From: a virus
Taxonomy: Duplodnaviria; Caudoviricetes
Length of the DNA stretch: 40,832 bases
Direction: 5' to 3' (one strand)
IMG/VR virus record: IMGVR_UViG_3300034053_000015
Location: 1 to 40,832 of that record
Shown here: piece by piece, positions 1 through 40,832 of the stretch
Position numbering within the stretch: the stretch's first letter is position 1
Layout of the letters: each line of letters opens with the position of its first letter
The notes under the pieces: model-generated
Told to the model about the DNA's origin: nothing
The model's database searches: none
Seen by the model: the letters and a program-made list of their open reading frames with translations, nothing else
Made by a program: the position numbers and the translations under genes

Positions 1-127
1 CCCCCCCCCTGCCTGCTGCTCGATGCCGGCTACACCTAGCACTGGTGCGGCTCGGCGAGTGAGTGAGTGCTAACTGCTGGCGGCTACCGGGCAGGGCTGC
101 TGCTGGATTGGGACTGCTGGCAGTATG
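1..127. repeat. Terminal direct repeat copy 1 (circular assembly overlap)
   Basis: 1-127 is identical to 40706-40832; 127 is a common assembler k-mer size. Confidence 0.95.
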
Positions 128-490
128 GTGATAGGGGGCGGGGTGGGCACCGCAACAGACTACCACTACAGCTAGAAGCTGGACTGCTGGACTATTGGAA
201 GCTAGGGGATACCGGACTACCAAGGTGAATCAAGCTAGGCCATTACCTATTACTTATCCTTACTGGTGTGCTTAGTTATCGCGGATTCTGGTAGCGATAA
301 TCCATATTCGACTGCTAGACGCGAATCGTTGCAAATTGCAACAGTCTAATTAATACGCACGCGCACGTGACACTGTGTAAACAAAACTCGTACAAAAAAA
401 TCATTGTTTCAGTGACTGCGCGAATTCCTGGGAATGCCGATAATTCAGGCGTGCACTGTCGCACTCAACCAAACTACAAGAGGCTACAAA

Positions 491-610
491 ATGCTGCTAC
501 TAATCCAGAGCTTGCGCGCAAGACTAGATCGCCATGAGATTACCGAAGAACAGGTCTATCACACGGTCTGCTGTCTGATAGAAGTATTCAATAACGAATT
601 GGGGGAATGA
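491..610 (+). CDS. Small hypothetical protein (39 aa, MLLLIQSLRARLDRHEITEEQ...)
   Basis: SD AAGAGG upstream; stop overlaps the next start (ATGA at 607-610); below the ORF-track cutoff. Confidence 0.6.
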   Translation: MLLLIQSLRARLDRHEITEEQVYHTVCCLIEVFNNELGE

Positions 611-1254
611 ACATGCGCAAAGTAATCGCGATTCAAGTTGCCGGTACGATGTCACAAACAAGCAAGATGCCTTGCAAATCGTTCGGATTGCCCACTAGTG
701 TTTGCAATGTCGGCGGAAAGCTTCGCGGCGTTCCCGGGAGTGCTTGTAATGGCTGTTACGCTGACAAGGGCTTTTACAAACTATATCCTACGGTAGCCAC
801 TAGTCAAGGTAATCGTCTTGAAAAACTCATGGCTGCGTTATCTGATGCGGATCTCGCAAGAGAATGGATCGATGCGGTAAAAACCCTGATCGGTACTGAT
901 ACGCTGTTCCGCTGGCACGATAGCGGTGATCTGATCAACGAAAAGCATCTATCGCTTATCGTGCAAGTTGCTATCGAAATGCCGGATGTCCAATTCTGGT
1001 TGCCTACTCGCGAGGCCGGATTAGTAAATCGGTTCTTCGATCAGTATGCTTTGCCGGACAATCTAGTTATCCGCCTATCCGCTCCGATGATAGATGGCGC
1101 GCCTAGTTCCACGCGGTTCAATACTTCCACAATACATCGCAACTATGAAGCTATCGGTTTTGAATGCGGTGCACCGTCACGTGGCGGTTATTGCGGTGAT
1201 TGTCGGGCATGTTGGAATCGCGATGTCCCAAATGTTTCTTATGCTTTCCATTAA
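607..1254 (+). CDS. GP88-family (radical-SAM-like, Cys-rich) phage protein
   Basis: C..C..CYA, FRWHDSGD, WLPTRE, NLVIRLSA and C-terminal CGDCRACW...SY.H motifs. Confidence 0.8.
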   Translation: MNMRKVIAIQVAGTMSQTSKMPCKSFGLPTSVCNVGGKLRGVPGSACNGCYADKGFYKLYPTVATSQGNRLEKLMAALSDADLAREWIDAVKTLIGTDTLFRWHDSGDLINEKHLSLIVQVAIEMPDVQFWLPTREAGLVNRFFDQYALPDNLVIRLSAPMIDGAPSSTRFNTSTIHRNYEAIGFECGAPSRGGYCGDCRACWNRDVPNVSYAFH

Positions 1255-1267
1255 TCGGGAGTTGATC

Positions 1268-1429
1268 ATGCGTGACACCATAACCGCAGCAGCTTTTGCA
1301 GCATGTTTCGTTACCGGCCTGATCGGTTTCGCCCTTTGGATAGTATCGCCCTTTACGGGATTAACCCTGATGCTCTTGGGCGGATTGTCGGGCCTTATTT
1401 CTATGCTTTTACTTGGGAGATCAGAATGA
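1268..1429 (+). CDS. Small two-TM membrane protein (53 aa)
   Basis: SD GGGAG before ATG 1268; two hydrophobic stretches. Confidence 0.65.
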   Translation: MRDTITAAAFAACFVTGLIGFALWIVSPFTGLTLMLLGGLSGLISMLLLGRSE

Positions 1430-1482
1430 GCGGCGCCCTTGCCTTGATCGCTAGTCTATTGGTAATCCTTACTCGCAGATAG
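1426..1482 (+). CDS. 18-aa hydrophobic micropeptide MSGALALIASLLVILTRR
   Basis: ATGA coupling to the upstream gene, SD GGGAG. Confidence 0.4.
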   Translation: MSGALALIASLLVILTRR

Positions 1483-1506
1483 AGTAAGATACTTCCTCCT
1501 CCCTTA

Positions 1507-1547
1507 ACCCCGGATCGTAGCGTCTCCGCTCTCCGGGGTATTTTTTT
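1507..1547 (+). terminator. Rho-independent terminator
   Basis: ACCCCGGA/TCCGGGGT stem followed by a T7 tract. Confidence 0.8.
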
Positions 1548-1654
1548 GCCTGTAATCTAGGCAAATCAGCGTTCGATATTGCCGATACCGCTTGCAAAAT
1601 GGGCGCATAGTGGCCCTAAACCGCTGGCCAGAATGAATGCACTCGGAACAGGTC

Positions 1655-2227
1655 TTACAACTTGTTGCTTCGCTTTGCATCGCTCAATCGCTTTCTGTAA
1701 TCGTCACGGATAGCTATCAAATCATCCTTGCTTAACTTAGCGGGAGGATGCGGCCCTTCTAGCCATTCGACCTTGTCAAGACCTATGCGCTCGATTAAAC
1801 CCTCACGGTATCGCCTAGCAGTGCCAGCAGGGTTGAAGTAGTTACACTGCGAGCACTGGCGGTTTATGTTTCCCTCGTCGGCAGCATAGGCTAACTCAGG
1901 ATGACTTCCACGGCTAAGGTAATGGCCAGCATGCCACTGTCCAGACCATGTGCTAGGTTTGTCGCAGGATATACAGCCTAAGTCTCGATCCCTATAGCGC
2001 ACCCAGGAATTTACCGCTTGTTGCGCCATTCTTCTATAGTCAGACAACGTATATAGTTTTTCTTTCTGTTCTTTATATATACGTTTATTCTGTATAGCTT
2101 TCTGCTTTTCTATATATATAAGGCTACATTCTACGGAACAAGTTTTATGGGTAATAGACCTCTTTATATATTCACCCTTGCAGACCTTGCACTTGCCGGT
2201 TGATCTACTCTTCAAGATAAACTCCAC
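1655..2227 (-). CDS. ninG: NinG/Rap-family recombination endonuclease
   Basis: CKVC..CSVEC zinc finger; VRYRDRDLGCISC, WHAGHY.SRG, NINRQCSQCN, YREGLIERIG. Confidence 0.9.
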   Translation of the reverse strand: MEFILKSRSTGKCKVCKGEYIKRSITHKTCSVECSLIYIEKQKAIQNKRIYKEQKEKLYTLSDYRRMAQQAVNSWVRYRDRDLGCISCDKPSTWSGQWHAGHYLSRGSHPELAYAADEGNINRQCSQCNYFNPAGTARRYREGLIERIGLDKVEWLEGPHPPAKLSKDDLIAIRDDYRKRLSDAKRSNKL

Positions 2228-2507
2228 GTTCAGATAGCCAGACCTCTACCTTAGTCGTGTATATATTCCAATCCTTTATATTCATTTTACTGGTAGATAT
2301 TGGAATCAATAATGTACTCCAATCAGGCATTTCTACCTCACGCATAGGTAAATATTGCCTCTTAAAATACTCGTGCCACACCTCGGCTTTGAATTGCCCT
2401 AGTTGATCCGCAGCCTTTCTTATCAGCGCCCAGTAACGTGCGTTTTGTGGCTGAGTTCGGGTACGTTTCCTATGACAGGTCGGACAACGCTCTTCTGATA
2501 GCATCAA
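2205..2507 (-). CDS. ninB: NinB/Orf-family recombination protein
   Basis: RT.PQNARYWAL, WHEYFK, STSKMN..DW..Y motifs; adjacent to ninG. Confidence 0.75.
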   Translation of the reverse strand: MMLSEERCPTCHRKRTRTQPQNARYWALIRKAADQLGQFKAEVWHEYFKRQYLPMREVEMPDWSTLLIPISTSKMNIKDWNIYTTKVEVWLSERGVYLEE

Positions 2508-2583
2508 GAATACCTCTCAGACTGATTTATAGCCTCTTGGTGCGGTTTTTAGGAAAAATTCATCCACGTGCTTGAACTACAGA

Positions 2584-2868
2584 TCAGAACGGGCATTCAG
2601 CGACGTTTTCGACAGTCTTAGCATTTCGTATCCGATCAGCCATGATCTGTTCTTCTATCCGATACTTGACCGATTCATTTAATCTCATCTCTATATATTC
2701 CTTGATCTCCAAAGCCCTCGATTGTGGCGTTGAGTTCGGACTGAATCTAAGCTGAGATTCAGAGGGGGAGTTTATATAGGTGGAAACCCACTTCACCACC
2801 GCATCGGTAGTATCACCAACCATAGCAGCGTATTCGATTATTGATTTACCGGCATTAACTTTAATCAC
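2584..2868 (-). CDS. Hypothetical protein
   Basis: 94-aa ORF coupled to prim-pol. Confidence 0.6.
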   Translation of the reverse strand: MIKVNAGKSIIEYAAMVGDTTDAVVKWVSTYINSPSESQLRFSPNSTPQSRALEIKEYIEMRLNESVKYRIEEQIMADRIRNAKTVENVAECPF

Positions 2869-3695
2869 AATATATTCCCCATTTGATTATTGGTATATTT
2901 AGATATTGATTTAGCTATTAAACGTACCTCATCCTGAGATAATGGCGGTGAGCAATGGTCGAGATTTGAATACCACAATGCCGCCATGATCGGTTTATAG
3001 CCTAGCCCTTTGTTCCTCAGTACTCCACCTATGGAAGCGAGCCAAACATTTCTTCCGCCCTCCTGAATCACCTTACTTACATTATTCTCATCAGATAGCT
3101 CAGTACGCTTGACTATGGGTTGATATATAAGCTTATGTAACCAGTCGGGTAACGGGGCAAATCCTGATTCTGATGGGTGGCTGCTGGCTTCCCATTCATA
3201 AGTCCCACCGCTTGCGTGTCTTGATCCTGGTGCTACGACAAATCCACCATCTCCCCTGAAATCTACTCCTGAGTTCCCACCGATATTGGTTCCGTTCTTC
3301 AGATAGCCGGAGGATTTGAAATAGTAGTGAGAACCTCCTGATCCGGTTATGACTTGGGCGGTATCGGGTAACTTTCCATGCTTGACCATCAGGTTATCAA
3401 GTGAATCCTGACCACCATGCCGGGGGTCTATATCAAGAACTACCACTCCAGATAGTTGCCCGGTGATTACACCGTAATTCACTTCTGCCTTGAATGCTTT
3501 AGACCATGCTCTAACGTGTTCCGGGTTCTTCTCCCCAACTTCCTGCCACTTGTTCGAAAATGGGTGCTTGGCTATGGAAGTGCATCTTTCACCTCGATTA
3601 CAACTACAGACTACTTTTGATCCTACCTTGATCGGGTAATGGACTGGAACCAGTGCCAGCCCGAACTGAACCAGTTCAATCGCGTCATCAATCAC
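2865..3695 (-). CDS. Bifunctional primase/polymerase (Prim-Pol) with PriCT-like C-terminal domain
   Basis: NYGVITG..SGVVVLDIDPRHGG, TGSGGSHYYF, DFRGDGGFVVAPGSRH.SG..Y.W; C-terminal EGGRN..L..C.PPL..EV. Confidence 0.92.
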   Translation of the reverse strand: MIDDAIELVQFGLALVPVHYPIKVGSKVVCSCNRGERCTSIAKHPFSNKWQEVGEKNPEHVRAWSKAFKAEVNYGVITGQLSGVVVLDIDPRHGGQDSLDNLMVKHGKLPDTAQVITGSGGSHYYFKSSGYLKNGTNIGGNSGVDFRGDGGFVVAPGSRHASGGTYEWEASSHPSESGFAPLPDWLHKLIYQPIVKRTELSDENNVSKVIQEGGRNVWLASIGGVLRNKGLGYKPIMAALWYSNLDHCSPPLSQDEVRLIAKSISKYTNNQMGNIL

Positions 3696-4441
3696 GCTGC
3701 TCTCCCTATCTCATTATTTGCCATCTCGCAGAAGATCCCGCACTGTATCTCAGGTTCATCAGAGTAATTCCCTGCGCCTGATTGCAGTTCGTCAAGGAAT
3801 GACCGTTCTTCCCCAATGCGGATAAGCCTAACTCCTAGCCTCCGAGATTCTGTAGCCATACGATCAAACGCATCAGGGAAATCAACCCTAATCTTGTTCC
3901 AGTAGCCTTGCCCAGTAGCCTTGCAGCATCCAATGCAGTTGTTGTGCTTGTATCCAAGTTGGTACATCACAGGTAGCTGAATTCCTGCACGTTCAATCAT
4001 TGCCAAACAATCGCTATGTTCAAGGCCTCGATCTATCAATGGGGATACCGCGTCAATATTGTTTGCGTCTAGAAAGTGGTCAAATCTACCTTGCTCTTCC
4101 GCGCAATATCCAAACACATGTCTGTCTGTAGGTAGTTCAAACTTGCGGCGAACTTCCTTCTTTAATTCAAGAGTGCATGGCGCACCGGCAATTCCAGAGA
4201 TGTATCTACGTTGTCGGAACACCTCATAAATAGACCCATCGAACTTCTCATTGATTAGGTTTGTAATCGGCATCCCGAACCACTTCTCGCAGTCACTAGC
4301 GAACCGCTCGTTGTCAGGATGCTCTTCCCGCACTATGCACCGAGCCACTATGATAGGAAACTTCCCTGCATTTGCCATGATTGCCAACTTCGTAGCCACT
4401 GCACTTGCTGCGCCGCAGCTAAACCAACACACAATCCTCAT
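3692..4441 (-). CDS. PAPS-reductase-like adenine nucleotide alpha-hydrolase (PP-loop) protein
   Basis: WFSCGAASAVA PP-loop-like motif; Cys cluster GAPCT, HNNCIGCCK, CGIFC. Confidence 0.75.
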   Translation of the reverse strand: MRIVCWFSCGAASAVATKLAIMANAGKFPIIVARCIVREEHPDNERFASDCEKWFGMPITNLINEKFDGSIYEVFRQRRYISGIAGAPCTLELKKEVRRKFELPTDRHVFGYCAEEQGRFDHFLDANNIDAVSPLIDRGLEHSDCLAMIERAGIQLPVMYQLGYKHNNCIGCCKATGQGYWNKIRVDFPDAFDRMATESRRLGVRLIRIGEERSFLDELQSGAGNYSDEPEIQCGIFCEMANNEIGRAA

Positions 4442-6936
4442 GCCGCTCTCCTCATAATGTTCTCCTTTTCCTTCGATTTTTGATATTTGATGCGCTCATG
4501 GATCAGCCATTTCTCCACTTCCTGAGTCATGGGGCCTGGCTCCTTGGGCATCTTGTTACTGGGGAAATGTCCAACCATATCCTTGAACTTGTAATAGGCT
4601 AGACCGGGCTTAAGACCTTTCGACTGACACCACCCCAAGAGCGCACTATAAATCCTTTGCTTTTCTTGCATCGTGTAATTAGTGGCTTTTTTTGATAGCT
4701 GAACCAATTCACCATCTTCAGTCTCCTGCTCTTTCGGGGTAGGTTTCGGTTCAAACTTGCATACCGGACACTTCCTGACGGATCTTGGTCTAACGGCAAA
4801 GCAACTGGGACATACGATAGGAAGGTTCTCCGGCTTCTCCTGCTTCTCTTTTGGTTTCCCATCATCCAACTCATACGACCTGACTTCCGTAGGCCAGCCG
4901 AGCCTCTTAACTATCCCTGCATGGTCTAAGATGGTAGCCTTTTCCTTCCCTGGGTGTGGCCTCAATACTCGCCCTACCATCTGAACGAACCGGATCTGAC
5001 TACGGGTAGGCCGGGCTAAGACACACACTGACGTTGAAGGCACGTCGAATCCCTCACTAAGCATAGAACAGTTTGAGAGGATTTGGAACTCACCCCTACG
5101 GAACGCTTCAATGATGGGTTTTCGCTCCTCATCATCCATATATCCATCGACATGCCTAGCATCGAAGCCATGAGCCTTGAACTGTTCGACTATATGCCTT
5201 GAATGGGCTACATTCACCGCAAAACAGACTGTTTGCTCACCACCACCTAGCTTGATCCATGTCTTGACTATATCCCCGACCAAGACATCCTTATCCGTAG
5301 CCGCGGCTAGTTGGGTCTTGTCGTAATCCCCATTGACAACCTTCACTCCGGTCAGATCTGGCTCTCCAGGTGCGTATATATCGCAATCGACCAAAAATCC
5401 ATCACGGATCAGGTCAGGGATAGTCGCAGCGACCACGACATCCTGCCAGAGCGGTTCGTTGTTAAGTTCCTTGTGCTTCCGTGCCATCCCCTTACTCCAC
5501 GGGGTTGCAGTCAGGCCAATGATCGGGACGTTGGTGTTTCTATGGATAAGGGAGTGGTAAGCGGCTGATCCGGCACTGGAATGGCACTCGTCGATGATTA
5601 TGAGATCGTAGTCCTGAGACTTTCTACGAATCATGGTCTGGATTGAGGCAACGACCACTTGGGCCGCCGCATTGTGCGTATTAGTACCTTGAAGAATCCC
5701 GCATTTGATACCCAGCTTCTCAAACGCTTCAGCCGCCTGTTTAACCAACTCAATCCTGTTGGCTACGAACACCACCCGCTTCCCCCTCGAGGTTCCCAAC
5801 CGGATTATCTCTCCGGCTATGCGGGTCTTCCCTGAATTATGAGTGACCGTAAAATCACCCATCAAGTACCTATGATTGCCATCAACCTCCCATCCATAGT
5901 AATCATCCTCTCCAATCATCTCAACATTGAATCCTGTTCGCAGCACTGACTTTTTCTGAAGTCTTTGAAATGCAGGATGCTTTACTGTTGGAATGATCGA
6001 GAAATCGCCAGAGATTGATACGCGATAGTAAATCCCACCTGCGCCAGTCTGACAATACTTCTCTGCCTCAGACTTGTAGGCCGAAAACCCTAGCGATCTG
6101 GCTACAAAACAAACATCATCAGCCAACTGCTCAGATTTGCTTATCCAGTCATAGTGCCCGTGCGCAAGATGCCCATCAGTATCAAGCAATCCGGCAAGCA
6201 TCTCGTACCTAGCCTCTACTGATGCAGTCTTGTACTGATCGGGGATGAATTTACCTTCTGCTTTTGAACCATACAACCCCAGCCTTTTTAGTTTCTCGAT
6301 CAGTGGATTACCAATCCCTCTTGGGTTAGTTAGATTGATGCAATCGCATCTGTTTGACTTATGCACAGAAACCCATCCTTGCACATCAGTAGCAAGCTCA
6401 ATCACCCTGGCCTGTATATCTTTTTCTGGATTTGTTACTGATGGAGATCCACCTCCAAGATACCCATCACCAATCAATACCCCAAGCAACCAAGGATGGA
6501 TTGGCAAATCATCATTCCCGCCTTCAAACTCTGCAACTCCAACTCGATATAGCTTGTGGCAGTGCTTCCTATGCTTTGCCCACCCTAGCCACTCTTGCAC
6601 TGAAACATCCACAATATCGCCAGTCTCAGTGTGAACAAGAGATAGGATATGGCCTAGATTAACAACGAATGGATTTCCCTTAGTGGGGATTACCTTGACC
6701 ATTTCCTGCCTACCTCTGTGCAACTCTAGAACAGTCCTGAATCCAGAATCTCCAATCAGTCTGTCTCCGACTTGGATATCCTCGGCTGGCTTTGCTGATC
6801 CATCAGCCATAAGAATCATTTGCCCTTTGGCGTGACACCCCGTCGCAGCCACCATCACTACCCTTTTAACTCCCTGCTGTATCCGAGTCCGTAAGTTCTG
6901 GATTGCCTCGGATTGATATGGCCTAAGTTCTGACAT
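4438..6936 (-). CDS. SF2 DNA helicase (RadD/YejH-like) with C-terminal zinc ribbon, containing an intein
   Basis: LRPYQ Q-motif, Walker A AATG|SGKT split by the intein, DECH, GLTATP, LSEGFD, QMVGRVLR, CPSC..CPVC. Confidence 0.93.
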   Translation of the reverse strand: MSELRPYQSEAIQNLRTRIQQGVKRVVMVAATGCHAKGQMILMADGSAKPAEDIQVGDRLIGDSGFRTVLELHRGRQEMVKVIPTKGNPFVVNLGHILSLVHTETGDIVDVSVQEWLGWAKHRKHCHKLYRVGVAEFEGGNDDLPIHPWLLGVLIGDGYLGGGSPSVTNPEKDIQARVIELATDVQGWVSVHKSNRCDCINLTNPRGIGNPLIEKLKRLGLYGSKAEGKFIPDQYKTASVEARYEMLAGLLDTDGHLAHGHYDWISKSEQLADDVCFVARSLGFSAYKSEAEKYCQTGAGGIYYRVSISGDFSIIPTVKHPAFQRLQKKSVLRTGFNVEMIGEDDYYGWEVDGNHRYLMGDFTVTHNSGKTRIAGEIIRLGTSRGKRVVFVANRIELVKQAAEAFEKLGIKCGILQGTNTHNAAAQVVVASIQTMIRRKSQDYDLIIIDECHSSAGSAAYHSLIHRNTNVPIIGLTATPWSKGMARKHKELNNEPLWQDVVVAATIPDLIRDGFLVDCDIYAPGEPDLTGVKVVNGDYDKTQLAAATDKDVLVGDIVKTWIKLGGGEQTVCFAVNVAHSRHIVEQFKAHGFDARHVDGYMDDEERKPIIEAFRRGEFQILSNCSMLSEGFDVPSTSVCVLARPTRSQIRFVQMVGRVLRPHPGKEKATILDHAGIVKRLGWPTEVRSYELDDGKPKEKQEKPENLPIVCPSCFAVRPRSVRKCPVCKFEPKPTPKEQETEDGELVQLSKKATNYTMQEKQRIYSALLGWCQSKGLKPGLAYYKFKDMVGHFPSNKMPKEPGPMTQEVEKWLIHERIKYQKSKEKENIMRRAA
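5836..6837 (-). mobile_element. Intein (334 aa) with in-frame LAGLIDADG homing endonuclease, inserted in helicase Walker A
   Basis: Starts CHAKGQMILMADG, block B VVNLGHIL, LAGLIDADG motifs LLGVLIGDG and LAGLLDTDG, ends VTHN|S. Confidence 0.95.
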
Positions 6937-7177
6937 TACGCTGCTCCTTCTTGGCTTGCTTGGCGCGGATCTTCAAAGTTATTTTCGATAGCTTAGTCTT
7001 GGCTTCTTCAAACTCTATCGCCTTCTCTTCCGTTATGTACATCCCGATCACCCTATCCATCCATCCCTTCGTCTTGTTTCGCGGCTTGATTCCTAGTACC
7101 GCCAATTGAGCATTTGTCCATGAGCCAACTTTGTCTGAAGTTGAGTTAGCCCGGAGCCATTTTTCTGTAACTATCAT
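6923..7177 (-). CDS. Small hypothetical phage protein (WT.AQL..LG..GW motif)
   Basis: ATG 7177 with SD AAAGGG; overlaps helicase start. Confidence 0.7.
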   Translation of the reverse strand: MIVTEKWLRANSTSDKVGSWTNAQLAVLGIKPRNKTKGWMDRVIGMYITEEKAIEFEEAKTKLSKITLKIRAKQAKKEQRNVRT

Positions 7178-7243
7178 GCTAATACCCTTTCTGTAAGTGT
7201 GGTCTTTCCGACCGGACATCAATGTGTACACTGTGTACTATGG

Positions 7244-7702
7244 TTAGTAGGGTATATGATCCAGCTGTATACTTCTATTTGCTTCAAGGGGTGTTGAAGG
7301 GGTGTTCAAGGGTACTTCAAGGGGTGTTGAAGGGGCCTTCGATTTCATTCTTGGTGGCCCTCCAAAGATTCCACCGACTACCGGCTTCTTCGCTCTCGAC
7401 TTCCCCGAGTTTATTCCGCCCTTCTTTGAGCTTTCTCGGTGCTTGCGGTATTCAAAAAGTTGGTTCTCAATATCAGTTTCAAGCCAGAACTCCCCCAACT
7501 TCACGAACATCAGATCAAGCACTGGCTGGATCTCTTCCTCGGTGTGGCCGGTGACTTTCTTCAGGTAATCCATGTCATCAGGGATGGATGATTCCCTGTA
7601 GTAGTAATCCCATGAAAGATAGAGATAGGTCATCTTCTGCTTATCACTCAGTCGGTGAGTTTTAGCAAGGAAGTTGTTGATATGATGCTGATAATAGTGC
7701 AA
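7244..7702 (-). CDS. DUF1376/YdaU-like replication initiator
   Basis: MHYYQHHINNF...HRLS...Y..L...YY N-terminus; KKGG..S motif; internal iterons; SD AAGGAG, TTG start. Confidence 0.8.
   Translation of the reverse strand: MHYYQHHINNFLAKTHRLSDKQKMTYLYLSWDYYYRESSIPDDMDYLKKVTGHTEEEIQPVLDLMFVKLGEFWLETDIENQLFEYRKHRESSKKGGINSGKSRAKKPVVGGIFGGPPRMKSKAPSTPLEVPLNTPSTPLEANRSIQLDHIPY
7283..7335. repeat. Iteron-like direct repeats, putative replication origin
   Basis: TTCAAGGGGTGTTGAAGGGG at 7283 and 7316 with a related unit between; inside the initiator gene, as in lambdoid O genes. Confidence 0.65.
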
Positions 7703-7707
7703 AGCAA

Positions 7708-7833
7708 TCTCCTTAGGGTGCTGGCCTGTCAGGTGGAGTTCCGGCAGGTCGCAACCGTATTACGGTTTAGATTCGGTCAAACAGACCAGCCCTAAGGAGA
7801 CTGTAAGACCTGCATTGCGCCTTCCACAGCGCA
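7708..7833 (-). ncRNA. Structured cis-regulatory leader resembling C4/CI antisense-type RNAs
   Basis: Long stem 7708-7729/7781-7800 buries the SD; internal hairpin 7753-7767; complementary boxes 7744-7750/7807-7813. Confidence 0.55.
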
Positions 7834-7838
7834 CTCAA

Positions 7839-7866
7839 ATCATACTACTTCCATAGCCACAGTCAA
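7839..7866 (-). promoter_or_regulatory. Sigma70-like promoter for the replication operon
   Basis: TTGACT-N16-TATGAT. Confidence 0.7.
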
Positions 7867-7870
7867 GCGG

Positions 7871-8551
7871 CTAGATCAAGCTACTTTGTAACACCGTGTT
7901 ACCAGCGCCGACTTTCAGAATCTCGCCATCGTCGTATCTTTGCTGGTCGCACTTAGGATATTGATTGATGACTCCGTATGCAAGCCTTGATTTCATTGCA
8001 CTTTTTTGCTGTTTATTCCCTGAGAAAAAGAAGTACCTATGCTTAGGCGATGGCTTAACCATTTCAATCCCATTCTCTTTTGCCCATCTAGTCGGATCTG
8101 TAATTCCGCGATCTCTTAAGGTCATAGGGTGAGTCCTAACACCATCAACCAAGTACATTTTGTCGTGGGATACGGTAGCCCCTGTGTATGTCCAATTAGT
8201 TGCCTGATACACAATCCCGCAATGGCTTTGTTCCATGTCTGCGTAGCTGATGATTGCACATGGTGATTCCAACATCTTCAGGCTATTTCCGACCAAGAAA
8301 CTGGCGGCATTCTTGGTCTTGGTCTGAATCACCAGCCTACTAAGCTCGTAAAGTCTAAAATCCCTGCCTTTGAATGCGTGTTTCTGTATCGGCGGGGAAG
8401 GCTGACCATAGACGCAAACACCAACCACCATCCCATCCTCAACCAACCCGAATCCCACCCAAAAGATGCTTGCTCTGCGGGAGTAGTGCTTCTTGGTCAC
8501 AAACTCATCAGCCAGTTTCTTGTCAATTTTTACGACGCTAAGCGATGTCAT
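7871..8551 (-). CDS. Mom-like GNAT-fold DNA modification protein
   Basis: HYS, VGVCVYG.P, YELSRL, ISYAD..QSHCGIVYQATNW.YTG and KHRY motifs of Mu Mom homologs. Confidence 0.8.
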   Translation of the reverse strand: MTSLSVVKIDKKLADEFVTKKHYSRRASIFWVGFGLVEDGMVVGVCVYGQPSPPIQKHAFKGRDFRLYELSRLVIQTKTKNAASFLVGNSLKMLESPCAIISYADMEQSHCGIVYQATNWTYTGATVSHDKMYLVDGVRTHPMTLRDRGITDPTRWAKENGIEMVKPSPKHRYFFFSGNKQQKSAMKSRLAYGVINQYPKCDQQRYDDGEILKVGAGNTVLQSSLI

Positions 8552-8672
8552 TTATTGCTTGCTCCTTGGTAGTTCCGTACCCTGCATTGGTGATCTGGAA
8601 TCCATCAGCATCGGTCTTGTATGCAGTCCATAGCCTAAGTGATCGGTCATAAAACACAACAATATTTTGCAT
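8538..8672 (-). CDS. Small hypothetical protein (44 aa, MQNIVVFYDRSLRLWTAY...)
   Basis: Perfect SD AAGGAGGT; first gene of the leftward operon. Confidence 0.75.
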   Translation of the reverse strand: MQNIVVFYDRSLRLWTAYKTDADGFQITNAGYGTTKEQAINDIA

Positions 8673-8853
8673 ACCACCTCCTTATAAATTAGATTGAATC
8701 ATAGGCCAAAGCAAAGGATTGATTGTTCTGCTTTACGCAACAGACTATTTCACTTTATGGGCTATGCAAGCTCAAATTAGCCTCTATAGTTCAGGTCATG
8801 CACTCAACGCTGAGTGACTCCAGCACCGGGGGAGATCCGGTGGAATCCAAGAA

Positions 8854-9048
8854 ATGACTGATACGCAACGACTGGCTTGGCTCATAGCCAACGTCACTTA
8901 TCTTGAGGACAAGACGCCTCGCAACGCTCCCGGCGGGTACTGGCCGCAAACTGAGGGCAACTCCCAACCCGACCCTGACATGATTGATTTGACCCTGGTC
9001 GAGTACATCGACGCCATGATCGAGAAGGAGTCGACATGCTTACAGTAA
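8854..9048 (+). CDS. Hypothetical protein
   Basis: MTDTQRLAWL...IDAMI pattern; first gene of the rightward cassette. Confidence 0.65.
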   Translation: MTDTQRLAWLIANVTYLEDKTPRNAPGGYWPQTEGNSQPDPDMIDLTLVEYIDAMIEKESTCLQ

Positions 9049-9212
9049 AAATCGACCCGCTGGACGGCAAGGGCGACATTCAGGTGGCAGTTCATGGCTT
9101 CGTCGATGCCCAACGCCTTGAGCAGTTTGTGGCTTGGGCTAAGGCTGTCGCCAACCACTTGACCGAAGCTGAACAACGCATCGCTGAGTTGGAGGCCGAT
9201 CATGGCAATTAA
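9036..9212 (+). CDS. Hypothetical protein (58 aa, MLTVKIDPLDG...)
   Basis: SD AAGGAG; fills the gap between flanking ORFs. Confidence 0.65.
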   Translation: MLTVKIDPLDGKGDIQVAVHGFVDAQRLEQFVAWAKAVANHLTEAEQRIAELEADHGN

Positions 9213-9420
9213 GGTCGCAGGAACCATCAATCACACTTGGCAGGTGTATGACCATCAGCCGCCAGTGTTTGTCGGGAAGGATAAGTTTGGCGATGATCAG
9301 TATCGGGCTAATCTCGTTCCGGTAGGAATCATCACCGCCACAACCAACTCGGGAGCCTGGGTCAAGGCTCACGATCTCTGCTCTCTCCCTGTTCTGGAGG
9401 TGATTCAAAATGTCCACTAG
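9202..9420 (+). CDS. Hypothetical protein
   Basis: SD GGAGG; tight packing. Confidence 0.65.
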   Translation: MAIKVAGTINHTWQVYDHQPPVFVGKDKFGDDQYRANLVPVGIITATTNSGAWVKAHDLCSLPVLEVIQNVH

Positions 9421-9625
9421 TTCAGACGTCGTAGCAACAATCGCTCTGGAAACCGCCCGTCAAGAGCTGCATTCCATCTATCCGATGAAAACCATGATGG
9501 CCATCTCAATCGGTCGGGTCAGTGCAGCGAACTTCATTGAGCCTAGCATCCAGACTCAATCAGCCCTGAATGAGGTTCATTTCCTCAACCGTTACGCCTA
9601 CCGTCACCGGCTGTTCAAGGATTGA
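9410..9625 (+). CDS. Hypothetical protein
   Basis: SD GGAGGT; tight packing. Confidence 0.6.
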   Translation: MSTSSDVVATIALETARQELHSIYPMKTMMAISIGRVSAANFIEPSIQTQSALNEVHFLNRYAYRHRLFKD

Positions 9626-9675
9626 TCATGCGAGTCAAGGAAGCCCTACTTAGCGACTACGAAAGGGAGTGTGTC

Positions 9676-9831
9676 ATGCAAGACTATGACCCTATGGAAG
9701 AACTCCATCACGATGCTCACTTTGCCATGCTTAAGGCCAGTGAGCTCCTGACGGCAGACGAGATCAAGATCATGTGCTACATCACCGGCCTCAATTCATC
9801 CGATTACATCAAACAAGGAGAAGCACAATGA
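9676..9831 (+). CDS. Hypothetical protein (start could be 9622 or 9628)
   Basis: SD AGGGAG before ATG 9676; ATGA coupling to the next gene. Confidence 0.55.
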   Translation: MQDYDPMEELHHDAHFAMLKASELLTADEIKIMCYITGLNSSDYIKQGEAQ

Positions 9832-10403
9832 AATTCTCAGCAACCTCTGGAAGTTTTGAAAACGTCGAACCGGGATCTTATGCCGCCGTCTGTATTCGCA
9901 TGATTGATCTCGGCTCACATGAGTCAACGTGGGAGGGTGCAACTAAGATTAATCATAAGGTCAAGATTGTTTGGGAACTTTCTGAGAAGATGGCCGATGG
10001 GCGTCCGTTCATTACCAGTAGGGATTTCAATATTTCGATGCACGAGAAATCAACTCTTCGTGGGTTCTTGAAGGGGTGGAGAGGGCGAGATTTTGACGAT
10101 CAGGAATTGAAATCCTTTGATCCAAAGGTTCTGATCGGTAAAGGCTGTTTGTTGTCGATGGTGCAGAAGGGGGAATACGTCAATGTCGAATCGGCTTCCC
10201 GACTTCCTAAAGGTATGGAGGCTCCGGCGATCGTGAATCCGACCATCTTCTTCAGCCTTAGTGACTTCGATCAGGCCGAGTTCGACAAGATCTCCGACAA
10301 GATCAAGGAGAAGATCATGCTATCACCTGAATACAAATCCCTGAAGGGTGAAGGCAAAGCCGCTGACACTGAGTTCAGCCCTGAAGACGAACTGACTTTC
10401 TAA
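9828..10403 (+). CDS. Phage SSB/replication protein (NGO0469-like)
   Basis: PGSY.A.C..MIDLG, SMHEKSTLR..L..WRGR.F, LIGK.C; acidic ...EDELTF tail; SD AAGGAG. Confidence 0.75.
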   Translation: MKFSATSGSFENVEPGSYAAVCIRMIDLGSHESTWEGATKINHKVKIVWELSEKMADGRPFITSRDFNISMHEKSTLRGFLKGWRGRDFDDQELKSFDPKVLIGKGCLLSMVQKGEYVNVESASRLPKGMEAPAIVNPTIFFSLSDFDQAEFDKISDKIKEKIMLSPEYKSLKGEGKAADTEFSPEDELTF

Positions 10404-10405
10404 TC

Positions 10406-11218
10406 ATGATCCTATCCAATCAAAAAGCAGTCCCCGAATCGACCCATTACTACCGGATGGACGGTAGCCCGTGTTATACGGTGATTGGGGCTAATGGAAA
10501 AGAGCGGCCGGTTACGATTAGAGAGGCACGCACCCTCCATTTGGTGCCTTCTGTAACCCAAGTACTCAAGGTCATGGCTAATGATGGCATAAAACGGTAC
10601 ATTGAAGATCAGATCATCAAGGCAGCATGGAACTACTTTGTAACTGCTCAAGCAGCTTCTGCACTTAGCGGGAATATCTCAGTATCAGACTTTGAAAGTT
10701 ATCAGCAAACTGTGCGTGCAGATAGTAAGGATCATGCGAAAACTGCTGCCGAACTCGGTACTTCAATCCACGCCTCCCTGGAACAGGCTTACGAAGGGGT
10801 GATGGTGAGTCATGATCCGCTTCATGTGGCTTCAGTAACATCAACCATGAGGGCTATCAAGAATACCTTTGGTGAGCAGGATTGGAAGGCTGAAAAGTCC
10901 TTTGCTGATGAACACTGGCTCTATGGCGGGAAGATTGATCTGTGTTCTACGGATATTGTGATCGACTTCAAGACTTCCGCTTTCGACGAGACTAAGAAGG
11001 AGCGGGAGTTCGGCTACCTTGAACATCAGATCCAGATTTCGGCATACGCTGCTGCTATCGGATGTACCCGTGGAGTGAATGTCTATGTCTCAACCTCCGT
11101 CCCAGGTCTAGTCCATATCAAGGAGTGGTCTGAGCAAGAGATGGCTGATGGCTTTGAAATGTTCCGGGCTGCGCTGAAGTTCTGGCAGATCAAGAACAAA
11201 TACGAGGTGAAGCCATGA
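10406..11218 (+). CDS. PD-(D/E)XK exonuclease
   Basis: PSVTQVL, GTSIH, EKSF, YGGKIDL, VIDFKT, QISAY. Confidence 0.85.
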   Translation: MILSNQKAVPESTHYYRMDGSPCYTVIGANGKERPVTIREARTLHLVPSVTQVLKVMANDGIKRYIEDQIIKAAWNYFVTAQAASALSGNISVSDFESYQQTVRADSKDHAKTAAELGTSIHASLEQAYEGVMVSHDPLHVASVTSTMRAIKNTFGEQDWKAEKSFADEHWLYGGKIDLCSTDIVIDFKTSAFDETKKEREFGYLEHQIQISAYAAAIGCTRGVNVYVSTSVPGLVHIKEWSEQEMADGFEMFRAALKFWQIKNKYEVKP

Positions 11219-11490
11219 GTTATATCCCTTCAGACAACGCACGGTGTTACATCCAAGGAACCACTCGGATGATTACCTACACCGCTATCCCGGTGGATCT
11301 TCCAGGGGTGTATCAAACCGTCCTGATGCAATTGGGTCAGCGGTGCATCCTTACCCGAGGCAGAGCAGAGTATGTCAATGCGCAGCATGAGTTAGACGCT
11401 TATGAGAGGAAACTCCGTGCTGAATTCGGTCAACTTGTTACGCGTGAGGAGTACTTTCCTCGCATGTGGAATGGGAGAGATGATGTCTGA
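11215..11490 (+). CDS. Hypothetical protein
   Basis: ATGA coupling, SD GAGGT. Confidence 0.65.
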   Translation: MSYIPSDNARCYIQGTTRMITYTAIPVDLPGVYQTVLMQLGQRCILTRGRAEYVNAQHELDAYERKLRAEFGQLVTREEYFPRMWNGRDDV

Positions 11491-11653
11491 CGAACTTATC
11501 GGATGGGGAATTGGTCTGTGGCTGGTTGCATCATGGGTCACTCATATCTTCACCTGCTTGGCTACCGGCGCATGGGGGTTCCTGATTGCAGGGGCGTTAG
11601 TTTTCCCCATAGCCAATATCCACGGCACGGGTGTTTGGTTTGGGTGGTGGTAA
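11483..11653 (+). CDS. Small membrane protein
   Basis: SWVTHI..C...AWGFLIAGALVFPI..IHG; two TM segments. Confidence 0.7.
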   Translation: MSDELIGWGIGLWLVASWVTHIFTCLATGAWGFLIAGALVFPIANIHGTGVWFGWW

Positions 11654-11655
11654 TC

Positions 11656-11820
11656 ATGCTGAACGTTTTCTATAAATTCATGCTGTGGATCACCGAGTTT
11701 GAACTGGCTATTGCCTGTACGTCAGGCGGCAGTCCGCACCATATCCGCCGGTTGAAAGCCGACGTGTATCGGTGGCGTCGGGAAGTCGAGATGGCCGAGT
11801 TCAAGCGGTATGTGAAATAA
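11656..11820 (+). CDS. Hypothetical protein
   Basis: ATG 3 nt after the previous stop. Confidence 0.5.
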   Translation: MLNVFYKFMLWITEFELAIACTSGGSPHHIRRLKADVYRWRREVEMAEFKRYVK

Positions 11821-11991
11821 CCGAACTCAACAAGGGGCGCTCTCTTAAGAAAGGAGAAAAGGCGCTGGTCGGGAAAACCTGCCCGCCCCTTGTTTGAGTA
11901 ACTAACCACGCCAACCCCTTCTTTTAACTCACTTGGAAGGTGGTAGAAGAAAGCGGTAATCGCGGGGTTGGCACCCTTTAGGAGATGTGAG

Positions 11992-12201
11992 ATGGTGAAA
12001 CTATGTAGAGACTGCAAACACGTATTACCCGAACCGGGTAGTGAATGGAACCTACGCTGTATGAATCCAGAGGTGAATGCAAAAGACCCGTGGGCATTGG
12101 CTAGTGCAAAGCCTCATGGAAGTTGCGCCCGTGACGAGAGAACCAAAACGTGGTGGGGTGCAGTTTGCGGTATGAAGGGTGACTTGTGGGTGGCGAAATG
12201 A
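11992..12201 (+). CDS. Small Cys-rich protein
   Basis: LCRDCKH..C..C..ER..CG; SD AGGAG. Confidence 0.7.
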   Translation: MVKLCRDCKHVLPEPGSEWNLRCMNPEVNAKDPWALASAKPHGSCARDERTKTWWGAVCGMKGDLWVAK

Positions 12202-12500
12202 AAGCAGACACGATACGCGAATTGGCACTGGTGTCATCACAAGGTGAGCCAGTCAGCAATCAGTTAAGCAACAGCTTGATCCTGATGGCATGGACACCGT
12301 TCTTGGTGCGGTTTGCCAACAACGTGATTGAACGGTTCCTGTATGACTCCGATCAGTACATTACGAACGATGCGAGCCGTAAGGCACATGTGAATAATGA
12401 GATTGCCGACGAACTGGAGAGGTTGGCGAATATGTCGGTGCTGGATCGAAATTGCGATTATCTGTTGCGTCGGGCTGCTGAGTTGAGGGGGAAGAAATGA
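12198..12500 (+). CDS. Hypothetical protein
   Basis: ATGA coupling. Confidence 0.6.
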   Translation: MKADTIRELALVSSQGEPVSNQLSNSLILMAWTPFLVRFANNVIERFLYDSDQYITNDASRKAHVNNEIADELERLANMSVLDRNCDYLLRRAAELRGKK

Positions 12501-12685
12501 GCGACGAAATCAAGAATCTACTATCAGTCTGCCATGTCCACTTGAACCACGTTGAAAGGTTCTTGGAAGTAGGCCAGCCGAACAAAGCCGAGTTCAGGGC
12601 AAGAGAGCTGGCTGAGAACGCTCGACTGTTGAGCAATGCATTGTTCTATGAGATGCACGTGAGCGGGACGGTGGCGAAGACATGA
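12497..12685 (+). CDS. Hypothetical protein
   Basis: ATGA coupling at both ends. Confidence 0.6.
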   Translation: MSDEIKNLLSVCHVHLNHVERFLEVGQPNKAEFRARELAENARLLSNALFYEMHVSGTVAKT

Positions 12686-12903
12686 CAAATAAAGAGATTA
12701 TTGCGATGGCGAAGCAAGTATTTGACTTTACCGACGATGACGCACCAGAAGAAGTAATCACATTCGCCAGACTCATTGCCAAGCGGCAGATGGGAAAAGA
12801 TGCCGAGATTTGTGCTGTTAAGTGGAATGGTGATGCAGACACCTATGAGTGGTCAGAAGCATGTAACGAATGCGCCGCCGCAATCTTGGCGCAGGAGGAT
12901 TGA
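12682..12903 (+). CDS. Hypothetical protein
   Basis: MT.KEII.MA..FARLI..CAAAI pattern typical of small phage proteins. Confidence 0.65.
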   Translation: MTNKEIIAMAKQVFDFTDDDAPEEVITFARLIAKRQMGKDAEICAVKWNGDADTYEWSEACNECAAAILAQED

Positions 12904-12904
12904 G

Positions 12905-13153
12905 ATGAAACGCAAGTTATTGGAGCAGGCGCTTGAGGCGTTGGAGACTGTCCGTACTCAGAACATGTCGTCACTTATACATCCAGCTAAGACCGCAATC
13001 CGCGAGTACCTCGCGCATGATACGGCTAACGAGAAGCACGGATGTCATGGAGGCGATGGTTCAACAACATCGGGGTGCAACTTTGGAGAAGCGTGTGCCG
13101 CAGCAAGGACTGAGAAGTGGAACATCCCTTTGTATACCAAGGAGAAGCTATGA
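12905..13153 (+). CDS. Hypothetical protein
   Basis: SD GGAGG; LLEQALEALE...PLYT pattern. Confidence 0.65.
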   Translation: MKRKLLEQALEALETVRTQNMSSLIHPAKTAIREYLAHDTANEKHGCHGGDGSTTSGCNFGEACAAARTEKWNIPLYTKEKL

Positions 13154-13467
13154 CTTTAGAACAGATGATCGAAGTTCTACAAGCAGCGCAGCGCGGGGAG
13201 CAGATTTACTACCGGCGGCATGATGACAAGAAGTGGGTAAAGATGGCGCACTGTGAATTTAACTTCTCCAGCTTCGACTACCGCATCGCCCCGAAGAAGG
13301 AATTGAGTCTGGTGGAGGAGTTGCGTGAATATCAGGGTAAAGCGTTTTCTGATATTCGCAATCGTGCTGCTGACCGTATCGAAGAGTTGGAGAGCCACGC
13401 AGCGAACTGGGCACCAATGCTCACGACAGATCAACTACTCGACGAGATCAAGCGGAGAATGAAATGA
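13150..13467 (+). CDS. Hypothetical protein
   Basis: SD AAGGAG; MIEVLQA..RGEQI..FNF...DYRIAP..AADRIEEL. Confidence 0.7.
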   Translation: MTLEQMIEVLQAAQRGEQIYYRRHDDKKWVKMAHCEFNFSSFDYRIAPKKELSLVEELREYQGKAFSDIRNRAADRIEELESHAANWAPMLTTDQLLDEIKRRMK

Positions 13468-13670
13468 ACCACCGAAAGATCACAACAAAACCCTGCTCCC
13501 ACTGCGGGCAGGAGTATGGGAGTAGCAGGAAGGATTCAAAGTATTGCAGCAGGAAGTGTTCAAACGACGCGAACCATGCGAAGAGGAATCTGCATCCCGG
13601 TCTGGGTGCGGTGAAGCGTAACGATGACTGGTGGAAAACTTTTGGGGTGAGGACGGTATGCCAGTCTTAG
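13464..13670 (+). CDS. Small zinc-finger protein
   Basis: CSHCG..YCSRKC. Confidence 0.6.
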   Translation: MNHRKITTKPCSHCGQEYGSSRKDSKYCSRKCSNDANHAKRNLHPGLGAVKRNDDWWKTFGVRTVCQS

Positions 13671-13933
13671 ACCATGCCATCCACCCATCAACCCAGCACG
13701 GTGATGATTACCGCTATGGGTGTCACAGCAAGCGAAACCCCGGCAGGAAGTCACCCGGCTACTGGGTCAAGGTCAGGGAGTACTACCCGGATGGTATGTT
13801 CGATATGGTCGATCAGTTCGTCTTGCACAACATGTCGGTGAAATGCCGGTACATGGACAGGGCGGCGGACGCTAACTGCCGTGACTGCACGAATGAGTCA
13901 GATATGAAGTATTTCAAGGAGTATGGAATATGA
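13658..13933 (+). CDS. Hypothetical Cys/His protein
   Basis: SD GAGG; RYGCH..CRY..CRDC. Confidence 0.65.
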   Translation: MPVLDHAIHPSTQHGDDYRYGCHSKRNPGRKSPGYWVKVREYYPDGMFDMVDQFVLHNMSVKCRYMDRAADANCRDCTNESDMKYFKEYGI

Positions 13934-14163
13934 ACCCCTACACTCACCCAGACTCGGTTACGCCAGTACTAAAGAAAGATCCGATAGTCGAAGCAGTAAT
14001 GCAGAAACTGTACGTCAGATCACAAGTGGGGATCAATAAGTACGGAACCACATTAAACCGTACCGACCTGTCACGCCTTGAATGGCTTAACCATGCGCAG
14101 CAGGAAGCGATGGATCTAGCCAACTACCTTGAGAAGTTGATTCAGATAGAATTGAACAAGTAG
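13930..14163 (+). CDS. Small conserved phage protein, possibly all-alpha NTP-pyrophosphatase-like
   Basis: RS.VG..KYGTTL.R.DL...WL.HAQQEAMD.ANYLEK. Confidence 0.7.
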   Translation: MNPYTHPDSVTPVLKKDPIVEAVMQKLYVRSQVGINKYGTTLNRTDLSRLEWLNHAQQEAMDLANYLEKLIQIELNK

Positions 14164-14272
14164 TCGTTCGACTAGAGAACCGATTATTACGCGACATGGA
14201 TCGGTCATTTAGAGAGGCTTTACTTGCGCCTCACTCCCCTAGCCTGACGGTGGCAGGAATGTCGCAAACCAC

Positions 14273-14674
14273 CTATTTAGCAGCTACATCCTTGGCCTTC
14301 TCAAACGACCGGAATGCACCAAGACCGAGCATCCCTAGCAATACCTGGAGCGTTAGATCAGTATCTATATCCGGGAACGCACCTGTATAGCCAAACCATA
14401 CAGATGACACAAAACGGGCGACAGGCTCCAAGATGGCTGCGTAGGCGAGGGCTGATGCGCAAACCCAACCTGCTGCTGGGCGCCATCCTGCCACGAAGAC
14501 ACTGGGATGTTCGGCTTCCTTGATGTTGATTTGAATCTGACTGAGTTGGGCATCTAGCTCTCCTCTGGCTTGCATCTGCAACAGATCCGCCTTGGCCTTG
14601 GCAGCAGCACCAGCGTCAGGGATTAACTTGTCTATCACCGACATTATCGGTGCAATCAGTAAAGTCCAACTCAT
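14273..14674 (-). CDS. Holin (3TM/GTA-type)
   Basis: IDKLIPD, EA.H.S.FVAGWRP..GWVC, LLGMLGLG..RSFEK. Confidence 0.85.
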   Translation of the reverse strand: MSWTLLIAPIMSVIDKLIPDAGAAAKAKADLLQMQARGELDAQLSQIQINIKEAEHPSVFVAGWRPAAGWVCASALAYAAILEPVARFVSSVWFGYTGAFPDIDTDLTLQVLLGMLGLGAFRSFEKAKDVAAK

Positions 14675-14886
14675 TTGACCTCCTTCAGCTTCACATGCTC
14701 CTGCGAGCGGCGATACTGGTTAATCTCCTCGATCATCTGCTTACGGGCGATATGCTCCCTAAGTTCCTCTGACGGATACGGCGCGTCGGGCTTGAGGTGC
14801 AATTCCTTAATCATCTCCGAGATCAGTGGAGTCCGAAGCACCGGAGTGGCCGGCTCAGGGTGGGTGTAGATGTCAGTCATCATCAT
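14671..14886 (-). CDS. Hypothetical protein
   Basis: ATGA coupling to holin. Confidence 0.6.
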   Translation of the reverse strand: MMMTDIYTHPEPATPVLRTPLISEMIKELHLKPDAPYPSEELREHIARKQMIEEINQYRRSQEHVKLKEVK

Positions 14887-14962
14887 CCCTCGACAGGTAC
14901 AGAACTATCATCACACCGATCAACGGGACTGCGGCAATCATCAAGGAGAAGGTATCAATCAT
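14873..14962 (-). CDS. 29-aa membrane micropeptide MIDTFSLMIAAVPLIGVMIVLYLSRDDDD
   Basis: Overlaps both neighbours; one TM plus acidic tail. Confidence 0.5.
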   Translation of the reverse strand: MIDTFSLMIAAVPLIGVMIVLYLSRDDDD

Positions 14963-15053
14963 CGAAATCATCCATACTCTTGCTGGCGTACGCAATAAGG
15001 GCCACACAGCCAATGAAGATGCCTACGCTGGCGATGAAGAGAACGTCGATCAT
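14955..15053 (-). CDS. 32-aa membrane micropeptide MIDVLFIASVGIFIGCVALIAYASKSMDDFDD
   Basis: ATGA coupling; one TM plus acidic tail. Confidence 0.5.
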   Translation of the reverse strand: MIDVLFIASVGIFIGCVALIAYASKSMDDFDD

Positions 15054-15202
15054 TGCAGAGGTAACTCTTCATAAAGCTCGCGGCGATCCATTGAGTTGTG
15101 AATCACGATGTCATCCTCCTCATCAACCGTCGGATTGCACCAGCAAGTGTCGGTCATCTCGTGTGGCTTGATGTCCTCGACAGGATAGATGTGCTGTTTC
15201 AC
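15050..15202 (-). CDS. Small His/Cys protein (50 aa)
   Basis: GTG start, SD GGAGG; HIYP..D..PH...CWCNP...IHNSMDRRE. Confidence 0.7.
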   Translation of the reverse strand: MKQHIYPVEDIKPHEMTDTCWCNPTVDEEDDIVIHNSMDRRELYEELPLQ

Positions 15203-15420
15203 GACATCGCCTCCTTTGGCATATAGCCATGTAGGTACTTTTCGGCTGTTTTACGATTCTTGCTCTCCGCGTACTTGGCGAGCTTGGCATTCTTCTCGGC
15301 ATACAGCGCCTGCGTGATCTTCGCGCATTGGGTATGGTCAATTCCCCTAGCAGCCCGTCCATAGCGGAGCTTGCCACAGACTTCACAGGGACGAGAGCCA
15401 AGGCGGTCAGTGAAGTTCAT
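15199..15420 (-). CDS. Hypothetical zinc-finger protein
   Basis: ATGA coupling to endolysin; CEVCG..H..C. Confidence 0.6.
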   Translation of the reverse strand: MNFTDRLGSRPCEVCGKLRYGRAARGIDHTQCAKITQALYAEKNAKLAKYAESKNRKTAEKYLHGYMPKEAMS

Positions 15421-15875
15421 GCGACGAGTGGCAGGAAGGGTTTTCCCGCTTGCTTGATGAGGACTTGACCTCTTGGGCGTGTGGCGAATCCGATATGGCA
15501 CCAGCCGCCGGAGGGGGATTCTGGATACTCACTTATGATTTGGTCATAAGCAAGACGATCAAAGTGTTTCCGCAACGCAGCAACCACTTCGACCGGGCGA
15601 CCGAAACTTGGGCAGAGGAAATCCACTGCATTCCCGGTCATGTGCGCCGAGGTGGAAGAGCCACCTACTCCGGCATTGACTTGGGGACTACGATAGCCGC
15701 TGGTCACAACGATGGGCTTATTCCCTAGAATAGATCGCACCACTTCCATTCTGTCGGCTAACCGTGTCAAGTTGGCGACGATCACGCTCGACGGGGTATT
15801 GTCCAGCCCCATCCGCACGGCGTACTCGCTATGCGTTAGCTCGTCTAAAGTGAAGTAGGGGCTAAGGCGTGTCAT
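15417..15875 (-). CDS. Endolysin, peptidase M15A family
   Basis: LSPYFTLDEL..S, TSGYRS..VN..VGG..SAHM.G.AVD, DQII.E, WCHI. Confidence 0.92.
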   Translation of the reverse strand: MTRLSPYFTLDELTHSEYAVRMGLDNTPSSVIVANLTRLADRMEVVRSILGNKPIVVTSGYRSPQVNAGVGGSSTSAHMTGNAVDFLCPSFGRPVEVVAALRKHFDRLAYDQIISEYPESPSGGWCHIGFATRPRGQVLIKQAGKPFLPLVA

Positions 15876-16080
15876 GCTGATGCTTGAGCGTACATCTGGC
15901 TTCAATGACCGATACGCGCCGATCAAGGCTAGTGACTCCCTCTCGCAGATCGGTTTCCAGAGACTGGAGTGAGGTCTTAACCTCCTTGATCTCTGACTTT
16001 ATCCCGTTGAGGGTATAGACGGCGAAGAATCCGATGATGGCCAATAGGCCGGGGATCAGGTCTTGGGCGTGTTCGATCAT
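15862..16080 (-). CDS. Single-TM coiled-coil lysis-associated protein (holin/antiholin-like)
   Basis: N-terminal TM plus coiled coil ending LDRRVSVIE; directly upstream of endolysin. Confidence 0.6.
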   Translation of the reverse strand: MIEHAQDLIPGLLAIIGFFAVYTLNGIKSEIKEVKTSLQSLETDLREGVTSLDRRVSVIEARCTLKHQHDTP

Positions 16081-16412
16081 CGTAATTTCTCCAAAGCATC
16101 TGCTTCTGTAATTGAAAGGTTGTATCTGGTAGCAATGAATCTGGCAAACATCGCCCTTCTATCTTCTGCATAATACCCTGATTGCACCTTGTATGCCTGT
16201 ACCTCAGACCAGAGCTTGTATCTATCAGACAAGAGATACAGGAATGAGTGCATACCCAATGTCCTGAACCACTGCTTTACATGTTCTAGTTCATGTTGGT
16301 ACAGGCCAATATCATCCTTGTGAGATTTAAGAAGCCTGATTACAGGCCCATTAGCCGTCCCTGAAAAACCATCAGGGAGGCTGTCAACATAGAAGGTTAG
16401 TGGATATGTCAT
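16077..16412 (-). CDS. Small zincin-like metallopeptidase
   Basis: HELEH motif and downstream EVQAY. Confidence 0.65.
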   Translation of the reverse strand: MTYPLTFYVDSLPDGFSGTANGPVIRLLKSHKDDIGLYQHELEHVKQWFRTLGMHSFLYLLSDRYKLWSEVQAYKVQSGYYAEDRRAMFARFIATRYNLSITEADALEKLR

Positions 16413-16413
16413 T

Positions 16414-18132
16414 TTAAGCGTATGTTGTATAGATCGGCACATAACCAATCAACGCATTTGCTGCTGAATAAATCGGCACAACCCCCTTAACCGTGGCTAC
16501 AGACGTTGCAGAATTACGCCCATCAGTTGCAATAAATCCGTCATTCCGAATCGCAAAGAGTACAGCATCGGCTTGACTCTTAACCTTCATTACCCTAGTC
16601 GAAGCAGTAGCTGAATTTCGCTGCTTCAGCGTGACAGCTTCATCGTCATACCCAACCTCTGCTCCGAAGGTGTCCAGACCGTCTGTGTAAGCGAAACTTA
16701 CTTTGTCGCGCAATATGATTTTGTCCAATACCTGCCCACTGCCATACAGAATAGCGTTGTCTCTCGATGGCAAATAGTGCGCTGTATCTCCAGCAGAAGC
16801 TGCGTTTTTCACAACAAACACACAAGATGTTGATATCAATCCCCCGCTGTTGATTGCACCAAACTCTGAAACGCTGGCTGTACCTAGTAAGTCCATCTCA
16901 ATGCGAGAGAGCCACGTTGCTCCGGTTAAGCCACTGGAACCAGCCGTATTCCCACCGACATTTGCCTTATATGAGCAATCACCTTTATTGCCATAAATCT
17001 TTATTCTTGAGTTGTGGGCATAGGCGCAATACAAACCCTGAACATCGGCAGTGGTATCGGACGCCATCCACTTTGATCCTGTGTAACTAAGGATTCTATC
17101 CGCTTGTGTTTTTGATGTAATAACTTGGCAGTCAAGATCAACGCCATGTGCGCGAACTGGAACTAAGTCACGCATACAGTTGATTGCAGTGGCCTTAACC
17201 CTAACGCCCATGCTCCAGTTGGCAGAAATTGCTCCTGTAGCTTCGCCAGCGGATATTGTCACCGCCTCACGACAATCTTCCGCAACAACTTCCACATCGA
17301 CACTGGTTTTCTTGGTCGATGCTGCGACGAGATCCAGTGCCATATCAAAACCAGCCACACACCCCTTTGCAAAAATGTTCGTTGCTTTAAGTGTTCCGCA
17401 TTCAACCGTTTGACCTGCTATGGGAGTTTGGATCGATAACGCTTTTCCGCCGTCAATATATGTTGTTTTGTCCAAAAATGGCAGGTTCTCACACCAGATA
17501 TTATTGAAGGTAACATTGTCATAACCTCCAGTAACGGAGATTCCGTTAGAACCGGCAACACTTCCGCTTATTGTGCTAAGTAACTTCAGGTTGTTGAAGT
17601 GAATGTTTTTGGCACCGTTGATCTGAATAACATCTGCACCATTAACGGTGTCTGTCCTCAAAATAGTGCTTGGCCCATCCCCGTAAATGGTGATGTTGTT
17701 GCACTCAAGCAATGAGACGGGGATTGTTCCGTCCACCCTACCAAAAGGGAAATTATTCGCACTGGTGATTTTATAAGTGCCAGCAGGGATATACAGGTCA
17801 ACAGAATTGGCAAGGCAATGAGTCCATGCCGCAATCATCGCAGTTGAGCAATTTACAACTCCTGTTGGATCTGCTCCAAAATCCAATGCACTGACACTTT
17901 CACGCAGCTTTGCCTGAACAGTGGTAGCAACTGCTCCAGTGCCTGACTGTATGAATCCGCTCAATGCAGATCCACCAGAAGCCGCTAATGTGGCAGTCTT
18001 CATATTCAACGCATCTGCCACCTGGATGGCATCGAACTCAGCCCCAAGTTCAGTGCCTTTTACCAATTTCAGAGGGTCACCTTGGAGCAGTACATCTTTT
18101 GCGGCGAAGTCTGTGGCTTTTGTATACGACAT
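16414..18132 (-). CDS. Tailspike with pectate-lyase-like beta-helix (receptor binding/depolymerase)
   Basis: Head-binding MSYTKATDFAAKD...EFDAI; GAVATTVQAKLRESVS..DFGA..TG; LYIPAGTY; ITIYGDG. Confidence 0.85.
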   Translation of the reverse strand: MSYTKATDFAAKDVLLQGDPLKLVKGTELGAEFDAIQVADALNMKTATLAASGGSALSGFIQSGTGAVATTVQAKLRESVSALDFGADPTGVVNCSTAMIAAWTHCLANSVDLYIPAGTYKITSANNFPFGRVDGTIPVSLLECNNITIYGDGPSTILRTDTVNGADVIQINGAKNIHFNNLKLLSTISGSVAGSNGISVTGGYDNVTFNNIWCENLPFLDKTTYIDGGKALSIQTPIAGQTVECGTLKATNIFAKGCVAGFDMALDLVAASTKKTSVDVEVVAEDCREAVTISAGEATGAISANWSMGVRVKATAINCMRDLVPVRAHGVDLDCQVITSKTQADRILSYTGSKWMASDTTADVQGLYCAYAHNSRIKIYGNKGDCSYKANVGGNTAGSSGLTGATWLSRIEMDLLGTASVSEFGAINSGGLISTSCVFVVKNAASAGDTAHYLPSRDNAILYGSGQVLDKIILRDKVSFAYTDGLDTFGAEVGYDDEAVTLKQRNSATASTRVMKVKSQADAVLFAIRNDGFIATDGRNSATSVATVKGVVPIYSAANALIGYVPIYTTYA

Positions 18133-18141
18133 GATTGCTCC

Positions 18142-19686
18142 TTAAATGCGACCTTCTTTGGTGAATACGTCAAACTTTTGAATTGATATGGCGTAACCAG
18201 TTATCGGGATGGTGAATCCTATTTGTACGACTCTACCTGTACCAGAGCAATTTACTGATATACGGTTAATCCCCACCTGTGAATTGTAATATGCCTCGTT
18301 GTATTCTGAAATCCCGTACTCAGTAGACTCAGCAACATCTGCTGATATTTGCGTAAGGCCTTGATACTGATTTGGCGTGAAATCAAACCCCCATCGGAAA
18401 GTGATTGATTGATTTCTAGCCCCGATAACATCAGCGTATATCTTCTTCAATATCGAAATGGCTATTGGGTTGCCAAAGTCTATCCATGTCGAAAAGTATG
18501 AGGCAAGATACCCAACCGAATTGTCAGTATATCCAGCATATTCCCCGACATACCCCGGCTTACCTAAATAGAACTTACGGGAGTTTGTCTCATAGAAAGA
18601 CTTGCTTGTAATCCCCTGCCACGCTGTGACTCGATACGCCCCATCCTGCAACTTTGTTCGAGTATCAAAGCAGTAAGTGATCTGATTAGTAGGAAGCGTC
18701 AGTAAATAGAAGTGATTCGTCGCGCTATACCCAGACTTGATGTTAGCCGCAGTTTCATTGGTAACTTGCGCTCGCAGTGTGTCTTCTATGTTCTTGCTGA
18801 CAGAGAATAACGGGGCAGACTTCTCTTGAATTACTCGACGAAGTGACTGAACCCCCGCGTCAGACAGGAATATCACATCCTCTCCGATATTCTGCATGGA
18901 GTCCCTTGCGATACACCCTACACCAACAATAACATCTGAAAGTTCCATTGTGGCAGGATCAGTAGCTCCCTTATAGATAAGGATCTGCCACTTGCCAAAG
19001 ATGAACAGGAACTCGTTGTGAGCCGCCAACGCAACTACTTCATCTCCGCCACTAGGCCATACTTGCCGGAGGTCTAATGATCCTGCTGTCCCTCCAGTCC
19101 ATATGTGAGGAGTAAGCAGATCGCTAAACACGACAGTCTGCTTGTCAGTAGAAATATCTGCTGCCCATACTCGACCATAAGCAGAGATTGCCTCATTACA
19201 TTGATAGACGGTTCCAGCAGATCCAGATTTCTCACTCAGCCTCCGATAGGTGGTCGTGGATACTGCGGGGTCGTAGATAAGTGGGTCAAATCCACGTTGC
19301 CAGAACATCGCAATACCATTCAACTGGCAGAACTTCCAGTTATTCGCCGATATTGTTGGGGCTACTCCACCACCGCCATACGTCAGATTTGTCAGAGTTG
19401 AACTGGCGAGCTTGAACAACTTCCCATTACCTGCACACAGGACGGTAGAGGTTCCATCGTTCTGAACCAATTCACCGATACACTCGACATTCGCCGTACC
19501 AAGATCCGCACTGGTTGAATTAGCCGCAGTCCATCCCTTGCGACTGGCGATACGCCCATACTTGTCGATGACGCAGTTATTCGCCTCCAGACAGAAGTTA
19601 GGACTCATGTCGATCGGAGAGTCGGATAGATTCAATCCATAGAATCCTGGCGCCCCGACACTTAATGGCGTGATATTCTTTGCCAT
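18142..19686 (-). CDS. Tail nozzle/tubular protein B (P22 gp10-like beta-propeller)
   Basis: Size and position; GVGCIARDS..N.GED..FLSD.G. Confidence 0.8.
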   Translation of the reverse strand: MAKNITPLSVGAPGFYGLNLSDSPIDMSPNFCLEANNCVIDKYGRIASRKGWTAANSTSADLGTANVECIGELVQNDGTSTVLCAGNGKLFKLASSTLTNLTYGGGGVAPTISANNWKFCQLNGIAMFWQRGFDPLIYDPAVSTTTYRRLSEKSGSAGTVYQCNEAISAYGRVWAADISTDKQTVVFSDLLTPHIWTGGTAGSLDLRQVWPSGGDEVVALAAHNEFLFIFGKWQILIYKGATDPATMELSDVIVGVGCIARDSMQNIGEDVIFLSDAGVQSLRRVIQEKSAPLFSVSKNIEDTLRAQVTNETAANIKSGYSATNHFYLLTLPTNQITYCFDTRTKLQDGAYRVTAWQGITSKSFYETNSRKFYLGKPGYVGEYAGYTDNSVGYLASYFSTWIDFGNPIAISILKKIYADVIGARNQSITFRWGFDFTPNQYQGLTQISADVAESTEYGISEYNEAYYNSQVGINRISVNCSGTGRVVQIGFTIPITGYAISIQKFDVFTKEGRI

Positions 19687-20333
19687 CAGCAAACCACCCA
19701 CTGAGTGTTTTCATCCTGACGATGTGCTTCTAGAGCGATATGGTCAGACAGGGAAGATTTGTACAACCCATACGCCTCGCTGGAATTCAATCCACCATCT
19801 TCACCACGCTCTACCAAAGCCCTAGCGTAAGCACCGAGGATGACTGGCTCCGAGGGAACTAGGATTACATCCCCATCAGAGGCCAACTCCACCTGCGGGA
19901 CGATCAGATTCACCTTGACGGTGTAAGCCGCGTCCGGGGTAGGGAAGAAGGTCATCTTGCTATCCGTACCGTCGAAACCATCCCATGCGTAATACACGGG
20001 GGATCCAGTCTGTACGTTAGATAACTGTTGCTGATCCTCAATCCACTTGGCAGGTACATTGTGAACCCGAGCCTGACTGGAGGTGTCATTTACCGTGACA
20101 TCCTTCTGCCTACGTCCTGAACCAGTTACAACGTAATTACTCGTACCTTGAACCAGACTTAGCGTGATGGTCGTGGAGAGACAATCCCAGTTCCATGAAT
20201 CCTCTACGGCTCGCTTGGAATCATTCACAAACTTCCCGATTAGGGAGCTGTAATCATTGGTGGTTACCGTGGCTACGGAGGACTCACGCAGACGGGCTAG
20301 GACGGAATTTACAAGTGAAAGATAGGTAGCCAT
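19686..20333 (-). CDS. Head-tail adaptor/tubular protein A
   Basis: TYLSLVN.VL.RLRE..VND.K..VE..WNW; FFPTPD..Y. Confidence 0.8.
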   Translation of the reverse strand: MATYLSLVNSVLARLRESSVATVTTNDYSSLIGKFVNDSKRAVEDSWNWDCLSTTITLSLVQGTSNYVVTGSGRRQKDVTVNDTSSQARVHNVPAKWIEDQQQLSNVQTGSPVYYAWDGFDGTDSKMTFFPTPDAAYTVKVNLIVPQVELASDGDVILVPSEPVILGAYARALVERGEDGGLNSSEAYGLYKSSLSDHIALEAHRQDENTQWVVC

Positions 20334-22331
20334 TTATTCTCCTGACAACATTCCGGTAACGCCAGATATAACCGGAGCAGACAATTTGCTCTGCGTCATG
20401 TATTGCAGCACTAGGTTCTTCTGGTCAGCCGGTAGTGTATCCAATAATGCCAGCGCTTTCTTTGGGTCAGTCCGTATGCCACCAAGCACTGTCAGCGCCT
20501 TTTGGTTAAGCCTACCTTCAATCTCTTGCAATGTAGCGTTAGCCAATACAGCAGAACGATTCAGGATAGGTGGCAACCTGAACGATGAAGTATTTTGCGA
20601 CAAAGTATTCTTAAGAACTTCCTGCGCTTCTTTAGACCCTCCGCGCTTCGCAATCTCCATATCACGCGCATATTGCCTAGCAACATCACGGATAAGCATA
20701 CCCTCCTGCCCCATTTCACGCTCAAATGTTCCTGCTGATGGGCCGAATACCTTTGCAACTTTTTTGGGTGCGTTGCCTTCAGCAAGTTTTATAAGATTTT
20801 TTGGCGTCATCTCCAATGCCATCTGTCCCATCTTCGCACGATCAATCTGGTTCATGCCAAGAGAGAAGCGGTTAAGGTACGACTTCCACCCTGTGCCACC
20901 TGCTGTTTCAATGGCATCGTCAATCGCATCTTTCAGGGTGGGCAATACATTCTTGGCAAGGTTCTTCTTCAGCCCACTAGGATCTTCAACGCCTTTAGTG
21001 ATTCGATCAATGACATTATTCAAACCTTCCTTGCGAAGCGTATGAAGGTCAAACGCATCCAACTTACCACCTGCCATCTTGGAGTAATCTATCAATTCCT
21101 GCCGCACAGCTTGCAGGTATTCTTGATTCAATGACCCACGTTGCCCAGGTGTTGAGAGGATCCTGTCAATCTTCTTAATGATCGGGTCGATGGTTAGCGG
21201 CTTTAAGCCATTTGCTTGCAACGAACCTAACTTATCCTCAATCGTCTTTGCAGCAGCAGCATACAATTCACTTTGCCCTGTATCTACCTTTACGTCCTGC
21301 GGGAATCCGCCAGTAGTCGTTTTCTGGCTGTGTGGGTAAAGAGCATTCCCCTTATACAAAGCAGCAGTCGGAAGATCCCTTGCGGCTTGTTGATTATAGA
21401 TATTTGCAGCAGTAAGGTTAGCCACGCGATCAGGGTTCAATTGCTGATTCAACGCTTGCCCCATACGCTTCTGTGCTGCTAGTGAGGCCTCTTGCGTCGT
21501 TCCTCCGGCAACCCGACCAAGTTGCGCTTGCTGCGCTGCTGTCTGTGCTTCTGCTAATTGTCTTGCTGCATCTGGAGCATTCGGTGCATAACCCTTAGCG
21601 CGCTCAAGCAAAGCCAACGCTTGATCTGGAGCATCCTTATAGATTATCTGTGCTATATCTCGCTGAGCACCACCAGCAGTTAAGTCGGCATTCTCCAAAG
21701 ACCTTCTGACAGCAGATTCGCGGTTCCCAAGTGCAGCTTTAATTATCTTGGATGCTTCCATAGTGGGACGATTACCCCCCATCCAATCTGCTGCTCCACC
21801 TGCAACTCTGCCTATCCCTGGTATTGCAGCACCTACCACACCACCTGCAATAGTTTGCGCTCCAATATCTTCTTGCCCACTCAGCGCGGCGATATTTGCA
21901 CCACCTGCCGCACCACCAATCATCCCCTTACCAATTGCACCAATTCTAGGCAATTGCTGTGCTGCCTTGAATGCACCACCACCAACCGCCATAGCAGCAG
22001 GATCTGCAATCTGCCCCCCAAGATACGACCAAGACTCCTTATCAACCGGTATGCCACGAGCAATGGAGGTATCAATGGCATCACCGTACCCTAATCTACG
22101 GCTGACCATATTTACCGCGCCAGCAGGCAATGATGCGGCTCCAGCCATGAAGTCAGCAATCCCACCCATTACTCCACGATCATCCTTCTTCTTTGTGGTT
22201 GTAGAGGTCGGCGCTGGTGGGGCGGCGTCACCTGCAATAGATTGCAATCCAACATCTGACACTCGACTCATGTCACCAGATGCAATCGCCTCAAGATCCT
22301 GATCTGACAGTTTGGACAAATCAAGCGCCAT
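20334..22331 (-). CDS. DNA ejection/internal virion protein
   Basis: 665 aa, Gly/Ala-rich hydrophobic N-half, helical C-half; podoviral position. Confidence 0.7.
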   Translation of the reverse strand: MALDLSKLSDQDLEAIASGDMSRVSDVGLQSIAGDAAPPAPTSTTTKKKDDRGVMGGIADFMAGAASLPAGAVNMVSRRLGYGDAIDTSIARGIPVDKESWSYLGGQIADPAAMAVGGGAFKAAQQLPRIGAIGKGMIGGAAGGANIAALSGQEDIGAQTIAGGVVGAAIPGIGRVAGGAADWMGGNRPTMEASKIIKAALGNRESAVRRSLENADLTAGGAQRDIAQIIYKDAPDQALALLERAKGYAPNAPDAARQLAEAQTAAQQAQLGRVAGGTTQEASLAAQKRMGQALNQQLNPDRVANLTAANIYNQQAARDLPTAALYKGNALYPHSQKTTTGGFPQDVKVDTGQSELYAAAAKTIEDKLGSLQANGLKPLTIDPIIKKIDRILSTPGQRGSLNQEYLQAVRQELIDYSKMAGGKLDAFDLHTLRKEGLNNVIDRITKGVEDPSGLKKNLAKNVLPTLKDAIDDAIETAGGTGWKSYLNRFSLGMNQIDRAKMGQMALEMTPKNLIKLAEGNAPKKVAKVFGPSAGTFEREMGQEGMLIRDVARQYARDMEIAKRGGSKEAQEVLKNTLSQNTSSFRLPPILNRSAVLANATLQEIEGRLNQKALTVLGGIRTDPKKALALLDTLPADQKNLVLQYMTQSKLSAPVISGVTGMLSGE

Positions 22332-23530
22332 TATTTTGCCCCTTTACGCCGCTCTATTTCAGCCCTTGCTGCTGCTGCCAAATCGCCACCACCAGTTTGA
22401 GTTGGTTTTGGTGCAGACATGTATCGCTGCTCAATAGAATCCAAGGCGCGGCGATTCGATTCGACATCAAGCGTTGGGTCTGTGGCAGTAGAAAGCCACA
22501 ATTTCAATTCAGCATTAGAGTCAATCTGCTTTGCAGACATCCCAGTTGCCTTCATTAGAGCCGCTAGAAGTGCAGGGCGAGTCATGGCAATATCGTTTCT
22601 TGCACTTTGATTCTTCGATCCAACTGCTTTACCTGCTAACTGCCCTATTGGAGATGCGGATATTGAAGCGCCAACATTGCTCATTATTGGAGCATTGGTG
22701 CTAGTTATTCCGCCACCTTCTTCAAGCCTGTTATATGCGTCACGTAATGTTGCGATAGCGGAGTCCAACCCACCCTTACCTGCTGCTTTTGCCTCATCAG
22801 CGGCTTGCGCCTTCAAATCGGCAGGGCCACCGGGAATGCGCTCCAAGTCGCCATTTGCAGTCCAACGATATCCAGCAGGAGGCTTGTTCCCAGCAGCGGT
22901 TTGGCTTTCTTTCATGCTCAACCCAAGCCTACGGGTTTCATCAGCCATCTGCCCCAACATTGAAGTAACCTGTAATTGCTGACGACGTATCTCTTCATTC
23001 GCTTGGTTAGCCCTTTTGCGCTCTTCAAGAGTTGCATCAGCACTGCGGATGACTGCGTTATTCTTATCGACTTGTGCCTGTAGCTGGTCGCGCTTCAACT
23101 CCAGCATCTGCTGCTCTTGGAAATCTTGCTTGCGCTCATTCAATGCGGTTTTCCTAGCCTCCATCCCCTGCTTAAGTGCTTCATTCTCCATCTTCTTCGC
23201 GTACTCAACCAGTCCGAAAGCAGTTTTCATATCACCCATCTGCCGGAAGCGATCTGCCGTAGCTCGGATGTCAGCCGGAGTATCCAACTTGGCTCCACCG
23301 AGTGCCTGCTGACGTTGCTGTGCTTGGGCTACGCGAGGATCCACAACCCCCATTGCACTATTCAGCATCCCGCTAAGTCCAGAACCAACATTCGCCGCTC
23401 CATACCCGGCAAGAACCTGCGGCCCCATCTGAGCAATCTTGAAGTTACGCCCATCCTGTTCAGAGGCAATACTCTGAGCCAATTCCTCCGGCGAGGGGCC
23501 AAACAATCCGGAAAGTATGCTTTGTGCCAT
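22331..23530 (-). CDS. DNA ejection protein
   Basis: GLFG.SPE N-terminus, coiled coil, PPAGYRW..G.LE.IPGGPAD motif. Confidence 0.7.
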   Translation of the reverse strand: MAQSILSGLFGPSPEELAQSIASEQDGRNFKIAQMGPQVLAGYGAANVGSGLSGMLNSAMGVVDPRVAQAQQRQQALGGAKLDTPADIRATADRFRQMGDMKTAFGLVEYAKKMENEALKQGMEARKTALNERKQDFQEQQMLELKRDQLQAQVDKNNAVIRSADATLEERKRANQANEEIRRQQLQVTSMLGQMADETRRLGLSMKESQTAAGNKPPAGYRWTANGDLERIPGGPADLKAQAADEAKAAGKGGLDSAIATLRDAYNRLEEGGGITSTNAPIMSNVGASISASPIGQLAGKAVGSKNQSARNDIAMTRPALLAALMKATGMSAKQIDSNAELKLWLSTATDPTLDVESNRRALDSIEQRYMSAPKPTQTGGGDLAAAARAEIERRKGAK

Positions 23531-23539
23531 GTCTATTCC

Positions 23540-25396
23540 TTACCAATTCCAAATAGAATTGTTTGGCTGGCCTACGCCAAAGTTGTACTGATTTGCATCA
23601 TTGCCCGTCCCATACGTTCCAGCAGGTACATAGGGATTTTGCGTAGTTGCTTGAGTTCCGCCAAACAGCCCGGCCAATTGCTGAAGCCTATTGCTGGCCG
23701 CTTGATCTGCGCCGAATCCAATCAACCCTTTCGCCCATGGATTCACCTGAGCATCCTGCTGCGCACTCAATCCCATCCGACCGGCATTCGCCCCTGACGT
23801 GGAAACTTGAGCGCCTAGCGAAGTCCCAAGATCCATAGCGCCCTGCCCCATCCCCTCAAGATACTGTGCGGAACCTAGTGCAGTCTGCAATGGCTTGTTG
23901 GCCTGACTCATCAATCCCAATCCAAAGTTGGCGTAATCCATCCCGCCTTGGGTTGATTGTGCAGCCAATCGTAGATTCTCCTGCTGAATGGCATTCTGGT
24001 ACGCCGCCATCTCAGGGTTGGTTGCCATCGTAGTCGATGTTCCGCCTGTGGATAATCCCAACCTACCCTGTTGAGCCAGTTTGTTCTGGATCTGTGAAAG
24101 CCCGGCCTCACGCGCAGGATTTACAAGGGCCAACTGCTCCTGCATGTACTTCTGCGCTTGCTGCTGTGGCGTTGTGGCAAGGTATCCGCGACCTAATGCA
24201 GTGGTCTGCTCATACTGATCCTGAAGGCCAGGAAGCATACCCATCTGACGATCTTGGATAGCCTTCAAGGAGGGATCAAGCGTGTAGCCAGCAGAGGTCA
24301 ATCGTCCATTTGCGTCATAGCCAAAGTTTGAAGAACCGAATCGAGTGGTCACACCGACAGGCTTAAACTTTGCCGCTTCAGCCGCCTCGCGTGCCAATGC
24401 AGCGTTTTGATCTGCAATATCCTTGTTAGTCTCATTCTGGAGATAAGTACCAAGGAGATTTGCCCCAGTACCGAGTAACTGCCCACCTGTTAGCCCGGTA
24501 GCGCCGGTAATTGCACCGAGAAGGCCGGATCCTGCGCCTGCAGCAGCACCCGTCGCAGCCGCAGTTCCAGCCGCAGTACCGGCAGCATTGGCAGCAGCAT
24601 TTGCACCGAATATGCCGCCAAGACTTCCAGTAGCAGGTGCGGCAGCCATTCCACCCAACATTCCAGTACCACCAGCAGCAACATAAGCGGTATTTGCGGC
24701 ATTCACAGCAGCAGCACCACCGGAAACTCCACCGGCAGCTTCAAACGCAGCGGCAGCAGCGGCATCGGCAGAAAGCCCACTAGCTCCAGCCCCCATAGCA
24801 GCGTCCATAGCGGCGATTTCAGCGGCATACCCGGCACCTAATGCGCCAGCAGCAGCATTCATCCCAAGCGCCATGGGAAGGACTTGAGTTACGCCGCGAA
24901 CTGCCGCATCCTTGAACATTCCGCCCCAAGAATCATCAGAATTCTGTGCAATTTGCTGATAATTCCCTACGCTTCCGAAGTCTTTAATGTCTTGAATTTC
25001 GCCGGATGGACTAATGGTTACGGCCTTGCCATCAGGCGTCATTGTTACAAGCGGTTGAGGATTGTTTAACCGATACTCTTCAGATCCAACAGTACTCTGC
25101 CCATTAGCATCAACTAACCCCCATTGCCCCGCAAGAGGATTGGATGCGAATATGGACTTCATCTGATCTGCGGTTAGCGTTTTCCCCACCTCAAGCATTC
25201 CAGATTGTGAATCAGGCTGTGGAGTAGTCACCCCAGACGGCCTACCTTCATTCCGGCCATAGAGGTTGTAATGCTTCTCAGCCCATCCAGCCAATCCTAT
25301 CCTTCGGTCATTGGGGTCAATATACGCATCACCACCTTGATTCCATGCCCATAACAGGTCAGGGTTAGCTTCTAAATATGCGTTCGCATCAAACAT
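23540..25396 (-). CDS. DNA ejection/pilot protein
   Basis: Ala/Gly-rich centre; AAKFKPVGVTTRFGSS.F; L.QQGRLGL. Confidence 0.7.
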   Translation of the reverse strand: MFDANAYLEANPDLLWAWNQGGDAYIDPNDRRIGLAGWAEKHYNLYGRNEGRPSGVTTPQPDSQSGMLEVGKTLTADQMKSIFASNPLAGQWGLVDANGQSTVGSEEYRLNNPQPLVTMTPDGKAVTISPSGEIQDIKDFGSVGNYQQIAQNSDDSWGGMFKDAAVRGVTQVLPMALGMNAAAGALGAGYAAEIAAMDAAMGAGASGLSADAAAAAAFEAAGGVSGGAAAVNAANTAYVAAGGTGMLGGMAAAPATGSLGGIFGANAAANAAGTAAGTAAATGAAAGAGSGLLGAITGATGLTGGQLLGTGANLLGTYLQNETNKDIADQNAALAREAAEAAKFKPVGVTTRFGSSNFGYDANGRLTSAGYTLDPSLKAIQDRQMGMLPGLQDQYEQTTALGRGYLATTPQQQAQKYMQEQLALVNPAREAGLSQIQNKLAQQGRLGLSTGGTSTTMATNPEMAAYQNAIQQENLRLAAQSTQGGMDYANFGLGLMSQANKPLQTALGSAQYLEGMGQGAMDLGTSLGAQVSTSGANAGRMGLSAQQDAQVNPWAKGLIGFGADQAASNRLQQLAGLFGGTQATTQNPYVPAGTYGTGNDANQYNFGVGQPNNSIWNW

Positions 25397-25399
25397 AAC

Positions 25400-25594
25400 T
25401 TACCCCTTACGTGGACGACCACGTTTAGGCACGACCATGATAGGTTGCGCCTGTTTCTCTGGTTCTTTGGGAATCGGGGTCATCTCAGGAGTCATCTCAA
25501 TATAACCTTCATGATTTCTCATCCCGGCTATGTCACCTTCTAGCGTGAAGGTAACGAAGTTCCCCGACCTGCGGCATTTGAACACTGTTGGCAT
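25400..25594 (-). CDS. Small protein with AT-hook-like C-terminus
   Basis: KRGRPRK end; SD GAGG. Confidence 0.7.
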   Translation of the reverse strand: MPTVFKCRRSGNFVTFTLEGDIAGMRNHEGYIEMTPEMTPIPKEPEKQAQPIMVVPKRGRPRKG

Positions 25595-25610
25595 GTTATG
25601 TCAAATCCTC

Positions 25611-25643
25611 AAAAAGAAAACCCCCGCTTTTTAGGGCGAGGGT
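25611..25643 (-). terminator. Rho-independent terminator after the capsid operon
   Basis: ACCCUCGC/GCGGGGGU stem then UUUCUUUUU. Confidence 0.8.
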
Positions 25644-25662
25644 CGTATTGCTTACAACTTGC

Positions 25663-25986
25663 TTACCAATTCGGGCGACCGACCCAGAAACGGCAGGTGG
25701 TCGATGCGAGGTCGACTGCGCCAGCGGTATTGTTCAGTAGAGTAAGCGTAACCGTATTGGCTGTCGTAACAGCGCCACCGATTACCGCATCCACCGTATC
25801 AACTCCCACCGCGATACCACCAACCACATCACCGAGCGCAACGCCGGGGACGGTAATGTCCACCGAGGCGAAAGTGCCAGATCCGGTAGCTGCGTCACCA
25901 AAATTACACGCATCATCCTTCACCAGCCACATTTCGTTGAACATGCCCTGCAACTGCTGCTTCGACTGCGTAACTGTAACTGCCAT
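25663..25986 (-). CDS. Capsid decoration/cement-like protein
   Basis: ITVPGVALGDVV...ANTVT..N.T.GAVDLAS; downstream of the capsid gene; SD AAAGGA. Confidence 0.7.
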   Translation of the reverse strand: MAVTVTQSKQQLQGMFNEMWLVKDDACNFGDAATGSGTFASVDITVPGVALGDVVGGIAVGVDTVDAVIGGAVTTANTVTLTLLNNTAGAVDLASTTCRFWVGRPNW

Positions 25987-25989
25987 GAT

Positions 25990-26697
25990 TTATCCTTTCA
26001 AGTATTGAATTGCGCGTTGAAGATTTTCGATACTATCTTGCATAAGACCAATTCCTTTGTTGCAGAAGGTGCATAAAAGACCTCGAACATGACCGTCTTT
26101 ATGGCAATGATCTACTACCAAACCAGACTTACCTTGCGGAGGCTTTTCATTACCACAAATCAAGCATCTGCCATTTTGCTCAGCGTACATCCTTTGGTAC
26201 TCAGCAAGCGATATCCCATACTTTGAAGTAAGCATCGTATTTCGATGACCTTCTGGATCTTGTGCATAACGAAGGCGATCTCTTTCACGTAACTTCTCAG
26301 CATGTTCAGCATTGGTCCTTAGCTTATCCCTATTCTCGGAGTTAATTCTATCCTTGTTTAAGTTTCGCCAGTGTCTTGCGTATTCATTCCGCTTTAACCT
26401 ATCCTCATCAGAAAGATTAGCGCGCTTTGCCCTTGCTCTTTCAACAGCCTTTTGAGCCGCAATAACTTTCTTAGATTCAGCAAGACTTGCTCTTAACTGC
26501 TTCCTAGCCTCTGCCTCATCTTTATGCGACTCTTGGTATTTCAGCCTGCGCTTTTCAACTTTTGCCTTATACCTAGAAACATACTCAGGATCGTTAGCCA
26601 TCCTATCAAGATGCCGCTGCTTTAGCTTCTCAGCGTTATCCTTACGATATTGGATAGCCCACAATCGCCTCGCTTCTTTATCCCAAACAATAGTCAT
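25990..26697 (-). CDS. Free-standing Endonuclease VII-family homing endonuclease
   Basis: KYGIS..Y..M..QNGRCLIC, VDHCH..G.VRGLLC..CN.GIG; charged helical N-terminus. Confidence 0.88.
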   Translation of the reverse strand: MTIVWDKEARRLWAIQYRKDNAEKLKQRHLDRMANDPEYVSRYKAKVEKRRLKYQESHKDEAEARKQLRASLAESKKVIAAQKAVERARAKRANLSDEDRLKRNEYARHWRNLNKDRINSENRDKLRTNAEHAEKLRERDRLRYAQDPEGHRNTMLTSKYGISLAEYQRMYAEQNGRCLICGNEKPPQGKSGLVVDHCHKDGHVRGLLCTFCNKGIGLMQDSIENLQRAIQYLKG

Positions 26698-26701
26698 TTG
26701 C

Positions 26702-26743
26702 TTCCCCTATATTGGTAACAATTACGGAACCAATATAGAGGAA
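26702..26743 (-). promoter_or_regulatory. 15-bp hairpin sequestering the EndoVII ribosome-binding site
   Basis: UUCCUCUAUAUUGGU/ACCAAUAUAGGGGAA with one U-G pair. Confidence 0.7.
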
Positions 26744-26756
26744 ACTTACGCTACGG

Positions 26757-27788
26757 TCAAGAAGGAACCACGCAACATATTCCAGCATATGTCCGCAGGT
26801 TCTTCACGCCATACACCGAGTCAGTCGTTACCAACGTGCCAAGGTACTCTTGCTTGTACTGAGCCTGGGTGCGGATCGACTGCTGTTCTGCCAGTGCGAT
26901 ACCATCCTTGTGCATCAGGGTACAAACACGATACTTGGTATCCGTATCCGACGTGAAGTCAACAGACAGGCCAAACGCATCGGTGTAAGCACCGGCAAGC
27001 GTCGTGCTAGAGAAGTTGGTAGCGATCTCATTGCTGTTGTTGTTATTCACATGCAGCCACGGGCAGTTAGACGAAACGAACACCTCGACGCCGTACAGGT
27101 TGCCCATCATGCCGGTCTTCAGAGCGTTACCATTACCAACGAAGGCTTGCTCAGTGAAGCGGCTGATCGAACGAAGAACATTCATTTCAACCGGGGGGAT
27201 GACGAACTTCAACTCGTTCGACGGAATGTCGGCATCTTCCAGAGTCTGGATCATCTTGCGAAGACCAGCATCAGTAAGAGCAGTACCGTTACCACTAGAG
27301 GCTTCGGCGAAGGCAGTCGAACCATCACCACCGATTACAGCCGTATTCCAGACGTTGGTAGTCGAAGGAGTCGTATTACCCGACTGGAAGTAGTGGGCCA
27401 TCAGAGCGATGTCCTGATCCACCTGCTTCGCCAGCGCGTAGCCACCGTCATCCGTGTAGAACTTACGCATGGACGAAAGCGACTGCATCTCAGCGATGTC
27501 TTCGTACAGCTTCGAGTACTCGTAGTGCTTGTTGACCACGACGAGGACTTCGGTCGCCGTATCCGCAATCAGGGTGACTTGCGTGTTTGCAGCCTTAGCC
27601 GAGGGAGTGCCGCGAGCCGGAACCGGCAGGTGAAGCGTATCGCCCTTCTTGCCCTTGAAATTGACCTTGGTGACGAGGTTGCCGAGGACGAGTGCTTGCT
27701 TGTAGCGAGCTAGTACCTCGTCAGACCAAATGTCAGGAATAAATTTATCACTAGTGGTGACGGTGGTGTTATTAGTGCCTAAGCCCAT
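26757..27788 (-). CDS. Major capsid protein (HK97 fold)
   Basis: FIPDIWS.E, GKKGDTLH.P, GYALAKQVD, Q.QYKQEYLG.L.T.D..YGV; follows the scaffold gene. Confidence 0.92.
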   Translation of the reverse strand: MGLGTNNTTVTTSDKFIPDIWSDEVLARYKQALVLGNLVTKVNFKGKKGDTLHLPVPARGTPSAKAANTQVTLIADTATEVLVVVNKHYEYSKLYEDIAEMQSLSSMRKFYTDDGGYALAKQVDQDIALMAHYFQSGNTTPSTTNVWNTAVIGGDGSTAFAEASSGNGTALTDAGLRKMIQTLEDADIPSNELKFVIPPVEMNVLRSISRFTEQAFVGNGNALKTGMMGNLYGVEVFVSSNCPWLHVNNNNSNEIATNFSSTTLAGAYTDAFGLSVDFTSDTDTKYRVCTLMHKDGIALAEQQSIRTQAQYKQEYLGTLVTTDSVYGVKNLRTYAGICCVVPS

Positions 27789-27815
27789 GATATTGCTCCT
27801 TAATTGAGAAAAAGA

Positions 27816-28598
27816 TTAACGGACTCGTCCTTGAGCATAAGCCAGAAGAATCTCATCATTCATGGACTCATACCGCGAAGGATCTGTCATTTTGAGTCTG
27901 ATAAGGTCGGCTCTTCGATACACCTTAGTCCCGGATTCCCCCGTACCACCGGAATCTACAGAAGCTGACTTCAAGGCTTGAGTACGGGCAGTCTTTTCAA
28001 CTTCCGTTGCCTGAGTCACTTGCTGCTGCGCCCTGATGTTACGGATCTCCTTGTACGTCGAGAGGAGTTCGTGTGCAGCATTCAGGTCATAACGCTGATC
28101 TGCTGCCTGTAACAGTTGCTGCCTGACCGGGCTTGCTGCCACCCACTGCTGAAACGCAGGGTCTGCAACAATCTGATTCGTGTCAGGGTGCGCCTGATAC
28201 AACTTCTGCTTCGCCATCTCCTGTTGTGCTTGAACAGCGTACTGCTTGGCTGCTTGCACATCCGGACTTGACTCTACAGCACGTCGAACTGCCTCTTGCG
28301 GGTTCTCAAAGAAATCTACTTCCTTAACCGGCTCTGGTTCCTTTGGCTTCGGTTGCAGTTGTGACTTGATAAGCTCATCCGCCAGTTTGCGGATCTCACC
28401 TACCTCCTGACCTTGCCGAGAGATGATCTTCTCAGCCTCCTGGTGCATCTTGGCAATATCGGCAATACTCTTGCCCTTGTAGCGATCAGGGATTACGTCC
28501 TCAATGACTTGCTGACGCGCTTCCTGCTGCTGCTCTACTGCTTCGATCTCACCGAGTTCAGAGGCGGTATCAACTTCCAAATCCTGCATTTCAGCCAT
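27816..28598 (-). CDS. Capsid scaffolding protein
   Basis: P..YKGKS..DI..MHQEAEK.I.RQG.EVGE.RK; C-terminal EIL.AY.QGRVR; SD AGGAG. Confidence 0.85.
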   Translation of the reverse strand: MAEMQDLEVDTASELGEIEAVEQQQEARQQVIEDVIPDRYKGKSIADIAKMHQEAEKIISRQGQEVGEIRKLADELIKSQLQPKPKEPEPVKEVDFFENPQEAVRRAVESSPDVQAAKQYAVQAQQEMAKQKLYQAHPDTNQIVADPAFQQWVAASPVRQQLLQAADQRYDLNAAHELLSTYKEIRNIRAQQQVTQATEVEKTARTQALKSASVDSGGTGESGTKVYRRADLIRLKMTDPSRYESMNDEILLAYAQGRVR

Positions 28599-28687
28599 CT
28601 TCAATCTCCTGTCCATTAAGGGTTGCAGGTTGTTCAAACAGTCAGTTCATAACCGTTTCTTATGATTTGCTGACCAATGTATAAGCA

Positions 28688-28717
28688 AATATATACGATT
28701 TCCATGTTATGTCAAAT
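28688..28717 (-). promoter_or_regulatory. Promoter for scaffold/capsid genes
   Basis: TTGACA-N16-TATATT within the repeated ATTTGACATAAC motif. Confidence 0.6.
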
Positions 28718-28892
28718 ACTGATTGTTTTCTGCCTGATGTATAAGCAAGTCTGATTGTTATTTACGCCTGATGTGGCTTAGAGTGCCGTATCACCAACGC
28801 CGACTTTTTGATGTGAAAGAGGGTTTAGATGAACACTATCTGGATAATAATAATTCAATTCACACTATGGTTTAATATTACACTTATTGTCG

Positions 28893-29615
28893 TTAATTTT
28901 TAATTCGCCTTGCTATTGAGGGATCTAAAATTACAGTAGTTGTTCCACCAATTTCTTTCCCCACTTTATTTGAAGTGTATTCTTTGAATTTTGCACTATC
29001 GAACCCTTGATACTTTAACCATTGAGAAAACCTTTCACCAAGATCACCTTCAAACATCCCCCACGGCTCTCTGGAATACTTCGCTTGCAACCATAGATCT
29101 CTTTCATCAAATGGGCTTAATGTATCAAGAAACCTTGCTTTGAGATCATCATTGATGACTGCTGTTTTTTTAGGCTTTACATCCCACTTACTTACTTCAC
29201 CAAACTGCTCCGCAAATGCAGGCTTATCAGAAACAAAAGCTCCATGCCTTACAGTTTCAACATCACCTAAAGTTGTAGAGTTTATTGAGTTGCTTTTTGT
29301 GTTAAAAACATCAAATGGGGCTGAAGATCTTGACCCGTGATATTTAATTGCACCACCCATAGCTGGCACAAACGGCAACGCCCCCAAAGCCCCCAATCCA
29401 GCGCCCATCCAATCACCTTGCCTAGCGGCCTGCACACCTTCGTAAGCACTCATGGCATCACCAACCACCGGAGTAAGCCCTAGCAATCCAGTAGCCCTAC
29501 TCTGCATTTCCTCTGGAGAATTCTGCTGGACAAACTCCCTACCTTCGTACTGATCCATGATTCCACCAGCACGACGGTTAGCAAGCATTAACTCACGAAG
29601 TTTTGCGATGTCCAT
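28893..29615 (-). CDS. Pre-toxin-like hydrophobic segment fused to an ADP-ribosyltransferase-like domain
   Basis: PVVGDA...A.QGDW.GAGL.ALGALPFVP then YHGS..F..F, GAFVSD..FA..F, L..QGFDS. Confidence 0.65.
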   Translation of the reverse strand: MDIAKLRELMLANRRAGGIMDQYEGREFVQQNSPEEMQSRATGLLGLTPVVGDAMSAYEGVQAARQGDWMGAGLGALGALPFVPAMGGAIKYHGSRSSAPFDVFNTKSNSINSTTLGDVETVRHGAFVSDKPAFAEQFGEVSKWDVKPKKTAVINDDLKARFLDTLSPFDERDLWLQAKYSREPWGMFEGDLGERFSQWLKYQGFDSAKFKEYTSNKVGKEIGGTTTVILDPSIARRIKN

Positions 29616-29626
29616 TATGTGTTACC

Positions 29627-29860
29627 TCATTGCTCCTTCCGAGCCTTAATCCTTGCGTTGTCTTCCCGTACCTTTGCCCATTTCTCATAGGCTCCGGGGA
29701 ATGCACCCGTTATCCCTTCCAACTTCACCGTAGGCATACCTACCCTGCGAACCATCTCACCGGAACACTTGCAGGGGTAGGATTCTGTGGAGACATCCAC
29801 AAACCGTTCTTCCGCATTGCCGCAATCTTCACAGTAAAAGTCACGCATCAGCCGCCCCAT
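29627..29860 (-). CDS. FmdB-like zinc-ribbon protein
   Basis: DFYCEDCG..E..CKCSG.M.R. Confidence 0.75.
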   Translation of the reverse strand: MGRLMRDFYCEDCGNAEERFVDVSTESYPCKCSGEMVRRVGMPTVKLEGITGAFPGAYEKWAKVREDNARIKARKEQ

Positions 29861-30086
29861 TTTGTAGCTCCTTGTATGCTTGCTCGGAAATCTCTTGAAG
29901 AGACAACAACCATTTCATGATGTTGATCTCGCCCTGCTTAATTCCCAACTGGCGAAGATCCGTGATTCCACTGGTCGTATCAGTTGACTGAACCATTGCC
30001 TCAACGTCATCCATGAGATCCCGCCACCCATCGGTGGAACACATGGTGAAGCGGTCTTCGTAGTATCGCCTTAGAGCATTATCCAT
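29841..30086 (-). CDS. Conserved small head-region protein
   Basis: YYE.RF.M....GW.DL..D...QGE.NI..WLL; SD GGAG. Confidence 0.7.
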   Translation of the reverse strand: MDNALRRYYEDRFTMCSTDGWRDLMDDVEAMVQSTDTTSGITDLRQLGIKQGEINIMKWLLSLQEISEQAYKELQNGAADA

Positions 30087-30088
30087 AG

Positions 30089-31393
30089 CTATCTCAACTC
30101 CTTCCAATTCATCACCGCACGACAGGCTGAAGTACCCCCGATTCCGGTGACCAACAGTGTCAAAGTTCCCATCGAACGTACCGCACCGGCTGCGTCAAGC
30201 GTGATCGGGTATTTCATGGGTGAGGAGGAGTTCGTCGTGCCTTTAACTGATGCGCTTGCTGCCACATACCCCGAGTCAATGATGAGTGCCGGGGAGCCGC
30301 TGATTGTCCCTGCGGTGTTGTATTCAAACGCGCTATAGGTTGCATTGACGTTATTGAATGACGTTGTCCCGCTAATCGCCTGACCAAGGCACAAATCCCA
30401 TTTCACCGGGTTGATTCCCGTCACCAGCAATTCGATATTTTCAAAGACGAACTTGCTACGGTTGATGATGGAGTTGAACGTCGTTTTCGGGCGAACTGAC
30501 AGGATGTGAGTCTGCGCCCCGCTACCCGCAGTAACCGTGCCTTCTGCCGAGAAGTGGAATCCACCAACATCTTCCTGCCCACCTTCACTCACCACCGAAC
30601 AGCAGGTGAATTCCATCGTGGTGCTGACGGTTCCCGTACAGGTCATCCCTGCCGAGATCGGAAGGTTCGCGGTCTGGATGTACGGTTTAGCGAGGACGTT
30701 GGCGTTCTTGAATTCGTGGAAGCAAGTCGCCACCCCGGCAATATCCACGCAGCAGCGAACCCGCCCGTAGTATAGGGATTGAAGATCGAGGAAGAAGATG
30801 ACCCCCTTTGAGACTTGGAGGGTTATCCCGCTTGCTCCCGTACCATCCAACGGATCATCCCAGTTCGCTCTCAGGACAGTTTGATCGCCTTCATCCGTAT
30901 CTGAATACAGCGTGACCTGATACCCCGTGCCGTTGGATTCCAGAGCAACCCCGTTCCCGTTTTCACCAACGCCATACTTCAGCCACTTGAGACAATTCGC
31001 TGTGTGTTCGATGAAATTCCCGGTGACGAACGCTGCCTGCCCTCTCCCCGGCTGGTAGCGGTTATGCTCATACTGCTGCATGTAGCACTTCCCGCCTGTC
31101 GGGGTACTGCTGAATGTCAGCACTGCATTTCGGTTCGTACTGCTGTGGGCGATGGAAGCCCCAGACCCACTCGTTACCTGCTCGAACAACAGAGGTTGAA
31201 GGTCGTAGGTAAGCTGGGAGTCAAACACATACGCAGGACTGGCGGTTCTCAACCATCCGAACGGGCCAATCGAGGGGCTGTCCCCAAACTGCATATTGAG
31301 GTTGCTCGCTCGCAATTGAGCATCCGTCAAAGGCCCGGTGACGTTTACTGGATCAGAGGCCGTTGCTCCCAGTGGGGGGTATCTTGTAATCAT
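30089..31393 (-). CDS. Virion structural protein (beta-rich)
   Basis: FG.LR...P..VFDS, RYQPGRG, NWDDPLDGTGASG. Confidence 0.65.
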   Translation of the reverse strand: MITRYPPLGATASDPVNVTGPLTDAQLRASNLNMQFGDSPSIGPFGWLRTASPAYVFDSQLTYDLQPLLFEQVTSGSGASIAHSSTNRNAVLTFSSTPTGGKCYMQQYEHNRYQPGRGQAAFVTGNFIEHTANCLKWLKYGVGENGNGVALESNGTGYQVTLYSDTDEGDQTVLRANWDDPLDGTGASGITLQVSKGVIFFLDLQSLYYGRVRCCVDIAGVATCFHEFKNANVLAKPYIQTANLPISAGMTCTGTVSTTMEFTCCSVVSEGGQEDVGGFHFSAEGTVTAGSGAQTHILSVRPKTTFNSIINRSKFVFENIELLVTGINPVKWDLCLGQAISGTTSFNNVNATYSAFEYNTAGTISGSPALIIDSGYVAASASVKGTTNSSSPMKYPITLDAAGAVRSMGTLTLLVTGIGGTSACRAVMNWKELR

Positions 31394-31710
31394 CGAATCC
31401 CCCGCATCTCATCTCCACTTACGGTAACGGTAACTCCAGATCCTGACCCTACCCCGTAAATAAAATCCCCCGTATTCAATACCTGCAACCCAGTCCATTG
31501 AACCAGGGTATTCGCCGGAACACTGACTGCGGGGAATAGCATATTGCTTGTGGTATGACTCCCGCCAGAGGGGACAAGGTATATCGAAACCGACAAGGCT
31601 CCCGCAGTGGTATTGGCGATGTTGATGTCCACTACATCAGTTCGATACCCTGTAGGGACGGTGTATATCGTCGCCCCGGTTCCTATAGCAGACTGTCCTA
31701 GCTTCTTCAC
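31390..31710 (-). CDS. Small virion structural protein
   Basis: TIYTVP..T.V..INIANTT..VL..GD.I. Confidence 0.7.
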   Translation of the reverse strand: MKKLGQSAIGTGATIYTVPTGYRTDVVDINIANTTAGALSVSIYLVPSGGSHTTSNMLFPAVSVPANTLVQWTGLQVLNTGDFIYGVGSGSGVTVTVSGDEMRGIR

Positions 31711-31769
31711 AAGTGCGCCCCTCGATTAAAAGCCAGAATGATTGCGAGACAGACGAGATAGGCGGTCAT
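31707..31769 (-). CDS. 20-aa hydrophobic micropeptide MTAYLVCLAIILAFNRGAHL
   Basis: ATGA and GTGA overlaps exactly bridge the two neighbours. Confidence 0.45.
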   Translation of the reverse strand: MTAYLVCLAIILAFNRGAHL

Positions 31770-32830
31770 AGGGTCAAACTTTTGAGTTGGGCATCGCTTA
31801 GGCGCTTGGGGAAATAGCGGAATCCCCGCACCCATCCATTTAGATTCGTCGAGCCTCCAGCACTGGCCCCGAACTGAATACGATCCGGAGACGGTAGCGT
31901 TGCTGTTGCGTCCGTACTTAACGCACTCCCATCGACGCTTAATGCAAGATCATTTACCTTGTAAGCAAAGGCGAGTTTATTTGGCGACGGGTCAGCCCTA
32001 CCAAGCGCAGCCTGAGCAACTGAACCATCGCGCACCTCAACAATCATTGCTGAAGTACTGGTCAGATAGCATTGGTAACTTTCAGCATTAGATCCTGCAC
32101 CTATTGACCAAGAGGCAGGGTACTGAACAGCCGAAGGTACGAAACCGAATGATTGCTCGCTAACTATCGTACCCTCCGTCGCATTAAACCACCTGGAGAA
32201 GTTCGTCCCCGTCATGCTGCACACATCGGCAGCGCGGGTTCTGGTAGATCCATCTGTGACAATATGTGAAGTAGCAAAACTTCCAGCTTCAAGGTTTGCC
32301 CATTTCACCGTTCCAGAAACAGTCAGCGTCAATGATCCAGCAGTAGGTGTGAATGTCAGCGAAACCTTCGTCGTTGCACTAGTTCCAGTAAGCGGCCCTG
32401 CTGTGGATGTCCCAGTCAAAGTCACCGTACCAGTTCCAAAGAACGACAGAGTGTACGGAGTCGCTGCTGTAGTCACCGATTGCGTTGCTAGGTTTGTGCC
32501 ATCTGCAAGGCTATTCAACAGCAGGTTTGTTCGCGCCTCCTCAATCAACAACCCCTTGCACACTCCTGTACTTGGGTCGTAGTCGATACGTGGAATGTTC
32601 GCAGCCGCAGTACGCAGCACACCATTACTGTCGAAGTACGTCGCGCAGGTGGAAGCATCAGCGCGGGTGAAGGTGACACTCGACGGCAACGGCTGCGAGA
32701 AGTCCAGCGCCAAACTAGGCACACCGGGATCGGCAGCTAGTCCAGCGTTGCCATACACCGACCCCATCGCTAGGGGCGATAGGCGGGTGTTGAGGCCGTT
32801 GGCAATTACCTCATTGACTGAGACAGTCAT
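31766..32830 (-). CDS. Head spike/fibre protein with LamG-like lectin domain
   Basis: FTRA...TY.D..G...PRIDYDP..KGLLIEEARTNLL; SFATS.I.T..TRAAD; ATGA coupling at 32830. Confidence 0.8.
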   Translation of the reverse strand: MTVSVNEVIANGLNTRLSPLAMGSVYGNAGLAADPGVPSLALDFSQPLPSSVTFTRADASTCATYFDSNGVLRTAAANIPRIDYDPSTGVCKGLLIEEARTNLLLNSLADGTNLATQSVTTAATPYTLSFFGTGTVTLTGTSTAGPLTGTSATTKVSLTFTPTAGSLTLTVSGTVKWANLEAGSFATSHIVTDGSTRTRAADVCSMTGTNFSRWFNATEGTIVSEQSFGFVPSAVQYPASWSIGAGSNAESYQCYLTSTSAMIVEVRDGSVAQAALGRADPSPNKLAFAYKVNDLALSVDGSALSTDATATLPSPDRIQFGASAGGSTNLNGWVRGFRYFPKRLSDAQLKSLTL

Positions 32831-33159
32831 TTTGAAATCAATCCCATAGTCGTAGTGACCGACGCATTTGTGCCGCTGATGGAGCTGACCCGTGCGCGGA
32901 CATTGCCCCAAGGAGCATTCGATGCAAAGCCATCCGACGTTGCCGAGGTGCCGAGCGTCAGCGTGATCGTGCCGAGCGTGAGCCAAACCACGTTATCGTT
33001 GCTGACCTCGATTAGAACCGTAGCGGCGCCAGAACCTGCGGAGGTTGTTCCCGTAGATTGGAATGTCCTCAAACTCTCCGAGATTCGGTTGTTGGTCGCC
33101 ATACCAACCCCGGTTCCAGTAGCTGTAGTTGTAGCGGCGCTTTGTAATGTGACGATCAT
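32827..33159 (-). CDS. Small beta-sandwich virion protein
   Basis: SD AAGGAG; V.IEVSND...W..LG...VRARV. Confidence 0.7.
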   Translation of the reverse strand: MIVTLQSAATTTATGTGVGMATNNRISESLRTFQSTGTTSAGSGAATVLIEVSNDNVVWLTLGTITLTLGTSATSDGFASNAPWGNVRARVSSISGTNASVTTTMGLISK

Positions 33160-33169
33160 GGTGTTCTCC

Positions 33170-34129
33170 TTAGTTCGACTGCACGGCAATGGCGAACTGG
33201 CTTACAATCGCCGTCGCACCAGAAGCATTGGCTACTGTCACCTTATAAAACATCGCAGGGATGTTGGTGGACAGCGCGGAGGTATATCCGGCAACGTTTG
33301 CCGTAGAAATAAGCCATCCACTTGCGCCTACCGGCAACAGACCGGCCTTGTCCAAGTATCGCTGAACAGTAACGGTAAGAGCACGGTCAGCCAGGATACC
33401 AACCACGAGAGAGTTGTAATCCCCCATCGTCTGTATCCCTGAACTCCATGTCGTACCTGTTGGGATAGCAAGCTGCATTGGCGTAGTCGGGATAATCGCC
33501 TTGGCCGGATTGACGCCGCCCAGTTCAACATTCCCGTAAGGAACAGACAAGGCGGCAATCGCGCCAATCTGTGCTGTACTGAAGCCGCCAATCTGCGTGG
33601 TAGTCAAAGCGCCGAGTTGGGTCGAGTTCAATGCCGCAATGTCAGCATTCGACAAAACGCCAATCTCTGTAGTTGTCAGAGTTCCTAGATTGGTGGTTGT
33701 CAGGGCCGGAATCTGTCCAGAAACAAGCGCAGCAAGTTGCGTTGTACTCAGCGTTGCAAACTGCGTTGTACTCAATACGGCGATGTCGCTGGATTCAATC
33801 GCCGCTACCTGATCCGTTGTGAGAACAGAGATCTGGGCAGTAGTCAGTACCGCTACTTGCGTAGTAGTAAGCGCAGCAATGTCTGAGGTTTCAATCGACG
33901 GGACTTGTGCTGTGGTGAATGCCGCCACATCGGAAGTCTCCAACGCAGCTATGACGCTGGTAGTGAAGCCTGGTATCGCCGTGGTAGTCAGAACAACGAT
34001 CTGTGCCGTAGTCAGGGCAGGGGCTTGCGCCGTAGTCATACTCGCCAGATCTGTGGCGGTCAATGCGCTAATAGCAGTTGTCGAGAGTGCCGCTACTTGC
34101 GTAGTGGTCAGGTTGTCAAAGTAAGCCAT
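33170..34129 (-). CDS. Octapeptide-repeat (LTTxQIAA) protein with C-terminal beta domain, likely virion-associated
   Basis: About 23 tandem 8-aa repeats; SD AGGAG; immediately after portal. Confidence 0.75.
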   Translation of the reverse strand: MAYFDNLTTTQVAALSTTAISALTATDLASMTTAQAPALTTAQIVVLTTTAIPGFTTSVIAALETSDVAAFTTAQVPSIETSDIAALTTTQVAVLTTAQISVLTTDQVAAIESSDIAVLSTTQFATLSTTQLAALVSGQIPALTTTNLGTLTTTEIGVLSNADIAALNSTQLGALTTTQIGGFSTAQIGAIAALSVPYGNVELGGVNPAKAIIPTTPMQLAIPTGTTWSSGIQTMGDYNSLVVGILADRALTVTVQRYLDKAGLLPVGASGWLISTANVAGYTSALSTNIPAMFYKVTVANASGATAIVSQFAIAVQSN

Positions 34130-34145
34130 GATATGGATCTCCTAA

Positions 34146-36251
34146 TTACTGAATGGAATTCTTTACTGCGTTAACGTAGTCGGATTGCTTCTTTGAATCT
34201 ACCTGCATTTTAGCGATACGCTCGTTGGAGTCTATGTCCTTCTCCTTGAGGAGCAAATCAGCCAACTTCATCCGGCGCTCAAAGTCGACGCCTTCCTGAT
34301 CCTCGTCAAGGTTGTTTGACACCGCAGCAATGATTCGCGCCTTCATCTCGTCCGGTGCAAGTTGAGCTTCCACCTGAGCCTTCTGAGCATCCGCCTGAGC
34401 CTTCATGGATTGAGCGTTCTTCAACTGGACTTCAGCCTGCTTCAATGCGCCATCCAACTGAACAGCCATCTGCTGCATTTGCTGTTGCTCAGGATTAGGT
34501 TGGGACATCTTAGCCATTTCAGCCAACATCTCCTCGCGGTTAGCAATAGACGAGTTCTTTAGGATTCCCTGCATCAGAATCGGCGTTAGCGGAGATTGCG
34601 CCCCCAAAGTTTGCATGAGGAAGGCGAGTTGCTTCGTTTCATACTCGCGAGCAATGATCCCCAATGTCCCCGTCGGGCAGAATTTCACATCCACGGACGG
34701 ATAACGGTCAGGGTCAAACTGCATGTACCGATACGCCGCCTTATAGACGAACGGGATCAGGAAATCCTCTTGGAAATTCACTAGGGTACGCTTGTACTTC
34801 TTAATCAAGGTGGCCGTAGCCATATCCAGACCGGAAGTATCCCGAGCAACCTTCTCGATCATGCCGTTAGAGTCCATCGTCGCAGTCGCCATCAGCAACA
34901 TGCGCTCGAACTCTTTGGATGTCTGCATTGCAGCGCCGTCAGACTGACCAAACTTGAACGGGAACAGGATCTCGTTCGGATTGCCGTTGGTCATGAAGGC
35001 TTTGCCGGGCTTAACCTCAAACTTGGCACCCCTCGGAAGTCTCGTTGCGTCCATCGCCATCATCGGATGGACTGTCAGGGCTAAAGCGTCAAGGTGACTA
35101 CGCATCGAGCCATCAACCGCCATCTGCATGTTGAATGCTTTCTCGGCAGTTCCACGTCCAGGCAGTCTGTTTGGCACGGTATCCGCCTGATAACTCAGGA
35201 TCGGACGGTCTTTCATCATGTAGGGCGATTCGACGGCCTTCAGGAGTACAGAACCATTCCCGATAACCACGATTGCCTCGACCATATCCTCATAGTCTTC
35301 GAAGGCATCGGCTAACTCTTTTTCTTCTTCAAAGAGGTCTTCAAACTCTTCGTTCTGGAGGTATTCCTTAGGTACAAGACCATAGTAAGTCAGTGTAAGT
35401 ACCTTGTCAGTCTCGAAATTAGTCTCTTCCTGCGTCGGTTCCAGCGAATCGTCCTTGTACAAGTCGCCAATATCGACGTTCTTGTACTCACCACTGGAGA
35501 TTCTCTTGGCAACCTTGTGACTGGAGGTATAACGCTCTACCGCAACACCCATACAGTCATCAATGTCGGTTCCGTTTGGATCCCACAAGAAGTTTTTGGG
35601 GTTGATCGGGTTCAGCTTGACGAACATCCGCTCTTTTTCGCCAACTCCATAAGCCATCTGCACCATTTGCTGACCTGGAACCTGTGGCTGGTTCGGCATC
35701 GGCATCTGCATCGGCTGATAGACCTTCTCCGACCCAATGATGATCTCGCCAATGCCCATTCCGTAGATTTCAGCCATCAGTACGACAGAATCGAAGGACT
35801 TTCTAATCTTATCCTTGCCGAAATCCTCGTACAACTGACGCTTAATCATCTCTACGTCAGCGTTTTGCTTGTCCTGGAGATCGTCCTTGATGTCGAAGAA
35901 CTCACCTTGTCCGAATATGGCTTCCATAATCTCAGCATGGCGAGTCTCGATAGCCTGTTGCGTGGCAGGACTGATTACCCGGCTACGTTCCGATTGACGA
36001 GTCTTGTCTTCTTCCTTCCACTGCCCCCGGAAGATACGTTCATAACGCAAATAATCATCAAGGTAATTTTGATTTCTATAGTCCCTCCACTTATCAGTGT
36101 GATCTACGATGAACTGTACCAACTTCTTGTCGTTCTCGGTAGGCTCGTAGAACTGGGGAGCCTCGCTATCCTCTTCAACGTCGATCACCTGTCCGGTGTT
36201 CTGGAAGTCGATCTCTGGGTTAAGAGTCTCTGCTTTGGGTACTTGTGCCAT
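34146..36251 (-). CDS. Portal protein (P22-like, with C-terminal helical extension)
   Basis: 701 aa between terL and the head genes; W.EY/RIFRGQW-type motif, GRG..EK..NMQ.A.D, Gln-rich tail. Confidence 0.9.
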   Translation of the reverse strand: MAQVPKAETLNPEIDFQNTGQVIDVEEDSEAPQFYEPTENDKKLVQFIVDHTDKWRDYRNQNYLDDYLRYERIFRGQWKEEDKTRQSERSRVISPATQQAIETRHAEIMEAIFGQGEFFDIKDDLQDKQNADVEMIKRQLYEDFGKDKIRKSFDSVVLMAEIYGMGIGEIIIGSEKVYQPMQMPMPNQPQVPGQQMVQMAYGVGEKERMFVKLNPINPKNFLWDPNGTDIDDCMGVAVERYTSSHKVAKRISSGEYKNVDIGDLYKDDSLEPTQEETNFETDKVLTLTYYGLVPKEYLQNEEFEDLFEEEKELADAFEDYEDMVEAIVVIGNGSVLLKAVESPYMMKDRPILSYQADTVPNRLPGRGTAEKAFNMQMAVDGSMRSHLDALALTVHPMMAMDATRLPRGAKFEVKPGKAFMTNGNPNEILFPFKFGQSDGAAMQTSKEFERMLLMATATMDSNGMIEKVARDTSGLDMATATLIKKYKRTLVNFQEDFLIPFVYKAAYRYMQFDPDRYPSVDVKFCPTGTLGIIAREYETKQLAFLMQTLGAQSPLTPILMQGILKNSSIANREEMLAEMAKMSQPNPEQQQMQQMAVQLDGALKQAEVQLKNAQSMKAQADAQKAQVEAQLAPDEMKARIIAAVSNNLDEDQEGVDFERRMKLADLLLKEKDIDSNERIAKMQVDSKKQSDYVNAVKNSIQ

Positions 36252-36264
36252 ATTCTTGCCACCT

Positions 36265-36768
36265 TTACCTAGTTGTGTCTCGGAACAACTCAGGTTCCAA
36301 TGTTGTATCTCTTAGGCTAATCGGTGGCTGAAATCCACCAAGACCTCCACCCACCTCTCTCATTCGCCTTAGCTCAGAATCTTGAGAAAAGTCCATATTT
36401 GCAGATGGATCACCGGATAATCCGCGAGCCAAAATAGACCTCATAGCATTTACTTTATCGTTTTCGTAAGGAGTTCCACGAAACTGAGCTACTTGGCTGC
36501 TATTTAGATTTGATCTAGGAGAGTAACCTTGCATCAGCAATCTTGCCATTTCATTCTGCCTTACAGAATCCCTTGCTTGCCCTTGCAAGTCTGACCTAAG
36601 TATAACCTTTTGATCTTCAGTCATCATTCCGGCTACGTTTGGGTTAGCAGCAAAATAAGCATGCTCACTAACAAAAGGCTCTCTTTCAATACCGAGTGGG
36701 CTGAGTGATGCTGCTTGCTTGCGCTTCCTAGCCTCAAGCATCTGCACTACTTCTTCAAACATGCCCAT
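36265..36768 (-). CDS. Hypothetical protein, degenerate zincin-like
   Basis: YF..NPNVAGM.TED..VIL...V.QNE.ARL. Confidence 0.6.
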   Translation of the reverse strand: MGMFEEVVQMLEARKRKQAASLSPLGIEREPFVSEHAYFAANPNVAGMMTEDQKVILRSDLQGQARDSVRQNEMARLLMQGYSPRSNLNSSQVAQFRGTPYENDKVNAMRSILARGLSGDPSANMDFSQDSELRRMREVGGGLGGFQPPISLRDTTLEPELFRDTTR

Positions 36769-36773
36769 GCTGA

Positions 36774-36818
36774 TTACCTCTTCGGCGGCTTGCGCCCGTG
36801 TTTCTTTCCGCAGCCCAT
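36774..36818 (-). CDS. 14-aa basic micropeptide MGCGKKHGRKPPKR
   Basis: SD GGAGG; first ORF after a strong promoter. Confidence 0.5.
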   Translation of the reverse strand: MGCGKKHGRKPPKR

Positions 36819-36844
36819 GATTAGCCCTCCGGTTAGTAGGTCAC

Positions 36845-36875
36845 GTTATACCGGCAAGGCTACGTTATGTCAAAT
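36845..36875 (-). promoter_or_regulatory. Sigma70-like promoter for the portal/head operon
   Basis: TTGACA-N17-TATAAC. Confidence 0.8.
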
Positions 36876-36914
36876 TGTGAGCCTTAGAGAGGCAAATATA
36901 GGGAACTATAGACA

Positions 36915-39056
36915 CTATATACCGCTGATGAGGTCGATGGGGGCATACATATCATCATCTACATCCGCCGAACCATAGTTAGTCACCGCCATCTGGTTAA
37001 TGTAAGCCAAACTTTCGATGCAGTTATGAACTAACACCCCATCAGCGAAGAACTCATGATCCCCTTCAACCATCAGATCGTAGACTGGAACGGCGTTCTC
37101 TAGCAATCCTTGCTTGCCTGTCGTTTCCACACTTTCTACCGCACAAGACTTGCCTAGATATTTTTGGCTTGAAAGTGCAGCCGCATTCATCGCATCGTTT
37201 TTCAGGCCAATCTCTGAGTAGCGTTTTTTTCGCATGCTCTCTGCCCCATGCTCTACATTCTTCCGTCTTGTGCCATTGGTTAGCAAGAGGCCGAATGGTA
37301 GCGAGATGAGCCACTTGTTTTGCCGATTTACCTCTTTTGCTACTTTCCTCACGATGCTCCACATAATGCGCGGCTGATGAGAGGCAAACAAGGTTTTCAA
37401 CTGAGTTGTTGTTGAAGTCTCCGTCAGAATGGTGAATGTGGTGTCCTTCTGGAATTGGCCCGTTGTGAAATTCCCAGATGTCTCGATGGAGCAATCTTGG
37501 TGTTTTTCTCCAAGCATCATGGCTTGAGTAGTATTTCCGGTGATTGCCTTGCTTTGCTTCTGGGTATCTGTGATAGCTTCTTCCATTGAATTCGACTGTT
37601 TCTCGCATGATGTAACCTCGACTGGTTGTGATACAAGTAGTATATCCGTATCACACAAAGAGTCAAGACTTACCCACGACCTGTTTTCAGTCCAAACACG
37701 GTGCTCTGGAGTTCCAGTAATCCCGTATTTTGTGATTACTTTCTTATTCCCCTTGCACCATGCTTTCAATACTTTCCGATACCCATTCCTAGTCAAGACA
37801 TAATCATCCGTGGTCACATCCTCAATTCTCTTTACCTTATCAAGAGTGATGATTGATGTATCCGCAGGGAAGCAATCGTCGTGAACATTAGGCGTCGGGA
37901 ACATAAGATACTCATCCCTGAACACTTCCTGCCATCCATTTCGTTCTTTCATACCTTCCGAGTTCAGAGTTATACGTCCATGCTCGAACATTCCTTGTAA
38001 TGCCCACACTATCCGGTCGGTTTTCTTCTGATTTTGGTGAGTTAGTGGATGGATATGGAAATAAACTCCATTTTTCCTCATCAAATCGGTCAAATATGGC
38101 ATTACGGCGTTAAAAGTGGTTCCTTTTTCGATTCCAACCATCAATGGTTTGAATTCCCGGTAGTTTTTCAGGATTCTGACCGCAGTTTCCCTAACATCCC
38201 ACCTTCCGAACTCGATTTTCCTTACAAACCACTTACCATCGTCGGTTACTTTCACTATAGCGAAGGCACTTTGGTCTAATCGTTTCTTCCTTACTGTATT
38301 GGCGACGGCGACATCTTCAAACCCCGCCAGGTCACACGCCATATAGTAAGAGCCTTCTCTCGGTTCATTCCCGTACTTCAACCATCCTTCCTTGAACAGA
38401 TCCGTTCCTGCGTTGTTGAAGGAGGCCATGTACTCCTGGTTAAACGCGAAACTGGATAGAGTCCTTCTAGCGGCTTCGATTTCCTTTGGGTCGATTAACT
38501 CGTTATCTGCCGTAGTTAATTGCCAACTCTTGTACTCCGAATCATAACTATCCGACTCCTCATCCCCGATCAAGAACAGATCATAGAAGTGGTTACGCCC
38601 TTTAGGAGTTCCGATAAACAATGCGTCTCCCTTCTGATCTGACAGTGCTGCTCGAATGATCTGCTCCCATACTACAGGTTTCATATCGGCGTATTCATCC
38701 AATACCACGAAGGTTAGAGATACGCCTCGTAAAGTATCCGGTCTATCAGCCCCTCTAATGTATATGGTGATTCCGTTTATTAGCTTGATTTCCAGGTTAT
38801 TTACATGGGCGGAATCAATCACATCACGCCCTAGGTTCATCAACAAGTCCCAGATAATCACCCGAGCCTGACCCATAGTAGGCGCGACGTACATGACCGC
38901 TGACCCTTGCGGACACTGCAATCCCTCTAATAGTAGGTTCACCGCAGCCAGACGGGACTTACCACATCGCCTCCCCGCTACGACTACCTTGAATCGTGCT
39001 TTGTAGTTCAGTACCTCGCGTTGCCACTTGAGAAGTTGGAACGATAACTGTGTCAT
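36915..39056 (-). CDS. terL: Terminase large subunit with intein
   Basis: AGRRCGKS Walker A, VVLDE Walker B, FIGTPKGRNHFY, CDLAG, HDD|...|CIESL nuclease motif. Confidence 0.95.
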   Translation of the reverse strand: MTQLSFQLLKWQREVLNYKARFKVVVAGRRCGKSRLAAVNLLLEGLQCPQGSAVMYVAPTMGQARVIIWDLLMNLGRDVIDSAHVNNLEIKLINGITIYIRGADRPDTLRGVSLTFVVLDEYADMKPVVWEQIIRAALSDQKGDALFIGTPKGRNHFYDLFLIGDEESDSYDSEYKSWQLTTADNELIDPKEIEAARRTLSSFAFNQEYMASFNNAGTDLFKEGWLKYGNEPREGSYYMACDLAGFEDVAVANTVRKKRLDQSAFAIVKVTDDGKWFVRKIEFGRWDVRETAVRILKNYREFKPLMVGIEKGTTFNAVMPYLTDLMRKNGVYFHIHPLTHQNQKKTDRIVWALQGMFEHGRITLNSEGMKERNGWQEVFRDEYLMFPTPNVHDDCFPADTSIITLDKVKRIEDVTTDDYVLTRNGYRKVLKAWCKGNKKVITKYGITGTPEHRVWTENRSWVSLDSLCDTDILLVSQPVEVTSCEKQSNSMEEAITDTQKQSKAITGNTTQAMMLGEKHQDCSIETSGNFTTGQFQKDTTFTILTETSTTTQLKTLFASHQPRIMWSIVRKVAKEVNRQNKWLISLPFGLLLTNGTRRKNVEHGAESMRKKRYSEIGLKNDAMNAAALSSQKYLGKSCAVESVETTGKQGLLENAVPVYDLMVEGDHEFFADGVLVHNCIESLAYINQMAVTNYGSADVDDDMYAPIDLISGI
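37066..37608 (-). CDS. HNH endonuclease with C-terminal zinc finger, nested out of frame within the terL intein
   Basis: LHRDIWE.HNGPIPEGHHIHHSDGDFNNNSVENL.CL...H; CDECG..CGRKC; ATG with SD GAGGT. Confidence 0.88.
   Translation of the reverse strand: MRETVEFNGRSYHRYPEAKQGNHRKYYSSHDAWRKTPRLLHRDIWEFHNGPIPEGHHIHHSDGDFNNNSVENLVCLSSAAHYVEHREESSKRGKSAKQVAHLATIRPLANQWHKTEECRAWGREHAKKTLLRDWPEKRCDECGCTFKPKISRQVLCGRKCGNDRQARIARERRSSLRSDG
37639..37666 (-). promoter_or_regulatory. Internal promoter for the nested HNH gene
   Basis: TTGACT-N16-TATACT ending 30 nt before the ATG; TGTGATAC-N13-GTATCACA palindrome around the -10. Confidence 0.6.
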
Positions 39057-39556
39057 TAGAGAGTACCAAGTGGTGTGTGAGGGTGGAATTCCCTCTTTTT
39101 TGCTACATAAGCAGCCGCTGCTTCCTCAGGAGTAAGGAAGTACTCGCGCCACAATACAGACTTATTCCTTTTTATCTCAGCTACATACTTCTTTTTCCTG
39201 CCTTCTTTTGCGCGGAAAGAAACACCAACAAAGCCAGTTTTATTATTTGATGGCTTATGGGCTATGTTTTGCTGATTAACTGAGTGATGTACGCTTCTTA
39301 GGTTTGAAATCCTATTGTCAGCCCTGTCCCGGTTGATATGGTCTATTTCTTCAGGCCACTCACCATGAACATACATCCAGATAATCCTATGTTCCATACG
39401 ACTTTGATCAAGAACACTTACAACTCTATACCCGTTTGGCGCAAGGCATCCAGCAATAGCACCTACATTTTGACCACCAGAGGACCTCCTCCTAGTCAAA
39501 TACCCAGTCTCACAATCGTAGTGAAATAGGTCGTGCAGCAATTCTTGAGTAATCAT
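39056..39556 (-). CDS. Free-standing HNH-AP2 homing endonuclease
   Basis: HRIIW.YVHGEWP.EIDHINRDRADNRISNLR; TGFVGV..Y.A.I..F.TPEEAAAAY. Confidence 0.9.
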   Translation of the reverse strand: MITQELLHDLFHYDCETGYLTRRRSSGGQNVGAIAGCLAPNGYRVVSVLDQSRMEHRIIWMYVHGEWPEEIDHINRDRADNRISNLRSVHHSVNQQNIAHKPSNNKTGFVGVSFRAKEGRKKKYVAEIKRNKSVLWREYFLTPEEAAAAYVAKKREFHPHTPLGTL

Positions 39557-39648
39557 GATTATCTCCGCGCAGATTTAAGAAGTCGCTAGTAATCCATGAT
39601 CGCGGTCATAGAAAGGTCTTGCAAAACCCTGTCCTAGCTACCTACATT

Positions 39649-40131
39649 TTACTCCTCTACTCGCTCCGCATCAATGAGGCTTGATACAGGCTCACCTATT
39701 CCTGAGATATTTATCTGAATCGCTGCTCGCTCTCCGCCCAACTTTTTCTCTTCAAACATACTTACAGGAAGCAACCTATCCATACAGATCTTTAGTGCCG
39801 CAATCTGCCCCTGATGTTCATCATCAAGCGCGACCTCTATGATCTTCTGGATAATGGCAGAACCATTCCTATCCGTCAGTAACTGTTCCTTGAACTGTTG
39901 GATTCTCTGTTTCTGACCTAATGGGGTCTTGATAGGCTGTCTAGCTAGTCCGGGTTTCAGATCAACTTTCTTCTTTTCTTTCTCCAGAGCCTTCCGGTTG
40001 GCTATCCTTTTCTCCTCCCTTTCCTTTTCACGCTTCGTTTGCTTGTATTGGAAGGTGTCCTCTTCAGACTCTGGCAGATCTGCCCCTGACGTATTCGCCT
40101 CTACTTCCTCGCCAACAGGTCTTTCGTCCAT
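39649..40131 (-). CDS. terS: Probable terminase small subunit
   Basis: II.K..EVALDDEH.GQ.AALK.CMDRLLP..F..I.INISG; upstream of terL. Confidence 0.65.
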   Translation of the reverse strand: MDERPVGEEVEANTSGADLPESEEDTFQYKQTKREKEREEKRIANRKALEKEKKKVDLKPGLARQPIKTPLGQKQRIQQFKEQLLTDRNGSAIIQKIIEVALDDEHQGQIAALKICMDRLLPVSMFEEKKLGGERAAIQINISGIGEPVSSLIDAERVEE

Positions 40132-40418
40132 TTCAATTCCTCCCGTAACTGTTTAACCTCGGCCATCAGCTCTTCGATTCTACGGAACAAGATCCTCTTT
40201 TGTGGATTCTTGGCGTCAATCTTCGTTTTCCTTGCTTCCTCGTAACTTCTAGTCCGACACGGATCACATAAGGTTATCCACGAATCAATATGATTCCTGT
40301 GCCAATCTCTAACGCACCTTATATGCAGATCCTCCTTCGCACCACAGGATCGACACTTGCCATCTCTAGCCAATACATCCTCCTTCAGCGGAGTCATCCA
40401 GTCCTTCATTACTACCAT
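40101..40418 (-). CDS. Degenerate HNH-like zinc-binding protein
   Basis: VLARDG.CRSCG..DLH...ITLCDPC; catalytic HH/N residues replaced; SD AAGGAGG. Confidence 0.55.
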   Translation of the reverse strand: MVVMKDWMTPLKEDVLARDGKCRSCGAKEDLHIRCVRDWHRNHIDSWITLCDPCRTRSYEEARKTKIDAKNPQKRILFRRIEELMAEVKQLREELKWTKDLLARK

Positions 40419-40590
40419 ATCAACCTCCTTTCAGAGCTTTGAGATGAGGTTTGGGGTATTCCCCGACGGAAAGTTTATCAACCTCATCTCAAATATACCA
40501 CAAAGCTCTTCAAAATCCGCGATAACTATAGCCGTATAACCACTCCTACAGGAGCATTGATGTCCTCTGTAGAGAGGTAGAGAGCAGGAA

Positions 40591-40661
40591 TTACCCTTCT
40601 CCTAAAAAGCTAGTTTTACCCTTCTCGTGAATCTTGGTGGGCTCGTTTTACCCTTTTCGTG
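40591..40661. repeat. Direct repeats near the putative genome end
   Basis: GTTTTACCCTTYTCGTG at 40613 and 40645; partial TTACCCTTCTC at 40591. Confidence 0.7.
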
Positions 40662-40705
40662 TGGGGTGGTGGGTGCTACAACTTCCACTCAGCCCAGCCC
40701 GATAC

Positions 40706-40832
40706 CCCCCCCCCTGCCTGCTGCTCGATGCCGGCTACACCTAGCACTGGTGCGGCTCGGCGAGTGAGTGAGTGCTAACTGCTGGCGGCTACCGGGCAGG
40801 GCTGCTGCTGGATTGGGACTGCTGGCAGTATG
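40706..40832. repeat. Terminal direct repeat copy 2 (assembly overlap)
   Basis: Identical to 1-127. Confidence 0.95.

Follow-up and report, generated by a model that had tools for sequence, protein, structure and literature searches.

The large terminase subunit gene (terL) of a tailed phage is interrupted by an element that is very probably read in two frames: an intein within terL that is predicted to splice itself out and, in a second frame of the same DNA, a separate HNH gene that likely has its own internal promoter and whose product is predicted to act in homing. The window analysed here, the whole stretch of 40,832 nucleotides, is a tailed-phage genome by gene content (portal, major head, tail, lysis and replication genes), and judged by its portal and virion proteins the virus looks short-tailed. 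The features of the element are listed in Table 1.

Table 1. Features of terL, its intein and the nested HNH gene (positions in the window).
Feature	Position	Strand	Remarks
terL, large terminase subunit	36915..39056	-	Precursor of 713 aa; the intein sits close to where the nuclease domain ends
Class 1 intein	37023..37874	-	284 aa, frame continuous with terL
N-terminal splicing region	37620..37874	-	Cys1, block B T55-x-x-H58; model pLDDT about 96
C-terminal splicing region	37023..37109	-	Blocks F and G, VYDL...HN; provides the HNH stop codon
+1 Cys codon (TGC)	37020..37022	-	Leu in the closest empty allele L210
HNH_3 and C-terminal four-Cys zinc-finger gene	37066..37608	-	180 aa, +2 of the intein frame; the same DNA is the in-frame filler
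Shine-Dalgarno-like GAGGT	37615..37619	-	6-nt spacer to the HNH ATG
Predicted sigma70-like promoter TTGACT-16-TATACT	37639..37666	-	In intein coding sequence; ends 30 nt before the HNH ATG
Predicted RNA hairpin over SD and start codon	37606..37678	-	In the long terL mRNA; cannot form in the internal-promoter transcript

Architecture of the terL intein and the nested HNH gene

The intein is inserted directly after the HDD motif, near the nuclease-domain end of terL, and carries the class 1 residue set C1, T55-x-x-H58 (TPEH), VYDL, H283-N284 and Cys+1. The Pfam profile Intein_splicing matches terL at E 9e-8, a value under the curated cut-off because of the long insert. The Hint fold is apparent in the AlphaFold model, with pLDDT 93–97 at both intein ends, and all ten matches obtained at E ≤ 0.001 when this model was compared with solved structures by Foldseek are inteins (best 6qaz, E 2.6e-4). 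In addition, the insert is missing at the exact site from homologous alleles, 70 of the 80 loci being empty. The intein is likely to splice out of the terminase. The second residue past the insertion site (37022-37011) is Glu in the window (CIES; LIES in the empty allele L210) and Asp in most relatives.

Between the two splicing regions the intein frame contains 20% Ser and Thr and no stop, and the overlapping HNH frame matches HNH_3 at E 4e-15 over residues 39–81. Its TGA stop is created by the Val-Glu codons of intein block F. A preliminary description of this DNA had claimed intact splicing blocks (Cys1, TPEH, VYDL and HN followed by Cys), a Ser/Thr-rich stop-free middle and a complete HNH and zinc-finger frame with an ATG and a GAGGT at a 6-nt spacer, ending inside block F; profile searches of both frames, which it had proposed as a check, and inspection of the motifs bear out each of these points.

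The hidden frame gave no Pfam match to Endonuclease_7, and PHROG assigns it to HNH families. Its AlphaFold model has a pLDDT of 84.6. The intron-encoded homing endonuclease I-HmuI (PDB 1U3E) is the best solved match both by sequence (E 0.11) and by fold (E 0.035, probability 0.90, TM 0.28, a weak match), and the model also matches phage and viral HNH nucleases at E 1e-4. The two proteins share the extended HNH_3 architecture; unlike I-HmuI, to which it is 14% identical, the window's protein has a C-terminal zinc finger and is nested in an intein instead of being intron-encoded.

When the HNH gene was recoded synonymously (300 trials), 4.55 stops were expected in the intein frame and zero occurred in a single trial of the 300; the real sequence has zero. 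The third, unused frame contains 14 stops over the same region. The open intein frame across the HNH gene therefore exceeds chance.

Selection acts on the HNH frame

dN/dS was estimated in three bands of identity, with 17, 9 and 26 independent pairs; the distant bands are near saturation. The HNH frame gave 0.16, 0.14 and 0.18 and the N-terminal splicing region 0.15, 0.07 and 0.13, as compared with 1.12, 1.35 and 1.28 for the filler frame; values above 1 are found in the filler because constraint in the other frame produces them. Within the HNH protein, His59, His60, Asn68, Asn72 and His81 are kept in 114–116 of 116 elements and the four zinc Cys in 112–114, so that the His/Asn motif of HNH_3 homing endonucleases is intact and under purifying selection. 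Block B Thr (T55) and His (H58) are kept in all 116 elements; the intein termini are, in this family comparison, partly fixed by the parsing.

The filler is predicted to be unfolded: pLDDT is below 50 for 163 of the 284 intein residues, comprising most of residues 87–253. Its three invariant Gly sit under Trp codons of the HNH gene. A conserved folded domain in the filler was considered and is rejected by its dN/dS of 1.1–1.35, by the low pLDDT and by this explanation of the Gly residues. Purifying selection thus acts on the HNH frame, whereas the filler behaves as a passenger, in agreement with the earlier proposal of a tolerated filler peptide; the dN/dS comparison suggested there as a check favours the HNH frame (0.14–0.18 versus about 1).

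A widespread family with a constant frame offset

Relatives were collected with the HNH protein as query, a search that is blind to frame. It yielded 209 loci, some representing the same contig twice, from sources contributing 9, the best 80 of 112, 48 of 48 and the best 80 of at least 443; with the window these make 210. Both splicing blocks lie in one open reading frame with the HNH at +2 in 168 of them, and none has the HNH in the intein's own frame, which was the finding that could have overturned the preliminary description. The others comprise three split loci with the same offset, 18 without a visible intein and 21 that are partial or otherwise framed. The 167 parsed elements form 116 clusters at 90% and 67 at 50% HNH identity, and the +2 offset is constant in the 168 loci down to about 30% identity. 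As had been anticipated, standard annotation misses the gene: it is unannotated within the terL of the cultured phages Highwayman, phiCDHM19, TJE1 and LS06-2018-MD07. Isolates of Streptomyces, Nocardiopsis and Corynebacterium also have the element in their genomes, as do bins assigned to many further phyla, assignments which may be wrong.

Among the 42 loci of other than standard form, 24 were inspected. Dual-coding inteins of greater divergence account for at least five of them, and split inteins whose halves flank the HNH for five (L073, L109–L112); six are free-standing HNH genes directly after an intact terL, two have a duplicated terL end and one is in frame +1. In the HNH tree (FastTree, midpoint-rooted), free-standing and split forms fall inside dual-coding clades, with weak support at depth; the invasion of a mini-intein by a free-standing HNH, which had been suggested earlier, is one possible order of events. 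A search with the splicing domain, for which a broad alignment proved too divergent and a closer one was used, returned 23 loci. The nine closest of these are dual-coding; two others carry a mini-intein at the same site.

Several variants deserve mention. L106 and L118 have a duplicated terL 3' end flanking the HNH and no intein. L114 contains the same HNH family in a contiguous intein in frame +1, which suggests an independent framing event. In L066, L067, L072 and L076 the same element occupies another site, further towards the start of the terminase nuclease domain. The annotation of L294 (phiCD119, AY855346) splits terL in two across the element, which may be a frameshifted copy. In the terminases of L039, L146 and L022 a second intein lies upstream, and its out-of-frame nuclease-like frame is a different one, at +1 in L039 (with a promoter-like site) and at +2 in L146 and L022 (EndoVII-like by eye), and the intein of L320 (Vibrio phage 1.265.O, MG592630) has an antisense open frame of 256 codons, Vsr/EDxHD-like by eye.

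Empty alleles and probable mobility

The best 80 relatives of the N-extein, from a scan covering 9 of 64 parts, comprised 70 empty alleles, two filled ones and eight without the site. In all 70 empty alleles, the residue at each of the two insertion sites is one other than Cys, Ser or Thr. The closest, L210, is 88% identical with Leu at the +1 position; this pair could represent loss instead of gain. The filled L277 and the empty L268 are 100% identical over 120 nt upstream and over most of the downstream exon, the sole differences around the site being TGT for CCT and one synonymous base. The distant empty alleles L082 and L106 carry Cys at the site. Because the 70 close empty alleles lack it, the simplest reading is that the +1 Cys nucleophile likely was copied in together with the element; alternatively, Cys-bearing empty alleles have been depleted by invasion.

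Filled alleles stand at several separate places of the extein tree (FastTree, midpoint-rooted), some beside empty alleles of 99% identity, and extein and HNH identities are discordant, as in L137/L138 (55% versus 73%). Two element lineages (43–45% HNH identity to that of the window) occupy sites one codon apart. This patchy distribution, discordant with that of the host gene, points to mobility of the element.

Putative expression signals of the HNH gene

Scored with weights that are consensus frequencies, the promoter-like site of the window ranks third among all positions of the whole window. A simple promoter scan of 3 kb showed no excess of sites over shuffled sequences (3 versus 5.1). Across the family, a score of at least 9 occurs directly upstream of the HNH start in 61 of 113 elements, compared with 6–12 of 113 in four upstream windows, and after dereplication at 50% in 35 of 66 versus 0–9 of 66. 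Strong scores were obtained for 90 of 165 elements versus 2 of 24 control inteins without this HNH; these controls are few, more distant than the family and include two mini-inteins from the same site, and one of the two high-scoring ones hides its own out-of-frame nuclease frame. The signal is absent at the equivalent position of the EndoVII-type out-of-frame inteins L022 and L146.

Against a null model of extein codons, 53 of 106 elements score at p<0.05. With the stricter null of intein codons this falls to 20 of 113 (3–5 in control windows), and the amino acids of the splicing domain therefore supply part of the signal, which follows from its Asp-Ile-Leu-type codons. In phiCDHM19 the site is a perfect TTGACA-17-TATAAT. 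The spacing from promoter to start is bimodal: 16 of 106 elements, among them the actinobacterial isolates and TJE1, have the −10 box at a distance of exactly 6 nt upstream of the start. With this spacing the mRNA would be leaderless.

The HNH start is ATG in 106 of 116 elements. Shine-Dalgarno matches of at least 4 nt precede it in 46 of 59 leadered elements, compared with 22% of background ATGs, and matches of at least 5 nt in 30 of 59 leadered versus 2 of 17 leaderless-type elements. In the window the hairpin is strongly predicted, with an unpaired probability of 0.09 in the long mRNA and 0.51 in the short one. Conservation of this hairpin throughout the family was considered and is not supported, since its shape is not conserved and the effect is a modest tendency only (0.38 versus 0.54; control 0.45 versus 0.49; 57 of 113 elements). 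Conserved starts, SD enrichment and the promoter-like site support the separate translation of the HNH protein that had been proposed from the window alone, and the gene is likely to be expressed from its own internal promoter.

Discussion

According to the model that we favour, and which we hold to be very probable as a whole, terL would be translated as a single 713-aa precursor. Its splicing domain, assembled from two halves with about 170 unstructured residues in between, would remove these residues and leave a terminase of 429 aa. Transcription by a host sigma70-type polymerase would begin about 25 nt ahead of the HNH ATG, at a promoter formed by the last codons of the N-terminal splicing region, and the short mRNA would not depend on terL. 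In the long terL mRNA of the window the ribosome site would be masked by the hairpin, and in the short one it would be accessible; where the −10 box lies 6 nt before the start, as in some lineages, the mRNA may be leaderless. During co-infection the I-HmuI-like HNH protein would make a nick or cut in an empty terL allele, close to the HDD motif, and repair would copy the intein and its +1 Cys codon into that allele. With the Cys codon copied along, alleles without a nucleophile could be invaded.

Other explanations of how the HNH protein is made were weighed. It might arise only by internal initiation on the long terL mRNA, the promoter-like site being a by-product of splicing-domain codons. 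The −10-like hexamer does usually overlap conserved Asp-x-hydrophobic codons, and promoter scores under the synonymous null are raised at this position (6.2 versus about 3.6 elsewhere). Control inteins with the same motif nevertheless score low, the two same-site mini-inteins among them, the elements with the −10 box at exactly 6 nt mostly lack a strong SD, and phiCDHM19 has a perfect site, so that we consider internal initiation alone unlikely. A programmed −1 ribosomal frameshift, fusing the N-extein and the N-terminal splicing region to the HNH, would fit the offset, +2 being equal to −1, and in-phase slippery heptamers near the start are found in 17 of 116 elements versus 8 of 116 in a control stretch. 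However, the window has no slippery heptamer, a stop in the HNH frame lies at a median of 8 codons before the start (within 20 codons in 101 of 116), and the ATG starts and SD enrichment speak for initiation; frameshifting is thus very improbable.

Equally remote is the notion that the HNH protein serves the phage, for example as a domesticated packaging cofactor, rather than homing. The model for such a role is HK97 gp74, an HNH packaging cofactor. Strong purifying selection on the HNH and its constant link to terminase, free-standing relatives included, would be expected of a cofactor, but the insert is absent at this site from 70 close terL alleles, its distribution is patchy with discordance between extein and HNH, and the architecture resembles that of I-HmuI-type homing enzymes. 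Finally, the two frames could result from an assembly error, or from recent decay of an in-frame HNH intein through two compensating frameshifts. Both are ruled out, and left with a negligible probability, by the 168 loci that keep this offset, among them isolate genomes and cultured phages, and by the lack of any locus with the HNH in frame.

The two-frame architecture as such has been published, for an EndoVII-like nuclease in an intein (Gosselin et al., 2025) and for an HNH in an insert without an intein (Arsenault et al., 2025). In its accessible text, the first of these (bioRxiv 10.1101/2025.01.02.630785) describes inteins with same-strand frame-3 EndoVII-like, antisense LAGLIDADG and antisense Vsr-like nucleases, HNH inteins in frame only, and many non-canonical inteins located in terminase. 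The window's element resembles these in being a contiguous intein with a same-strand nuclease frame in frame 3, an open but unstructured in-frame middle, and a nuclease missed by annotation; an origin from a free-standing nuclease is also proposed there. It differs in that its nuclease is HNH_3 with a zinc finger and is not EndoVII-like, in that the family is found across many host phyla and sits predominantly at the nuclease motif of terminase, and in that dN/dS and promoter evidence is given here and none in the accessible text of that paper. Phage TJE1 is unnamed in its main text; the supplementary tables might include it.

In the available text of Arsenault et al., 2025 (PMC11855218) a frame-3 HNH in a methylase insert without an intein is reported, its translation being left open; the preliminary description had mentioned out-of-frame HNHs in phage insertions. 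As in the present element, the HNH of this ShiLan-type insertion has zinc fingers and is encoded in frame 3 of an insert without stops, and the distribution is patchy; the leaderless initiation proposed for it has a counterpart in the leaderless-type starts seen here. As described there, it is without a splicing domain and lies in a non-essential host gene, whereas here an intein would rescue an essential one. None of the 40 listed among 48 tblastn matches is from a mycobacteriophage.

The fractured genes described by Dassa et al., 2009 (PMC2677866), in which split inteins flank a free-standing endonuclease, share with the family, as far as the paper's accessible text goes, a separately encoded nuclease between intein halves, a 3' overlap with the C-terminal half, and upstream hairpins and promoters. 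Their split layout recurs in L073 and L109–L112 with the HNH family found here. The window's intein, by contrast, is one continuous frame, and the nucleases in that account are GIY-YIG and Vsr-like. The mycobacteriophage TerL inteins a–g, reported to splice and to cut empty alleles (Kelley et al., 2016; PMC5050341), share the class of host gene; as presented there all lie in the ATPase domain, while the present intein is located in the C-terminal nuclease motif and lacks an in-frame nuclease. Barth et al. (PMC10448857), in the portions available, discuss the HK97 cofactor case and the occurrence of homing nucleases close to terminase. Our literature searches, with most subscription papers outside their coverage, did not turn up any description of an HNH lying out of frame within a contiguous terminase intein. 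What seems new here is an HNH family in frame-3 terminase inteins, which would work like the published frame-3 inteins without EndoVII.

A rare published curiosity thereby becomes a large family (more than 100 elements) with direct evidence of selection on the hidden gene, one which annotation overlooks in cultured phage genomes. The putative internal promoter offers a testable answer to the question, left open in the accessible text of both 2025 papers, of how nested nucleases are expressed. The family also allows the 'splicing first, nuclease later' model of intein origin to be tested, and indicates that a freely drifting stretch of about 170 residues can be tolerated within a splicing domain. 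More broadly, we see an even chance that the family is old, extends across phyla and consists of self-contained elements with three layers, namely a splicing domain, a promoter in its codons and an independently selected nuclease, and that these elements, bringing their own +1 Cys, have colonised several codon positions of the terminase nuclease motif and interconvert with free-standing, split-intein and mini-intein forms. If so, active elements of this type would account for many of the inteins now classed as 'decayed', and the family would be a living series for the gain and loss of homing nucleases by inteins.

Other genes of the window

A second, canonical intein of 334 aa with an in-frame LAGLIDADG (6837-5836, minus strand) lies within the helicase gene (6936-4438); it has no strong promoter-like site where the terL intein has one. 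Immediately upstream of terL is a free-standing HNH_3-AP2 gene (39556-39056, minus strand), whose stop overlaps the terL start. A free-standing endonuclease VII gene (26697-25990, minus strand) is located just downstream of the major capsid gene, and a 319-aa protein with seven ALTTAQ repeats is encoded in the virion gene block (34129-33170, minus strand).
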